A stretch of 61,920 nt of DNA from an uncultured Pseudomonadota bacterium (GCA_903959175.1 CAJBVW010000147.1:1-61920); one strand, 5' to 3'. Numbered from the stretch's first letter, positions 1-61,920 are shown. Made by a program: numbers and translations. The notes: generated by a model not told the origin, from the sequence alone.

Positions 1-392
1 GCGAGCCGCGTCCTCCCCGCGAACCCCGTGAACCCCGTGAACCGCGCGCCGAAGGCACCGGCGAGCCCCGCGGCGAGCGCAAGGAGCGCGGCGAGCGTCG
101 GGAGCGCGGCGAGAAGCGTGAGCGCCCCGCGGCCCCCGTGGCCGAGGGCGAGGCGCAGCCCCTCCTCGAGGCCCCCGCGGCCACGAACGACGCGGCGCCG
201 GCGCAGGCCGACGACGGCGGCGAGGACGAGGGGACCGAAGAGGGTGGCGAGGCCGGCGCGGCCAAGAAGCGCCGTCGTCGTCGTCGTCGTCCGGGCGCCC
301 GCGGCGCGGAAGGCGCGTCCGCCGAGGGCGGCGAGTCCTCCGGTGGCGAGCCCTCCGGTGGGGACACGACGGGCGGCGGCTCCGCCGAGTAG
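1..392 (+). CDS. 3' end of an upstream gene (partial): Arg/Glu/Gly-rich low-complexity C-terminal tail, function not assignable
   Basis: The frame starting at nt 3 is open from the window edge to TAG 390-392. It translates as EPRPPREPREPREPRAEG...KKRRRRRRRPG...GGSAE with G/C-rich third positions. The competing frame (28..444) is an Arg/Pro/Ala shadow ORF. Confidence 0.5.
   Translation, partial: EPRPPREPREPREPRAEGTGEPRGERKERGERRERGEKRERPAAPVAEGEAQPLLEAPAATNDAAPAQADDGGEDEGTEEGGEAGAAKKRRRRRRRPGARGAEGASAEGGESSGGEPSGGDTTGGGSAE
273..290 (+). repeat. (CGT)6 trinucleotide run encoding six consecutive Arg
   Basis: Read directly: cgtcgtcgtcgtcgtcgt, in frame with the partial CDS (KKR RRRRRR). A 9-bp unit gaaccccgt is also repeated in tandem at about 21-38. 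Confidence 0.9.
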
Positions 393-425
393 CGTACGAG
401 GGCATCGGCGGTCTACACTCCGCCG

Positions 426-1235
426 ATGCTGCTCTCCTTGCTGACGTTCGTCCTGGCCCCCGCCGCCCTCGCCCAAGACGAAGGCGGCCTCTCCCTCACG
501 CCCGCGAGCGAGATCGATCTCTCGGGCCCCGGGGACGCTCCCCTCTCCTACGAGGGCGGGCTCGCGGGCAACGCCCCCGGCTACGTGCGCGGGAAGCCGC
601 TCACCATCACGCACGCCTCCGGGAACGTGGCGGTGCGCTGCATGGAGGTCGAGGCCCTGTCCGGCCGCCTCCAGTACACGGTCTTCGGGTCCAGCGAGGG
701 CCCGATGGAGGCCTACGGCAAGGGCATCGGCATCGCCGTCTGGGGCGACTCCAAGGGAGGCGGCGCCAAGACACGCGTGCCGTCGAAGACCTCGGGCGTC
801 GCCCGCGCCCAGATCGACCTCACGGTCAACGTGCCGAAGGGCACCACGAGCCTCACCGTCTCCCAGACGGGCAGCGGGTGGGTGCAGGTGCTCGGCTGCT
901 CCGGCAACGTGAAGGTCACCGGCGGCACCGGCGGCGTCTACGTGGGCGGCCCGCTCGCCGCGTTCACCGTCAGCGCCGCGGGCGGCGACGTGAAGGTCGT
1001 CGTCGAGGGTGACGGCGTCCTCACGGGCACCTCCACGGCGACCTCTCCCGGCAACCTCACCGTCGTCCTCCCCTCCGCGCAGGGCGGGAAGCTGGCCGTG
1101 AAGGGCGACGAGGTCGCGGTGCAGCAGGTGGTGATGGGCACCAACACCCCCACGCTCGTGAGCGGCGAGATGGGCCTGAGCGGCCCCTCCATCACCCTGT
1201 CGGCGACGAAGCGGGCCGAGGTCAACTCTCCCTGA
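426..1235 (+). CDS. Secreted beta-rich protein, possibly DUF4097/putative-adhesin-like
   Basis: N-terminal signal peptide MLLSLLTFVLAPAALA-QD. Gly/Val/Thr-rich repeated strand pattern (GNVKVTGGTGGVYVGG...GGDVKVVVEGDG). Strong GC3. The family label comes only from the repeat pattern. Confidence 0.6.
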   Translation: MLLSLLTFVLAPAALAQDEGGLSLTPASEIDLSGPGDAPLSYEGGLAGNAPGYVRGKPLTITHASGNVAVRCMEVEALSGRLQYTVFGSSEGPMEAYGKGIGIAVWGDSKGGGAKTRVPSKTSGVARAQIDLTVNVPKGTTSLTVSQTGSGWVQVLGCSGNVKVTGGTGGVYVGGPLAAFTVSAAGGDVKVVVEGDGVLTGTSTATSPGNLTVVLPSAQGGKLAVKGDEVAVQQVVMGTNTPTLVSGEMGLSGPSITLSATKRAEVNSP

Positions 1236-1247
1236 GGAGCGGCGTCA

Positions 1248-1271
1248 CCTCTCCCCGACGGCCGGGAGAGG
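1248..1271. terminator. GC hairpin between convergent genes (candidate bidirectional terminator)
   Basis: cctctccc (1248-1255) pairs with gggagagg (1264-1271) around an 8-nt loop. It lies in the 44-nt gap between the stop at 1235 (+) and the stop at 1280 (-). There is no clear U-tract. Confidence 0.35.
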
Positions 1272-1279
1272 GGCGCCGA

Positions 1280-1681
1280 TCAGGTGCCGCGCGTGGTGTC
1301 CATCGTCCAGACGGACATGGCCTTCACGCGCGCGCCGGAGCCGATGATCCGGGCGTGGCAAGCGAGCCGGAAGGTCGGCTTCTCCTTCCACTTCTCGTCG
1401 AGCAGCTTCTGCTCGGCGGCCGTGGCCGCGGCGAGGCCGGACCCGTCGAGCACGTCAATCGTGCAGCCGCCGCATCCGCCGTCCGGGCAGCCGGTGGCGA
1501 TGGGCGTCTCGAGCGTCTGCGAGGCCATGACCACGGTGTAGCGAGGCTCGGCCTTGACCGAGTACTCCTTGCCAGTGGGCAGGACGATCGTGAGGGTGAG
1601 CTCGTCGTCGGAGCGCGTCGCCTTCTTATCGGCGCCGCCCACGATGCCCTTGATGCGGTTGCGGATTCCCCAGGGTGTCAC
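1280..1681 (-). CDS. 2Fe-2S ferredoxin-like protein (plant-type Cys pattern)
   Basis: Motif GCPDGGCGGCT (C-x4-C-x2-C) plus a distal LACHA cysteine. The GTG start at 1681 overlaps the upstream stop as GTGA. Confidence 0.7.
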   Translation of the reverse strand: MTPWGIRNRIKGIVGGADKKATRSDDELTLTIVLPTGKEYSVKAEPRYTVVMASQTLETPIATGCPDGGCGGCTIDVLDGSGLAAATAAEQKLLDEKWKEKPTFRLACHARIIGSGARVKAMSVWTMDTTRGT

Positions 1682-2538
1682 TTCGTCTCCTCGCGTTCGT
1701 TGCCTTCGAGCTCCCGGATGAGGAACGCAACCGCGTCATCGACCGAATCCGTCCGGTGGACGAGGCTCAGGTCACGCTCTGCGATGGTACCCCACTCGAC
1801 CATCTTCTCGAGGTTGATGATCGAGTCCCAATACTCGGTGCCGAAGAGCACCATGGGCAGCTTCTTCTTGATCTTGCCGGTCTGGCGGAGGGTGAGGATC
1901 TCGAAGAGCTCGTCCAACGTGCCGAAGCCGCCAGGGAGGATCACCATCGCCTTGGCGAGGTAGGCGAACCAGTACTTCCGCATGAAGAAGTAGTGGAACT
2001 GGAACGCCAGTTCGGGGGTGCAGTAGTCGTTCACGCTCTCTTCGAAGGGGAGCGAGATGCCGAGGCCGACGCTGCGGCCGCCCTCGACGTCGGCGGCGCC
2101 GCGGTTGGACGCCTCCATGATGCCGGGCCCGCCGCCGGAGCAGATGACGTAGCGACGGCCGCCGGTGCGCTCGATGCTCCACTTCGTGAGCCGGAGGGCG
2201 ATCTCGCGCGTGTCGTCGTAGTAGCGGGCCAGGCGGATGCCGCGCTGGGCCTGGGCGAGCTCGGCGACGGCCTTCGGGCGGTGGGCCTCGTCCATCACGG
2301 CCTCGAGGGCGCGCTGGGCGCGGTCGAGGTCGGCGCGGGCGTGCTCCGGATCCCGCACGCGCGCGGAGCCGAACATCACGATCGTGTCCTTGACCTGCTG
2401 CTCGATGAAGCGCGTACGCGGCTCCTCGTACTCACAGAGGAGACGGATGTGCCGCGCGTGGCTGCTGTTGAGGAACTTCAGGTTCTTGTAGGCTTTCTCG
2501 GTCGGCGGCACCCGGACTCCGTGGAAAAGTCCGTTCAT
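1678..2538 (-). CDS. LOG / TIGR00730-type Rossmann-fold nucleotide-binding protein (lysine-decarboxylase-like, PpnN/LOG family)
   Basis: Motifs SGGGPGIMEA and PGGFGTLDELFE. Start set at ATG 2538 (MNGLFHG...); the ORF-track start at 2673 adds an Arg/Pro-rich leader that looks non-coding. Confidence 0.75.
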   Translation of the reverse strand: MNGLFHGVRVPPTEKAYKNLKFLNSSHARHIRLLCEYEEPRTRFIEQQVKDTIVMFGSARVRDPEHARADLDRAQRALEAVMDEAHRPKAVAELAQAQRGIRLARYYDDTREIALRLTKWSIERTGGRRYVICSGGGPGIMEASNRGAADVEGGRSVGLGISLPFEESVNDYCTPELAFQFHYFFMRKYWFAYLAKAMVILPGGFGTLDELFEILTLRQTGKIKKKLPMVLFGTEYWDSIINLEKMVEWGTIAERDLSLVHRTDSVDDAVAFLIRELEGNEREETK

Positions 2539-2637
2539 GTAACGCACCGGCTTCTGCCCGGGCGGAGGTGACCGGCTCCCGGAGAATTCCGTCTCGTTTT
2601 GGTAGCGGTTCGTCAGGGGCGGGGTGTCTACAGTCGC

Positions 2638-2660
2638 GGGGCCGGTTCGGAGCCGGCCCC
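2638..2660 (+). other. Perfect 8-bp GC hairpin in the leader of the 2685 lipoprotein gene
   Basis: ggggccgg (2638-2645) pairs with ccggcccc (2653-2660) around a 7-nt loop. It lies 11 nt upstream of the SD aaggag (2672-2677) in a divergent intergenic region. Confidence 0.4.
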
Positions 2661-2684
2661 ACCGTTCCCCCAAGGAGTCCCCCG

Positions 2685-3266
2685 ATGACCCGCCTCTCCA
2701 TCCTCGTGCCCCTGGCCCTGCTCTCGGGCTGCATCATCTACGACACCCGCGCCGGGAAGTGCCCGGGCTGCGAGAAGGACGACGGGCGGGACACCGGCGA
2801 CGACGACCGCGACGACACGGGCGGCCCCACCGACACCGGCGGCGCGACCGACACCGACACCCCCACGGACACCGGCGCCGAGGCGCCCGAGAACGCCTTC
2901 ACGCTCACGCCGAACGTGGCCGACATCGGGACGACGTTCATTGCCTCGCTCACGACGGACGTTGGCTTCGACTACGGCACCGTCCAGGGCGTGGAGCTCT
3001 ACGGCGACGCCGAGGTGCTCGCCACCGATGCACGCGCCGACGAGCTCCTCCTCACGATCTCGGTCCCCGCGGACGCCGCGCCTGGCAGCGTCGACCTCCT
3101 GCTGCTCCTCCCGGACGACCGCGTCTCCTTCGTCGCGGACGCCCTCACCCTCGTGGTCGCCGGCTCCGACGACCCCTCCGAGACCGAGGGGGGCAGCGGC
3201 ACGGACGACGGTAGCGGCACCGACGGCAGCGGCACCGGCACGGACGATAGTGGCAGCTGCCCCTGA
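2685..3266 (+). CDS. Lipoprotein with an Asp/Thr-rich linker
   Basis: ATG 2685 is preceded by the SD aaggag. Signal peptide and lipobox MTRLSILVPLALLSGC, then a DTGDDDRDDTGGPTDTGGATDTDTPTDTG linker and a beta-rich domain. Confidence 0.7.
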   Translation: MTRLSILVPLALLSGCIIYDTRAGKCPGCEKDDGRDTGDDDRDDTGGPTDTGGATDTDTPTDTGAEAPENAFTLTPNVADIGTTFIASLTTDVGFDYGTVQGVELYGDAEVLATDARADELLLTISVPADAAPGSVDLLLLLPDDRVSFVADALTLVVAGSDDPSETEGGSGTDDGSGTDGSGTGTDDSGSCP

Positions 3267-3387
3267 ACGCACCGCGCTCGGCGCCCACCCCCTCCCCGGC
3301 GCGACCGGGCAGGGGGCTGCGGCGTTGACGCTCGCCCCGGTCGCCGGAGAGGCGCTACGTGGTTCGCCTGGAGCGAGGGAACCCGCC

Positions 3388-3909
3388 TTGACCCGCCCCG
3401 GGGCAGACCCGCTCGACATCACCGCGCTCTACTGCCGCTACGGGGACCTCGTGCTGGGCCGGTGCCGCACCCTCCTCCGGAACGAGGCGGACGCCCAGGA
3501 CGCCGTGCAGGAGGTCTTCCTGAAGCTGCACCGCTACCGCGACAGCTTCCGCGGCGAGTCCTCGCCCTCCACCTTCCTCTTCAAGATCGCGACCACGACC
3601 TGCCTGAACCGCATCCGCACGCGGAAGCGCCGCCCGGAAGACCCCGTCGAGGAGCTCCCTCCGGCGGTCGAAGCGACCGACAGCGTACTCGACCGCCTCG
3701 CCGTCCGGGACCTCGTGGAGCGGCTGCTCGCGAAGCAGGACGAGCGCACGCAGGACTGCGTGGTCTACCACTATGTCGACGGCATGACGCACGACGAGGT
3801 CGGCGACATCCTCGGCATCTCGGGCGCCGCCGTCCGCAAGCGGATCTCCACGTTCCGCGCCTCCCTGCGGGACGCCCCCCCTCCCTGGCTCGCGGAGATC
3901 GAACCATGA
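3388..3909 (+). CDS. ECF-type RNA polymerase sigma-70 family factor
   Basis: Region-2 pattern LLRNEADAQDAVQEVFLKLHRY and region-4 HTH pattern YHYVDGMTHDEVGDILGISGAAVRKRIS. The start is inferred as in-frame TTG 3388, because no in-frame ATG/GTG lies nearby, so it is uncertain. Confidence 0.8.
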   Translation: MTRPGADPLDITALYCRYGDLVLGRCRTLLRNEADAQDAVQEVFLKLHRYRDSFRGESSPSTFLFKIATTTCLNRIRTRKRRPEDPVEELPPAVEATDSVLDRLAVRDLVERLLAKQDERTQDCVVYHYVDGMTHDEVGDILGISGAAVRKRISTFRASLRDAPPPWLAEIEP

Positions 3910-4598
3910 CCCACATCTCCACGTTGAAGCTGCACCAGCTCCGCTACGGCGAGCTCGACGCGCACGCCCGTGCCCCGCTCGACGCCCACCTCGCCGCGTG
4001 CGCCGCCTGCGCCGCGCGCCTCTCCCACCAGGACGACACCCGCGCCGCCTTCGTCCGTGCGCCCGTCCCCGCCGCGATCCTCCCACGGCCGACGTGGTGG
4101 GAGCGCCTGGGCGCCCTCCGCGCCGCGCTCGTCTTGCTGCCCGTGCTGGCCGCGGGGCTCTTCGTGCTGCGCGGCGTCCCGACCATGGGCGCCCCCACCG
4201 TCGAGGCGCCCACCGAGCGCCTGAAGGGTGGCCGCCCCCTCCTCGAGGCGTGGGTGCAGACGGCGGACAGCGCCCGCCCGCTCTACACGGGGGAGCGCCT
4301 GCGCAGCGGCACGCGTGTGCAGCTCAAGTACGACGCCGGCCCCCACCGCTTCGTCACGATCGCGGGGCGCGACGCCCGCGGCACCGTCGAGGTCTACGGC
4401 ACCCTCCACGCGACCGGCCCGGGCCTCACCACGGCCCCGTTCGCGCTCACGCTCGACGACACGAAGGGCGAGCAGGCCTTCTTCGCGATCCTCACTGACA
4501 CGCGCCCCGCGCCCGACGCGGTGCAACGGGCCCTGAAGCAGTCCCCGATCCGAATGGAAGACAGCGAGATCGCGTCCGTGGTGCTTCTCAAGGAGTAG
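3906..4598 (+). CDS. Anti-sigma factor (zf-HC2-like N-terminus, one TM helix, periplasmic beta domain)
   Basis: ATG 3906 overlaps the sigma-factor stop (ATGA). The N-terminus reads HLAACAACAARL. One TM helix (LRAALVLLPVLAAGLFVL). The periplasmic segment GERLRSGTRVQLKYDAGPHRFVTIAGRDARGTVEVY resembles DUF4384, recalled from memory. Confidence 0.7.
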   Translation: MTHISTLKLHQLRYGELDAHARAPLDAHLAACAACAARLSHQDDTRAAFVRAPVPAAILPRPTWWERLGALRAALVLLPVLAAGLFVLRGVPTMGAPTVEAPTERLKGGRPLLEAWVQTADSARPLYTGERLRSGTRVQLKYDAGPHRFVTIAGRDARGTVEVYGTLHATGPGLTTAPFALTLDDTKGEQAFFAILTDTRPAPDAVQRALKQSPIRMEDSEIASVVLLKE

Positions 4599-4600
4599 GC

Positions 4601-6397
4601 GTGTTCGTCCTCTGGAGCTCGTTCGCCGCGGCCGAAGTGCTCCGCCACGCCCTCATCGTCGGGGCGAACCAGGGCGGAGGGACCCTCGATCCGCTCCGCT
4701 ACGCCGAGCTCGACGCGGAGCGCGTCTCCACCGTGCTCGTCGAGCTCGGGAACTTCGACCCGGCCCACGTCACCGTGCTCTACGGCCCGACCGCCGCCGA
4801 GCTCAAGGCCGCCCTCCACGCGCACGCGACCACATCCAGATCCTTCGACGAGGATCTTTTCCTCTTCTACTACTCCGGCCATGCCGACGCCCGCGGCCTC
4901 CGCCTCGGCAACGAGCTCTACACCTACGAGGCGGTGCGCGGCGACATCCGCGCCATCGACGCCGACGTGAGGCTCGGCATGCTCGACGCCTGCCGCTCCG
5001 GCACCATCACCCGGCTCAAGGGCGCCGCCCTCTCCGAGCCCTTCCTCGTCGAAGAGCGGCTCGCCGCCAAGGGCGAGGCGTGGATGACCGCAGCCTCCGC
5101 CGACGAGGCCGCGCAGGAGTCCGACAAGCTCCGCGGCAGCTTCTTCACGCACTACCTGATCTCCGGCCTCCGCGGCGCTGCGGACAGCGGCGACGGCGAA
5201 GTCAGCCTGATGGAGGCGTATAACTACGCCTACGAGCGCGTCGTCGATCACACCGGCGGCACCGAGGCCGGCGCCCAGCACCCGAGCTTCGACATCGATC
5301 TGGAGGGTCAGGGCGAGCTCTCCCTCACGCGCGTCTCGCAGGGGCGCGCCACCGCCACCCTCCCCGCCGAGATCGCGGGCCAGATCACCGTGCTCCGCAT
5401 GCCGGATCGCACCCCCGTGGCCGAGGTGGCGAAGGTCCTCAACCGCCCCGTGACGCTCGCGCTCGCGCCGGGCACCTACCGCTTTCGCCTCCTCCAAGGC
5501 AAGGACCTGCGCGAAGTCGAGATCGGCCTCCAGGACGGCGCCCGCGTGACCGTCTCCCGGTGGGGCGCGCTCAACGCGGAGCTCGGCTCTCCCAAGGGCG
5601 AGCAGGTCGCGCTCGACGCCTACCAGCTCGCCCGACAGCAGGCCGAACACGGGCGCGCGTGGACGGTCGACGCGATGAACCCACAGGATCTCCGCCACTC
5701 TCCGCTCGTCGCGGGCGGCGCGAGCACGCTCCTGCCGGGCGCGGGGCAGTTCTACAACGGCCAGTGGGTGAAGGGCGGCGTGTTCTTCGCCGGCACCGCC
5801 GCTTTTCTGGGCAGCTCCGTCTTCGCCGCGGGGGCCAGCGACAACTTCTGGAACGGCAGCATCACTGGCCCCGACATGCTCCGGCTCACGGCAGCGATGC
5901 TCTACGGCGCCGCCATCGCGGACGCCTCCTACCAGGCCCAGCACCGCGAGTCGTTACGGCCGATGCGAGGATGGACGTTGTCCAGCTCCTCCCTGTGGTC
6001 TCCCGATCTCCTCGGCGCGCCCTACACCGCCGGCATAAACATGGAGTGGCTCGCGACGCGGAACCTCTCCGTGTCCCTCGACCGCCTCGGGTGGACCCAC
6101 ACCCCCGCCCGCGAGAACGTGTGGAGCCTCGGGAGCCGTCTCCAGATCGTGATCGACGGGAAGCGGCTTCGTCCCGGCGTCTTCGTCGCGGTGGGCGCAC
6201 GGCTCCGAGACCCCCTCGTGGGCGACACCGAGGTCATGCCGACCGTCGGCGGCGGCGCCACCGTGCGGTGGTACGTCACGCCGCGCTACTTCGTGGAGCA
6301 CGAGCTCCGCGTCGAGACCGAGGGCGGCCCCGCGGTGCTCCTCTTCGGCGGCGGGCTCGGCGTACACTTCGGCGGCGCGGGCAGCTCCGGAAGCTGA
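4601..6397 (+). CDS. Secreted caspase-fold (peptidase C14) protein with a C-terminal membrane/beta-strand module
   Basis: GTG 4601 lies 2 nt after the anti-sigma stop, with aaggag inside that gene's last codons. Signal-like N-terminus. His/Cys dyad context FYYSGHA ... MLDACRSG. Later a TM motif LLPGAGQFYNGQWVKGGVFFAGTAAFLG and alternating-strand C-terminus ending GLGVHF. Confidence 0.75.
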   Translation: MFVLWSSFAAAEVLRHALIVGANQGGGTLDPLRYAELDAERVSTVLVELGNFDPAHVTVLYGPTAAELKAALHAHATTSRSFDEDLFLFYYSGHADARGLRLGNELYTYEAVRGDIRAIDADVRLGMLDACRSGTITRLKGAALSEPFLVEERLAAKGEAWMTAASADEAAQESDKLRGSFFTHYLISGLRGAADSGDGEVSLMEAYNYAYERVVDHTGGTEAGAQHPSFDIDLEGQGELSLTRVSQGRATATLPAEIAGQITVLRMPDRTPVAEVAKVLNRPVTLALAPGTYRFRLLQGKDLREVEIGLQDGARVTVSRWGALNAELGSPKGEQVALDAYQLARQQAEHGRAWTVDAMNPQDLRHSPLVAGGASTLLPGAGQFYNGQWVKGGVFFAGTAAFLGSSVFAAGASDNFWNGSITGPDMLRLTAAMLYGAAIADASYQAQHRESLRPMRGWTLSSSSLWSPDLLGAPYTAGINMEWLATRNLSVSLDRLGWTHTPARENVWSLGSRLQIVIDGKRLRPGVFVAVGARLRDPLVGDTEVMPTVGGGATVRWYVTPRYFVEHELRVETEGGPAVLLFGGGLGVHFGGAGSSGS

Positions 6398-6481
6398 GTC
6401 GTGACCGCGCGCAACACGGAAAGGCGGCCGCGGCCGAGGTGACTATCCATGACGAAGGCACACTTCGTCGAGGAGACCCGG

Positions 6482-7063
6482 ATGTTGCTCAGCATGATCG
6501 TCGCGCTCGGGTGCGTGGGGGACGCGCCGCCCGGCGGGGATCGAAGCCTTCGCGCCGCCGGGAGCGGGGCCGTGCTGGCGCCCGCCGAGGCGACGCCGCG
6601 CGTCGCCTTCGCGTCGGTGGAGGGCCGCTCGGGGAGCGCGATGACGGGCGGCGTGACCTTCACCGCGGAGGGCGAGGCCGAGGAGGCGCCGCTCGCGGTC
6701 GCCATCGCGCTCACGGGCGCCGCTCCGGGAAACCACGCGATCTTCCTCCACGAAGCGGGCGACTGCTCCGCGCCGGACGCCACATCGGCCGCGGGGTGGT
6801 TCGGCCCGCCCACGCCGCCCGCGCTCCCCTCCCCCGGCACCGGCCCCCACGCCTCCGCCGGCCCCCCCGCGGGCTACCTCGGCTTCGTCACCGTCGGCGC
6901 GGACGGCCGCGGCGCCAAGGACCTCACCCTGCGCGCCTATACGCTCGGCGAGGGCCCCGCGTCGCTCCTGGAGCGGGCCGTCGTCGTCTACGAGCGGGCG
7001 CCGGACTTCACGCGCGGAGAGCAGCCCGGGGCGCGGCTCGCCTGCGGGGTGATCCGGCGCTGA
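6482..7063 (+). CDS. Cu/Zn-superoxide-dismutase-like lipoprotein with a degenerate metal site
   Basis: SD aggag lies 6 nt before ATG 6482. Lipobox MLLSMIVALGC. SodC-like blocks GNHAIFLHEAGDCS and GARLACGVI. The expected H-x-GDL block reads PAGYLGF and the late His block reads VVVYERAPDF. Confidence 0.6.
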   Translation: MLLSMIVALGCVGDAPPGGDRSLRAAGSGAVLAPAEATPRVAFASVEGRSGSAMTGGVTFTAEGEAEEAPLAVAIALTGAAPGNHAIFLHEAGDCSAPDATSAAGWFGPPTPPALPSPGTGPHASAGPPAGYLGFVTVGADGRGAKDLTLRAYTLGEGPASLLERAVVVYERAPDFTRGEQPGARLACGVIRR

Positions 7064-7075
7064 TCCACCTGCGGA

Positions 7076-8572
7076 CTACAGGATCACCGACTCCTGGTAC
7101 TCCCCGAACACGGCGCGGAGCGCGTCCGCGACCTCCCCCAGCGTCGCCTTCGCTTCGATGGCGGCGAGGATCGGCGGGAGGAGGTTGTCCGTGCCCGACG
7201 CGGCCTGCTGGATGGCGTCGAGGTGGTCCCGCGCGATGCGCTCGGCGCGGCCGGCGCGGAAGGCCTTGAGCCGGCCGACCTGCTCCGCCTCGAGGGCCGG
7301 ATCGACGCGGAGGAGGCCTTCGACCTGCACGTCCTCCTCGACGAACTGGTTCACGCCCACGACGATGTCCTGCTTGCGGTCGATGGCGAGCTGGGCCGCG
7401 TACGCCGCGTTCTGGATCTCGCGTTGGGGGAAGCCGCGCTCGATCGCGGACACCATGCCGCCCATCGCGTCGATCTCGGCGATGAGGCGGGTGGCCTCGT
7501 CCTCGAGCTTGTCGGTCAACCCCTCGATGACGTAGCTGCCGCCGAAGGGATCGACGTGTTTGGACACGCCGGACTCATAGGCGATCACCTGCTGCGTGCG
7601 GAGCGCGAGCCGCGCGGCGGGCTCCGACGGGAGCGCCAGGGCCTCGTCCCGCGAGTTCGTGTGGAGCGACTGCGTGCCGCCCATCACCGCGGCCATCGCC
7701 TGCACCGTCACGCGGACGACGTTGTTGTCGATCTGCTGGGCGGTGAGGGTGCTTCCGGCGGTCTGCGTGTGGAACCGCAGCATCATCGAGCGCGGGTCCT
7801 TCGCGCCGAAGCGGTCGCGCATGATGTGTGCCCACATGCGACGCGCCGCGCGGAACTTCGCGATCTCCTCGCAGAAGTCATTGTGCGCGTTGAAGAAGAA
7901 GGAGAGCCGCGGCCCGAAATCGTCGACGTGCTGGCCGGCGGCGATGGCTGCGTCGACATAGGCGATGCCGTCCGCCAGGGTGAACGCGATCTCCTGCGCG
8001 GCGGTCGAGCCGGCCTCGCGGATGTGGTAGCCCGAGATGGAGATGGTGTTCCACTTCGGGGCGTGCACGCCGCACCACGCGAAGATGTCGGTGATGATCC
8101 GCATGCTGGCGCGCGGCGGGTAGATGTAGGTCCCCCGGGCCATGTACTCCTTGAGGACGTCGTTCTGGATGGTGCCCTTGAGCGCGGTCGTCGGCACGCC
8201 GCGCGCACGTGCAACGCCGGCGTAGAGCGCCAGTAAGGTCGACGCCGTCGCGTTGATCGTCATGCTCGTGCTCACCTGGTCGAGCGGCAGCTTGTCGAGC
8301 AGGACGTGCATGTCGTCGAGAGTGTCGATCGCGACGCCGACCTTGCCGACCTCACCCGAGGCCATCGGATGGTCGGAGTCGTACCCCATCTGGGTGGGCA
8401 GGTCGAAGGCGACGGAGAGGCCGGTCTGGCCCTTCTCCAGGAGGTAGCGGTACCGCTCGTTGGAGCGGCGCGCGTCGCCGAAGCCGGCGTACTGGCGCAT
8501 CGTCCAGAGGCGGCCCTGGTACATCGTCGGGTGGATGCCCCGGGTGTACGGGAACGTGCCGGCGGGCTCCAT
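7076..8572 (-). CDS. Methylmalonyl-CoA mutase family, catalytic (TIM-barrel) subunit without a B12-binding domain
   Basis: [47 protein letters not shown] and [15 protein letters not shown] 8572 overlaps the BCCP stop (TGATG). About 498 aa, ending [11 protein letters not shown] before any B12 (DxHxxG) domain. Confidence 0.85.
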
Positions 8573-9066
8573 CAGGCGTCCACGCGGATGAGCTTGGTGC
8601 CGGTCTCGACCGCGACGCCCTCGGCGACGAGGATCTCGCCGATCGTCCCGTCGATCGGGCTCTTCATCTCGTTCTCCATCTTCATCGCCTCGATGACGAT
8701 GATGGGCTGCCCCTTCTTGACCACGTCCCCGACCTTGCAGATCAGGCGCACGACGCGGCCCGGCATCTGCGTGGCGAGCATGCCGCTCGCGGCGCCGGCG
8801 GCCTGCTTGAGGGCCTTGCGGCGGGGGTCGACCACGGTGACCTCGGTGGAGAGGCCCATCACGTCCACGAGGTAGCCCTCGGGGGATGCGACGCAGCCGG
8901 CCTCCCAGCTCTCGCCGTCGATGAGCATCTGGTAGGCCTCCGGAGAGGGCTTCAACAGGTCGATCTCGTGCGACTTGTCGTCCCACGCGACGCGGTAGCG
9001 CCCCTCCCCCGCGGGCTGGATGTCGACGTAGCGCGTCGTGCCGCCGATGGTGATCTCGTACTTCAT
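8572..9066 (-). CDS. Biotin carboxyl carrier protein (biotinyl domain with an N-terminal extension)
   Basis: Biotinylation motif EAMKMEN in a C-terminal lipoyl/biotinyl fold. Start at MKYEITIGG (ATG 9066). Confidence 0.8.
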
Positions 9067-9104
9067 ACCGACCGCCTTGTTCGTTCGGGAGGAGCTCGTG
9101 GGGC

Positions 9105-9141
9105 GGGGGGAGAGCCCCCCGCAACGCCCCCCAGCGTTGCG
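9105..9141 (-). other. Two adjacent perfect GC hairpins in the biotin carboxylase-BCCP spacer
   Basis: gggggg-agag-cccccc (9105-9120), and cgcaacgc (9120-9127) pairing with gcgttgcg (9134-9141) around a 6-nt loop. They sit in the 98-nt gap between the two cistrons. No U-tract follows. Confidence 0.5.
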
Positions 9142-9164
9142 TGTTCGAAGGTCTCGTGGCCCGG

Positions 9165-10682
9165 CTACGGCACCCGCCAGGACGCGCCCTTGGGCCGGCC
9201 GGCGAGCTTCCACGGGTTCTCGCCGGTACCGGCCGAGCTGACACGCGCGGGCCTCGTGTCCGCCTCGTACTTGGCGATAGCGGCGGCGATCGTCGCGATG
9301 CGATCGTTGTGGCTGGTGTCCGTCAGGCGCTTCATCCGCTCGGGGGAGAGGAACCCGGTGGAGTAGTTGCCCGCCTGGAAGTCCGGATCCCGGAGGATGG
9401 CCTCGAAGAACGGGATGGACGTGCGGATCCCGCGGACGCGGTACTCGCGGAGCGCGCGGATCGAGCGGGAGATGGCCTCCTCACGGTCGGCGCCCCAACA
9501 CACCAGCTTCGCGACCATGGGGTCGTAGTGGATGGGCACCTCGTAGCCGGCGTAGACGCCGCTATCGACGCGCACCCAGGGGCCGCCGGGCTCGCGCAGG
9601 CCGGAGATCTTGCCGGGCGCGGGCGCGAAGTTGTTCGCCGGATCCTCGGCGTACACGCGGCACTCGATGGCGTGGCCGACCTGCTTCACGTCGTCCTGGG
9701 TAAACCAGAGCGGCTCGCCGCCGGCGATGCGGAGCTGCGCGCGGACGAGATCGATGCCGGTCACCATCTCGGTGATCGGGTGCTCGACCTGGAGGCGCGT
9801 GTTCATCTCGAGGAAGTAGAACTCGCCCGTGGCCTGGGAGAAGAGGAACTCGCAGGTGCCGGCGCCGACGTAGTTGACGGCCTGAGCGGCCTGGACCGCG
9901 ACCTTCGCCATCGCGAGGCGCGTAGCGTCGGGGAGGACGGGGCACGGCGTCTCTTCGAGCACCTTCTGGTTACGACGCTGCACGGAGCAGTCGCGCTCGA
10001 AGAGGTGGACGGTGTGACCGTGGGCGTCCGCGAGGACCTGGATCTCGACGTGCTTCGGGTCCGCCACGAACTTCTCGAGGTAGACCGCGTCGTCCTTGAA
10101 CGAGCGCGCCGCCTCGGAGCGCGCCGAGCGCCACGCCGCGGGGAATTCGGCGGGGTCCTCCACCTTGCGGATGCCCTTGCCGCCGCCGCCGCCCGCGGCC
10201 TTGAGCATGACCGGGTAGCCGATCTCGAGCGCGATCTTCTCGGCTTCGGCCTCGGTTTCGATGGGGTGCGTGGTGCCCGGCACGACCGGCACGCCCGCGG
10301 CGACCATGCGCTGACGCGCACCGGTCTTGCTGCCCATCGCCTCGATCGCGCTCGGCGGCGGGCCGATCCAGATCAGCCCCGCGTCGATCACCATCTGCGC
10401 GAACGCGGCGTTCTCCGAGAGGAACCCGTAGCCGGGGTGGATGGCGGTGGCGCCGGCCTTCTTCGCGGCGGCGATCACCACGTCCCCGCGGAGGTAGCTC
10501 TCGGAGGAGGGCGCGGGGCCGACGCAGTAGGCCTCCCCCGCGTTCCGCACGTGCAACGCCGATCGATCGGCCTCGGAGTAGATCGCCACCGTGCGGATGC
10601 CGAGCTCGTGGCAGCCGCGGATGACACGAACCGCGATCTCGCCACGGTTCGCGACGAGGACCTTGTAGAGGGGGGGCTTCAT
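9165..10682 (-). CDS. Biotin carboxylase (acetyl/propionyl-CoA carboxylase BC component) with an extended C-terminus
   Basis: [22 protein letters not shown]..., an ATP-grasp core ([18 protein letters not shown]) and [14 protein letters not shown]. About 505 aa, roughly 50 aa longer than a typical AccC. Confidence 0.9.
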
Positions 10683-10729
10683 GGGGCCGTACTCTAACGC
10701 GTGCAGCGCACCCGACCCGCCCCGTGGCT

Positions 10730-11323
10730 TCAGCCGGTGCGTCCCTCGAGAAGATCCTGCACCAGCGCGCCCCGCGCCGCCCCCCCGACCGGGGCGCGGG
10801 CGGCGTAGGCCGGGTGGTCGCACACGAGCGTCGCGGCGCGCCGTAGGTCACACAACGCGTCGACCTGGGCGGCCGTGAGCGCGAAGCGGACGAACTGCAC
10901 CGAGGAGATGCGCTGGGCGTTGTACTGCTCCGCGTCGAAGACGCCCGCGGCCGTCCCCTCCCCCTCGATCTCGAGGCGGACGTGCTCGTGCAGACCGAGC
11001 AGCGCGGCGAGCATGCGGTCCCGCTCGTCGGGCCGCTCGTACTCGACGAGCAAGGTGGCAGCGAGCTCTTCGCGGCCGGGCAGCAGCGCGTTGTAGGTGT
11101 CCAGCTCGTGCTGGACGGCCTCGGGCGCGGTGATGTGCTCCACGCGGCACATCTCCTGGATCTGCCACCCGAGCGTGACCCGGTTCTCGAAGAGGAGCGT
11201 CAGGTTCGGCCCGAGGGCGACCCGGCGGGCCTCCTTCTCGCGGATGACCGTGCGCTCCATGGCGGGCCGTGCCTCCTTGAAGGCGGCGTTCGACAGGATC
11301 TCTGCGGGCGTCAGCTTGTTCAC
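10730..11323 (-). CDS. DUF3501-family protein
   Basis: The GTG start overlaps the upstream stop (GTGA at 11320-11323). The sequence LTLLFENRVTLGWQIQEMCRVE... and the position after an HdrD-like Fe-S protein and a rubrerythrin match the recalled DUF3501 context. Confidence 0.6.
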   Translation of the reverse strand: MNKLTPAEILSNAAFKEARPAMERTVIREKEARRVALGPNLTLLFENRVTLGWQIQEMCRVEHITAPEAVQHELDTYNALLPGREELAATLLVEYERPDERDRMLAALLGLHEHVRLEIEGEGTAAGVFDAEQYNAQRISSVQFVRFALTAAQVDALCDLRRAATLVCDHPAYAARAPVGGAARGALVQDLLEGRTG

Positions 11324-12777
11324 GAGGCCTCCTCGGGGGGCGCGGGCACGACGGCCGATCCGGGCGCGACGGGCGTGGTGGCGGTGCCGCCGTAGGCCTT
11401 CCACATCACCTCGATGGGGTGGATGACCTTCTGGCCGGTGTTCTCCTCGATCTGGAGCTTCGCGATGAGGCAGTCCGACGAGAGGGTGTCGGGCTTCTTC
11501 GCGACGAGCGCGTCTAGCAACGGCTTCGCGCCCTTCTTGGAGAGCTCGTAGTACTCGGTCTTCATGCCCCAGGTGCCGTCCATGCAGGAGCACTTGTCGA
11601 CGAGGGTCACGTCCGCGCCGGGCAGCTTCTTCATGATGTCACGGCTTCGGAAGCCGATCTTCTGCACCTTGAGGTGGCACGGGAGGTGGTAGCCGATCGA
11701 GCCCACGTCCGTCGTGAAGTCCTCCTTGAGCAGCTTCTGCTTGCGGAGGTTGAAGAGGTACTCCATCAGGTCGAAGCTCTTCTTCGATACGGCCTCGGCC
11801 TCGTCCGTGCCGAGGTAGTCTTTCCACTCGTGCTTCATCATGTAGGAGCACGTCGGGCCGGGCGACACGATCTCGCAGCCGGCCTTCACGTAGCGGTCGA
11901 GGATCGCGACGTTGTGGCGGGCCCAGTCGGTAGCGCGCGGCACGTCCCCACCGTCCAGCGCAGGCATGCCACAGCAGCGGAACGACGGCGCGAACACGGT
12001 AATACCGTTGTGCTCGAGCACCTCGACCGCAGCGCGGCCGACCTGGGGCTCGTTCCACTGCACCGAACATGTGTAGAACAGGACCACCTTGCGGCCCTCG
12101 ATCTCCTCCGGCTTCGGCGGGGTGGGGTGGCGCTTGCCGAACCACTCGAGGAAGGTCTCGTTCGCGAACGTGGGGAGCTGGCGATCGCGGTGGATCCCCG
12201 CGACCATCTCCATCGCGACGCGGTTGATGCGTACGGTCGCGCCGGCGTTCGCGATCAGCGGGACCATCGTGCCGAGCTTGCCGACGAGGTCGGGGTCGCC
12301 GAGGACGCGGTCCTGCAGCTTGACCCCGTGCTCCTTGGCGTCGATCGCCTTGTGGCGGAGCATCAGGCGCGGGAAGTCGACCCCGAACTCGTGCGGGGGC
12401 ACGTAGGGGCAGATGGGGTCACACAGCTTGCACTGGTAGCAGAGGTCGACGACGTCCTGGTGGACGGACATCGGGATCTGCGAGAGGGCGTCGGCCTGGC
12501 CGAGGATGTCCGCGCGCGGGGCCGCGGCGTGGAAGTGCTCGGTGGCGGCGGCGTGGTTGCCGAGGGCGTCGACCTCGACCGCGGGCTTGTCGCCGACGAC
12601 GATCGGCGGCGAGGTGTCCAGCGCGTCGACCGCGTCGAACAGCTTCGGGAAGGAGGGGCAGAGGTTCCAGCAGAGCCGGCAGCCGTTGCAGATCTCGAAG
12701 ACCCGCCTCTCCTCGGCGACGAGGGCCTCACGGCTCCAATATTCGGGCTCGCGGGGCGTGGGGATGGTGTGTGCCAT
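11320..12777 (-). CDS. HdrD/GlpC-like (Fe-S)-binding oxidoreductase (2x [4Fe-4S] motifs plus 2x CCG domains)
   Basis: [12 protein letters not shown] and [12 protein letters not shown] ferredoxin-type motifs. C-terminal cysteine-rich CCG-type segments (FRCCGMP; LPCH...CSCMDG). Start at MAHTIPTP (ATG 12777). Confidence 0.8.
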
Positions 12778-12927
12778 GGGGGGGTCCCCAGCCTGGGGCG
12801 CGGAGTCGCCGCGCGTAGAGACACGACACGGCGCGCGTGTCGGCCTGGGTGAGAGAGGCACGAACGGGTGCGGGGGGACCGGCCGGACGACCGGCCCCGC
12901 CCACGGCAGGGCCGAAGCCCCGCGGCT

Positions 12928-13344
<417 letters not shown>

Positions 13345-13480
13345 GGGAGCTCCGGAGCGTGGGGTAGAACAGGACCAGACTTAGAATCAGTCCAGCTCGG
13401 CGCAAGTATCCGATCCGGGGACCCAGCGCCCCTCGCGTCACCACAACTTCGTCGTCCCGTCGCCCCGAACGCACGAAGGG

Positions 13481-13501
13481 CCCGCCTCGCCTTTCGGCGG
13501 G
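13481..13501 (-). terminator. Candidate terminator hairpin downstream of lon
   Basis: cccgcc (13481-13486) pairs with ggcggg (13496-13501), about 31 nt after the lon stop. The U-tract is weak. Confidence 0.3.
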
Positions 13502-13531
13502 ACGAGCCCCTCTGTTCATTCCGATCCGACG

Positions 13532-15976
13532 CTACGCGTGGGCCTCGCCACCGGCGCGCTTGGCCGCAGCGCGAGCATCGAGCTCGGCGCGCACCTCGGT
13601 GCGGCGGGCCTCGAGGTTCTCCGCACCGAAGGCGTGAGCGAGGACCTCCTCCATGCGCGAGCAGAAGTGGAAGGTCATCTCGTCACGGATCTCCTTGGGG
13701 ACCTCGACCAAGTCCTTCCGGCACTTGTCCGGGAGGAGCACGGTGCGGATCCCGGCGCGGTGGGCCGCGAGGATCTTCTCCTTGATGCCGCCCACGGGGA
13801 GCACGGCGCCGCGGAGCGTGGCCTCGCCGGTCATCGCGAGGGTCGGATCCACCTTGAGGCCGGTCAGGAGACTCACCATGGCGGTGAGCATCGTGACGCC
13901 TGCGGAGGGGCCGTCCTTCGGGATGGCGCCGGAGGGCACGTGCACGTGCACGTCGAGGCTGTCGAACACGTCGGGATCGATGCCGAGCTCGGCGGCGGAG
14001 GCGCGGATGTAGCTGCGCGCGACGCCGACGGACTCCTTCATCACGTCCCCGAGCGAGCCCGAGAGCTGGATGGCGCCCTTGCCCTTCATCTTGGTGGCCT
14101 CGATGAAGAGGATGTCGCCGCCGGCGGCGGTCCACGCGAGGCCGGTCGCGACACCCGGAACGCTGGTGCGCTCCGCCACTTCCGCGAAGAAGTGGATGGG
14201 GCCGCGGATCTCCTCGATCTTCTCGGGGGTCAGCACGAGCTTGCTGGTCTGCTTGCCCGAGGCGACCTCCTTGGCGGTCCACCGGGTGACGGCCGCGATC
14301 TCGCGCTTGAGCGAGCGGACGCCGGCCTCCCGTGTGTACGAGCCGATGAGGAAGCGCAGCGCCTCGTCCGGGATCTCGAGGGACTCGGTGGTGAGACCGT
14401 GCTCCTCAAGCGCCTCCGGCAGCAGGTACTGCCGGGCGATCTTCATCTTCTCCTCCTGCGTGTAGCCGGGGATCTCGATGATCTCCATGCGGTCGCGCAG
14501 GGGGCCGGGGATGGGATCGGCGAGGTTGGCCGTGGCGATGAACAGGACCTTGGAGAGGTCGAACGGCACGTCGAGGTAGTGGTCCATGAACGTGTCGTTC
14601 TGCTCCGGGTCGAGCACCTCGAGCAGCGCGCTCGACGGGTCACCGCGGTAGTCCATGCCGAGCTTGTCGATCTCGTCCAGCACGAACACCGGGTTGTTGG
14701 TGCCCGCCTTCTTGATCCCCTTGAGGATCTTGCCGGGGAGCGACCCGATGTAGGTGCGCCGGTGACCGCGGACCTCGGCCTCGTCCCGCACGCCGCCGAG
14801 CGAGATGCGGACCATCTTGCGGCCGAGGGCGCGCGCGACGGACTTGGCGAGGGAGGTCTTGCCGACGCCCGGGGGCCCGACGAGGCAGAGGATGGGCCCC
14901 TTCATGTCGCGCTTGAGCTTGCGCACGGCGAGGTACTCGAGGATGCGCTGCTTGACCTTCTCGAGGCCGTAGTGGTCCTCGTCGAGGATGCGGCCGGCCT
15001 CGTTCACGTCCATCAGGTCGTCGGTGGAGGTGCTCCACGGCATCTCGATGAGCCAGTCGAGGTAGGTGCGGCTCACCGTGTACTCGGCGGCGCCCGGGCT
15101 CATGCGGCTCATGCGCTTGAGCTCCTTGAAGGCGACCTTCTCGACCTCCTTGGGCATGCGGGCCTTCTTGATGCCCTTCTTGAGCTCCTCGAACTCTTCC
15201 TGGCGATCGTCGACCTCGCCAAGCTCCTTCTGGATGGCCTTGAGCTGCTCCCGCAGGAAGTATTCCCGCTGGGCCTTGTCCATCTCGCCCTTGACCTCGG
15301 TCTGGATCTTGTTCGAGAGCTCGAGGACCTGGATCTCCTTGTTGAGCAGCGCGATGACCTTGGTCATGCGCTCCTTCGTGTCGAAGGTCTCGAGCAACTC
15401 CTGCTTCTCTTCGACGCCGATGGACAGGTTGCTGGACACGATGTCGGCGAGGATGCCGGGGTTGTCGATGCTGCGGACGAGGAAGCTCGCCTCGGACGGG
15501 ATGTGGGGCGAGAGGTCGATGATCTTCTGCGCGAGCTCGCGCATCGTCGACATGAGGGACTCGAGCTCGGGGGTGGACTCGGTGCCCTCCTCGTACACGC
15601 GGACCTGCGCCTTCAGGCACGGATCCGTGCCCTCCCAACGCTCGATCTTGATGCGGGCGAGGCCCTGGATGATGACGTTGAGCTTGTTGCCCGGCATCTT
15701 CACGGACTTGAGGATCTTGACGACGGTGCCCGTATTGTAGAGCTCGCCGACGTCGGGATCTTCGTTCTTGGCGTCCTGCTGCGCGACGATGCCGAGGAGC
15801 TTGTCCCCGGCGAGCGCGCGCTCTACCGCTTCGAGGCTCTTGTCGCGGCCAACGTTGATCGGGAACGCCAGCACCGGGAAGATGACGGTGTTCCGGATGG
15901 CCAGGATGGGGATGTTGAGCTCGGCCGGCAGGTTGATAGGTGCGCCCTGATCGTAGCTCGGGGGATCGAAAGCCAT
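13532..15976 (-). CDS. lon: ATP-dependent Lon protease (endopeptidase La)
   Basis: Lon N-domain, Walker [14 protein letters not shown], protease-domain PKDGPSAGV. 814 aa. SD aggag plus an A-rich spacer precede ATG 15976. Confidence 0.95.
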
Positions 15977-15989
15977 TTTTTACTCCTGA

Positions 15990-16005
15990 CGCCCTCGGGA
16001 GGGCG
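15990..16005 (-). other. Short GC hairpin between the membrane-protein gene and lon
   Basis: cgccctc pairs with gagggcg across a tight loop (more realistically a 6-bp stem with a 4-nt loop). It lies 14 nt upstream of the lon start region and could be a terminator or a leader structure. Confidence 0.25.
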
Positions 16006-16068
16006 CTTTACGGACTGAAGGTATCCCCGGAATTCCCTGCGACAAGCTCGCGCTGCCGAAACCCTCGC

Positions 16069-17928
16069 CTACTTCGGCGGCTCGGGTTTTACGGGCCCGG
16101 GGGCGCGGCCCGTTCGGCCGAACCGCTCCAGCCGCTCCTGGTTGACCGGCTGGCCGAATTCCTCCCACGCGGAGTCGGCCAGATTTTCCGGAGTCGGAGC
16201 CCAATCCGCCGTCGGCTCAAACTTTCCGCGCAGGTCCCAGAGGACGGAGTCACCGTCCACCCCGGAGGGGCCGGCGCCGATCGCCACGGTCAACGCCGCG
16301 ATCGTCTCTTCGAGGCGCCCTTCGGGGGTGAAGGCGTCGGGGGTGAGCTGGAGCTGGCGACGCAGCTCCGACTCGACGAGGGAGCGCCGTAGGATGACCC
16401 AACGGAAGCCCTCCCGCTCGACCTGCGCGCGGTCCTTCTTCAGGGCGGGCTTGGGCTGGTCGGGCGTCATCGTCGCGGCGCGGAGGGCCTTCATGAAGCT
16501 GTTGTTCATGCGCTTGCGGAAGCTGTCGGGCCAGAAGATCGCGGCGGACTCGCCCATGCCGCCGTAGGTCGGCAGCTCGAACTCGGTCTGCCACATCAGC
16601 CCGTCGTGCTGGATGCGCATGGGTAGGAAGATGACGCCGCCGCCGAGGTCGCGGAGGGAGGCGACCATCGGGGGCGCCTTGGTGTGGCGGTAGTTGAACG
16701 GCCACACGCCGACGGCGAACTGCCCCGCGAGCCCGAGGCCGAGGAGCGCGCCGAGGAGCAGCTTGGGGCGAGAGACCAGCGTGGTCATCGCGCCAATGAG
16801 GAGGGCGGCGGGGATGAACCCGACGATCGCCATCCGGTAGGGGAACCACAGCCGGTCGAAGAACGGCAGGTAGTGGTAGAGCGCCATGTAGTGCGGCATC
16901 ACGACGGCGCGTTCGCCGAAGCGCAGCATGGTGCCGCCGGCGAAGAGGAACACGAGGCCCAGCCCCGCGAGCCAGCGCCAACGCCCACCCGGGACCGGGA
17001 GCCTGCGGAGGAACGGCAGGATCAGCACCGGCAGTCCCCACGCCGGCTGGAAGAAGAGCGGGGCGCCGTACATCTCCATCAGCCAGAGACCGTGCAGATC
17101 GGCGGACACGTTGTTGGCGATGCCGGCGGGAGGCGTGAAGATGCTGCCTTCGGTGGGATCGATGCCGGGAACACGCCCGTCGTTCACGGCCCCGATCATG
17201 CCGACGAGCCCCGGCGCGACGAGCGCGATGCACACGACGACCGCGAGCGACCAGCGGCGCACGACGCCGAGACGGTCGGTCGCGCCCGCGAGCTCCCAGG
17301 CGGCGAGGGGCAGCAGGAGCAACATCAGGAAGTAAACGTTGTACCAATAGGTCCACGCGGACATCGCCATCGCGAGGCCGAACCACACGGGGTTGGCGAG
17401 GCCGGGCTCGCGGGCAGAGCGCAAGAGGTAGAGGACCGCGCCGGGCAGGAACCAGACCATCGCCTGCGTGGGCCGACCGGCGGTGATCTCGAACAGGACG
17501 AAGGGGTTGACCTGCCAGAGGACCGTGGCCGCGAAGGCCGCGAAGGTGTCCTTGCCCCCGGCGCCGAGCACGTAGCGGGCGAGCGGGCGGAACGTGAGGG
17601 CGTTGCCGATCTGGAGGATCGCGATCCACACGGGCGAGTAGAGGGTGCCGCCGAAGATCCACTGGAGCGGGACGGAGAAGACGGCGTCGACGAAGTTGTT
17701 GCCCGTGTGGGCGAAGATGTCCTTGCCCGCCGGGTAGAAGAACAGGTTCGTGTGCGACGGATCGCCGAAGTGCTCGATGCACTGGCGGATCCACCAGTAG
17801 AACCAGTGGGTGCCGAAGGCGTCGACGCCGTCGCCCACGGTGGAGCCGGGGCTCGACAGCGCGGGGAGCACGCCGAGCAGAGCGATCGCGACGAAGACGG
17901 CGTTCTGCGTGCGGGTGGAGGGCGCCAT
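16069..17928 (-). CDS. Polytopic integral membrane protein, possibly a GT-C-fold (ArnT/YfhO-like) glycosyltransferase
   Basis: At least 10 hydrophobic segments with aromatic-rich loops (DAFGTHWFYWW) and a soluble C-terminal region of about 150 aa. The function is guessed from architecture only. Start at MAPSTRTQ (ATG 17928). Confidence 0.6.
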   Translation of the reverse strand: MAPSTRTQNAVFVAIALLGVLPALSSPGSTVGDGVDAFGTHWFYWWIRQCIEHFGDPSHTNLFFYPAGKDIFAHTGNNFVDAVFSVPLQWIFGGTLYSPVWIAILQIGNALTFRPLARYVLGAGGKDTFAAFAATVLWQVNPFVLFEITAGRPTQAMVWFLPGAVLYLLRSAREPGLANPVWFGLAMAMSAWTYWYNVYFLMLLLLPLAAWELAGATDRLGVVRRWSLAVVVCIALVAPGLVGMIGAVNDGRVPGIDPTEGSIFTPPAGIANNVSADLHGLWLMEMYGAPLFFQPAWGLPVLILPFLRRLPVPGGRWRWLAGLGLVFLFAGGTMLRFGERAVVMPHYMALYHYLPFFDRLWFPYRMAIVGFIPAALLIGAMTTLVSRPKLLLGALLGLGLAGQFAVGVWPFNYRHTKAPPMVASLRDLGGGVIFLPMRIQHDGLMWQTEFELPTYGGMGESAAIFWPDSFRKRMNNSFMKALRAATMTPDQPKPALKKDRAQVEREGFRWVILRRSLVESELRRQLQLTPDAFTPEGRLEETIAALTVAIGAGPSGVDGDSVLWDLRGKFEPTADWAPTPENLADSAWEEFGQPVNQERLERFGRTGRAPGPVKPEPPK

Positions 17929-17980
17929 GGCGGCCGCATCGTAACGCCGCGCGACGGTGGGGAGGCGGGGCACCCCCGGA

Positions 17981-18009
17981 TTGCTCGCTCCGTGCCCCTC
18001 GCGTAGAGT
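17981..18009 (+). promoter_or_regulatory. Candidate sigma-70-type promoter for the 18030 gene
   Basis: TTGCTC (17981-17986), a 17-nt spacer, then TAGAGT (18004-18009), about 20 nt upstream of the start. Match found by eye only. Confidence 0.3.
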
Positions 18010-18029
18010 GCGGCCCCGCGGAGATCGTG

Positions 18030-19817
18030 ATGCGAACGTTGCCCCTGCTCATCCTGGCCGCCTGCGCCGGTGGAAAGGAAACCGACACGTCGGACACGAC
18101 CGCGGCCGCGCCGTTCGGCATGCCCCTCGTGGAGGACGGGCAGCTCTACGCGGGGATCGCGCGCGTCGACATCACGCCGGCAGACTTCGAGACCTTCACC
18201 GATCTCGACGGCAACTACAGCTTCGACGGGTGCATCACCGATCCGCTCGCGACGCGCACGGGCTGCGAGGAGCCCTTCGACGACCTCAACGGGAACGGCC
18301 GCTTCGATGGCCTCTGGATCGCGGGCTTCGGCAGCGCGCGCGCGGCGTCCGGCGTACACGATCCCATCACCGTCACCGCCGTCGTGCTCTCGCTGAACGG
18401 CGAGTACGTCTCCCTGGTCGGCATCGACGCGCTCGGCGTGCTCGAGAACCGCATCCGCGACACGCGGGATCTCCTCGAGGCCGAGGGCTACGACCGCGAC
18501 CGCATCATCGTGAGCTCGTCCCACACTCATCAGGGCCCCGACACCGCCGGCATCTACGGCATCGACGAGGACCTCGTCACCGGCATCTACCCCGCCTTCG
18601 TGGAGAGCATCCCCGGCGCCATCGTGGACGCCGTCGGCACCGCGGCCGGGGAGATGGTCCCCGTCACCCCAACGCAGGGCGCGCTCTTCATGTCGGACCT
18701 CGACAGCGCCTACAACGGCGCGCCGTTCGGGGGGATCAACCCCGATCCGAGCGTAGAGGGCGGAATCAACGACATCCGCGACCCGGTGATCGTCGCCGAT
18801 CAGGTGCTCGCCATCGCGCTCGACGGGCCCGGCGGCCGCGTCGCCACCATCGTCAACGCGTCCGGGCACCCGGAGGTCGTAGGCGACCAGAACGGCGAGC
18901 TCTCCGCCGACTACGTCGGCTACACCCGCGACTACCTCGAGCGGCGCAACGGCGGCCTCGCGGTGTTCCTCTCCGGCGCGCTCGGCGGCATGCAGTCGGC
19001 GCTCGGCGCGACGCTCCCCGCGATCGACGAGGACGGCGCCCGGATCCTCGACGCGGACGGGGCCCCCACCTGGCTGACCGCGGCGCCGTCGGGTCCGGAC
19101 TGGGAGTTCGCCCGGACCTGGGGCACCCTGGTCGGCCAGGCGGCCGAAGCCGCGCTCACGGACACCACGCCGTGGACGAGCATCCGGATCCGCCACTCCG
19201 ACTTCCTCATCCCCGTCGACAACGCCTCGTTCAAGCTCGCGTTCCAGGTCGGCCTGCTCGACACGCCCGACGACTACGTCATCCAGGACTCGAGCTGCCC
19301 CGGCTTCGGCGTCGATCGCGACCTCTTCGGGTGCATCCCCTCGGCGTCCTGGATCGCGGAGCTCGGTCCCGTCACCTTCGGCACCGCCCCCGGCGAGCTG
19401 ACGCCCGAGCTGTTCTGGGGAGTCCCCGAGGAGGACGCGATGGTGGACGCGAGCCTGCGTGCCGACGATCGCCGGTGGGTCCAGTTCGACGTCGACTGCG
19501 TGGACGTGCCCTTCGAGGACTGCAAGGACACCGACAACGAGATCGACGGCTGCGACTGCCTGCACCACCACGCCGTGCCCTACCGCATCACGGACGACGC
19601 CTCGCTCGACACCATAGCGTCCATGCTGCCCGGCACGTTCAAGGCGCCGATCGGCATCGCAAACGCCTACTGTGGCTACATCGTGCCTGAGCCGGACTAC
19701 AACACCTACGTGTCCGTCCTCACGGACGACGGCGACCACTACGAGGAGACGAACTCCTGCAGCGGGTCGTTCGCGCCCCTGGTGCTCGGGGCCTTCGCGG
19801 CGATGCGGGAGGAGTGA
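18030..19817 (+). CDS. Lipoprotein resembling neutral/alkaline ceramidase N-terminal-domain proteins
   Basis: Lipobox LLILAACAGG. AGIARVDITP, GVHDPITVTAVVL and SSSHTHQGPD follow the recalled ceramidase N-domain pattern. SD ggag lies 6 nt before ATG 18030; a GTG at 18027 is also possible. Confidence 0.55.
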   Translation: MRTLPLLILAACAGGKETDTSDTTAAAPFGMPLVEDGQLYAGIARVDITPADFETFTDLDGNYSFDGCITDPLATRTGCEEPFDDLNGNGRFDGLWIAGFGSARAASGVHDPITVTAVVLSLNGEYVSLVGIDALGVLENRIRDTRDLLEAEGYDRDRIIVSSSHTHQGPDTAGIYGIDEDLVTGIYPAFVESIPGAIVDAVGTAAGEMVPVTPTQGALFMSDLDSAYNGAPFGGINPDPSVEGGINDIRDPVIVADQVLAIALDGPGGRVATIVNASGHPEVVGDQNGELSADYVGYTRDYLERRNGGLAVFLSGALGGMQSALGATLPAIDEDGARILDADGAPTWLTAAPSGPDWEFARTWGTLVGQAAEAALTDTTPWTSIRIRHSDFLIPVDNASFKLAFQVGLLDTPDDYVIQDSSCPGFGVDRDLFGCIPSASWIAELGPVTFGTAPGELTPELFWGVPEEDAMVDASLRADDRRWVQFDVDCVDVPFEDCKDTDNEIDGCDCLHHHAVPYRITDDASLDTIASMLPGTFKAPIGIANAYCGYIVPEPDYNTYVSVLTDDGDHYEETNSCSGSFAPLVLGAFAAMREE

Positions 19818-19839
19818 CGCGGGGGCGGCCCGTGCGCTC

Positions 19840-21618
19840 TTAGGACCCCGGCTGCCGCGGGAGGATGCGGAACGCGCTCTCCGGCAGCGACGCGGGGCCC
19901 GCCGACGCGATCTGGAGGCGCAAGGCGACGCACGCGCCCTCCATCATCGCGTCCGCCATGCCGACGACCGAGCGGGCGGCGAGCGGCTCGAGCCAGGTGC
20001 CGCGCACCCAGTCGTTGAAGAGCCCCATCGCCGGGCCGCACCAGATCTGGTAGTCGCGCTTGCGGGCCGGGTCTCCGACGCGCGCCCACCGGCTCGCGAG
20101 GCCCAGGTACCAGCGGAAGCAGAGCGCCATCTGGTGACGACGATCGGCGCGGGCGCGCTCCAGCTCGCGGGGGTCGCGCGCGGCCCAGAAGGCCTCGGTC
20201 TCCGCCCACACGTCCGCGAGGGGGCGCTGGAAGATCTGCTTCTCGATGCGCTCCCGATCGGGCACGGGGATCTCGTCGATGCTCCCGTAGGCCCGGTACA
20301 ACTCGTAGAGGCGCGCCGCGCGCTGCGCGTACATGGTGCCGCGGGCGAGCACCTGGACCTGCACGCCCATCTCGAACATGTCGGGCGCGGGGCCCATCGT
20401 CACGTCGGCGTAGCCGGCCTGGGCGAGCATCTCGCGCACGGTGTCGGAGGTGCCGGCCTCGAGCGCGGCCTGGTTGATCGAGCCCGTCATCACGTAGTCG
20501 GCGCCCAGGGTGAGCGCGGCGGCGACGGACGAGGGATCCCCGATGCCCCCGGCGGCGCCGATGCGCGGGCGGACGGCGTAGCCCTCCTCCGCGGCGACCC
20601 GCGCGGCGAGGCGGCGGAAGAGCGGGATGAGCACGGGGAGCGGCCGCCGGTCGGTGTGACCGCCGCTGTCGGCCTCGGCGGTGATGTCCTCGGCGACGGG
20701 GACGCGGCGCGCGAGCTCGGCCTGGCGCGCGGTGAGCTTGCCGGCGGCGACGAGCTCTTGGAGCATCTTGACGGGCGCGGGGCGGAGGAAGGGCTCGGCG
20801 ACCTCGGGCCGGGAGACCTTGGCGCTGACGCGATTGGGGGTGACGATCCGGCCGTCGACCTCGTGGATCCCGTGGAGTCGGTAGCGGACGACGGCGGAGG
20901 TGAGGCCCATGTAGGCGCTCGCGTCCACCTCGGTGCAGCCATGCTCGAGGAAGAGGTCGACGGTGGCCTCCTCCACGGCGGGCTCGGCCGGGTTGTGGAG
21001 GAGGTTGAAGCCGGCGGGACGGTCCCCCACGGCGGCCTTGATGGCGCGCACGCCCTCGCGGACGGCCTCGATGGGCAGCCCGCCTGCGCCGTAGTACCCG
21101 AGGTAGCCGGCGTTGCTCATGGCGATGACGAGCGCGGGCGAGGCGATGCCGCCGGCCATGGCGCCGGCGACGTAGTTCACGCGCACCCCGTGGGCGTCGC
21201 GGAACGAGGGGGCGCCGAGGGACTCCGGGCGGATTGCCGGGACCACGAGCTCGGCGGGGCCCTCCCCTTCCCACCACTTGCCGTCGTGGAAGCGGAGCGT
21301 GCGCGTGGGGTCGTGCAACGCGGCCACGAGGTCGGCGACCGGGTGCGCGCCGCGTGCCAGCGGGATGTGCTGCTCGAGGGCCTCGCCGGAGGCCCACCGC
21401 GTCGACACCCGCGCGGCGCCGTTGCTGCGATCGACGCGCACGGTCACGTCCCCGTCTTCAAGCTCGACGCCGTCCGCGCCGTCGTCCAGGAGCGCCGCGA
21501 GCGCGGCCGCGCCGCCCTGATCGAGGGCCCGCGCGAGGCCGCTGCCGCCGGGGGTGCGCTCCTCGGAGGTCGTGCCCCGGTAGATCCGAACGCTTCGCGC
21601 CGACATCATCAAGTTCAT
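19840..21618 (-). CDS. pfaD: PfaD-family trans-acting enoyl reductase (FMN, nitronate-monooxygenase-like fold)
   Basis: FRDAHGVRVNYVAGAMAGGIASPALVIAMSNAGYLGYYGAGGL, FNLLHNP and GGHTD are characteristic of PfaD/PUFA-synthase ER subunits. Confidence 0.8.
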   Translation of the reverse strand: MNLMMSARSVRIYRGTTSEERTPGGSGLARALDQGGAAALAALLDDGADGVELEDGDVTVRVDRSNGAARVSTRWASGEALEQHIPLARGAHPVADLVAALHDPTRTLRFHDGKWWEGEGPAELVVPAIRPESLGAPSFRDAHGVRVNYVAGAMAGGIASPALVIAMSNAGYLGYYGAGGLPIEAVREGVRAIKAAVGDRPAGFNLLHNPAEPAVEEATVDLFLEHGCTEVDASAYMGLTSAVVRYRLHGIHEVDGRIVTPNRVSAKVSRPEVAEPFLRPAPVKMLQELVAAGKLTARQAELARRVPVAEDITAEADSGGHTDRRPLPVLIPLFRRLAARVAAEEGYAVRPRIGAAGGIGDPSSVAAALTLGADYVMTGSINQAALEAGTSDTVREMLAQAGYADVTMGPAPDMFEMGVQVQVLARGTMYAQRAARLYELYRAYGSIDEIPVPDRERIEKQIFQRPLADVWAETEAFWAARDPRELERARADRRHQMALCFRWYLGLASRWARVGDPARKRDYQIWCGPAMGLFNDWVRGTWLEPLAARSVVGMADAMMEGACVALRLQIASAGPASLPESAFRILPRQPGS

Positions 21619-21645
21619 GCCGCGCGACTATCCGGTCGGGCGGGG

Positions 21646-22143
21646 TCAGTCCCGCGGCGCGTCGGGGGCCGCGCGTGGGGCGGTGGCGGGCGCGGCCGGA
21701 GTGGGAGCCTCCGGTAGCGGGAGCCCGCCGAGCGCGGAGAACCAGCCGCCGATCGCAACGATCGCCAGGAGGGCAGCGACGAGGGCGTACGCGTTCGCGG
21801 AGCGCAGGGCGAGGCTGCGCTCCGCGACGGCGGTGTCGAGAGCGCGCGCAAGCGTCGCCTCGCGGGTTTGCACGGTATGCACGAACGCGTCGACGTCGTC
21901 GATGCCGTGGCGCACGAGCGCAGCGACCGGCCCCTCGGATTCGGGGAGATCGACCCCGCGCTCCCCGAGCCACGTCACGATCGCGGCATGGAGGGGGTGG
22001 CGGGGCCACGCCACGAGCGTGACGCGGACCCGCTCGGGGTCCTCAGCGGCGAGGGCGTCGAAGAGCGGCACCGACCCGCGCACCTCGCGCACCCGATCGA
22101 GCGCGTCGAGCAGCGCAGGCGTGGACCCCCCCGGCGCGATCAC
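21646..22143 (-). CDS. Hypothetical protein with a C-terminal TM anchor
   Basis: The GTG start overlaps the upstream stop (GTGA at 22140-22143). C-terminal helix AYALVAALLAIVAIGGWF followed by a Pro/Ala tail. Confidence 0.5.
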   Translation of the reverse strand: MIAPGGSTPALLDALDRVREVRGSVPLFDALAAEDPERVRVTLVAWPRHPLHAAIVTWLGERGVDLPESEGPVAALVRHGIDDVDAFVHTVQTREATLARALDTAVAERSLALRSANAYALVAALLAIVAIGGWFSALGGLPLPEAPTPAAPATAPRAAPDAPRD

Positions 22144-22961
22144 GCGGCCGGGACGAAGAGCAGCCAGGTCCAGACGGTGGGCTGGATCCCGGCGGCGGTG
22201 GCGGTGCCGCCGGTCACGGTGGCGGTGCCGAGGGGGCCCTCGAGCTGGCCGTACTCCTGGAGGGCGTACACGTCGTACGTGCCGTCCGGAGAGGTGAGTC
22301 CGGTGACCTCGACGTCCATCAGGGCGCTGGGCGCGGTGATCCACGGCAGGAAGTTCACCAGGAAGGCCGGCGTGACCTCCCAGTGAGAGAGGATCGCGTC
22401 GCCTTCGAGCACGCCCGCAGAGAGGTTGAACGTGCCGGTATCGTTGTCGACGGCGCCGAAGACGAAGTCCAGCGTGTTCGCGGCGAAGGTGAGGGAGACC
22501 TGCCCGAGGTCGTAGGTGTCGGACCCGGCGGTCTCGGGAACGGCGATCGGGCCCTCGATCGGAGGGAGGACCATCGCGGGGGTCATCGCGAACACCTCAC
22601 CCGGCGCGAGTTCGACGCCGACGAGGGAGTTGCCGAAGCCGGGCACCGAGTAGGTGGCGCCGATGGCGTCGATCTTGAAACGATGCGCCTCGAGCCCGCT
22701 CTGCTCGAAGTTGCCGTTCGCGTCCGTACGGGCGTAGCGACACACGATCGAGCAGATCTCGACCGAAACGTCGACCGCGGGCGCGCCGTCCCACTGGACG
22801 ACCGTGCCGCTGATCACGCCGGAGCGCGGATCGGTGTCGGTGTCGGTGTCCGAATCGGCGTCCGCGTCCGTGTCGGAGTCCGTGTCGGTGTCCGCGGGCT
22901 CCGCGGTGTCATCCTTGGACGTGCCTGTGCAGGCGAGAAGGGCGAGAAGGAGCAAGCGCAT
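22140..22961 (-). CDS. Lipoprotein with an Asp/Thr linker and a carboxypeptidase-regulatory-like beta-sandwich
   Basis: Lipobox MRLLLLALLACTG, linker DTDTDSDTDADADSDTDTDTD, then GVISGTVVQWDGAPAVDVSVEI...TDANGNF. Confidence 0.65.
   Translation of the reverse strand: MRLLLLALLACTGTSKDDTAEPADTDTDSDTDADADSDTDTDTDPRSGVISGTVVQWDGAPAVDVSVEICSIVCRYARTDANGNFEQSGLEAHRFKIDAIGATYSVPGFGNSLVGVELAPGEVFAMTPAMVLPPIEGPIAVPETAGSDTYDLGQVSLTFAANTLDFVFGAVDNDTGTFNLSAGVLEGDAILSHWEVTPAFLVNFLPWITAPSALMDVEVTGLTSPDGTYDVYALQEYGQLEGPLGTATVTGGTATAAGIQPTVWTWLLFVPAA
22831..22894 (-). repeat. Imperfect hexanucleotide (GTCGGT/GTCCGT) tandem repeat encoding the (D-T/S/A)n linker
   Basis: Read directly on the plus strand: tcggtgtcggtgtcggtgtccgaatcggcgtccgcgtccgtgtcggagtccgtgtcggtgtccgc. 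Confidence 0.85.
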
Positions 22962-22981
22962 GAGGCCTCCGCGCGCGCAGT

Positions 22982-23470
22982 CTATCCGCGTCGGACGACG
23001 ATCCGCACGCCGGGCAGGTGGGTCGTGAGCGCGGCGTGCGCTTCGGGGGTGAGATCGAGCCCGCCGACGTCTACCAGGACGATCCACCCGCACGCAAAGC
23101 CGGCCGCGGGGAGGTAGCGGAGATCGGCCAGATCGTGCTCTCGCCCGCACGCGCAGGCGAGTCCCCGGGGGCCGCCCGTGCGCCACGCGGGGAGCGCGCG
23201 GTTGAACGCGGCCACGACGTTCTCCCCGTCCACGGGGCAGCGCACGGCGAAGCCGCCCTGCCCGCTCGACGCGAAGCGCACCCCGTCGAAAACCTCGACG
23301 CGGGCGGAGGCGAAGCCGCCGTCTACCAGGGGACGCGCGCCGGGGACGCCATCCGGGCCAACGAAACCGTCCTCGCGGAGCGCGGCGAGCGCGGCGACGA
23401 CGACGGAGCCGGGCGCGTCGAGGTCGGCCGGGAGGAGGAGGAGCGAGACGCGGTGGGCGGCGGGGGGCAC
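22982..23470 (-). CDS. Hypothetical protein (possible Cys-containing metal site)
   Basis: The ORF has good GC3 and sits between two same-strand genes with 20-30 nt gaps. It contains RCPVDG...CACGREHD. No family recognised. Confidence 0.45.
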   Translation of the reverse strand: MPPAAHRVSLLLLPADLDAPGSVVVAALAALREDGFVGPDGVPGARPLVDGGFASARVEVFDGVRFASSGQGGFAVRCPVDGENVVAAFNRALPAWRTGGPRGLACACGREHDLADLRYLPAAGFACGWIVLVDVGGLDLTPEAHAALTTHLPGVRIVVRRG

Positions 23471-23502
23471 GGATCCTCCCTATACGGGCGGCGGCGCGCC
23501 CG

Positions 23503-23952
23503 TCAGAACCACTCGGGGATCTCGATCGCGACCTCGCCGAGGACCTGCGCCTGGCACGCGAGGCGGTCGCCGCGGGCGACGTGGTCCGCCCCGAGCGCCA
23601 TCGCCTCCATCCCCTCCTGCTTGGAGAGGTTGCGGTGCCCGGAGACGACGACGATGCGGCAGGTGCCGCACGAGGAGTTTCCGCCGCAGTAATGCCGGAG
23701 ATCGAGGCGAGCGGCCTCGGCGGCCTCGAGGAGGGTGGAGCCCCGCGCCACGCGGACGGAGGTGGCGCCGAAGCGCACCTCGACTGGGCCGGTGGACGTG
23801 CGCGCAGGGGCCGCGCCGCCCGCCCGGGCCTCGAAGGGGCCGACGTGCGACTCGTTCCGCAACACGCGCTCGACGACGGTCGCGCCCGCGCGGCTCGCGG
23901 CACGGAGGCCGCGCCTCAGCATGCGGAACGGGAGGACCGGCTCGTCCGACAT
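23503..23952 (-). CDS. 2Fe-2S ferredoxin (plant-type) with an N-terminal extension
   Basis: YCGGNSSCGTCR (C-x5-C-x2-C) plus a distal RLACQA. Start at MSDEPVLPF (ATG 23952). Confidence 0.7.
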   Translation of the reverse strand: MSDEPVLPFRMLRRGLRAASRAGATVVERVLRNESHVGPFEARAGGAAPARTSTGPVEVRFGATSVRVARGSTLLEAAEAARLDLRHYCGGNSSCGTCRIVVVSGHRNLSKQEGMEAMALGADHVARGDRLACQAQVLGEVAIEIPEWF

Positions 23953-24074
23953 CGGATTCACTCGTGGAGGGCCACTTTGAACCGCGGGGACGCCCGGCGC
24001 AAGGTGCAACTCCGTGGGCGCGTAGCGTGCGGCACAACGGTAGGCCGGTGGCTATATTCGGGCTACGGAGCCGT

Positions 24075-26090
24075 GTGGACGCCGCCCGCCCCTCGAGCCG
24101 CGCGAATCGACGGGGTCCCGCCCTCGCCCGGCTCCTGATCTACCTCGCCTGCTCGGGGACGCTGCACGCCGCCCCCCTGCTGCTCTGGCCGGAGGGCGCC
24201 CCGGGCGAGGGAGCGGAACCCCTGCCGACGCGGGTTCAGCTGCTCGATCTTGCCGAGGAGGAGGCGCTCGAGAGCCGCCCGTCCCCCGTCCGTCGCCCCG
24301 AGGGAGCGGCGCGCGAGGAGCCCGCGACGGCGGCCACACCGGCGGGATCGCCCCGGTCCGCGCCGCCTGCCGCGCCCGCCACGCCCTCGGCCGCAAAGCC
24401 GTCGGGGGCCCGCCGCGCGCCGAACCCCCCGTCCGCGATGCCTCGCCCCGCGGAGAAGCCGGAGGGCGCCGAGAAGCGAGTGACGACGGAGAGCGCGGCG
24501 ATCGCCGAGAGGGCGGAGAAAGCAGACACGACCAAGGAGAAGCCGTCCCCGAAGCGCGCGGAGCCCGTCGTCGCGATCGACCGAACCGACGTCCGGCAGG
24601 TGAAGGCCTCGACGGCCACGCCGGCGGAGCGCACGGCGAAGGCGCTCACGGACAAGGCGCGCGCCGACGCCTCGGCGCCTACCACGCGCCCGCCCGACGC
24701 CGAGACGCCGCGGAGCCGGGTCGAGCCGCCCGAGACGACGGAGGCGAAGCCGGCGGTGAAGGCGACCGCCCCCGCGCGCTCCGCTCCGGTACCCGCGGCG
24801 CCCGCCCCGAAGCTCGTCGCCCCCACGCTCCCCGTCCCGCCGGGGGAAGCGGCGGCCCCGGTCCCGGCCGCCCCGCGCCCCCCGGCGCCCGCGGCGCCAC
24901 CCCCATCCGAAGCCGCGCCCAAACCGCCCCCCGCGCCCCCCGACGCGCGTGCGTCCGAGACGACCGAGCTCCGCGAGCGCGCCCAGGACGTACGACGCGA
25001 GGCGGCGGCGGCCCCCCCGCAGCAGGCGAACGCCGGGCGCGGCAGCGGCGGCGGCGCGGCCCAGGAGTGGCTCCCGTTCGTGCGGAGCGAGGGCGCGGCC
25101 AGCGGTAAGGCCAACGGCGACGCCCGGTACATCAGCGACCGCGACAAGAGCGCACCCGAGGACACCCGCGCCAAGGCCAGCGTGACCCGCTCCAACGGCG
25201 ACGGCACCGGGGACGCCGAGATCGCCGAGCGCACCGCGCCGAGCACGCGGCCCGTCGTCGCGGTCGACCGCCCCGAGGCGGCCCCGGCCACGCCGCCGCC
25301 GAGCACGCGCGCCCGCTCGGTCGCGACGACCACTTTGTCGCCGGAGCCCACCTCGAGCGTGGCCCTCCCCTACCTGGCGCCGTCGCCGGCCCCCGCGTCC
25401 AGCGCCTCTCCGGGCGGCATGCGCCTGTCCGCCGGGGAGATCCCCGAGATCGCCGAGCCCCTCGCGCGCGGAGACGAGGCCGCCGCCGCCCCCCCGCTCC
25501 GCGCCCGCGTCCCCAAGGCGAGCAGGCGCCCCATCCGAGCGCCGGTGGTCCCCGCGTCCGCCGAGCCTCCCTCCGCCGCGCCGCTCGTGGCCGCCCCGCC
25601 CGCCCCGATCCGCCCCGCGCTCGCGGACGACTTCTGGGCCTCGACCGCCCCGGACACCGCCCCCGTCGGGCCCGTTGCCGCGCCGTCCAGCGAGACCGCC
25701 ATCATGACGCAGAACGACATGTCGGCGCAGGGCTGGTCGGACCTCGCCATCCTCGACGAGCGCGCCGCCCTCGCCGACACCGCCGCCTACGGCGCGCGCG
25801 CGCACCCGCTGGGCGCCTGGCTCACCGTGGTCGACGACCAGATCCGCCAGCGCTGGATCTACCCGCCCGCGCTGCGCGCCCTCGGCCAGCAGGGCACCGT
25901 CGTGGTGCGCTTCTACGTCGCTCGCAGCGGGCTCGTGACCCAGGCCCAGGTCCGCGCCGGATCGGGCTGGCCCGACCTCGACCTCGCGGCGCTCTCCGCG
26001 GTGCCGGCGCACGTCTCCGCGATGCCGCCGGGGAACGGCAGCGGGGTCTGGTTGCAATGGACCTTCCGGTACCGGGCCGACCGACCGTGA
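24075..26090 (+). CDS. TonB-C-domain protein with a very long Pro/Ala/Glu-rich linker
   Basis: In-frame GTG 24075 with ggag upstream. N-terminal TM helix LARLLIYLACSGTLHAAPLLLW. About 500 aa of low-complexity P/A-rich sequence. C-terminal GTVVVRFYVARSGLVTQAQV...PDLDLAALSAV...WLQWTFRYR. The start is uncertain. Confidence 0.65.
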   Translation: MDAARPSSRANRRGPALARLLIYLACSGTLHAAPLLLWPEGAPGEGAEPLPTRVQLLDLAEEEALESRPSPVRRPEGAAREEPATAATPAGSPRSAPPAAPATPSAAKPSGARRAPNPPSAMPRPAEKPEGAEKRVTTESAAIAERAEKADTTKEKPSPKRAEPVVAIDRTDVRQVKASTATPAERTAKALTDKARADASAPTTRPPDAETPRSRVEPPETTEAKPAVKATAPARSAPVPAAPAPKLVAPTLPVPPGEAAAPVPAAPRPPAPAAPPPSEAAPKPPPAPPDARASETTELRERAQDVRREAAAAPPQQANAGRGSGGGAAQEWLPFVRSEGAASGKANGDARYISDRDKSAPEDTRAKASVTRSNGDGTGDAEIAERTAPSTRPVVAVDRPEAAPATPPPSTRARSVATTTLSPEPTSSVALPYLAPSPAPASSASPGGMRLSAGEIPEIAEPLARGDEAAAAPPLRARVPKASRRPIRAPVVPASAEPPSAAPLVAAPPAPIRPALADDFWASTAPDTAPVGPVAAPSSETAIMTQNDMSAQGWSDLAILDERAALADTAAYGARAHPLGAWLTVVDDQIRQRWIYPPALRALGQQGTVVVRFYVARSGLVTQAQVRAGSGWPDLDLAALSAVPAHVSAMPPGNGSGVWLQWTFRYRADRP

Positions 26091-26152
26091 CGAACCGTGC
26101 CGCACAAGCCGCTTGTCGGCGCGGTGACCCCGGCAATAAGCTCTAGGAGGAC

Positions 26153-27241
26153 ATGCCCCCTCGGTCGCCCGAATCCCTGCCGAGATGGCGCATCGCGCTC
26201 CTCGTGGCGCTCTCGCTGCTCGTGCACGCGGTGGCGGTGCCCGTCGTGCTGCCCTACCTGCAGCGCTTCGATCTGTCCGCCTACGAACAGCCGATCTCCG
26301 TGCGCGTCATCGACGGGGATCCGCTGGACGCCCTCACGCCCGACCAGCTCGAGCGGCTCGAGCGGCTCGAGGCCGCCATCGAGGAGAAGACGGCGGAGCC
26401 CGAGGAGAAGGAAGAGCCCGAGCCCGTGATGCCCGACGGTCAGGTCGTGGAGACCGTGGCGCCCGACGAGGAGAAGGTCCCGCTGGTCTCGGAGTACCTC
26501 GCCGAGCACGACAACGCGGTGCCGGAGGAGACCCGCACCGACGCCTACCGCGTCAACCCGGACGTGCTCTCGAACCAGTACAGCAAGGAAGCGAAGCTGG
26601 AATTCGAGGACGTGGTGGATGTCGGCGCGAAGGACGTGTCGAGCGGCGCCACCGTCGGCAGCCCCAACGACCCCGCCCCAGGCAAGGGCGCGCCCCGCTC
26701 CATCCTCCCCTCGCCCTGGGCGCTCACGAACAAGGAGGGCTTGGCGGCGCCCACGCGCGCCTCCTCCAGCACCCAGTCGCTCGCGGGCGCGCCGCAGAAC
26801 GACCTCCTCGACGAGAAGCGCGGCGCCAGCGTGGCGCTCAACACCCGCGAGTTCATCGGCGCCGCCTACCTCAACCGCATCAAGCGGCAGGTCAACTTCT
26901 ACTGGAAGCAGAACATCGACAACCTCTCGCCCTCGGTGAGGTTGTCGAAGCCGAACTACTCCACCGTCGTCGCCATCGTCCTCTCGGGAGAGGGCGCGCT
27001 GGAGACCCTCTCCGTGACCACCGAGAGCGGCTCGACACCGCTGGACGAGGCGGTCCTTGCGGCGTTCCGAGTGGCGGGTCCGTTTCCCAACCCGCCCGAA
27101 CAGCTGATCCATCGTGACGGACGTGTGTACCTCTCCGACCTCGATTTCACGGTGCAGCTCGGACAGGCGAAGATGCAGTACCAAGGCATCGATCCGCGCG
27201 GGAACGTGCAGTTCCCCGGCATCCTGAAGTCCCCGCGGTAG
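26153..27241 (+). CDS. TonB/TolA-like C-domain protein
   Basis: SD aggagg precedes ATG 26153. TM helix WRIALLVALSLLVHAVAV, acidic linker, and a C-terminal block YLNRIKRQVNFYW...VVAIVLSGEGALETLSVTTESGSTPLDEAVLAAFR. Confidence 0.65.
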   Translation: MPPRSPESLPRWRIALLVALSLLVHAVAVPVVLPYLQRFDLSAYEQPISVRVIDGDPLDALTPDQLERLERLEAAIEEKTAEPEEKEEPEPVMPDGQVVETVAPDEEKVPLVSEYLAEHDNAVPEETRTDAYRVNPDVLSNQYSKEAKLEFEDVVDVGAKDVSSGATVGSPNDPAPGKGAPRSILPSPWALTNKEGLAAPTRASSSTQSLAGAPQNDLLDEKRGASVALNTREFIGAAYLNRIKRQVNFYWKQNIDNLSPSVRLSKPNYSTVVAIVLSGEGALETLSVTTESGSTPLDEAVLAAFRVAGPFPNPPEQLIHRDGRVYLSDLDFTVQLGQAKMQYQGIDPRGNVQFPGILKSPR

Positions 27242-27278
27242 CTGGGCTTCTAGCGGAGGTTCGTGGTAGCCTTCCGCC

Positions 27279-28991
27279 GTGGAAGCCGAACGGAGAGAGC
27301 TCGAGTTCCTGCGCACGCTGGGGTCCGGCGGGTTTGGGGCCGTCTACCTCGCGAATCTTCACGGCCGCGACCGCTTCGTGCGTCGCGTTGCAGTGAAGGT
27401 CATGCGCGAAGGACTCGACGCAACGCCCGACCTGGTGGCGCGCCAGAAGGACGAGGCGCGGCTGCTCGGCCTGCTCGCCCACGACGGCATCGTACAGGTC
27501 CTGGACCTCGCGGAGGTCGACGGGCGGCCAGCCGTGGTGATGGAGTACGTCGAGGGCGTCGACCTCGCGGACCTCATCAAGAGCACCCTCCCGCGCCGCG
27601 TCCCCGTGCGCGTCGCGCTCGAGCTCGTCGCGGGCACCGCCTCCGCGCTCGACGCCGCGTACAACTCGATCTCAGCGGTCACCGGCCAGCCGCTGCGCGT
27701 CGTCCACCGCGACATCAAGCCCGCCAACATCCTCGTGACCGTGCACGGTCGGGTGAAGGTGCTCGACTTCGGCGTGGCCAAGGCCGACTTCGCGCGGGAC
27801 GGCCACACCACGAACGGCGGCTGGGGCACGCCGCGCTTCATGTCCCCCGAGCAGTGGCTGGGCGAGCTCTACGGCGCCCCGGTGGACGTGTACGCCCTCG
27901 GCGTGACCCTCTTCGACCTCGTCGCCGACCGCCCCTGGGAGCGCCCGCCGCTCGCGCGCACCGCGTTCGAGGCCCACGTCGGCCACCAGCTCGATGGGCA
28001 GGCCGACGTCCCGGAGAGCGTCCTCGCGCTCATCGCGTCGATGACCGCCTTCGAACAGGGCGATCGCCCCACCGCGGCGCAGGTCCACGAGTCCTGCGAG
28101 GCCCTCGTCGCCGAGGTCGGCGGGGACAGCCTCGCCCGCTACGCGCGCGTCGAGGTCCCCCCGCTGGTCGAGGCACGGAGCAAGTCCAACGCCAACAAGC
28201 CGCTCCCCGGCATGGTGAGCCTGGGCGGTGTCTCCTCGACGAACGAGGGCGGTCGCGCGGCCGCCACGCACGAGCTGTCGGTGCAGGAGCCCTCCATCGT
28301 GGCCACCCCCACGACGGCCAGCGCGGGCTACCGCCCCGTGCTCGTCGGCGGCGCCGTCGTCGTCACCTTCGGGCTGTTCGCGCTGTTCCTCGCGCTCGTA
28401 CTCGCCGCCTGGAAGCTCTCCGCCGGCTTCGACGCTCCCACCGAGCTCGCCGACGAAGGCGCGGTGCCCGTCCCCGTCGAGGTCGCGGTCGCCGTCGTTC
28501 CCGCCGCCGCCGATCCCGCACCCGTCGAACCGGTCGCCCTCGCCCCGGCCGAGGCCCCCGTCGCGGAGGCCCCCGTTGAGCCCGCCCCGTCCGACAAGAC
28601 CCGGAACAAGGCCACGGATGCTCAGGCCGCCGCCCGGGACCGCGCCGCGCGCGAGGCCGCCGCGAGCGCGGTAACCGCCGAGGCCGCCGCCGAAGAGGCC
28701 CGCCGCCGCACCGCCGCCGCCCCCGTCGCGGCCGCCCCCGCGGCGCCGGCTGTCGTGCAGACGTACCCCTTCGACATCACGACCGACTCCATCGGCGTCG
28801 AGGTCTGGGTGGACGGTAAAAATATAGGTCGAACACCCATAAAAGACACGCCCCTGTCCGCCGGTTCGCACACCGTCGTCGTCGGGGTCGGCACCGGCCG
28901 CTCCGATTCCCACACCGTGACCATCGGCCCGGACGGGGCGACCGGCGCAAAATACTATCCCTCCGAAGCAAAGTGGCGGACCACCCGATGA
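27279..28991 (+). CDS. Ser/Thr protein kinase with a TM segment and a C-terminal PEGA domain
   Basis: GSGGFGAVY, VAVKV, HRDIKPANILV, DFGVAK and SPEQ. TM helix VVVTFGLFALFLALVLAAW. PEGA-type VEVWVDGKNIGRTPIKDTPLSAGSHTVVV. GTG start. Confidence 0.85.
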   Translation: MEAERRELEFLRTLGSGGFGAVYLANLHGRDRFVRRVAVKVMREGLDATPDLVARQKDEARLLGLLAHDGIVQVLDLAEVDGRPAVVMEYVEGVDLADLIKSTLPRRVPVRVALELVAGTASALDAAYNSISAVTGQPLRVVHRDIKPANILVTVHGRVKVLDFGVAKADFARDGHTTNGGWGTPRFMSPEQWLGELYGAPVDVYALGVTLFDLVADRPWERPPLARTAFEAHVGHQLDGQADVPESVLALIASMTAFEQGDRPTAAQVHESCEALVAEVGGDSLARYARVEVPPLVEARSKSNANKPLPGMVSLGGVSSTNEGGRAAATHELSVQEPSIVATPTTASAGYRPVLVGGAVVVTFGLFALFLALVLAAWKLSAGFDAPTELADEGAVPVPVEVAVAVVPAAADPAPVEPVALAPAEAPVAEAPVEPAPSDKTRNKATDAQAAARDRAAREAAASAVTAEAAAEEARRRTAAAPVAAAPAAPAVVQTYPFDITTDSIGVEVWVDGKNIGRTPIKDTPLSAGSHTVVVGVGTGRSDSHTVTIGPDGATGAKYYPSEAKWRTTR

Positions 28992-29782
28992 TATTACTCC
29001 TCGCCTCGCTCGCCATGGCCGCCTGCCCCGACATCGACACCGAGGTCGAGCGCGCGACCGCCGCCCTCGTCTCCGGCGACTTCGCGACCGCCCGCACCGC
29101 CCTCCAGGCCGCCGAGAGCTCGTTCGGTTGCGCGAAAGCCAGCAACACGCAGCTCGCCCACTACTGGCTCGTGGACGGCGCCGAGGCCCACCTCCAGGGG
29201 CAGGTCGCCCGCGCCCGCGCATCGCTCGCCGCCGCGCGGGTCATCGCCCCCGACGTGTTCGACGAGCGCCTCGGCCCCGACGTGCGCGCCACCTGGGCCG
29301 CCGCCCAGCCGGACGGCCGCGGCACCCTGCTCATCGAGCCCCCTGCCGCCGCCCTCGTCAACGGCGACGGCGTCACCGTCTGGCCCGTCACGCTCCCCGC
29401 CGCGAACCACGTTGTCCAGGTCCTCAGCGCCGACGGCAAGGTGCGGTACGGCCGCCTCATCCGCATCGGCCCCGGCGAGGACGCCGTCGTGGAGACCGGC
29501 CTCGGCCGCGAGCTGCTCCCCGTCGCGGACGAGGCGGCGCCCGCGGAGAAGAAGGGCAAGAAGTCGCCTGCGTTGCTGATCCTCGCGGGCATCGCCGCCG
29601 CGGGCGCGGGTGGGCTCGCGGGGGGCGCGCTCGCGCAGGGCTCCGTCATCGAGACGAGCCCCGACGTCGACGCCTTGGACGCCGCCTTCGGCCGCCAGCA
29701 AGCGTTCGGCTACGGCAGCATCGCGCTCGCGGGAGCCTCGGCCATCGCGCTGACGCTGCACTTCGTCATCCCAGCGCGCTGA
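28988..29782 (+). CDS. Lipoprotein-like protein with a PEGA-like beta domain and a C-terminal TM region
   Basis: ATG 28988 overlaps the kinase stop (ATGA). MILLLASLAMAAC, then LLIEPPAAALVNGDGVTVWPVTLPAANHVVQVL. C-terminal hydrophobic helices. Confidence 0.55.
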   Translation: MILLLASLAMAACPDIDTEVERATAALVSGDFATARTALQAAESSFGCAKASNTQLAHYWLVDGAEAHLQGQVARARASLAAARVIAPDVFDERLGPDVRATWAAAQPDGRGTLLIEPPAAALVNGDGVTVWPVTLPAANHVVQVLSADGKVRYGRLIRIGPGEDAVVETGLGRELLPVADEAAPAEKKGKKSPALLILAGIAAAGAGGLAGGALAQGSVIETSPDVDALDAAFGRQQAFGYGSIALAGASAIALTLHFVIPAR

Positions 29783-29784
29783 TC

Positions 29785-30540
29785 CTACTGGATCGGCCCT
29801 TCGAGCCGCCCCTCGACGAACTGGCGCACGCGCGGATCGTCCGTCTCTCGGAAGGTCTCCGCCGTGCCCTCGAGGATGACCCGCCCCTCGTGCAACATCG
29901 CGATCTTGTCGGCGATCCGGAAGGTCGCCGCCATGTCGTGGCTGATGACGAGCGAGGTCAGGCCCGGGTTCGCGTCCTGCGTGTCGCGGATGAGGGCGTC
30001 GATCTGCGCGGTCATGATCGGGTCGAGGCCGGTCGTGGGCTCGTCGTAGAGGAGGAACTCGGGGCCGCGCACCATCGCGCGCGCGACGCCCACGCGCTTT
30101 CGCATGCCGCCGGAGAGCTCGTTCGCCTGCTTCTTCCCCGCGTCCTTGAGGCCGACGGAGGCGAGCATGGCCTCGACCCGCAGGCAGATCTGCGGCTCGG
30201 AGAGCTTCGAGTGCTCCCGGAGCGGGAAGGCGACGTTGTCGTAGACGTTCATCGAGTCGAAGAGCGCGGCGTTCTGGAAGACCATCCCGAAGCGGAAGCG
30301 CTCGCGGCGGAGGTCCGCGTCGCCGAGGCGGGTGATGTCCTGGCCGCTGACGCGGATGATCCCCGCGTCCGGCCGCATCAGCCCCATGACGTGCTTGAGG
30401 AGCACGCTCTTCCCGGTGCCGCTCCGCCCGATGATGACCGTCACCTCCCCCGCGGGGATCTCGAGGCTCACGCCGCGCAGGACCTCCTGGGCGCCGAAGC
30501 GCTTCTGGAGGCCCTCGAGCTCGATGCCGACCTTCTTCAT
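29785..30540 (-). CDS. mlaF: ABC transporter ATP-binding protein, MlaF-like
   Basis: Walker A GRSGTGKS, signature LSGGMRKR, Walker B LLYDEPT. The start overlaps the permease stop (ATGA). Confidence 0.85.
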   Translation of the reverse strand: MKKVGIELEGLQKRFGAQEVLRGVSLEIPAGEVTVIIGRSGTGKSVLLKHVMGLMRPDAGIIRVSGQDITRLGDADLRRERFRFGMVFQNAALFDSMNVYDNVAFPLREHSKLSEPQICLRVEAMLASVGLKDAGKKQANELSGGMRKRVGVARAMVRGPEFLLYDEPTTGLDPIMTAQIDALIRDTQDANPGLTSLVISHDMAATFRIADKIAMLHEGRVILEGTAETFRETDDPRVRQFVEGRLEGPIQ

Positions 30541-31319
30541 CCGACGGAGAGCGGGGCGAGGATGAGCGTCATGAAGTAGTCGCTCGTGAGGATGAGCACA
30601 CCGGAGATGACGACGGCGGTGGTGGTCGCGCGGCCCACGCCCTCGGCGCCGCCCGAGGTGGTGAAGCCCTTGTAGCAACCGACCGAAGACAGGATCAGCC
30701 CGAACACGGCCGACTTGATCATGCCGCCGAGGAGGTCGTCCGGGTCGACCCACCACTCGATGCGGGCCTGGAACGCGCCGGGCGTGACCGAGAGCTGCTT
30801 GACCGCGACGTACCAGCACCCGATGACGCCGACGACGTTGAACACCATCGTGAGCGCCGGGACCATGAGCGTGGCCGCGAGGATGCGGGGCGCAGCGAGG
30901 TACTGGTGGGCGTCGACCGCCATGCTGTCGAGCGCGTCGATCTGCTCGGTGACCCGCATGGTGCCGAGCTCCGCGGCCATCGCGCTGCCGACGCGCCCGT
31001 TGACCATCAGCGCCGTGAGCACGGGTGCGAGCTCGCGGGTGAGCGACAGGGTGACGATGGCGCCGATGAGGCTCTCGGCGCCGAAGCGGGAGAAGCCGAT
31101 GTTCGCCTGCACCGCGAAGACCATGCCGGTGAAGATGCCCGTCACCATCACGATCAACAGGGATTCGACGCCGACGAAGTGCATCTGCTTGAACAGGATG
31201 CGCACCCGGTACGGCGGCAGCAGGCCCCCGCGGAGGGAGCGGAGCAGGAAGCCGACGTAGCGGCCCACGCCCTCAACAACGGAGATGATGCGCGCGCCGA
31301 GGCGGCTGACCGCGTTCAT
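30537..31319 (-). CDS. mlaE: ABC transporter permease, MlaE-like
   Basis: TLSLTRELAPVLTALMVNGRVGSAMAAELGTMRVTEQIDAL is the typical MlaE/Ttg2B core. Start at MNAVSRLG (ATG 31319). Confidence 0.85.
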   Translation of the reverse strand: MNAVSRLGARIISVVEGVGRYVGFLLRSLRGGLLPPYRVRILFKQMHFVGVESLLIVMVTGIFTGMVFAVQANIGFSRFGAESLIGAIVTLSLTRELAPVLTALMVNGRVGSAMAAELGTMRVTEQIDALDSMAVDAHQYLAAPRILAATLMVPALTMVFNVVGVIGCWYVAVKQLSVTPGAFQARIEWWVDPDDLLGGMIKSAVFGLILSSVGCYKGFTTSGGAEGVGRATTTAVVISGVLILTSDYFMTLILAPLSVG

Positions 31320-31399
31320 CGGGGCGCGACGTGGCGACGGGAGCGGGGCGGGGAGGGCGGGACCATCGGCTCGACCGCCTATCCGGTTAAGCACCGCGG

Positions 31400-32332
31400 A
31401 TGCGCATCCTCGTGACCGGCGGAGCCGGCTTCGTCCCCTCCCATCTCTGTGAACGCCTCCTCACGGACGGTCACGACGTCGTCGCAGTCGACAACTTCGT
31501 CACCGGGCACCGTCGTAACCTCGCGGTGTTGGAGAAGCACCCCCGCTTCTCCTTCGTCGAGGCCGACGTGACCAAGGTGCTGCCCGTCGACGGCCGGGTG
31601 GACCGCATCTTCCACATGGCCTCGCCCGCGAGCCCCATCGACTACGTCCAGCTCCCCTTCGAGACGCTCTACGCCGGCAGCGACGCCACGCGCATCGGAC
31701 TCGAGCGCGCGCAGGCGGACGGCGCGCGGTTCCTCCTCGCGTCCACCTCCGAGGTCTACGGGGACCCCGCGGTGCACCCCCAGGTCGAGTCGTACTGGGG
31801 CAACGTGAACCCCATCGGGCCGCGCAGCGTCTACGACGAGGCGAAGCGCTACGGCGAAGCCCTCACCATGGCCTTCCACCGCTACCACGGCGTCCAGACG
31901 CGCATCGTGCGCATCTTCAACACCTACGGGCCCCGCATGCGCGCGAACGACGGGCGCGTCATGCCCGCGTTCTGCAGCCAGGCCCTGCGCGGCGAGCCCC
32001 TGACGGTGTTCGGCGCAGGAAACCAGACGCGGAGCTTCTGCTACGTGACCGACCTCGTGGACGGCATCGTCCGCCTCATGGAGTCGGACCTCACGGAGCC
32101 CTGCAACGTCGGCAACCCGCACGAGATGACCATGCTCGAGCTGGCCGAGTACATCAACCAGTTCACCGGGAACAAGGCAGGGATCGTCCACCGCCCCCTG
32201 CCCACCGACGACCCCACGCAGCGCAAGCCGGACATCACCCGCGCCCGGACCACCCTCGGCTGGGAGCCGAAGGTGCCGTTCGCCGAGGGCGTCGAGCGCA
32301 CCGTCGCGTACTTCCGGGAGATCCTGGCGTAG
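31400..32332 (+). CDS. UDP-glucuronate decarboxylase (UDP-xylose synthase-type SDR)
   Basis: [29 protein letters not shown] (YxxxK) and [11 protein letters not shown] match the UXS family pattern. Confidence 0.8.
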
Positions 32333-32353
32333 TCCGCCGGGATCCCCGGGCGC

Positions 32354-34060
32354 TCACATCCGTTCGAGGACCGTGAGCCCGAGCAGCTCCATGCCGTGGC
32401 GGAGGACGCGGCGCGTGGCCTCGACGAGCGCGAGGCGGGACGCGCGCGCCTCGCCGCCCTTGAGCACCGGACAGTCGTGGAAGAAGCGGTTGAACCGCCC
32501 GGCGATCTCGTAGAGGTGCTCGGCGAGCTGGTTCGGCCGGTAGCCTCGGGTCGCGGCCGCGACGAGCTCGGGGTAGCGCGCGAGGGCGAGCGCGAGGTCC
32601 CGCTCCAACGGGTGTCCGAGGGCGATCGCCGCGAGGTCGGGGAGCTGGCCGCCCTCCTCCGCGGAGCGCGCCTTCGCGAGCACGGACGCCGCGCGCGCGT
32701 AGCTGTAGAGCAGGTACGGCGCGGTGTTCCCCTCGAGGGACAACATGCGGTCCCAGTCGAAGGTGATGTTGGTCTGCGGGTGCTGCGAGAGGTCGGCGTA
32801 CCGCACGGCGCCGACGCCGACGGCCTCCGCGATGGCGGCGCGCGCCTCGTCGGAGAGCTGCGGCGACTTGGCGTCGACCACGGCGCGGGCGCGGCGCACG
32901 GCCTCGTCCAGGAGGTCCACGAGGCGGATGGTGTTCCCGCCGCGGGTGCTCGAGATGGCGCCGTCCGGGAGCACAAGCATGCCGAACCAGGCGTGCACGA
33001 GGTCCGCGTCGGTGAGGCCCAAACGGCGGCTCACCTCGAAGAACTGCTGGAAGTGCCGCTGCTGGCGCATGTCGGTGACGTAGATCATGCGATCCGGCTG
33101 CCAGCGGTCCTCGCGGTAGCGGACACACGCGAGGTCGGACGTGGCGTAGTTGTCGGCGCCGTCCCTCTTGCGGGCGATCATCACGTCGTTCTCGAAGCGC
33201 ACGATGATCGCGCCCTCCGAATGTTCGGCGACGCTCGTCGCGAGCAGGTCGTGCACGATCGCGTCGGTCATGCCGGTGTAGGCGCTCTCGCCCAGCACCT
33301 CGTCGAAGCGGACGCCGAGGCGCGCGTAGACACCCTCGAACTCGGCCATCGAGATGGCGATGAACCGCTTCCACAGCGCGATGTTCTCCGCGTCCCCCTT
33401 CTGGAGCTTCGCGATCTCGGCGCGCGCCTGGTCGGCGAGGGTGGGGTCTTCCTTCGCCTTGTCCCCGAAGAGCACGTAGATCCGTTCGAGCTCTCCGATC
33501 GCATCCGCCTCGAATGCTTCGGGATCCAGCCAGTTGCGGTAGGCCACGATGAGCTTGCCGAACTGGGTGCCCCAGTCGCCGATGTGGTTGTCGCCCACGA
33601 CGGTCCACCCCTCGGCGCGGTGCATCGAGACGAGCGCGTGGCCGATGTGGGTCGACCGCATGTGGCCGATGTGCATGCGCTTCGCCACGTTCGGCGAGGA
33701 GAAGTCCACCACGGCGGTGCGTCCGGCGCCCACCTGGGCAACGCCCATCGCGGGGCTGTCCACCTGGGCGGCGAGGGTGCGGGCGATCCACGCGTCGTCG
33801 AGGGTGAGGTTGATGAAACCGGGACCGGCGACCTCCACCTTGCGGATGGCAGGGTGCGCAGCCTCCTCGATGAGGGGGCGGAGCTTCTCGGCGAGGGCGC
33901 GCGGGTTCATGCGCAGGGACTTCGCCATGCGGAACGCGAAGTTCCACTGGTAGTCGCCGTGGGCGGGGTTGCCGGTGGGCGCGACGGGCTCGACCTCGGC
34001 GGCGGGGTCGACGGTGGCGGCGACGGCGGTGAGGACAGGATGCAGAAGAGCGGGGATCAT
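32354..34060 (-). CDS. argS: Arginine--tRNA ligase
   Basis: SSPNVAKRMHIGHMRST (HIGH motif), an anticodon-binding C-terminus ending in ...LERM, and a length of 568 aa. Confidence 0.9.
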   Translation of the reverse strand: MIPALLHPVLTAVAATVDPAAEVEPVAPTGNPAHGDYQWNFAFRMAKSLRMNPRALAEKLRPLIEEAAHPAIRKVEVAGPGFINLTLDDAWIARTLAAQVDSPAMGVAQVGAGRTAVVDFSSPNVAKRMHIGHMRSTHIGHALVSMHRAEGWTVVGDNHIGDWGTQFGKLIVAYRNWLDPEAFEADAIGELERIYVLFGDKAKEDPTLADQARAEIAKLQKGDAENIALWKRFIAISMAEFEGVYARLGVRFDEVLGESAYTGMTDAIVHDLLATSVAEHSEGAIIVRFENDVMIARKRDGADNYATSDLACVRYREDRWQPDRMIYVTDMRQQRHFQQFFEVSRRLGLTDADLVHAWFGMLVLPDGAISSTRGGNTIRLVDLLDEAVRRARAVVDAKSPQLSDEARAAIAEAVGVGAVRYADLSQHPQTNITFDWDRMLSLEGNTAPYLLYSYARAASVLAKARSAEEGGQLPDLAAIALGHPLERDLALALARYPELVAAATRGYRPNQLAEHLYEIAGRFNRFFHDCPVLKGGEARASRLALVEATRRVLRHGMELLGLTVLERM

Positions 34061-34071
34061 GGGCCGCGCAT

Positions 34072-34830
34072 CTATCCCGGTCGGACCTGCTCCGCTTCGG
34101 GGAGGGGCACGGGAGCGCGGCGGTGCCCTGGGTCGTGCGCGCACGCGCCGTCCACGAACTCGGTCACCCACCCCGCGGTCAGCGGGCCAGGGCGCCACAG
34201 CTCCCGCGAACCGACGCGGCCGTCCGGGAAGGCGCCGCCGCAAAACGTCCCGCCGGGGGCCCGCGCGAGGGACGTGAGCGTGAGGTAGAGCGTCTCCTTG
34301 GCGCCGTCCACGCAGTCCATCGTGGCGCATCCGGTCGGATCGATGGGCTCCTTGGCCTCGAGCCGCTCCTTGAACCACGTCCGCCAGAAGAGGCGCTGCG
34401 CGTCCGGCGCGCGCGGGAGGTCGGCGTAGGGCACCGCCACGACGGCGGCCTCGGCGAGCGGGAGGTCGGTCGCGGCGCGGGCCCCCTCACGGACGAGGTG
34501 GAAGGTGCACTCCCGGCCGAAGGCGGTGGCCTCGCAGGCCGCGAAGGCGCGGGCGAGGTTCCCGGCGCGGGCCTCCCGTTCGGCGTAGAGGAACACGCAC
34601 TCGTGGCGCCACACCCCGTCTGCGATCGGGTCACAGTCGTGCTCATCGAGGCGGCCGTGCGTGTCCATCGAGGCGACGAGGCAGTCGTCCCGTTGCACGG
34701 CAGGGAGCCGCCCGCAGAGGGCGCGTGCGTCGTCCCAGGTGGGGGCAGCGAGGGCGTCCCGGTACAGCTCGCCGGTGCCGGGGGCCTCCCCGCCACACGC
34801 GAGGAGGACCAGGAGCGTCAGCTCTCGCAC
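34072..34830 (-). CDS. Cys-rich lipoprotein, unknown function
   Basis: GTG 34830. Lipobox LLVLLACGG. At least 12 Cys are spread through the mature part. It overlaps the upstream zinc-ribbon gene by 13 nt. Confidence 0.55.
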   Translation of the reverse strand: MRELTLLVLLACGGEAPGTGELYRDALAAPTWDDARALCGRLPAVQRDDCLVASMDTHGRLDEHDCDPIADGVWRHECVFLYAEREARAGNLARAFAACEATAFGRECTFHLVREGARAATDLPLAEAAVVAVPYADLPRAPDAQRLFWRTWFKERLEAKEPIDPTGCATMDCVDGAKETLYLTLTSLARAPGGTFCGGAFPDGRVGSRELWRPGPLTAGWVTEFVDGACAHDPGHRRAPVPLPEAEQVRPG

Positions 34831-35066
34831 GAGCCGGGGACGCTGCCGCAGTGCCCGCAGGACTCGCCCGACGCGGGGGTCGCGCGGCCGCTCCCGCCGC
34901 CACCACCCTTGCCGATGTACGGGGCGGTCACCACGCGGCTGAGCGCGCCGGCGTCCGCGCAGAGCCCGGAGAGCTCGGGAACGTCGTCACAGGTCGAGGG
35001 CTCGCGGCCGCGGACCAGCACATCGGCCGTCTTTCCGCACGCGCACCGGTAGGCGTAGATGGGCAT
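34818..35066 (-). CDS. FmdB-family zinc-ribbon protein (CxxC...CxxC)
   Basis: The N-terminus MPIYAYRCACGKTADVL is typical of the FmdB/TIGR02605 type. Gly-rich tail with a terminal CGHCG. Only the last 82 codons of the 647-aa track ORF look real. Confidence 0.7.
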   Translation of the reverse strand: MPIYAYRCACGKTADVLVRGREPSTCDDVPELSGLCADAGALSRVVTAPYIGKGGGGGSGRATPASGESCGHCGSVPGSCES

Positions 35067-35119
35067 CGGTTGCCTCCACCGCCGTCCTAACCCCGCGCCC
35101 GGCGGGTTACCCACCCTTC

Positions 35120-35413
35120 GTGGTCTGGCTGCTCCTCCTCCTCGCATGCCCCTCGCCCTCGGGCCCCGCCCCCACCGGCAGCCGCTCGTCGGATCTCGCC
35201 CAGCGCACGGCTGAGGTCGGCCGGCGCTCCGACGTGCTCGCCGAGCGGACGCGGGCGCTCGAAGGGCTGTTCGACGAGCTCCGGGCGGCCCCGCCGGGCG
35301 CGCGCGAACAGGTGCGCGCCGAGATCCAGCAGACGGCTGTGGGCCTCTCCGAGGAGGCCGAGGCCATCCGCGACGAGGTCGAGGCGATCGAGGCCGCAGC
35401 GCGGGTCTGGTGA
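35120..35413 (+). CDS. Small lipoprotein with a predicted coiled-coil
   Basis: GTG start, lipobox LLLLLACPS, then Ala/Glu/Arg-rich heptad-like sequence. Confidence 0.45.
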   Translation: MVWLLLLLACPSPSGPAPTGSRSSDLAQRTAEVGRRSDVLAERTRALEGLFDELRAAPPGAREQVRAEIQQTAVGLSEEAEAIRDEVEAIEAAARVW

Positions 35414-35419
35414 GAGCGG

Positions 35420-35935
35420 CTACTTCGTGAGCGCGCGCAGGCGGCCCTGCGTCTCGGTGCGCAGCTTCCGGTAGTCGATCGCCTCGATCTGCTGGGCGAC
35501 CACCACCACGCCGGTCCCCACGACCTTGCCCTCCGGCAGCGTTGCGTCCGCTTTCGCGAGGCACAGCCACGTCGCGCGGGCAGGCGGCGCCTGCCCGTCC
35601 CAGCCCTTCGCGAGGGAGATGAGCACGGCGGCCTGCGCCGCGTCGGCCGGCGGCAACGGGCCGGCAGCGGGCCACGGCGCCACGATCACACGGGCGCCGT
35701 CCTCCCCGCCGAGGTGCCCGCAGACGCGCCCGTCCCCGGTGAGCGTGGGCGGCAGGTGCATCTGCGAGAGCCGGTGGGCGAACACCTCGCCGGCGTCCGC
35801 CCCGGGCCGCGTGAGCGCGTGCACGTCCCGCTGGAGATCCTCCGCCGAGATGGCCTTCACGCCGCCCTCGGGCAACTCGACGCCCAGCTGTTCGGCCGGG
35901 CACGCGACGAGCAGCGGGAGCGCAAGCAAGAGCAT
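35420..35935 (-). CDS. Lipoprotein, unknown function
   Basis: Lipobox MLLLALPLLVAC with good GC3. No family recognised. Confidence 0.5.
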   Translation of the reverse strand: MLLLALPLLVACPAEQLGVELPEGGVKAISAEDLQRDVHALTRPGADAGEVFAHRLSQMHLPPTLTGDGRVCGHLGGEDGARVIVAPWPAAGPLPPADAAQAAVLISLAKGWDGQAPPARATWLCLAKADATLPEGKVVGTGVVVVAQQIEAIDYRKLRTETQGRLRALTK

Positions 35936-35950
35936 CGGACGGCGAAGCTA

Positions 35951-36739
35951 TCACCGCGCGCGCTGCCCCTCCCCTCCCCCCTTCGGCTCGGCCGGCTGCC
36001 GCGCCACGCTCCCCCCCTCGATCCGCACGTCCCCGTTGCGGGTGTCCGCGACGATGACCGCCTGCGCGGTCGCGTCGTCGCGCACGGTCTCCCCGAGCAC
36101 GAGGTCCCCGGTGGGCGCGTCCGCCTGGATGCGGTAGGCCCCGGCGGGCACCAGGAGGTTGACGTCGCCGGCGTCGGTGCGCGCGACGATGCGCTGCGGG
36201 GCGCCGGTCACCTCGAGCTCCACGTCGCCGGAGCGGGTGCGCGCGTCCACGATCGTGCCCGCGAGCTGATCGCCGGCGATCGCGCCCGATCCCGACTCCA
36301 CGAACAGCGTGCCGCGGATGTCGTGCAGCGCGATGTCGCCGTCCTCCGTGCCGGCGTCGACGTCGCCGGTGACGCCGCTGATGTCGATGTCGCCCATCGC
36401 CGTCTGCGCGCCGACGCTCACGTCCGCGGCGACCTCCAGCGTCACGTCGGTGCGGCACGCGATGGCGAGCGCGTCGCAGCGCCCGATCACATGGAGCACC
36501 CCGTCCGACACGTAGTGGAGCACCTCCGGCGCCGCGTCGCTCCACCGGCTGTCGACGGCCCCGCGCGCCCCCGGCGTGTTCCGGGCGGTCGCGATGCTCA
36601 CGTCCCCCGCGTCGATGTCGATCTCCACCCGGGTGATGGCCTCGGACTCGGACACGGTCTCCGTGCCCGCCTCCCGGCCGTACGTCAGGCATCCCGTCGC
36701 GAACAACGCGAGCGCTCCCACGCCGATCCTGCCGATCAT
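35951..36739 (-). CDS. DUF4097-type (putative adhesin, beta-helical) lipoprotein
   Basis: Lipobox LALFATGC. Repeated G-D-V/I strands: AGDVSIAT, MGDIDISGVTGDVDAGTEDGDIALHDIRG, SGDVELEV, AGDVNLLV, NGDVRIEG. Confidence 0.65.
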   Translation of the reverse strand: MIGRIGVGALALFATGCLTYGREAGTETVSESEAITRVEIDIDAGDVSIATARNTPGARGAVDSRWSDAAPEVLHYVSDGVLHVIGRCDALAIACRTDVTLEVAADVSVGAQTAMGDIDISGVTGDVDAGTEDGDIALHDIRGTLFVESGSGAIAGDQLAGTIVDARTRSGDVELEVTGAPQRIVARTDAGDVNLLVPAGAYRIQADAPTGDLVLGETVRDDATAQAVIVADTRNGDVRIEGGSVARQPAEPKGGGEGQRAR

Positions 36740-36759
36740 GGCTCTCCTCCCCCAGAGCC
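36740..36759 (-). promoter_or_regulatory. Hairpin enclosing the Shine-Dalgarno of the DUF4097 gene
   Basis: On the minus strand, ggctct-gggggagg-agagcc is immediately followed by ATG (36739). The SD GGAGG sits in the 8-nt loop and at the stem edge. Confidence 0.35.
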
Positions 36760-36862
36760 AAGCGATGCGACCGCGCGGCGCGCGCGCCCGCTCCGCCGCA
36801 CCCGCCGTTACGTCTCGTTGCGAGGGTGTGGATCGGCCTGCGGTGCCCATCCTACCGCGATC

Positions 36863-37843
36863 CTAGCAGTACCCGTGCTCCCGGAACCATCCGAACGCGC
36901 GCTCGACCGTCTCGCGCATCGGGGTGCGCGGCACGCCCAGCTCGTCCCAGCTCCGCTTGCCCGTCCGGTAGCGGCCCTGCTGCATCGCGCCCAGCACGTG
37001 GCGATCGAGGCCAGCGAAGCGGTGGGAGTCGACGCGCTGGAGGAGCGAACCGACGCGGCCGGCGGCGCCGAGCGCGATCCCCGGCACCGGGATCATCGGC
37101 GCGCGGCGGCCCACGACCTCCGCGCAGAGCGACATGAACGCGCGGTAGGAGAGGTTGTGGTTGCCGAGGAGGTAGCGGCGGCCGGGCCGGCCCACGTCCA
37201 TCGCGGCGAGGTGGCCCACGGCGCAGTCGTCGGCATCGACGAAACACTTGCCGCCGGTCGGGTACGCGGGGACCCAGCCCTTCGCGATCGTCACGAGCAG
37301 CTGGCCGCTCGTCGGCTTGATGTCCCAGGGGCCGAGCACGTAGTCGGGGTTGACGATGACCGCGCCCCACTCCGCGCCGATGCGCTCGCTCTCGAGCTTC
37401 GAGTCGTGGTACGCGCGGAGGGCGCCGCGCTCTCCGTAGATGGCGGCGGGGTCGAGGGGGGAGTCCTCGTCGCCCGGGGCGTCGATCGTGCCGAAGCCGA
37501 CGGTGACGCTCGAGGAGCACACGAGGAGCTTCGGGACGGCGGCCTTGGTCGCCGCCGCGCAGAGGGCGCGCGTCGCGTCGACGTGGAGGCTGCGCATCGC
37601 CTCGGCGCCGCCGGGCCCGGGGTCGAAGATGCCGGCGATGTGGAAGATGCCGTCGCAGCCCTCGGCGGCGCGCGCCAGGGCGTCCACATCGGTGATGCCG
37701 GGGGTGACGAGCTCGACGGGGAGCCCCTCGAGGCAGAGGTTCGGCTTGCGCACCACGCACCGCACGGTGTCCCCGCGGGCGAGGAGGTGGCGGACGACGT
37801 TGGCGCCGACGAAGCCGGTGCCGCCGGTGAGGAGGTAGCGCAT
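36863..37843 (-). CDS. NAD-dependent epimerase/dehydratase-family SDR (dihydroflavonol-reductase/HpnA-like)
   Basis: MRYLLTGGTGFVGANVVRHLL, YHDSK (YxxxK). The start lies 2 nt after the MFS stop. Confidence 0.75.
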   Translation of the reverse strand: MRYLLTGGTGFVGANVVRHLLARGDTVRCVVRKPNLCLEGLPVELVTPGITDVDALARAAEGCDGIFHIAGIFDPGPGGAEAMRSLHVDATRALCAAATKAAVPKLLVCSSSVTVGFGTIDAPGDEDSPLDPAAIYGERGALRAYHDSKLESERIGAEWGAVIVNPDYVLGPWDIKPTSGQLLVTIAKGWVPAYPTGGKCFVDADDCAVGHLAAMDVGRPGRRYLLGNHNLSYRAFMSLCAEVVGRRAPMIPVPGIALGAAGRVGSLLQRVDSHRFAGLDRHVLGAMQQGRYRTGKRSWDELGVPRTPMRETVERAFGWFREHGYC

Positions 37844-37845
37844 GC

Positions 37846-39054
37846 CTAGGTCGCCTCGAGGGTGGAGGGCTCCCCGGGCGGAGCCAAGGGCGAGCGCCGG
37901 TATCCGGCGAGCACGACGATCGCCACGACGACGAGCGCGCCGGACGAGAGGCGCAAGGCGACGTCGAGGCCGAGGTGACCCGCCAACCAGCCGCCCAGGA
38001 CGCTCCCGCTCGCCTGCCCGCCGACCGCGAAGGTGAGGTAGTACGCCAGGGCGCGCGCGCGGACCTCGGCCGGTGCGCGCATCTGGACCCCGGCGTTCAC
38101 CGTGCTGATCGTGCCGATCCAGCCCATGCCGGACACGGCCGCGCCCGCGAGCGCGAAGGGCAGCGTGTGGGCGCTCGCGAGCATCCCGAGCCCGATCGCG
38201 CTCACGACGGTGGTCAGCGCGATGAAGGACCGGTTGCCGAAGCGGCGCACGGCGCTCGCGACGACCAGGCCGGAGGAGACGGCGCCGAGGCCGAACGCGG
38301 AGAGCAGGTCCCCGTAGGTGGCGGCGTCGCCGTGGAGGGCGTCGCGGGCGACGACGGGGAGGAGCGAGAGCGACGGCATCGCGAAGAGGCCGAACGCGAG
38401 CCCCACGACGTAGAGGCGGACGAGCCCGGGCTCGGAGAGCGGCGAGCGCACCGGGCCGGGGTTCACGGCGGGTGGCTGCGGGGGCAGGCGCCAGAGGAGC
38501 AGGCCGATCACGAGGTAACTGGCGGCGTTCGTGAAGAAGGCGGCGGCGGGCCCGACCGCGACCAGCATCCACGCGCCCGCGGCGGGGCCCACGGCGCGCG
38601 CGAGGTTGAAGCCCGTGCTCATCAGGGCGACGGCCTTCGGGATTTCCTCGTCGGGGACCTGGCGCGGCACGGTGGCCTGCCACGCCGGGCCGTTCAGCGC
38701 GCCGAGGACGCCGAGCACGCCGGTGAGGCCGAGGAGCACGGGCAGGGAGAGCAGATCGAGGCTGGCGAGCACGCCCATGATCGCGACGACCACGGCGAGC
38801 CCGGCGTGCGTCGCGACGAGGAGCCGCCGCCGGTCGGTCGCGTCGGCGAGCTGCCCCGCGAAGAGCGAGAGCAGCACCATCGGAGCGAGCTGCAGCGCGT
38901 CGACCAACGAGACGGCGAGCGGCTCCGTGGACAACGTCGCCGCGGTCCAGCGCGCGGCGACGTTGTGCACCCAGGTGCCGAGGAAGGAGACGAGCCCGGC
39001 GAGCCACAACGCGCGGAAGCGCGGGTGGCGGAGCGGTGCGAAGGGCCCTCTCAT
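37846..39054 (-). CDS. MFS transporter
   Basis: About 12 TM segments. The N-terminus FRALWLAGLVSFLGTW and the GQLADATDRRRLL loop are typical of the MFS (EntS-like) class. Confidence 0.8.
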   Translation of the reverse strand: MRGPFAPLRHPRFRALWLAGLVSFLGTWVHNVAARWTAATLSTEPLAVSLVDALQLAPMVLLSLFAGQLADATDRRRLLVATHAGLAVVVAIMGVLASLDLLSLPVLLGLTGVLGVLGALNGPAWQATVPRQVPDEEIPKAVALMSTGFNLARAVGPAAGAWMLVAVGPAAAFFTNAASYLVIGLLLWRLPPQPPAVNPGPVRSPLSEPGLVRLYVVGLAFGLFAMPSLSLLPVVARDALHGDAATYGDLLSAFGLGAVSSGLVVASAVRRFGNRSFIALTTVVSAIGLGMLASAHTLPFALAGAAVSGMGWIGTISTVNAGVQMRAPAEVRARALAYYLTFAVGGQASGSVLGGWLAGHLGLDVALRLSSGALVVVAIVVLAGYRRSPLAPPGEPSTLEAT

Positions 39055-39061
39055 CCGCGGC

Positions 39062-40216
<1,155 letters not shown>

Positions 40217-40278
40217 CGTGACTCCGGGTGCGGTGGTGTTCTTTGGGGGGACACCCATGTAACCCTGCCGAGACGACC

Positions 40279-40299
40279 GGGCGTGATTAGGACACGCCC
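40279..40299 (+). other. 7-bp hairpin in the leader of the Nfu-type gene
   Basis: gggcgtg-attagga-cacgccc ends 12 nt before ATG 40312, just upstream of the SD ggag. Confidence 0.3.
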
Positions 40300-40311
40300 C
40301 CTGGAGTCAAC

Positions 40312-40893
40312 ATGGACACCTCCGTAGCCCACGGCGCACCCACGCAGGCGGTGATCGACACCCTGCCGACGCCCAACCCCGACGCCCTCATGTTCAAGCT
40401 GCAGGAGGCCCTCGTCCCCAACGGCACCTTCGAGTACCGCACGGCCGGGCAGGCCTCCGACGCGCCCCTCCCCCGTCGCCTCTTCGATCTGAACGGCGTC
40501 GTCTCCGTGCTCGTCGCGCCGCGCTTCGTCACGGTCAACAAGGACCCGCTGCTCACCTGGCCGGAGCTCGTGCCCCAGGTCAAGGCCGCCATCCGCGACT
40601 TCCTCGACTCCGGCGACATGGCGGTGCCGGACACCGAGCTCGACCTCGGCCACTACTCCGACCCCATCGAGCGCAAGGTCGTCGCCCTGCTGGACGAGTT
40701 CATCCGCCCCGCCGTCGCGCAGGACGGCGGCGACATCCTCTACCGCGGCCTGGAGGACGGCATCGTCCTGCTCAAGCTCATCGGCAGCTGCAGCACGTGC
40801 CCTTCGAGCACGGCGACCCTCGCCCAGGGCGTCGAGCGCATGCTCCTCGAAGAGGTGCCCGAGGTCCGCGGCGTGCGTCAGGTCGAGTTCTAG
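40312..40893 (+). CDS. Nfu/NifU-type Fe-S cluster scaffold/carrier (Nfu_N plus NifU C-terminal domain)
   Basis: N-terminal PNPDALMFKL...FVTVNKD and C-terminal IRPAVAQDGGDI...LIGSCSTCPSS (CxxC). Confidence 0.8.
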   Translation: MDTSVAHGAPTQAVIDTLPTPNPDALMFKLQEALVPNGTFEYRTAGQASDAPLPRRLFDLNGVVSVLVAPRFVTVNKDPLLTWPELVPQVKAAIRDFLDSGDMAVPDTELDLGHYSDPIERKVVALLDEFIRPAVAQDGGDILYRGLEDGIVLLKLIGSCSTCPSSTATLAQGVERMLLEEVPEVRGVRQVEF

Positions 40894-40946
40894 ACACACC
40901 TGCCGGTCGGATTTGCGGTACGCTTCCGCGCCTTCGGAGCCGTAGC

Positions 40947-42053
40947 GTGCTGTTCCTCCTCCTCGCCTGTGTAGACTCCGAGCCCGCGTTCGTCAGCGGC
41001 CGGGACCTCGAAAAGGCCCACGCCACCGGAGACACCGGCGCGCTCTGCGCCGGCCTCCGCATGAAGGACGCCTCCACCCGCGAGTCCGCGGCCGAGAAGT
41101 TGAAGGACTACGCCTTCGACTCCTCCTGCCTGTGCGACCGCCTGCAGTTCGACGGCCGGTGGGACCCCTCGATCCTCTCCGGCCTCGCCAAGGCGACGGA
41201 CGCCGAGAAGGTCGGCTGCGTCGGCACCCTCCTCGACGATCCGGCCCAGCCCGAGCGCCCCGCGCTCGTCAGCGCGCTCCTCAAGATCCCCGTCGCGCGC
41301 GCGCGCCTCGTCACCGCGGCCGCCGGCGACACCGATCCCGCCGTCCGCGCCGCCGCCCTCTCCGTGTTCCGCAACACGAAGGACGCCGGCGAGATCACCC
41401 AGGTCAGCGGGTGGCTCGCCGACAACGCCGACGCCACCGTGCGCGCGGCCGCGGCCCAGGCGCTCTTCGGCCAGCCGAGCGCCGCCGACGCGATGAAGAC
41501 CGCCATCACCAAGGACGCCGATCCCGCCGTCCGCAGCGCCGCGCTAACCACGTATCCCTCGCTCGAAGCCGCCGATCTCGACGCCGTGGCCTGCGCCGCC
41601 CTCCTCGGAGACGCCGCGCCCGAGGTCCGCATCGCCGCCCTCGGCACGATGCGCGCCACGCGCGACGCCGAGCAGCTCGCCTGCCTGAAGGAGCGCGCGC
41701 TCAAGCCGGAGGACGCGCCCGAGGTCCGCGCCGCGCTCCTCAAGACGCTCGCCGGCTCCGCCGCCCCCGAGGCCGCCGCGGCGCTCTGCGAGGTCATCCC
41801 TGCGTGGGTCAAGGCCTACGTGAAGGACGATCCCCCCGGCGAAGGCGACGATATCCTCCGCGCCCAAAACGACCGCGACTTCGAACGCAGCTACGACTGC
41901 GTCGGGGCCGCGGTGAAGCAGGGCGGTGGTTATACGTGCGCCGGTCGCGCCTACGTGAGCGCTTTCTATCGGGATCTCGGCGGAAAAGCCTCCGTTCCCA
42001 CATGCGGCGCGGGCGGTGCCCCCCGCGCGGCGAGCAACGAAGTCGTCTTCTGA
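40947..42053 (+). CDS. HEAT-repeat lipoprotein
   Basis: GTG 40947 with ggag upstream. Lipobox LFLLLACV. Repeated D-x-D/N-P-x-VR-x-AA units (DTDPAVRAAAL, NADATVRAAAAQAL, DADPAVRSAAL, DAAPEVRIAAL). Confidence 0.65.
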   Translation: MLFLLLACVDSEPAFVSGRDLEKAHATGDTGALCAGLRMKDASTRESAAEKLKDYAFDSSCLCDRLQFDGRWDPSILSGLAKATDAEKVGCVGTLLDDPAQPERPALVSALLKIPVARARLVTAAAGDTDPAVRAAALSVFRNTKDAGEITQVSGWLADNADATVRAAAAQALFGQPSAADAMKTAITKDADPAVRSAALTTYPSLEAADLDAVACAALLGDAAPEVRIAALGTMRATRDAEQLACLKERALKPEDAPEVRAALLKTLAGSAAPEAAAALCEVIPAWVKAYVKDDPPGEGDDILRAQNDRDFERSYDCVGAAVKQGGGYTCAGRAYVSAFYRDLGGKASVPTCGAGGAPRAASNEVVF

Positions 42054-42067
42054 TTCGAGGTGATGCG

Positions 42068-42505
42068 ATGCCCAGTCTCTCCGAAGTCCTGTCCGACCCC
42101 GCCCGCCGCCGCAAGGTCGTAGACGACGGCGTGGCCGTGATCGAAGCGGAAGTGGCCGACAAGGGCGGGCTCTCGGGCTTCGCGATCAAGGGCGCCTTCG
42201 GCATGGTGCAGAAGGTCAAGCCCGGCTTCGTAGGCGGCACGCTCAACCACCTCCTCGACGACTTCGCCAAGAAGATCGACCCCTTCTGGATCGACTGCCT
42301 GGCCCAGAAGGCTGACCCGCGCAGCTTCTTCGTCAAGAACGGCACGCCCATCGCCAACGCGCTCCTCTCCATCACGGACGACCGCGCGCGCCACGCCGCC
42401 GGCCCCGTGCGCAACACCTACGACAAGCTCCGCCCCCAGGCCGAGAAGCATGTAGTGGACGCCATGCCCCGGCTCGCGGGCCTGCTCCAGCGGCACGCGT
42501 CGTAA
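42068..42505 (+). CDS. Hypothetical cytoplasmic protein
   Basis: ATG 42068 is preceded by gaggtg and lies 14 nt after the upstream stop. Good GC3. No family recognised. Confidence 0.55.
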   Translation: MPSLSEVLSDPARRRKVVDDGVAVIEAEVADKGGLSGFAIKGAFGMVQKVKPGFVGGTLNHLLDDFAKKIDPFWIDCLAQKADPRSFFVKNGTPIANALLSITDDRARHAAGPVRNTYDKLRPQAEKHVVDAMPRLAGLLQRHAS

Positions 42506-42542
42506 CGAGGCGTCTGGGCGACCTACGTCTACAGCCCTGGAC

Positions 42543-42565
42543 GCCGGCTGACGCAAGCCGCCGGC
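42543..42565. terminator. Hairpin between convergent genes
   Basis: gccggc (42543-42548) pairs with gccggc (42560-42565) around an 11-nt loop, followed by ttct. It lies in the 124-nt convergent gap. Confidence 0.25.
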
Positions 42566-42629
42566 TTCTGGGGGTGGGGGCGCGGCGCCCGACGCCCCGA
42601 GCGGCGTCGACCGCGCCCCCGCCGCTCTC

Positions 42630-43373
42630 CTACTTCCAGCGCCGCAGCCCGCTCCAGGGCAGCGCGATCGGCGCGGTGGGCAGGATGTCCCCCTCCACCG
42701 GGAACCACCCGGCCGCCGGCCCGTCCACGACGTGGAAGTCCATCGCCGGCATGTAGCCCTGCCCCACGAGGACCCAGGTGCGCGCGCCGTCCGTCGCCAC
42801 GTCGAGGACCACGACCGCGTGCCCCGGCGAGCCCGGCGCCACCACGATGTCGCCCGGCATCACCGTCGTGACCGCCACTGTGTCGAGCGGGAGGCTGCGC
42901 GTGCCCGCGTAGGTGAAGAGGTCCACCATCCACGCTTCGAACGCCGCGTCCGACGTGCTCGGGGCCGCCGCGCCGGCCACCGCGCTCACCTTGCTCCCCG
43001 ACACCTTCGGGCGGGTGCCCGCCGCCCACGCCTTCCAGGCCGACACGTAGCCGGAGGTGTAGTGGAACGCCGGGGATCCGCCGGTGGCGCGCTGCCACGT
43101 CGCGCGGAGCCGTAATGCCGAGTCCGCGCACTGCTGGAGGTCTCGCGTGCCGACGGGCATGTCCACCACCCGCGCGGCCCCGATGGGGACGATCTCCCCC
43201 GTGTAGCTCAACACCTCACGCCCCACCGGGTAGAGCGGGAGCTGGCCGAGCCACGCCCCGAACGCGCTGCCGGAGACGCGGGTGGCGCCCGGGGGCGGCG
43301 GGAAGGCCGCGGAGACGGGCTCGGCGTGGGCGGCCGGGCCGAGGAGGGTCGCGAGGAGGAGGAGCATCACCAT
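42630..43373 (-). CDS. Secreted protein, DUF4846-like with a possible papain-fold Cys/His arrangement
   Basis: Signal peptide MVMLLLLATLLGPAAHA. QQCADSALRL (candidate Cys) and PGDIVVAPGSPGHAVVVLDV (candidate His). The family name is recalled from memory, not verified. Confidence 0.5.
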   Translation of the reverse strand: MVMLLLLATLLGPAAHAEPVSAAFPPPPGATRVSGSAFGAWLGQLPLYPVGREVLSYTGEIVPIGAARVVDMPVGTRDLQQCADSALRLRATWQRATGGSPAFHYTSGYVSAWKAWAAGTRPKVSGSKVSAVAGAAAPSTSDAAFEAWMVDLFTYAGTRSLPLDTVAVTTVMPGDIVVAPGSPGHAVVVLDVATDGARTWVLVGQGYMPAMDFHVVDGPAAGWFPVEGDILPTAPIALPWSGLRRWK

Positions 43374-43403
43374 TGGAACCCTCGCACGGCCGCGGAGTTC
43401 CCG

Positions 43404-44303
43404 CTACCGCTCCGGGATCGTCTCGTCCGGCCCGGCCTTCCAGTCGGCGACACCCGCGCGCACGGCGGCGGAGAGCGTGACGAGCGCGGAGGGGTCCCGC
43501 CACCGGGCCGCCCGCGCCGCGGCGATCGCGCCGAAGGTCGACAGGAACCGGGGGAAAGCGCGCCGCCCGCGGTGCTTGAGCACGAAGTACGCCGTGTTGC
43601 GGAAGCGCCACGTCTCCCCGCGCAGGGCGTCCGCCACGCGCACGCCGCCGGAGGGCGCCGAGAGGTGCACCAACTCGCACGCGGGGTCGTAGAGGAGGGT
43701 CCACCCGGCGGCGCGCACACGGTAGGAGAAGTCGGTGTCCTCGAGGAGCGCGGTGCCGGTGTAGCGCCGGTCAAAGCCGCCGATCTGGTCGATCGCCGCG
43801 CGCCGGTAGCTCATGTTCGCGCCCTTGCAGCTCTCGATCGTGCGCCGCTCGGTGCCCCACATGTTCGTGATCGTGCGGCCGCCCGCCGAGATGTGCGCGG
43901 CGGTGTCCTTCGCGTTCGGACGCACGCTGCGCTCGACGATGCGACCGGTCACGCCGCCGATCGTGGGGTCGTCGTAGGCGCGGACATGGGCGTCGAGGAA
44001 GGCGTCGTCGAGGAGGATCACGTCGTCGTCGAGGAAGAGCACGATGCGGCCCTTCGCGCGCGCGAGGCCCTCGTTCCGCGCGTTCGGGAGGCCCTTCACG
44101 TCGAGGTGGAGGTAGTGGACCCGCGGGTCGTTCAGCGTCGTGACGAGAGCCTCGTTCACGGCGCGCTGATCCGGGTCGCTCTGGTCGATGAGCCAGAGGT
44201 CGAACGAGGGGAAACGCTGGGTGAGCACCTGCCGCACGGTGTCGTGGAACAGGCGCCCGCGGTTCAGCGTGGGGATGATGACGGAGAGCTCGGGGCCGTT
44301 CAT
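43404..44303 (-). CDS. Family-2 glycosyltransferase
   Basis: LSVIIPTLNRG, LFLDDDV (DxD) and GANMSYRR. The start overlaps the upstream GT4 stop (ATGA). Confidence 0.8.
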   Translation of the reverse strand: MNGPELSVIIPTLNRGRLFHDTVRQVLTQRFPSFDLWLIDQSDPDQRAVNEALVTTLNDPRVHYLHLDVKGLPNARNEGLARAKGRIVLFLDDDVILLDDAFLDAHVRAYDDPTIGGVTGRIVERSVRPNAKDTAAHISAGGRTITNMWGTERRTIESCKGANMSYRRAAIDQIGGFDRRYTGTALLEDTDFSYRVRAAGWTLLYDPACELVHLSAPSGGVRVADALRGETWRFRNTAYFVLKHRGRRAFPRFLSTFGAIAAARAARWRDPSALVTLSAAVRAGVADWKAGPDETIPER

Positions 44304-45502
44304 GCGCGCAGGGCCTCCTCGTACAGCGCCCACAAGCGGTCGACGCTGCGGGTCCAGGTGAAGCGCATCTCGACCATCCGGCGCCCCGCGGCGCGCACAC
44401 GTTCGAGGTCTTCGGTCATGCCGCGGGCGACGGCGGCGCGGAGCGCGTCGACGTCCTCGGTCGGCACGAGCAGGCCGTTCCGCTCGTGGCAGACGTAGTC
44501 GTCGCGGGCGGCCTCCACCGCGTCGCTCACGACGGCGAGCGCGCCGCTGTACATGCCCTCGAAGACCACGCCACCGACGGTCTCGCCGCGGGACGGGAGG
44601 CACACGACGTCGGCCTCGCGGAAGAGCGCGACGAGCTCGGCGCGGGCGACGGGCCCGAACACGACGCGGTCCCCGAGCGGGGCGGCGAGGGCGCGCACCT
44701 CGGCCGCGAAGTCGGGCTCGTTCACCGCGCCGGGGATGACGAGCCGCCAGCCCGCGCCCGCCGCCCCGGTGAGGAGGGGGGCCATGGCGCGGACGAGGAG
44801 ATCCGCGCCCTTCTGGTGGGACAGGCGGGAGGGGGCGAGCACGATGCGGTCGGCGCCGAGCCCGAGGCGCGCCCGGACGGCGGCGCGCGCGGCGGGCGTC
44901 ACGGCGTCGAATTCGGCGGGATCGACGGCCATGCCGATGTGGACGCGTACGTTGCCGAGCCCGAGCTGCTCCGTGAGCGCCGCGCCCGCCGCCGGCGAGT
45001 CGGCGATGACCATGCGCGCGCGGCCGAGGGCGCGGCGCGTCCACGCCTTCCAGTACGCGGCCCGCACCCGCTTGTTGCGCCCCCCCTCTCCCGCGAGGAT
45101 CTCGCCGAGGAACGCGGCGGTGACGTAGTTCTGGACGACCAGCGGCGTCCCCGTGAGGCGGGCACGCGCGGTCAGCAGGTCGAGGTGGAGCGAGGGGTAG
45201 CCCATGCAGACGAGCAGGTCCGCGTCCGAACGCACGTCCCGCAGGAACGCCGGCGTGACCGCGTCCTGCTCGAAGGGGTTGTGGAACGGGAGCGCGAAGG
45301 AGCGCCGCCGGTGGACAGCCACGCCGCCCTCGACCGTGTCCCCCGCCGCGACCTGCTCGGAGAGGTTGAGGTTCGTGAACGGGGTGGTGTGGACGTGGAC
45401 CTCGTGCCCGCGCCGCGCCAGCTCCTCCGCCTGATGCTGGAGGATGACCTCTCCGCCGCCGATGCACGGAGGGTAGAAATAGCTGTAGAAGCGGATCTTC
45501 AC
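44300..45502 (-). CDS. Family-4 (GT-B) glycosyltransferase
   Basis: The N-terminus YPPCIGGGEVILQHQAEELARRGHEV and the C-terminal PSRGETVGGVVFEGMYSG (E-x7-E region). GTG start. Confidence 0.8.
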   Translation of the reverse strand: MKIRFYSYFYPPCIGGGEVILQHQAEELARRGHEVHVHTTPFTNLNLSEQVAAGDTVEGGVAVHRRRSFALPFHNPFEQDAVTPAFLRDVRSDADLLVCMGYPSLHLDLLTARARLTGTPLVVQNYVTAAFLGEILAGEGGRNKRVRAAYWKAWTRRALGRARMVIADSPAAGAALTEQLGLGNVRVHIGMAVDPAEFDAVTPAARAAVRARLGLGADRIVLAPSRLSHQKGADLLVRAMAPLLTGAAGAGWRLVIPGAVNEPDFAAEVRALAAPLGDRVVFGPVARAELVALFREADVVCLPSRGETVGGVVFEGMYSGALAVVSDAVEAARDDYVCHERNGLLVPTEDVDALRAAVARGMTEDLERVRAAGRRMVEMRFTWTRSVDRLWALYEEALRA

Positions 45503-45526
45503 GCACGCTCACGGCAGCGTGTCCGC

Positions 45527-46018
45527 CTAACCCGACGCGACCTTGCGGGTGGGTGCCGGCGCCATCGAGCGGGGGCGCACGCGGGCCGGCGCCGGCGCGG
45601 GCGGCACCGACGCCGCGCCGCGAGCGGCGACGAGCCCGATCGGGCCGGCGAGCCCCATCGCGAGGTAGACGCCGGCCGTGAGATGGAGGCCGACGAACAC
45701 GAGCACGCGGCGGAGCTCCGTCGGCGCACCCCACGGAAACCCTAAGCCCAACGCCACGAGCACCGCGAGCTGCACGCTCACGATGGCGACGAGGCACGGG
45801 AGCTGGAGCCGGAGCGCGCGCCGGTGGTGCGCGGCGAGCGCGGGATCCCGTGTCCACGCGTACGCCCCCGCCCACGCCAACGTCGATCCGATACCCGGGA
45901 CGGTGAAGGCCGCGAGATAGATCGCCAGCGTGCATAGGGTGGAGGGCCGTCGCCTCCCCGACGGCTCGACGGCAGGGCGCGGCGCGGGCGCGAAGGGGAC
46001 CGACCGTTTGGCGGACAT
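45527..46018 (-). CDS. Small integral membrane protein (about 4 TM helices)
   Basis: Hydrophobic segments LCTLAIYLAAFTVPGIG, LPCLVAIVSVQLAVLVALGLGF and VLVFVGLHLTAGVYLAMGLAG. No family recognised. Confidence 0.5.
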   Translation of the reverse strand: MSAKRSVPFAPAPRPAVEPSGRRRPSTLCTLAIYLAAFTVPGIGSTLAWAGAYAWTRDPALAAHHRRALRLQLPCLVAIVSVQLAVLVALGLGFPWGAPTELRRVLVFVGLHLTAGVYLAMGLAGPIGLVAARGAASVPPAPAPARVRPRSMAPAPTRKVASG

Positions 46019-46071
46019 CGGCGCTACCTCCGTTGAAAAACGTGGCTACAAAGGACCGACCTGGAGAACTC

Positions 46072-47490
46072 ATGAACACCGGCCGAAAGATCGCCGACGC
46101 TCAACTCGCCCTGGCGCGCGCCCGCCGGCCGTCGGTCCCGCTGCTCGACCGCCTGCTCCTGGCGACCACGCCCGAGGAGGTCGCCGCGACCGTCACCGCC
46201 GCGCGCCCCTACATCCTCGAGGACCTCTTCGACGCCCCCGGCCCCGCGCCCGCGCAGCTGCGCGCGACGCACGCCGCCGAGCTCGGGATCTCCAAGAGCG
46301 ACCTCGCCTACCGCGCGCTCCACCCCGGCCTCGACGTCGGTATCTACGCGTGCTCGCACTCGATGGGCATCCCCTCCGTCGCGGGCCCGGCCGCCGTGAT
46401 GGACCAGCTCGCTCAGCTCGAGAGCTCCGGCATCGGCGTCTGGGACGACGGCACCTGGCCCGCCGTGATGGACCAGTTCCGCGAGCGCTGCGCCCAGCTC
46501 GTCGGCGGCCGGCTCAGCGAGGGCGACGTGACGTGGTTCCCGAACGTCTCCGAGGCCCTCTGCGCCGTGCTGGAGGGCTTCTCCGGCGGCACGATTGTTT
46601 ACACGTCCGGGCACTTCACCACCGGCCACTACGTCCACCACCAGTGGGCGCAGAACACCGGCGGCAAGCTCTGCGAAGTCGCGCTCGACCCCGACGGCTC
46701 CATGCCGACCGCGCGCCTCATCGATGCCATCACGCCCGACACCCGCGTGCTCTCCATCTCGCACGCCCTCTTCGAGTCCGGCTGGCTCCAGGATCTGCCC
46801 GCGCTCGCAGCGGCCCTGCGCGAGAAGGCGCCCGACGCGCTCCTCCTCCTCGACGCCTACCAGACCGCGGGCAGCGTCCCCATCGAGGCCGCCGCCCTCG
46901 GAGACCACGTCGCCGTCACCGCCGGCGGGCACAAGCAACTCCGCAGCTCTGCGGGCGCCGCGTTCCTCTACCTGCCGAACCGCTGGCTCCGCACGCTCAC
47001 CCCGAAGCGCACCGGCTGGTGGAACCACGCCGACCCCTTCGCGTTCGAGAAGGGCGCCGTCCGACGCGCCACCGACGGCTCGCGCTTCCGCACGGGCACC
47101 CCCACGCTCGCCGGCATGGCGATGCTCCTCGGCGAGCTCGCGGCCCTCGCCTCTTCCACGCAGGGCTCCCTCCACGACGCCGTCGGGCGCTCCCGCCGCG
47201 TCACCTCGGCCCTGGTCGGCCGAGTCATCGAGCGCGCCCGCGAGAAGGGCCTGGAGGTCCGCGGCGCCTGGAGCCCCGAGCGCCGCGCCGCGTTCGTGTG
47301 CCTCGTCGTCTCGGACGGCGCGCACCTGAACGAGGAGCTCGCGCGCCACGGCATGCGGGTGGACTTCCGCCCGCTCGCGGCCGGCAGCACGGACGGGTAC
47401 ATCCGCGTCGGCACGAACAGCGCCGGCTTCGCCTACGAGATGGACGCCGTGGTCGACGCTATCGCCGCGCATCGTCCCGCCCGGGCGTGA
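46072..47490 (+). CDS. Class-V-fold PLP-dependent enzyme, kynureninase-like
   Basis: LLLDAYQTAGSVPI, VTAGGHKQLRSSAGAAFLY (candidate PLP Lys), TGWWNHADPFAF and RFRTGTPTL follow the recalled order of kynureninase blocks. Confidence 0.6.
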   Translation: MNTGRKIADAQLALARARRPSVPLLDRLLLATTPEEVAATVTAARPYILEDLFDAPGPAPAQLRATHAAELGISKSDLAYRALHPGLDVGIYACSHSMGIPSVAGPAAVMDQLAQLESSGIGVWDDGTWPAVMDQFRERCAQLVGGRLSEGDVTWFPNVSEALCAVLEGFSGGTIVYTSGHFTTGHYVHHQWAQNTGGKLCEVALDPDGSMPTARLIDAITPDTRVLSISHALFESGWLQDLPALAAALREKAPDALLLLDAYQTAGSVPIEAAALGDHVAVTAGGHKQLRSSAGAAFLYLPNRWLRTLTPKRTGWWNHADPFAFEKGAVRRATDGSRFRTGTPTLAGMAMLLGELAALASSTQGSLHDAVGRSRRVTSALVGRVIERAREKGLEVRGAWSPERRAAFVCLVVSDGAHLNEELARHGMRVDFRPLAAGSTDGYIRVGTNSAGFAYEMDAVVDAIAAHRPARA

Positions 47491-47773
47491 TCGGGAGCCA
47501 GAGCGTCACGCGCCAGCGCGCCTCGGCGCGGTCGTGCACGAGCAGGACCAGCCGGCCCTCCGCCATCGCCGTGAGCAGGATCGGCTCCGGCCGAGGGCGC
47601 TCCCAGCGCGCGGCGACGTAGGCGTCTCCCGCGTCGTCGACGATCCACCAGCAGGTCGTGGCGGCGTCCCGCGCGAGCATGTGTGCCGCCCCGTCGGGCG
47701 TGAACGTCAAGGCCTCGCCGGCGGGGCCGGGGCACGGGGCAGCGAGGGCGGCGGGCAGGAGGGCGAGTAGCAA
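47459..47773 (-). CDS. Small secreted hypothetical protein
   Basis: TTG start with an upstream ggag. Signal-like MLLALLPAALAAPC. Its 3' end overlaps the convergent PLP-enzyme gene by 32 nt, which lowers confidence. Confidence 0.35.
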   Translation of the reverse strand: MLLALLPAALAAPCPGPAGEALTFTPDGAAHMLARDAATTCWWIVDDAGDAYVAARWERPRPEPILLTAMAEGRLVLLVHDRAEARWRVTLWLPITPGRDDARR

Positions 47774-47848
47774 CGGAGGCTCCAGGTGGATGCCTCCCCT
47801 CTTGCAAGGGGCCCGCCGTCGGTCGAACCTCGCTTCTTCCGCGCGGCC

Positions 47849-47900
47849 CCGTCGGACGTCCGTCAGGGGGTGACGGAGGTCCGTCGGACGTCCGTCAGGG
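47849..47900. repeat. Two exact copies of a 20-bp element ccgtcggacgtccgtcaggg, each with the 10-bp palindrome cggacgtccg
   Basis: Copies at 47849-47868 and 47881-47900, so the period is 32 bp. The spacer gives a 7-bp inverted match with the first copy (tccgtca/tgacgga). Intergenic. Confidence 0.9.
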
Positions 47901-47908
47901 CGGGGCCG

Positions 47909-48442
47909 TCAAGTGCGGTTGAAGAACTCGTCTTCGGGGTAGCCGCGGGCCGACGGCACCTCGCCGCGGGGAGAGGCCTCCGAGCGCGTCGGGTCGGGGG
48001 CGGCGGCGGGCGCCACCACGCGCGGTTCGGGACGCGAGAGCGCGCGGGGCTTGGCGTCGTCCGCCTTCGGGGCGGCGCGCGTGGCGACCGGCGGCGGCGG
48101 CACGACGGGCGGCGGCGGCACGACGACGGGCTCGTCCACCACGACCACCTCTTCCTCCTCCTCCGCGGCGGCGGCGGGCGCGGCGGCGGCGAGCGCGGTG
48201 CCGGCGGATGGCGCGGCGACGGGCTCGGAGGACACCGGCGTGAGCGCCCACTCGGCTTCGAGCACGCGGATCGCGCTGAACGCGGTGACGGCCTCGAGGC
48301 CGACCTCGGTGGTGAGCTTCCGCGCGGCCTGGTACCCAGTGATCGTCACCGTGGGCGCGCCGCACGTCGGGCACGTCCGGTTCTGGATGGCGAAGGTGAA
48401 GGCCGCCGGGACGCGGTGGCCGTAGAGGCAACGATGATCCAT
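47909..48442 (-). CDS. Zinc-ribbon-like protein with a Pro/Ala/Glu-rich tail
   Basis: MDHRCLYGH...CPTCG at the N-terminus, then an acidic stretch (EEEEEVVVVDE) and PPPPVVPPPP. The start lies 7 nt after the upstream stop, and the SD gaggaa overlaps that stop. Confidence 0.55.
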   Translation of the reverse strand: MDHRCLYGHRVPAAFTFAIQNRTCPTCGAPTVTITGYQAARKLTTEVGLEAVTAFSAIRVLEAEWALTPVSSEPVAAPSAGTALAAAAPAAAAEEEEEVVVVDEPVVVPPPPVVPPPPVATRAAPKADDAKPRALSRPEPRVVAPAAAPDPTRSEASPRGEVPSARGYPEDEFFNRT

Positions 48443-48449
48443 GGGTTCC

Positions 48450-50945
48450 TCAGTTGACCGACAGGTCGCCGTTGACGTTCACGTAGCCGGAATCGGGGCC
48501 GTCGAGCGCGATGGAGTCGACCGAGAGGCCGAAGCCCTCGATGTCGGGGATGGGGATCTCGCCAAGGCCGGCGGTGAGCGAGGGCAGCAGCATCGGCACG
48601 AGCGCGCCGAGCAGCGACTCGGCGTCCGCGCTCGCCTCAGTGCCAGCGGAGGGCAGGACCACGTCGAACCAGATGTCCATGTCGCCGAGGGCGGGGACGA
48701 GCATGCCGTCCGCGCTCACGTCGAGATCGAGGCCCGCCACGACGGAGACGTAGAGCTGGAACACCTCGTTCCCGGGCTCGGGGGGGCCGTCGTAGAGGGT
48801 GAGCGCGAGGTCCCCGATCTGGAGATCGAGGAGCGCGGTGCCGGTCCCGGGGACGAGCACGGGCGGGAGCAGCGCCTCCGTCTGGATCGAGAGGCTCTCG
48901 AAGGGCAGGAACGTAGAGAGGGAGCCGAGATCGAGGCCGAGGTCCGCCTCGCCGAGAGTGCGGTCGAGCACGCCGCCGCCCCAGAACGCGTAGAGCGCCT
49001 GGTTCAGGAAGTCGAGCCCGAGCGAGACCTGCATCCCGGGGGTACCCGAGGCGTAGACCGGCAGCGAGTAGTCCGCGTACAAGCTACCAGGGCCCTCGGT
49101 CACATGGTCCCAGGTGTCGACGGTGAAGGAGGTCGCGAGGCCGAGGGTCATGCCCTGGTCGTCCACGCTGGCGTACGAGGGCTCGGCCGCGAACGAGTAG
49201 GTGTTCCCGTCGAGGTCGAGGTCGGTGGCGATCTCGAGGTCGCCGACGGCGTCCGCGACGATGGACGGCACCTCGTCGGAGATGACGCCCTCGATGGCGT
49301 CCTCCATGTACGACTGGATGAGCCCGGAGAGATCCACCCCGAAGAAGCTCATGACGTCGTAGACCCACGAGTCCCAGTCGAAGGTGAAGCCCGCGCTCGT
49401 CACGTCCACCGCGAGGACGTTCACGCCCAGCACGCCGCCGGTTACGTACGGTTGCAGATCCATGTCGATGGTGATGGAGTCGGCGTAGATCTCGCCGTCT
49501 CCGCCGTAGCCGATCCCAATCACGGTGCCGTCCGCCCCCCAGTCGAGCGAGGGGTCGTACACGGTGAACGTCGCGTTGATCCACCCGCCGGCGTCCGGGT
49601 CGAGCGCGAAGCTGGTCGCGCCGATGTACGGGTTCGTGATGTAGAGCGCGATCGAGTACCAGGTGATGCAGATCTCGTCGAAGTAGAGGTCGATGCAGCT
49701 CTCGGACGAGGTGGAGAAGGCCGGGCTGGGGAGGAGGCTGGAGAGGTCCGTCCCGCCGATGAGGCCCTCGCCGAGCGCCTCGAGGGCGTCGAAGCCGCCC
49801 TGGTTGATGCGGGCGGCGATGCCCTCGCCGACGGCGTCTCCGTAGGGCTGGAAGGCGCCGGCGAGCACCGCGCGGGTGTCGGTGGTGGCGTTGCCGTCGC
49901 CGTCGACCGCGGCGGACTCGAGGATGTTCAGGCCGAAGTCGTTGGACACCGAGGCGCTGAAGGAGCCGTCGCCCCCGACGGTGACGGGATCGCCGCCGAT
50001 CGTGAGGGAGACGACGCCGCTGTAGTCGTCGCTCACGCTGCCGGAGACGGTGGTGGCGACGTCCGTCGAGAAGGTGCCGCGCTCGGGGGTGTCGATGTCG
50101 AGCACGGGGCCGGTCGAGTCGATGAGGAGGGGCCCGACGCTGTCCTCAAGCGCGCCGTAGCGCGCCCAGACCGTGAAGTATCCCTCCGAGTAGAACGTCA
50201 CGTTTCGGCCGGAGATCGTCGTGTCGCCCAAACCATCGACGGAGAGCTCCCACGGCACGTCGACGCGGTTCCCGTACACGTCGTACGCGACGGCGGAGGC
50301 GGAGGTGGTCTCGTAGAGCTCCACGTCCGTGTCGGAGAGGGTGAGCGAGAGCTCGACGGGCTCGCCGGGGACGACGCGGAAGGTCTCGCTGTCGGCCTGG
50401 TCGGCGAGCGACGCCGTGAGCGTGTAGACGCCGGGCACGGTGGAGACGACGTTCGGCGCGACCACGGCCACGTCGAGGGAGTCCGCCGCGACGACCGCGC
50501 CGTCGAGCGGGTTTCCGTAGGCGTCCGTCGCGGTGACCGTGAACCCGAGGGTCTCTCCGGCGGCGGCCTGGCTGGCGGCGAGCACGAGGTCGACCGACGC
50601 GGGCGGGCCCGCGAGCACGTCGAGGGGGACGGTGGCGGTGTAGGGGCCCCCGGCGGCCTCGCCCACCGCGGTGACGAGGTGCCGGCCGGCGACGTAGGGC
50701 GTGAGCGTGGCGCTGTCCTGGACGAGCACGGGCTCGAGGTCGGACGACAGCGTCACGTCCACCTCGAGCGCGGCGCCGAGCGGCGAGACGAGACTGGCGG
50801 TCCACGCGGTCGGCAGGCCCGCGACGACCGGGCTCTCCAGTTCGAACACGAAGGAGGGCCCGTCCGCGGGCTTCTCCTCCTCCACGAGGTCACGCCGGCA
50901 ACCGGCGATCACCAGCAGCGTGATCCAGGGAAGACGCACGGACAC
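48450..50945 (-). CDS. Very large lipoprotein: N-terminal Ig-like (Big) repeats plus an unassigned C-terminal domain of about 430 aa
   Basis: GTG 50945 with ggag 5 nt upstream gives MSVRLPWITLLVIAGC (lipobox); the track start at 51017 is the alternative. Repeats of the type LGFTVTATDAYGNPLDGAVV and AVAYDVYGNRVDVPWELSV. Strong GC3 throughout. Confidence 0.7.
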   Translation of the reverse strand: MSVRLPWITLLVIAGCRRDLVEEEKPADGPSFVFELESPVVAGLPTAWTASLVSPLGAALEVDVTLSSDLEPVLVQDSATLTPYVAGRHLVTAVGEAAGGPYTATVPLDVLAGPPASVDLVLAASQAAAGETLGFTVTATDAYGNPLDGAVVAADSLDVAVVAPNVVSTVPGVYTLTASLADQADSETFRVVPGEPVELSLTLSDTDVELYETTSASAVAYDVYGNRVDVPWELSVDGLGDTTISGRNVTFYSEGYFTVWARYGALEDSVGPLLIDSTGPVLDIDTPERGTFSTDVATTVSGSVSDDYSGVVSLTIGGDPVTVGGDGSFSASVSNDFGLNILESAAVDGDGNATTDTRAVLAGAFQPYGDAVGEGIAARINQGGFDALEALGEGLIGGTDLSSLLPSPAFSTSSESCIDLYFDEICITWYSIALYITNPYIGATSFALDPDAGGWINATFTVYDPSLDWGADGTVIGIGYGGDGEIYADSITIDMDLQPYVTGGVLGVNVLAVDVTSAGFTFDWDSWVYDVMSFFGVDLSGLIQSYMEDAIEGVISDEVPSIVADAVGDLEIATDLDLDGNTYSFAAEPSYASVDDQGMTLGLATSFTVDTWDHVTEGPGSLYADYSLPVYASGTPGMQVSLGLDFLNQALYAFWGGGVLDRTLGEADLGLDLGSLSTFLPFESLSIQTEALLPPVLVPGTGTALLDLQIGDLALTLYDGPPEPGNEVFQLYVSVVAGLDLDVSADGMLVPALGDMDIWFDVVLPSAGTEASADAESLLGALVPMLLPSLTAGLGEIPIPDIEGFGLSVDSIALDGPDSGYVNVNGDLSVN

Positions 50946-51041
50946 CTCGACTCCGCGAGTGTGCCCGAGGAAGGGCCTCGTGTAAACGCCCCTGGAGGCC
51001 GGAAAGGCGCGATGCACGCCGGCATCACGCGGCCGAGGCCG

Positions 51042-51395
51042 TCAATCCCCGTCCCGCACCTTCCCGCGCCCTTCCTTGACCTGGGCGCGGTTCCGCTTGC
51101 CCTCGTGGCGCCGCTCGCGGGACCCTCGGGTCGGCCGGGTGGGGCGACGCTTCGGCGGGGGCGGCGCGCGCAGGATACCCAGCTTCTCCCGGAGACGATC
51201 GAGCGCGACGCCGATGTTCTGCGTGCGGCTCCGGCGCTCGGACGCCTGCACCGTGATGCCCGTCGGGCGGTGGAACAGGCGCACGCCGGTCTCGGTCTTG
51301 TTGCGGTGCTGGCCGCCGGGGCCCGAGCCGCGGAAGGCCTCGAGATCGCAGGCGTCGAGCAGGACGTCGTCGTCCTCGGGGACGAGGTTCGTCAC
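51042..51395 (-). CDS. arfB: ArfB-like peptidyl-tRNA hydrolase / ribosome-rescue factor (GGQ domain plus basic tail)
   Basis: FRGSGPGGQHRNKTETGVRLFH, then a basic tail KRRPTRPTRGSRERRHEGKRNRAQVK. The GTG start overlaps the upstream stop (GTGA). Confidence 0.8.
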   Translation of the reverse strand: MTNLVPEDDDVLLDACDLEAFRGSGPGGQHRNKTETGVRLFHRPTGITVQASERRSRTQNIGVALDRLREKLGILRAPPPPKRRPTRPTRGSRERRHEGKRNRAQVKEGRGKVRDGD

Positions 51396-52621
51396 GGGGA
51401 CTCCGGGGCGGAGGGCGGCGGCGACGGGGCCACGGGGACGGCGGGCGTCGGGAGCGCAGGGAGCTCGGAGGGGTCCTTGCCGAGGGCCACCAGCTGCCCC
51501 GCGATCCAGGCGTGGACGGCCTCGAGGCCGATCGGGCCCGGCGCGAGCTGGGGGAGCGGGTCGAAGGCCACGGGGAGGAAGGCATCCTCTACTGCGCCGA
51601 GCTTCCCGCGGGCGTCGGCGAGGTAGCGGTCGCGGTCGCGCGCGCGCAGCACGTCGACCTTGTTCACGAGCGCGAGCACGGGCTTTCCCGTCGCGACACA
51701 GCGTTGGTAGTCCGCGAGCTCACGGGCCTGCACGCCGCCCTCGGCGTTGACGATGTAGAGGTAGAGGTCGATGTGGTCGAGGACCTGCCGGGCCTCCTCC
51801 GTCACGCTCTCCATCACGTCGCCCAGGCCGGGCGTGTTCACGATGAAGAGGGCGGTCGCGCCGGGGAGGCGCTGGATCGCGACCTCCTTCGTCGAGCCCG
51901 CGATCGGCGAGATGTTCCCGGTGTCGATGCCGAAGAGAGCCTTGATCCCGGCGTCCTTCCCGGTGGAGGGGCTGCCGACCACGCCGATGGTGACGCGGTG
52001 GAGCACGCGCTGCCGGATGCGCGCGACCTCGAGCATCACGGCACCGACCTGCTCCGGCGACGGGCGGAGCGCGCGCCACGCGAAGTAGGGCACGAAGAGC
52101 GGCAGCACGGGGCGGGCGAGGCAGCCGAGCGGCGTGAGGAAGAGGGAGCCGACGGCGAGCCAGCCGATCGGACGGATGACGTACGTCAGCCCCGTGACGG
52201 CGTAGTCGAAGGCGCGGCCGAGGCGCTCCCGCGCGACGCCCGCCGCCTCCGCCGCGGCCTCCGGGGGGGCGTCCTCGAGGCCGAGGTCCTTCCAGACGCG
52301 CTCGCGCTCCTCCGGGGTGGCCTTCTCCCATCGGGACGCAAACCAGCTCCGCGCCAGCGCGAGCTCCGTTTCCTCAGGCTCTCCGGGGGTGATTCCTCGC
52401 TCGCGAGCGGCGTCCGCGAGGACGAGCTCGTAGGGGCGCCCGTGCCCGCCGCGGGCGACGTTCCCGATGCCGTGGCTCCCGATGCGGCGCACCTGCCCCG
52501 CGAGGATGCGTGCGAGGTCGCCGAGGCCGAGGCCGTCGGGGTTCACGCGCAGGAGCTGGGCGAGGGAGAGGAGCTCCGCGCGGTGCGCGCGGTGGAGCAT
52601 CCGCTCGAGCGGATCGTTCAC
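51392..52621 (-). CDS. Membrane-associated GTPase (N-terminal helical domain, 2 TM helices, C-terminal GTPase)
   Basis: G1 GSPSTGKD, G3 NTPG, G4 NKVD. Hydrophobic hairpin IRPIGWLAVGSLFLTPLGCLARPVLPLFVPYFAW. It is a paralog of the upstream GTPase. The GTG start overlaps that gene's stop (GTGA). Confidence 0.7.
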   Translation of the reverse strand: MNDPLERMLHRAHRAELLSLAQLLRVNPDGLGLGDLARILAGQVRRIGSHGIGNVARGGHGRPYELVLADAARERGITPGEPEETELALARSWFASRWEKATPEERERVWKDLGLEDAPPEAAAEAAGVARERLGRAFDYAVTGLTYVIRPIGWLAVGSLFLTPLGCLARPVLPLFVPYFAWRALRPSPEQVGAVMLEVARIRQRVLHRVTIGVVGSPSTGKDAGIKALFGIDTGNISPIAGSTKEVAIQRLPGATALFIVNTPGLGDVMESVTEEARQVLDHIDLYLYIVNAEGGVQARELADYQRCVATGKPVLALVNKVDVLRARDRDRYLADARGKLGAVEDAFLPVAFDPLPQLAPGPIGLEAVHAWIAGQLVALGKDPSELPALPTPAVPVAPSPPPSAPESP

Positions 52622-53745
52622 GCGCCCTCGGTGTGCTTCTTGTAGTCCCAGGCGGCGGCGTCGAAGACGCCGCGGAGGGTCTCCACGTCGATCGTGCGGT
52701 CGGACTGGAAGAACTTCACGGCCGCCCGGCCGATGCCGTAGGTCGTCCCGCCGGCGACCATCGCGGAGAGGCCGAGGATCGCGGCCTCCGCGATCTGTCC
52801 GCCGGGGATCCAGCCCGCGGCCTTGAGGCCGTTGACGCCCCAGCGCAGGAAGCCGCGCATGCTGCCCGAGAGGACCTCACCGATGATGAAGAGCGCGACG
52901 TCGCGGTCGATGGGGGCCTCGAACACCTCGGCGATGTCGCGGATGAGCTTGACCTGGATCGCGGTCACCGCGGCGAGGTCGGCCCCGGGGATGGGCACCG
53001 CGCCCACCACCGACGCGTTGCGTGCCGCGGCGCGGAGGATCGGCTCGCAGGCCACCGCCTTGTTGCGGAGGTGCTTGGCGAACAGGAGCTCCTTGCCGGA
53101 GGCGTGGAGCTGCTCGTGGATCCAGGTGATCACGCCCTCGACGCCGATGGGCTCCTCGGAGAGCTGCGGCAGCGGGTCGAACGCGCAGACGACGGCGTCC
53201 TTGCGGTCCACCCCGAGCTGGGCGAGCGTGGCGGCCACGAAGGTCTCGCGCTGGTGCGGGCGGATGAGGTCGATCTTGTTGATGGCGACCAGCACCGGGC
53301 GGCCCTTGGACCGCACGAGGTCGAGGTCCTTCTTCTCGTCGATGGTCGCGCCGCCCTCGGCGTTGACGACGTAGACGACGATGTCGAGGGTGTCGAGCGC
53401 GCGGCGGGAGAGCTCGTCCACGTCGGGGCGCACGTCCCCGAAGCCCGGCGCGTTCACGAGGAGGACCTGCCCGTCGGCGTCGAGCGGCGCGACGCGCAGA
53501 CGCACGGTCGAGCCGGGGATCGGGCTGATGTCGCCGAAGTCGATGCCGAAGAGGGTGCGGATCGCCGAGTCCTTGCCCGACGACGCCGAGCCGAGGAAGG
53601 CGACCGTCAGGTGCTTCGAGAGCGCCTCGCGGAGCGCGGTCTCGCTCTGTTGCCACGCGGCTACGCCGTGGGCGCGTACCGAGGCGCGCACGTCGTTCTG
53701 GACCGCGAGCCCCTGATCGTCACGTTCGTTGCGGGAGTCTGGCAC
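52618..53745 (-). CDS. GTPase fused to a C-terminal DUF697-like membrane-associated domain
   Basis: G1 GSASSGKD, G3 NAPG, G4 NKID. C-terminal GAVPIPGADLAAVTAIQVKLIRDIAEVF...GLSAMVAGGTTYGIGRAAVKFF resembles DUF697/YcjF-type domains, as recalled. GTG 53745 with ggagg upstream. Confidence 0.7.
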   Translation of the reverse strand: MPDSRNERDDQGLAVQNDVRASVRAHGVAAWQQSETALREALSKHLTVAFLGSASSGKDSAIRTLFGIDFGDISPIPGSTVRLRVAPLDADGQVLLVNAPGFGDVRPDVDELSRRALDTLDIVVYVVNAEGGATIDEKKDLDLVRSKGRPVLVAINKIDLIRPHQRETFVAATLAQLGVDRKDAVVCAFDPLPQLSEEPIGVEGVITWIHEQLHASGKELLFAKHLRNKAVACEPILRAAARNASVVGAVPIPGADLAAVTAIQVKLIRDIAEVFEAPIDRDVALFIIGEVLSGSMRGFLRWGVNGLKAAGWIPGGQIAEAAILGLSAMVAGGTTYGIGRAAVKFFQSDRTIDVETLRGVFDAAAWDYKKHTEGA

Positions 53746-53807
53746 ATCGCCTCCGCCACTCCCCTAACCAGGAATGCGGCGACTCCGCGGGCGGGCGGCG
53801 CCGGGCG

Positions 53808-55532
53808 CTACCACTCCGCCCCGGCCATCACGCTGCGGGCCACCGCGCGGAGCTCCAACATCCGGAACGGCTTGGACAGGACCGCCCGCGCTCCGGCCGC
53901 CAACGCCGAGCGCGCGAGGCCGTCGGGGGCCGCGCCCGTCGCCACCAGGATCCGCAGCTTCGGCCAGCGCACCTGCGCCTCCTGCATGACGTCGAGGCCG
54001 TTGCGGTTGGGCATGCGGAGATCAAGCACGAGGAGGTCAACCTCTCCGTCGAGCTCGGCGAGGCGGGCGAGGGCGACCTCTCCGTCCCGCGCCTGGAGGA
54101 CCTCCGCGAACATGCCCTCCAGCGCCACGCTCATCAGCTCGCGGAGCGGGGCGTTGTCGTCCGCCACGAGCACCCGCCGCCAGCCCGACGCGGCCTCCGC
54201 GCGACGCGGCGCGCCGTGGCCCGGGACGACCTCGGCGATGGGCGCGCGCACGCAGATCGCGAGGCGGCCGTCGCGCTCGTCCTCCGCCTGGAGCTGGACC
54301 CCGCCGCCGTAGGCCCGCGCGAGCAGCTCGTTCACCAGCGGTCCGGTCACCGCGCCGTCCGGCACCAGCCAGCGGAGCGCGGCGCGCTCGGACGCGGTGG
54401 GCGTGTAGCGGATCCGGAGGAGCCCCTCGTCGTACTCCTCGAGGGCCTCGATCACCACGGGAGAGCCGGGCGCCACGCCGTCGAGCGAACGGAGCGCGAG
54501 GTGGATGCAGGCGCGGACGAGCGCGTCGGGCGAGCATGCGACCCACGGGCCGGCCTTCGGGGCCACGACCTCGATCCGCGGCCCCCCCTCCCCCGCCGCG
54601 CGCGCGAGGAGCTCGCCGAGATCCCGCGCGACCCGGCCCATGTCCGCCGGGCCCACGTGGTTCCCGGAGGTGGACAGCGCCAGCATCGTGCGGCCCAGGC
54701 TCCCGAGCGTGCCGGCGACGCCGATCACGCGCTCGATCGCGGCGCCGGCGGAGGCGGGGTCGTCCGACAACATCGCCTGATCGCAGACCGCTACGATCTC
54801 CGCCGCGAGGTTGTTGAGCTGGTGGGCGTGGTCCCCCGTGACGCGCGAGAGCAGGCCGACCGCGTGTTCCAGGCTGCGGAGGCGCTCGATCTCGCGGTCC
54901 CCGGTGGTGTCGCGCAGGGTCGTGACGAAGTGGGTGGTGCGGCCCTCGGCGTCCCGGATGCCGGAGACGGTGTGGTGCACGGGCACGTCCACCCCGTCGG
55001 AGCGGCGCAGCTGCGTGGGGCCGCTGTAGGTGCCGGTGGCGTAGAGGCTGCGCCAGTAGCTCTCGATCTCGCGCGGCGGCACATTGGGGCTGCGGTAGAG
55101 CCGCGCGGGGCGCCCGACGACCTCGGCGCGATCGTAGCCGACGAGCCACGCGAAGGTGGCGTTGCACCAGAGGATCACGCCGTCTGGATCGGTGAGCAGC
55201 CACGCGTCCGAGCTGCGCGCCGTGTGGGCGAGGAGGAGCTGCCCGAGCTCGGCCTCCCCCGCGAGGGGGGCCACACGCTCGAGCTTGAGACGCGCGCCTG
55301 AGGCCCCGGCAGCGACCTCGACGTCGAAGGCCATCCGCTCCGTGCCGCGGCCGAGGGCAAACCGCACGGCGCCCGCGCGACGGCCGATCGCCGCGCGCAC
55401 GTCCGTCCGACGCTCCAGGAGACGCTCGAGGCCGACCACGGGCGGGTCGAAGGAGACGAAGAGCTGCGCCACCTCTTCCGAGCGGCGCAGGATCCGGCCC
55501 TGGTCGTCGACCTCGAGCCAGAGCGCGCTCAA
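53808..55532 (-). CDS. Hybrid PAS sensor histidine kinase with a C-terminal receiver domain
   Basis: PAS-like LLTDPDGVILWCNATFAWLVGY. H-box GDHAHQLNNLAAEI. Receiver VLVADDNAPLRELM...DLLVLDLRMPNRNG...SKPF. The TTG start directly follows the grpE stop (TAGTTG). Confidence 0.75.
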   Translation of the reverse strand: MSALWLEVDDQGRILRRSEEVAQLFVSFDPPVVGLERLLERRTDVRAAIGRRAGAVRFALGRGTERMAFDVEVAAGASGARLKLERVAPLAGEAELGQLLLAHTARSSDAWLLTDPDGVILWCNATFAWLVGYDRAEVVGRPARLYRSPNVPPREIESYWRSLYATGTYSGPTQLRRSDGVDVPVHHTVSGIRDAEGRTTHFVTTLRDTTGDREIERLRSLEHAVGLLSRVTGDHAHQLNNLAAEIVAVCDQAMLSDDPASAGAAIERVIGVAGTLGSLGRTMLALSTSGNHVGPADMGRVARDLGELLARAAGEGGPRIEVVAPKAGPWVACSPDALVRACIHLALRSLDGVAPGSPVVIEALEEYDEGLLRIRYTPTASERAALRWLVPDGAVTGPLVNELLARAYGGGVQLQAEDERDGRLAICVRAPIAEVVPGHGAPRRAEAASGWRRVLVADDNAPLRELMSVALEGMFAEVLQARDGEVALARLAELDGEVDLLVLDLRMPNRNGLDVMQEAQVRWPKLRILVATGAAPDGLARSALAAGARAVLSKPFRMLELRAVARSVMAGAEW

Positions 55533-56105
55533 CTACGCCTCCGCGACCGGCGCGGTGTAGCTCCCGATGACGACGCGAGCCGGCCGGATCAGGCGCTTCC
55601 CGATGCGGTATCCGGTGGAGAACACCGTCTGGATGACGCTGTCCTGGACGGGATCGTCGACCGGCTGGGTGGCGATCGCCTCGTGCAGGCCCGGATCGAA
55701 CGCGGCGCCGACACCGGGCACCTCTTCGAGCCCGAGCTTCTGCAAGGCGGCCATGAACTGCTGGTAGACCATCCGCAGCCCCTGCTCCGCCGGGAGCCCC
55801 TTGCTCGCCTCGAGCGATCGGTGGAGGTTCTCCACCGGGTCGAACAGGGAGCTGACGACCTCGCCGCGGCGGATCTCCTCCTGCATCGAGGCCCGATCCT
55901 CCAGGCGGCGCTTGGTGGACTCGATCTCGTCCTGCTTCTGGCGGTAGGCGGCGCTCACCGTGCGCAGGCGCGCCTCGAGCTCCTGGACCTTCGCCTCGAG
56001 CCGCGCGGTCTCGGACTCGACGAGCGTCACGCCCTCGGCCCCGCTCTCTTCCTCGACAGCGGCGCCGGCCTCGTCGTGTTCCGCTTCGTCTCGTGTTTCG
56101 CCCAA
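55533..56105 (-). CDS. grpE: Nucleotide exchange factor GrpE
   Basis: Coiled-coil LEAKVQELEARLRTVSAAYRQKQDEIES and C-terminal FDPGLHEAIATQP...VIQTVFSTGYRIGKRLIRPARVVI. Start inferred as TTG 56105 with ggagg 7 nt upstream, because there is no in-frame ATG. Confidence 0.85.
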   Translation of the reverse strand: MGETRDEAEHDEAGAAVEEESGAEGVTLVESETARLEAKVQELEARLRTVSAAYRQKQDEIESTKRRLEDRASMQEEIRRGEVVSSLFDPVENLHRSLEASKGLPAEQGLRMVYQQFMAALQKLGLEEVPGVGAAFDPGLHEAIATQPVDDPVQDSVIQTVFSTGYRIGKRLIRPARVVIGSYTAPVAEA

Positions 56106-56128
56106 GGGTCGCCTCCGTGTGCGGCGCG

Positions 56129-56156
56129 AGGATAGGCACGCGGGCGTTCCCGTCAA
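56129..56156 (-). promoter_or_regulatory. Candidate promoter upstream of grpE
   Basis: On the minus strand: TTGACG, a 16-nt spacer, then TATCCT. Read as CTTGACG-N14-GCCTAT it loosely resembles a sigma-32 promoter. It lies about 25-50 nt upstream of the grpE start. Confidence 0.3.
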
Positions 56157-56171
56157 GCGAGGCCGAACAAA

Positions 56172-57437
56172 GTGGCACGACAGAATCAATTGCTCAGCGT
56201 CCTTGCGACCATCCTGCTCATCCTGGTCGCGATCGCCGTCTACACCGACAAGCCCGAGAAGGACGCCGCGGATCCCGACGCGCCGGCCCAGCACGAGCTG
56301 TTCGCGTTCGACGCCGACGGCGCCCAGAGCCTCACCCTCCAGAGCGCCTCCGGGACCCTCTCGTTCGCCAAGGCGGAGGGTGTCTGGAAGATGACCGCGC
56401 CGCGCGAGATCGCGGTGGAGGAGCGTCGCGTCACGGAGATCATCGACCGCATCGACGGGCTCAAGGTACAGGACAAGTCCTTCGACGGCGCACTGAAGGA
56501 CTTCGGCCTCGACGAGGCCGCGCGCGTGACCGTGACCATCGGCACCGCCGACGGCAAGACGCTCACCGTCTACGTCGGACGCGACGCGCCTGCCGGATAC
56601 CGCGGCTACGTCGCGGAGAAGCCGGAAGGTCCCGCCCTGCTGGCGTCCTCCCGCGTGAACGAGCTCGTCGCGCGCACCGCCGACGACTTCCGCGCGAAGG
56701 AGATCTGGAAGGTCTCCACCGGCACGGCGCGGCGCATCCGCATCGAGGACGCCGGCGCCTCCGTGGTCCTCCGCAAGGACGACCACGGCTGGTGGATCGG
56801 CGACGAGGGCCCGCGCGCCTCGAGCAAGGCCATCGAGGAATGGCTCAGCCGCGCGAGCATGCTCCGGGCCGACTCCTTCCTGGACGGCGTCGATCCCACC
56901 ACCGTGGGCGTCGCCACGCCGACCACGACCCTCCTCGTCGAGGACGAGGCCGGCACGCACACCATCACCCTCGGCCAGGGGGACGCCGCCGGGGTGGCCG
57001 CGCAGACGGAAGCCGGGCTGGTGCGGCTGCCAGCCGAGACCGCCGAGCTCGTCAAGGTGGAGGGTTGGCTCGACGAAACGCTGGTGCCCGTGCGGCGCGT
57101 CCAGCTCGAGACCGTCGCGCTCACCCTCGGCGACAAGAGCGTGCGCTACGCCCGCGCCGAGTCCGGCTGGACCGACGAGAAGGGCGTCGAGACGCCCGCC
57201 GGCGACGCCCTCCTCGAGGTGCTCACCACCGCGAAGGCCGATCGCAGCGGCGAGCCCGCGGTCCTCGGCGCGACGTGGGGCACGCTCTCGCTCTCCGAGG
57301 GCGCCGCGCGCAACGAGATCCTCACCTTCGGGCAGGAGCTCCCCACGGGCGGCCGCGCCGCGCAGGACGCCGCGGGTGGCCCTCCCTTCCGCGTGCCCGC
57401 CGAGACGATCGCCGCGCTGCAGGCGACGCTCCCCTGA
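56172..57437 (+). CDS. DUF4340-domain protein (single N-terminal TM)
   Basis: GTG start. TM helix LLSVLATILLILVAIAVY. Repeated beta-domain pattern (FAKAEGVWKMTAPREIAVEERRVTEIIDRI..., DDHGWWIGDEGPRASSKAIEEWL) as recalled for DUF4340. Confidence 0.6.
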   Translation: MARQNQLLSVLATILLILVAIAVYTDKPEKDAADPDAPAQHELFAFDADGAQSLTLQSASGTLSFAKAEGVWKMTAPREIAVEERRVTEIIDRIDGLKVQDKSFDGALKDFGLDEAARVTVTIGTADGKTLTVYVGRDAPAGYRGYVAEKPEGPALLASSRVNELVARTADDFRAKEIWKVSTGTARRIRIEDAGASVVLRKDDHGWWIGDEGPRASSKAIEEWLSRASMLRADSFLDGVDPTTVGVATPTTTLLVEDEAGTHTITLGQGDAAGVAAQTEAGLVRLPAETAELVKVEGWLDETLVPVRRVQLETVALTLGDKSVRYARAESGWTDEKGVETPAGDALLEVLTTAKADRSGEPAVLGATWGTLSLSEGAARNEILTFGQELPTGGRAAQDAAGGPPFRVPAETIAALQATLP

Positions 57438-57476
57438 ACCCAGGGCGGAGGCGGGGCGGTCCCCTCCTCCGCGCGC

Positions 57477-58886
57477 TCACTGGTGCGGTTCGACCTCGCG
57501 TTCCCGAGGCAGCAGCTCCAGCGAGACCAGCCGCGGCACGCTTCGGTGCGGCTCCCCGGCGGCCAGCGCGCGCACGTAGCGGCGCAGGACCAGCGCCGCC
57601 GCCGGGACGACGCCCGCGCCCAGCAGCACCAGGGCGGCCGCCGCGACCGGACGCTGCAGCGCGGCGAGCGTGACCCCCATCGCCACGAAGCCGAGCCCCG
57701 CGAACGACGCGCTCGCCCAGCGCAGCAGGACGCGACGCAGGGTCGCGGCGGTTCGGGCGGCATAGCGCGGCTCGCGATCCCCACGCACGGCCACCCCGAA
57801 GGCGCGCACGGCCCCCAAGAGGCGGCCCTCGCGCAGCGCGAGCACGCCGTCCAGAAGCGCGAGGGTGGCGTTGCGCGGGGCGGTCGCGAGGGCGTCGCCG
57901 ACGACGGCGCGGGCCTCGGCGCGGCGGTCCTGGCGCGCGAGCGCTACCCCGAGGAGGTAGGCCAGCAGCGGATCGCCGGCGCGGTGCAGGCGGCCGAAGC
58001 GCGCGGCGAACTCGGCACGCTCGGGGGAGCGCTCCAGCAGCGCGACGAGCGCGGTGGCCTGGGCGAGCACGAGCCGGGTGGGCTGCGCGTCGAGGCCCGC
58101 CTCGAGCGTGCGCAGCGCGTGGGTCCCGTGGCCGTCGTACACGGCGCGGATCCCGCGGTGCAGCGGGTCGGCGCCGCCGGGCTCGGCGAGGTCGTCGTCG
58201 TGGCCTGCGCGCGCGACCGGGCCGCTCCACTCGCCCACGCCCGCGAGCACGAGGGCCAGCTCGGGGCCGTCGCTCGCGAGGAGCAGCCGCTCGACGGTCT
58301 CCCCGACCGGCGCGCTCGCGAGCCGCGCCACCGTCTCCCTCCAGGCGTCGCGCGCGCCCGCCGGGCCCTCCCCGTCGATGCGCCAGACGTAGAGCATCCA
58401 GGTGCGGCCGCTCTCCCGGCAGCGGAGGTAGCAGGTGTCCCCCACCCCGGAGTCGACGAGCGTGAGCACGAGCGACGTGGGGCCCTCGCGCTCCCCCGCG
58501 AAGGCGCGGCGAAGGAACGCCGCGATCTCCGCCGCGAGCGAGCCGACGAACACGCCGCCGAGCTGCCCGTCCCGGAGCACACCCCACCCGAAGTGCTCGA
58601 GGTAGCTGCGGCGCAGCTGCTCGATCCGCTGGCGGCAGTGGCGCACCTCGGCGTCGACGAGGTCGCCGTCGTCGTAGCGCATCACCGCCGAGTGGATGCG
58701 CCGCTGGTAGAGCCGCACCGAGTCGTCGAAGGAGTACCGCCGAACGAGGCCGTCCCTGCCGACGATCTCCACCGGAAACTCGACGACTTGCGAGTAGTCC
58801 TTTCGGAGGTATCGACGCAGCCTCGTCGCGCGCTCCACTACCACCTCGGCCGGGATCATAGCACTCGGCTCGCGCCGCGCCCCCAT
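57477..58886 (-). CDS. Hypothetical protein: N-terminal soluble domain, TPR-like helical middle, C-terminal TM helices
   Basis: ATG 58886 directly abuts the upstream stop (TGAATG); ATG 58859 is the alternative start. C-terminal helices SFAGLGFVAMGVTLAAL and AAALVLLGAGVVPAAALVL. Confidence 0.55.
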   Translation of the reverse strand: MGARREPSAMIPAEVVVERATRLRRYLRKDYSQVVEFPVEIVGRDGLVRRYSFDDSVRLYQRRIHSAVMRYDDGDLVDAEVRHCRQRIEQLRRSYLEHFGWGVLRDGQLGGVFVGSLAAEIAAFLRRAFAGEREGPTSLVLTLVDSGVGDTCYLRCRESGRTWMLYVWRIDGEGPAGARDAWRETVARLASAPVGETVERLLLASDGPELALVLAGVGEWSGPVARAGHDDDLAEPGGADPLHRGIRAVYDGHGTHALRTLEAGLDAQPTRLVLAQATALVALLERSPERAEFAARFGRLHRAGDPLLAYLLGVALARQDRRAEARAVVGDALATAPRNATLALLDGVLALREGRLLGAVRAFGVAVRGDREPRYAARTAATLRRVLLRWASASFAGLGFVAMGVTLAALQRPVAAAALVLLGAGVVPAAALVLRRYVRALAAGEPHRSVPRLVSLELLPREREVEPHQ

Positions 58887-59447
58887 TCAGCCGAGGGAAG
58901 CGCGCAGCCCGAGGAGCGCCAGGACCGCCGCGAGCGCGAGGAGCGTGCTCCGCTCGCTCCGCACGGCCGTGGCGAGGCTCCACCTCCCCGGCGTCGGCAC
59001 CGCGGGCCGACGGGGGAGCCAGCGCGGGACCTCCGCGAGATACCGCAGGTAGGGCGTCCCGATCCGGGCCGCGAGGTTCGCCTCCTCCCAGCGGACGATG
59101 AGCCCGTAGTAGGCGCCGAGAATCGGCACCGCGACGAGGGCCGAGGGCCAGGTGACCGTCCCCAGACCCGCGTAGAGCAGGAGGTTGCCGACGTAGAGGG
59201 GGTTGCGCACCCACCCGTACGGACCCGAGCGGACGAGCGCACCCACGTCGTCCCCGCGGGTCCGGCTCGGCAGCCCGATGTGGCCCACGGCGAGGAGGCG
59301 GATCCCCTCCCCCGCCGCGAGGATCGCGAGGCCGGCAGCCCACGCCCGCGGCGGCGCCACGAGCATGACCGCGAGCAGCGGGACCGGCAACCAGCCCCGC
59401 CGCTCGAACAGCCAGCGCCCCGCGGCCTCGGCGCGGCCGCCCCCCAT
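58887..59447 (-). CDS. Isoprenylcysteine carboxyl methyltransferase (ICMT)/phospholipid methyltransferase-family membrane protein
   Basis: LVRSGPYGWVRNPLYVGNLLLYAG and EEANLAARIGTPYLRY are the recalled ICMT/PEMT core. About 5 TM segments. Confidence 0.7.
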   Translation of the reverse strand: MGGGRAEAAGRWLFERRGWLPVPLLAVMLVAPPRAWAAGLAILAAGEGIRLLAVGHIGLPSRTRGDDVGALVRSGPYGWVRNPLYVGNLLLYAGLGTVTWPSALVAVPILGAYYGLIVRWEEANLAARIGTPYLRYLAEVPRWLPRRPAVPTPGRWSLATAVRSERSTLLALAAVLALLGLRASLG

Positions 59448-59452
59448 CCCGT

Positions 59453-61920
59453 TCAGATGCGCTGCGCGGACTGGAGGCGGGACCGGAGAAGCTCGTGGAC
59501 CTTCTCGTAGTCCTCGATGTTCGTGCCGCCGAGCGCCTCGGAGACGCCCGGATCCGCAGCCATGGCGGACGTGTAGCCCTCGAGGGCCGCGCGCCCGTCA
59601 CCACAAGCCTGGTACGCGATGGACCGTACGAGGAGCAGGAACGCACGCACGAGCGGCGCCTCGACCTCGATCCCGAGGCCCCGATCCGCGAGGCTCGCGG
59701 CCTCGGGCCAGTCCTGACGGCGGAGCGCGAGCTCGGCGAGGCGGAGGAGCGCCTGGGGCTGGCCGGGATCGAACGCGAGGCTCTTCTCGTAGTGCTGGGC
59801 GGCCTTCTCGGGCAGGCCGAGCCGCGCGTCGAGCACGAAGCCCTTGTTCAGGTAGGCGTCGATGACGTCCGCCGGATCCTGGGTGTGGTAGATGATGTTG
59901 TTGAAGATGTTGAGCAGGTTGTTCCAGTCTTCCGCCGCGAACAACACCGCCCCGTAGCCGCGCAGGGCCTGGATGTCGTTCGGCCGCAGCTCGAGGGCCT
60001 TCGTGAAGCGCTTGCGCGCCTTCTCGGGCTGCCCGAGGCGGTGCTCGACCGTCCCGAGGCTCGCGTAGATGCGCGCGAGCTGCTCGGGGTTGCCGTGGCC
60101 GCCCGTGAGCTGGAGGAGCTGCTTCCAGACCTTATCCGCCTTGATCCAGTCGTTCGCCGCCATGTACATCGGGCCGACGGCCTCGAGCGACGGGAGGTGC
60201 GTGGCGTTGAGGGCCAGCGCCCGCTCGTAGCGGAGGATGGCGTCGTCCGCGCGGCCGAGACGGCGGAGCGCCTCGGCGAAGCGGTAGAAGTACATCGACA
60301 CCTCGACCTGGGCGTCGAAGTCGTCGACGTCGCGGGCGAGCTCGTGGGCTTCCATGCGCTCGTAGATGCCGACGGCCTCGTCGAGGCGACCGGACTCGAA
60401 GAGGAACTCGCCGCGGTACCGGAGGGCCTCCGGGTGCTCGGGGGCGACCTGGAGGAGCTCGTCGTAGATCTCGGCGGCGCCGACGCGGTCGCGCAGCGTC
60501 TCGACGCGGATACGCGCGGCGTTGGCGAGGGACTCGGCCCGCTCGGCCGTGTCGAGGGTCGCGCGGGCGCGGCGGAGGAGGGCCTCGACCACACGGTCCC
60601 ACTCGCCACGGCCCATATGGAGCCGCTCGAGGACGCGCGCGGCCTCGACGTCGGGGGCGTTGCCGCCGCTGGCGGCGTCGAGGAAGCGGATGGCCTCGTC
60701 CTCGCGGCGGAGGTGCTCGGCGTACGCGACGCCGATGCGGCGCTGCAGCGCGGAGCGCTCGGCACCCTCGGTGAGGCGCAGCAGGGACTGACCGTGCTCC
60801 ACGAAGCCGGCCCAGTCGCCCGACTCGTCGCACAGGACGACGAGGCGGCCGAGGGCCTCCGGGTCGTCCGGGGCGAGGTCGAGGACCTTGCGCCAGGCGT
60901 CGGCGGCGACGGCGCGCGCGGAGAGCTTCGCCTCCCAGAGCCGGGCGATCTCGACGAAGCGGTCGATCTGGACGCGACCGGAGGAGAGCGCGGCCTGGCG
61001 CGCGAGCACGCCCACCACGCCCTGCCAGTCCCCGGCGGCCTCGGCGAGGCGGCGGAGGCCACCGAGGGCCTCCTGATCGTCGGGGAGCACGTCGAGCGCG
61101 CGGGTGAGCGCGGCGCGAGCGCTCTCGGCGTCCCCGATGTGCTCGTGGGCCTCGGCGATGCGACGTTGGAAGCGTGCGGCGTCGCGGGGAGCCTGCGCCT
61201 TCTCAGCGAGGCCGGTCAGGTACTGGACCGCGAGGGCGGTCTCGCCGCGCGCGCCGGCGATGCGCGCGAGGGCCTCGAGGACCTCAACGTCGTCGGGCGC
61301 GTTGGCGTGGAACTGCCGGTAGAAGTCCCAGGCCTCCTCGGTCTCCGCGAGCTTCTCCGCGAGCAGCCACCGGGACTGCGCGGCGATCTCGGCGCGGGTC
61401 TCGGGGCTGGCGCCGGGGATGCGCGCCTGGAGCAGCTCGAAGACCTGCTTCCACTCGCCCTGGGCCGCGAGCGCGTGCTCGAGGCGGGCGCTCCACGGCA
61501 GGGTCACGGTCGCGGTGGCGAGCTCCTCGCGCCAGGCCTGGACGGCGCCCGCGGTGTCACCGGCGTCGGCGAGCGCGTCGCCGAGGCCCGCGGCGGTCTC
61601 ACCGTCGACGGCCCCGTAGATCTCACGGATCCCGTCGGCGTCCTGCCGAGCCACGAGCGCGGCGCGGAGCCCGGCGAAGGCGGTGCCGGCGCGCGGGTCG
61701 GCGCCGAAGGCGGTGCGCCAGGCCTCGAGCGCCTCGTCGGTGTCGCCAGCGGCCTCGAAGAGCGGCGCCGCGAGCGTGGCGTTCTGGCTCTGGACCTTGG
61801 GGTCCGTCGTCGCGCCGGCGAGGGCCATGTGGGCCTTGGCGCGGAGCGCACCGAGGATCGGGAGCCGGAGGAGCATCGCGGCGGCGGCGGGATCGCCACC
61901 TTCCAGCAGGAGAGGGGAGA
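59453..61920 (-). CDS. Large TPR-repeat protein (5' end probably beyond the window)
   Basis: More than 800 aa of 34-residue A/L/Y/W-patterned repeats (e.g. GQPEKARKRFTKALELRPNDIQALRGYGAVL). The frame stays open upstream of the first ATG (61876) to the window edge. Confidence 0.75.
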   Translation of the reverse strand, partial: SPLLLEGGDPAAAAMLLRLPILGALRAKAHMALAGATTDPKVQSQNATLAAPLFEAAGDTDEALEAWRTAFGADPRAGTAFAGLRAALVARQDADGIREIYGAVDGETAAGLGDALADAGDTAGAVQAWREELATATVTLPWSARLEHALAAQGEWKQVFELLQARIPGASPETRAEIAAQSRWLLAEKLAETEEAWDFYRQFHANAPDDVEVLEALARIAGARGETALAVQYLTGLAEKAQAPRDAARFQRRIAEAHEHIGDAESARAALTRALDVLPDDQEALGGLRRLAEAAGDWQGVVGVLARQAALSSGRVQIDRFVEIARLWEAKLSARAVAADAWRKVLDLAPDDPEALGRLVVLCDESGDWAGFVEHGQSLLRLTEGAERSALQRRIGVAYAEHLRREDEAIRFLDAASGGNAPDVEAARVLERLHMGRGEWDRVVEALLRRARATLDTAERAESLANAARIRVETLRDRVGAAEIYDELLQVAPEHPEALRYRGEFLFESGRLDEAVGIYERMEAHELARDVDDFDAQVEVSMYFYRFAEALRRLGRADDAILRYERALALNATHLPSLEAVGPMYMAANDWIKADKVWKQLLQLTGGHGNPEQLARIYASLGTVEHRLGQPEKARKRFTKALELRPNDIQALRGYGAVLFAAEDWNNLLNIFNNIIYHTQDPADVIDAYLNKGFVLDARLGLPEKAAQHYEKSLAFDPGQPQALLRLAELALRRQDWPEAASLADRGLGIEVEAPLVRAFLLLVRSIAYQACGDGRAALEGYTSAMAADPGVSEALGGTNIEDYEKVHELLRSRLQSAQRI

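Follow-up and report, generated by a model that had tools for sequence, protein, structure and literature searches.

Organisation of the locus

Three consecutive genes on the minus strand of the 61,920-nucleotide stretch of DNA analysed here (hereafter the window) were considered; W1 and W2 come from an uncultured Myxococcota lineage. Gene W1 (52618..53745, 375 aa) encodes a protein with a long N-terminal helix, a GTPase domain carrying the motifs GKD and NxPG and a C-terminal helical DUF697 domain. Gene W2 (51392..52621, 409 aa) encodes a predicted YaaW/JukA (Cbp3-like) N-terminal domain followed by a GTPase domain of the same GKD/NxPG type, and W3 (51042..51395, 117 aa) a putative 'classical' ArfB-type peptidyl-tRNA hydrolase with an RF-1 domain. 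The ORFs and the reading of the sequence confirmed the initial annotation of three minus-strand genes joined by GTGA overlaps: the stop codon of W1 (TGA) and the start codon of W2 (GTG) share 52618..52621, the stop of W2 and the start of W3 share 51392..51395, and a purine-rich Shine-Dalgarno-like stretch lies upstream of each overlap.

According to Pfam, the neighbours of the GTPase pair in the window are GrpE, a PAS-receiver protein, ArfB and a Glucodextran_B-domain protein. The genes for GrpE (55533-56132) and for the PAS and receiver protein (53808-55532), both on the minus strand, abut each other upstream of W1 (together 53808..56132), and a 62-nt gap separates the latter from W1. They are possibly co-transcribed with W1; they lie outside the conserved module, and this arrangement is retained in close relatives only.

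Domain architecture of W1 and W2

BLASTP aligned W1 and W2 with 42 % identity over 182 aa and 0 gaps (E 4e-45), which confirmed that the two are paralogs. The reciprocal domain orders previously assigned to them were also supported. In W1, Pfam matched MMR_HSR1 at residues 47-157 (33.0 bits, cut-off 21.9) and DUF697 (PF05128) at residues 232-351 (52693..53052, minus strand; 45.2 bits, E 1.1e-11, gathering cut-off 27.7), both above their cut-offs, so that the order GTPase then DUF697 was borne out. The AF2 model of W1 (pLDDT 85, pTM 0.84) shows the DUF697 domain as an all-helical bundle (helices H229-374). Among the best 120 of 342 matches, W1 homologs are 58-94 % identical to W1 and nearly all carry DUF697 in their precomputed domain annotation. 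Scores of W1 against the NCBIfam models slr1306 and TIGR01620 were far under their cut-offs, and a full-text literature search found no dedicated study of DUF697.

The GTPase domain of W2 was matched by MMR_HSR1 at residues 211-321 (35.8 bits, cut-off 21.9), and the AF2 model of this protein reached pLDDT 90 and pTM 0.84. It is preceded by an N-terminal domain (residues 1-203; 52013..52621, minus strand) with a hydrophobic stretch at residues 137-185. This part had been described as a helical domain followed by a hydrophobic hairpin: its position before the GTPase stood, and its identity was revised to YaaW/JukA (Cbp3-like) on the basis of hhalign, PADLOC and PF03981. When the N-domain of the W2 family was compared with those of gammaproteobacterial JukA-GTPase fusions, hhalign returned a probability of 99.5 % (E 3e-22, 193 columns). 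These gammaproteobacterial N-domains match PADLOC JukA at 1.2e-42 and PF03981 in 8 of 15 sequences (up to 2.4e-6), as well as plasmid genes annotated as 'DUF3944 domain-containing protein'. The direct match of W2 to JukA is weak (PADLOC, E 7.7e-4), PF03981 was not detected in W2 itself, and neither the whole of W2 nor its N-domain alone matched DUF3944 (PF13099), with E values of up to 1 allowed. By transitive profile comparison, the N-domain of W2 appears to be a diverged YaaW/JukA (Cbp3-like) domain, an identity that is new here, and W2 would therefore belong to the JukA-GTPase fusions. The preprint on the Juk anti-jumbo-phage system (bioRxiv 10.1101/2022.09.17.508391) mentions once that JukA is found fused to a Ras-like GTPase. 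According to this preprint, JukA (YaaW) was shown experimentally to be a sensor of ΦKZ-like phage infection, stand-alone JukA is cytoplasmic, and Cbp3, a chaperone aiding the co-translational folding of cytochrome b, is a homolog of the JukA family.

Hydropathy of both GTPases was assessed in 19-residue windows on the Kyte-Doolittle scale, for which 1.6 is the classical transmembrane threshold. The maxima were 1.56-1.58 (1.56 for the DUF697 domain of W1); since no segment reaches the threshold, membrane association of W1 and W2 can be called plausible and nothing firmer. The DUF697 domain of W1 may be membrane-associated, and a membrane hairpin in the N-domain of W2 is doubtful.

Coupled replacements at G1 and G3

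HMMER alignment to Era (PDB 7c1o, 3iev) paired GSASSGKD of W1 with GKPNVGKS at G1, PGST with AGTT at G2, LLVNAPG with IFLDTPG at G3 and INKID with INKID at G4, confirming that GKD and NxPG stand in the G1/G3 register. In the P-loop of W1 (GSASSGKD, residues 52-59; 53569..53592, minus strand, as for all motifs below), Asp occupies the Ser/Thr position of the Mg2+ ligand, and in its G3 motif (NAPG, residues 98-101; 53443..53454) Asn replaces the Asp of DxxG. The corresponding motifs of W2, located in the homolog alignment, are GSPSTGKD (residues 216-223; 51953..51976) and NTPG (residues 262-265; 51827..51838). Both proteins thus depart from the canonical G1 (GxxxxGK[S/T]) and the canonical G3 (DxxG). 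As first described, G4, the guanine-specificity motif, is canonical in both copies, being NKID in W1 (residues 156-159; 53269..53280) and NKVD in W2 (residues 320-323; 51653..51664). The Ser/Thr of G1 and the Asp of G3 rank among the most conserved residues of P-loop GTPases.

Alignment of homologs established that the two replacements are family-wide, as had been anticipated: D59 and N98 are invariant across 48 W1 homologs, and D223 and N262 across 53 W2 homologs. G52, G57, K58, A99, P100 and G101 are likewise invariant in the W1 set; in the W2 set, so are the residues from G216 to D223 (position 220 excepted), T263, P264 and G265, and N320, K321 and D323. The Thr of G2 (T80 in W1, T244 in W2) and NKID/NKVD are invariant or nearly so.

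We then surveyed 113 diverse G domains, at most 50 % identical to each other. GKD occurs in 50 of them, with N at the G3 position in 47, T in 2, E in 1 and D in 0; GK[S/T] occurs in 63, and D occupies G3 in 63/63. The covariation is perfect across the 113 domains, GKD never being found with D nor GK[S/T] with N. At position 4 of the P-loop, 98 % of the GKD class have S and none has N. One GKD/N protein, P0122, is nearest to GKT/D proteins (about 50 % identity), which implies at least two coupled transitions, and some GKD proteins of a second lineage carry T at G3.

Because the two changes are family-wide and occur together, they mark a distinct family, as the initial annotation had argued, and not decay. 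Both paralogs retain the Lys, the G2 Thr, NKxD and the flanking residues under strong purifying selection, so that W1 and W2 are most likely nucleotide-binding and not decayed. Both also carry a hydrophobic residue after G3 (NxPG-F/L), like GTPases of the Era/MnmE type without a catalytic Gln. GKD/NxPG is a real, uncharacterised GTPase variant. Its interest lies in the joint swap of both Mg2+-site positions in a whole family that spans several phyla (about 50 representative clusters among the best 150 matches), which offers a natural test of Mg2+ and nucleotide handling.

Conservation of the GTPase gene pair

A W1-type gene lies directly upstream of a W2-type gene in 68 of the 74 species loci that could be assessed, and a 4-bp overlap between them is possible in 42 of these 68, so the tight coupling first read in the window is conserved. 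In a second deep lineage, 27 % identical to W2, the two genes also follow each other in this order and overlap by 8 bp. At six species loci (L017, L019-21, L043 and L065), a W2-type gene occurs with no W1-type gene within 7 kb; W2 can therefore exist without an adjacent partner. The synteny of GrpE, the pair and the Glucodextran_B protein reaches beyond the subclade that carries ArfB. We consider that the conserved unit is probably a translationally coupled module of two GTPase genes, not of three genes, and the GrpE/Glucodextran_B synteny suggests that in Myxococcota this module is chromosomal and vertically inherited.

The ArfB-like gene

W3 had been taken for a GGQ protein with a basic ArfB-type tail, and this was upheld by its RF-1 match (Pfam, 73 bits, cut-off 35) and by alignment of the tail to E. 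coli ArfB. The GGQ motif (residues 27-29; 51309-51317, minus strand) belongs to a core that aligns unbroken to RF1/RF2 and C12orf65. The tail (residues 78-117; 51045-51164, minus strand) falls within an alignment of W3 residues 46-116 to E. coli ArfB residues 69-138, which includes RRPTRPTRxSxERR…RGKVR. About 23 residues of E. coli ArfB (within 40-68) have no counterpart in W3. The score of W3 against the NCBIfam ArfB equivalog NF006718, which was built around E. coli-type class 1 ArfB, is 69.8 bits and falls below the cut-off of 100 because the αi insertion is absent. W3 is an ordinary 'classical' ArfB without αi insertion, a class described by Burroughs & Aravind 2019 (PMC6514570).

Of the 80 species, 12 have an ArfB gene after the pair; they all belong to one subclade, within which the gene has been lost at L015, L022-24 and L043. 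The 4-bp GTGA overlap with W2 is present in half of the ArfB-bearing loci (6/12). The linkage of W2 to ArfB was kept in the group of L017, L020 and L021 despite rearranged flanks and the loss of the adjacent W1, and at L019 arfB is retained only 1.6 kb downstream. ArfB is absent beside the pairs of the second deep lineage and beside the gammaproteobacterial GKD relatives. Conversely, more than 570 W3-like genes were found in metagenomes, and 0 of the 80 closest loci carried a W1 or W2 homolog. The survey of GTPase-GTPase-arfB synteny thus spoke against an ArfB-GTPase link as a property of the family. The downstream classical ArfB gene seems to have joined the operon in one subclade, as an accessory and not as a defining component; the link should not enter annotation as a functional association.

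Possible role of the module

Taking the evidence together, we lean, with little more than even confidence, towards a coupled two-gene module of atypical paralogous TRAFAC/Era-like GTPases to which ArfB is accessory. The carboxylate near Mg2+ would have been relocated, the P-loop changing from GK[S/T] to GKD as G3 changed from DxxG to NxPG. The G domains of W1 and W2 would pair to give a GTP-gated heterodimer, which we infer solely from the paralogy, adjacency and coupling of the two. The JukA-like domain of W2 may bind a protein client or trigger, and the DUF697 domain of W1 may act at the inner membrane. Chromosomal location and vertical inheritance in Myxococcota suggest a resident role in stress, the envelope or proteostasis rather than that of a mobile defence system.

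A Juk-type anti-phage or stress-sensing system, in which the JukA-like domain of W2 would sense an infection-derived factor and the fused GTPase together with the DUF697 GTPase would act as effector, for instance at the membrane entry site, is the alternative that fares best, and we judge it unlikely. JukA senses ΦKZ-like phages and JukA-Ras-like GTPase fusions have been noted (bioRxiv 10.1101/2022.09.17.508391). Members of the gammaproteobacterial GKD JukA-GTPase clade are found in defence islands (with type I RM, GmrSD, an OLD-family nuclease with UvrD-like helicase, BrxR and an integrase), where a divergent σ54 activator of the RtcR/PspF type is their neighbour; W1 has immunity-related GTPases as its best fold matches and matches LeoA/LeoBC of PADLOC weakly. 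However, the Myxococcota pair occupies a single locus that shares synteny with core genes, GrpE among them, and its gene tree follows the local synteny, which sets it apart from mobile defence systems with their patchiness. Moreover, Pfam identified 0 defence genes flanking the pair in the window, JukB is missing from the locus, the PADLOC scores of W1 and W2 are not convincing, and no W2 match was found in phage genomes.

Less probable still is the proposal, first made in the initial annotation, of a membrane-proximal module for ribosome rescue or quality control that comprises all three genes; in it, the GTPase pair would recruit ArfB to stalled ribosomes bound to the membrane, or regulate it there. 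The GTGA overlap of W2 and W3, the linkage that outlasts rearrangement and loss of W1, the homology of JukA to the co-translational chaperone Cbp3, the proximity in sequence of both G domains to the ribosome-associated Era, Der and EngB, and the presence of GrpE upstream in the same subclade are all consistent with it. Against it stand the restriction of ArfB to one subclade with losses, its absence from the second deep lineage and the gammaproteobacterial relatives, the lack of W1 or W2 homologs at the nearest classical-ArfB metagenome loci, and the description of ArfB as a single-component rescue factor with no conserved neighbour besides a pseudouridine synthase (PMC6514570).

We find it about as improbable, or slightly more so, that the motif changes mark inactive pseudo-GTPases serving as scaffolds, or enzymes switched to another nucleotide. 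Both Mg2+-related positions are indeed altered, and substitutions at these positions are known to impair function in the Ras family. The G3 position is also sensitive in MglA, where restoration of D abolishes function (PMC3000849). Yet the Gly and Lys of G1, the Thr of G2, the PG of G3 and the NKxD of G4 are all invariant in both paralogs, and in about 50 diverged representatives the two replacements always go together and preserve charge, a pattern which argues for selection on a working site; NKxD in turn argues for guanine specificity. Least probable of all, and hardly to be expected, is a combination in which GKD/NxPG would be a new working GTPase site, its carboxylate moved from G3 to the P-loop, and in which, in the subclade of the window, the JukA-type GTPase would join its DUF697 partner in a surveillance complex close to the membrane, which would act co-translationally and hand stalled ribosomes to the co-translated ArfB.

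The coupled GTPase module that we favour also belongs to a family that links three little-understood elements, DUF697, the JukA/YaaW sensor domain and σ54-controlled islands (Pseudomonas, Shewanella, Vibrio, Pectobacterium), and the gammaproteobacterial hosts are tractable organisms for experiments.

Comparison with known systems

W2 and the gammaproteobacterial JukA-GTPase fusions have their domains in one order, the JukA-like N-domain preceding the GKD/NxPG G domain, and their G domains group in a single GKD/N clade. JukA/YaaW (UPF0174) consists of an N-terminal DUF3944 mini-domain and a Cbp3-like PF03981 domain; W2 differs from it in its strongly diverged N-domain. Its partner is a paralogous GTPase-DUF697 protein, whereas the fusions are accompanied by a small Gly-zipper protein and the σ54 activator; its context is chromosomal and syntenic, whereas theirs is a defence island. 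Unlike the Juk system, the W1/W2 locus has no JukB.

W1 resembles canonical GTPase-DUF697 proteins (e.g. the slr1306 family) in having an MMR_HSR1-type G domain followed by DUF697, and those of the GK[S/T]/DxPG type are its more distant homologs. It differs from them in its GKD/NxPG clade, in the absence of the P-loop Asn present in about half of the canonical relatives, and in its pairing and translational coupling with a JukA-GTPase paralog. DUF697 also occurs in the YcjF family of membrane proteins; in E. coli, the YcjF gene neighbours that of the YcjX GTPase.

In sequence and in G-domain fold, W1 and W2 are best matched by Era, Der and EngB, TRAFAC GTPases with which they share the hydrophobic residue after G3, the G2 Thr and the NKxD of G4. 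Unlike these, W1 and W2 end G1 with D and start G3 with N, have no KH or other RNA-binding domain, and score far below the equivalog cut-offs. MglA likewise shows a family-wide replacement of the G3 Asp (TxxG for DxxG), called unique among GTPases, and its reversion is deleterious (PMC3000849). T at G3 recurs in some GKD proteins of the second lineage. Unlike W1 and W2, MglA keeps GKT; it is small and Ras-like, consists of a single domain, has MglB as its GAP and is not closely related in sequence to either. W3 resembles classical ArfB of the αi-less, C12orf65/mtRF-R-like branch in its GGQ, compact RF1/RF2-like core and basic tail, and departs from the usual ArfB in that its gene overlaps a GTPase gene, an arrangement confined to one subclade.

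IRG and dynamin-like GTPases act by G-domain dimerisation. They are the nearest solved folds to W1, as a G domain with a helical domain, the top Foldseek matches to its full-length model being IRG (Irga6/IIGP1), bacterial dynamin-like IniA, BDLP, DLP1/2 and LeoA, with low TM-scores (0.35-0.44) and rmsd above 10 Å. A dynamin-like or IRG identity was supported neither by these TM-scores nor by Pfam, Dynamin_N reaching 20.6 bits for a cut-off of 27 and IIGP remaining below its cut-off. Dynamin-like proteins are also much longer than W1 and W2, in which neither a stalk nor a paddle was identified. According to the title of PDB 5oxf, bacterial DLPs, like W1 and W2, also come in tandem pairs of paralogs.

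Organisation of the gene trio

The three genes lie consecutively on the minus strand of the window. W1 (52618-53745, 375 aa) carries the Pfam domains MMR_HSR1 and DUF697, W2 (51392-52621, 409 aa) carries MMR_HSR1 at residues 211-321, and the ArfB-like W3 (51042-51395, 117 aa) carries an RF-1 domain. ORF calls and sequence reading confirmed the two GTGA overlaps initially annotated, i.e. at 52618-52621 between the W1 stop and the W2 start, and at 51392-51395 between the W2 stop and the W3 start; a purine-rich Shine-Dalgarno-like stretch is present 5' of both overlapping starts. Scans of the region for tRNAs, Rfam families, promoters and terminators gave nothing useful.

Other features of the window were recorded. 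At 53808-56132, the end of the GrpE gene is exactly the start of a gene encoding a 574-aa PAS and receiver protein, whose central ~240 residues, between the two domains, have no Pfam match and may be a diverged histidine-kinase core; in the related locus L009, this gene is absent and grpE directly overlaps the W1 start. Downstream of a Glucodextran_B-domain gene, a 177-aa ORF at 47909-48442 (minus strand) without Pfam match contains a CPTCG motif and a long low-complexity tail rich in Ala, Pro and Val. GC content reaches 78.6 % at 24001-26000 (about 72 % elsewhere in the window), with a strong positive AT skew.

Conservation of the W1-W2 pair

Related loci were retrieved by scanning one genome per GTDB species with an alignment of 13 sequences, which replaced a 31-sequence alignment across both W2-type clades that was too diverse for this purpose. 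The 80 loci obtained are all MAGs labelled Myxococcota, Deltaproteobacteria or Proteobacteria, barring some evidently mislabelled records: L019, L030, L070-L072 and others are GTDB-representative MAGs of ~70 % GC with Myxococcota-type synteny but evidently wrong titles (e.g. ‘Klebsiella pneumoniae’, ‘Bifidobacterium breve’, ‘uncultured Enterobacteriaceae’). Of the 74 loci with sequence upstream of the W2-type gene, 68 have a W1-type gene immediately before it, and 42 of these 68 offer a start codon that overlaps the W1 stop by 4 bp; the tight coupling noticed in the window is conserved. A further deep lineage, with 27 % identity to W2, shows the same order and an 8-bp overlap. Six loci have a W2 without W1 inside 7 kb. 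Within the subclade of L017, L019, L020 and L021, the W2-type gene occupies 7001-8200 in each locus and no W1-type gene is found within 7 kb upstream; neighbours in L017 include a CarboxypepD_reg-domain protein and a CHAP/NlpC_P60 protein.

GTPase motifs

W1 and W2 are paralogs, as the initial annotation held: an ungapped alignment of 182 residues shows 42 % identity (E 4e-45). Alignment to Era pairs GSASSGKD with GKPNVGKS, PGST with AGTT, LLVNAPG with IFLDTPG and INKID with INKID, and it is this register that places GKD at G1 and NxPG at G3. In 48 homologs of W1 (58-82 % identity), residues G52, G57, K58, D59, N98, A99, P100, G101, N156, K157 and D159 are invariant, as are their equivalents in 53 homologs of W2 (50-79 % identity).

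An exhaustive search of cluster representatives returned 1694 matches at E < 1e-3 and 179 at E < 1e-10; 113 G domains, extracted from the best 150 matches together with W1 and W2, were aligned. All 63 domains with GK[S/T] have D at G3. In the 50 with GKD this residue is never D: 47 have N, 2 have T and 1 has E. The two classes also differ at P-loop position 4, where 98 % of the GKD domains have Ser and none has Asn, the residue found there in 46 % of the canonical domains. The view of the initial annotation that both substitutions are family-wide and mark a distinct family therefore holds, and pseudo-GTPase decay was rejected, since all the motifs are invariant in the homologs of both paralogs. 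The change conserves charge, shifting a carboxylate from G3 into the P-loop, and is under strong selection. Both the W1 and W2 types fall within what is essentially a single clade of GKD/N proteins. The nearest relatives of the GKD/N representative P0122 are GKT/D proteins (about 50 % identity), implying at least two coupled G1/G3 transitions. The W2-type representative P0229 (392 aa) has a degenerate site, which reads GGSDAGKE at G1 and lacks PG in its G3 region, and is possibly an inactivated family member.

Architecture of W1

In the AF2 model of W1 (pLDDT 85), a long N-terminal helix precedes the G domain, which is followed by a DUF697 domain of six helices. Foldseek found only weak likeness of the full-length model to IRG proteins (Irga6), GM4951, IniA, BDLP and mitofusin (TM 0.35-0.44), and likeness of the G domain alone to YsxC/EngB and Era; sub-threshold profile scores and the low TM-scores led us to reject dynamin or IRG family membership. 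Distant W1 homologs keep this architecture with canonical motifs. A full-text search for DUF697 found mentions and no dedicated study, and a reading of YcjX as a ‘ribosome-binding GTPase’ was dropped as wrong.

W2 and its JukA-like domain

A W2-type clade (GDGSxGKD … N[YF]PG), named ‘YaaW (UPF0174 family)/GTPase’ by JGI, occurs in cultured Pseudomonas, Shewanella, Vibrio, Serratia, Pectobacterium, Azospirillum and Novosphingobium. Its N-terminal ~230 residues match PADLOC JukA (1.2e-42), PF03981 (Ubiq_cyt_C_chap, Cbp3 family; up to 2.4e-6) and stand-alone plasmid ‘DUF3944 domain-containing protein’ genes. Since the myxobacterial W2 N-domains match those of the cultured clade in profile-profile comparison (99.5 % probability, E 3e-22, 193 columns), W2 is a diverged JukA/YaaW-GTPase fusion. 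In the Juk anti-ΦKZ system, infection is sensed by JukA, a Cbp3 chaperone homolog whose cytoplasmic distribution was diffuse before infection; JukA fusions to a ‘Ras-like GTPase’ were mentioned without further study (bioRxiv 10.1101/2022.09.17.508391).

W2 had been described as a helical N-domain followed by a hydrophobic hairpin. The hydrophobic stretch falls within the JukA-homologous region; it is modelled by AlphaFold as several short helices and stays below the hydropathy threshold, making membrane insertion of W2 doubtful. PDB sequences searched with a profile of the JukA-like N-domain gave nothing meaningful (FliG at E 0.2), and Foldseek with the full-length W2 model returned G-domain matches only, none covering the N-domain. 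No W2 relatives were found in phage genomes.

Gammaproteobacterial relatives

Whereas W2 is partnered by a DUF697-GTPase, the gammaproteobacterial JukA-GTPases have no such partner; their conserved companions are a small protein with a Gly zipper and a divergently oriented σ54 activator (RtcR/PspF type). The module was located in Pseudomonas, Shewanella and Pectobacterium (L090 4666-8239, L093 4718-8257 and L095 4775-8257), where the small protein (120-147 aa, no Pfam family) always precedes the GKD-type JukA-GTPase and the divergently transcribed activator matches PADLOC ‘RtcR_PspF2--CARF_AAA_HTH’ (1.3e-47). It lies within defence islands, where neighbouring genes encode RM, GmrSD, OLD-nuclease/UvrD-helicase, BrxR and integrase proteins. 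This three-gene set appears to be an undescribed island module under σ54 control, and these cousins of W2 look defence-associated. Downstream of the Pseudomonas module, L090 8380-12378 encodes a Ribonuc_red_lgC-domain protein, a 207-aa protein without family match and two more GTPases (IIGP-like, 331 aa; AIG1-like, 228 aa), and could be another GTPase-based island system.

Association with ArfB

GGQ occupies residues 27-29 of W3, whose tail aligns to E. coli ArfB residues 69-138; W3 lacks the segment matching residues 40-68 and aligns unbroken in its core to RF1/RF2 and C12orf65. It is a ‘classical ArfB’, the αi-less type defined by Burroughs and Aravind, who reported no conserved ArfB neighbourhood apart from a pseudouridine synthase (PMC6514570); the missing αi insertion accounts for its NCBIfam ArfB score of 69.8 (cut-off 100).

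The initial annotation had proposed a functional GTPase-ArfB link, which finds no support beyond one subclade of the W2 tree. That subclade holds all the loci with a W3 homolog (12 of 80 species loci; within about 100 nt of W2 in 11 and at 1.6 kb in L019), together with the arfB-free L015, L022-24 and L043; in L022-24, a Glucodextran_B-domain gene directly follows W2, the surrounding synteny being intact and arfB missing. Reciprocally, no W1 or W2 homologs were found in the 80 best classical-ArfB metagenome loci (46-63 % identity), out of more than 570 matches; in about 45 of these 80 loci the upstream sequence spans 1.3 kb or more. The W2-arfB junction is nevertheless kept in L017, L020 and L021 although W1 and both flanks differ: locally, the operonic association is real, but it is lineage-specific. 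For the pair, a function in ribosome rescue is a minority hypothesis.

Proposed function and comparison with known systems

W1 and W2 are paralogous G proteins that form a conserved, coupled pair. They share a coupled GKD/NxPG change and keep the P-loop K, the G2 Thr and NKxD intact; W2 bears the JukA-like domain and W1 DUF697. By analogy with dimerisation-activated GTPases without catalytic Gln, they may act as a GTP-gated heterodimer, in which the JukA-like domain would bind a protein client or trigger and DUF697 would give a membrane-directed output. In Myxococcota, the synteny of the pair is stable and its inheritance vertical, which favours a resident role in stress or proteostasis over mobile defence.

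A full-text search brought up no description of GKD/NxPG. The finding stands both as a new P-loop GTPase variant and as an uncharacterised JukA-GTPase/DUF697-GTPase module. A precedent for a family-wide G3 substitution is MglA, in which G3 reads TxxG throughout the family and reversion is deleterious (PMC3000849).
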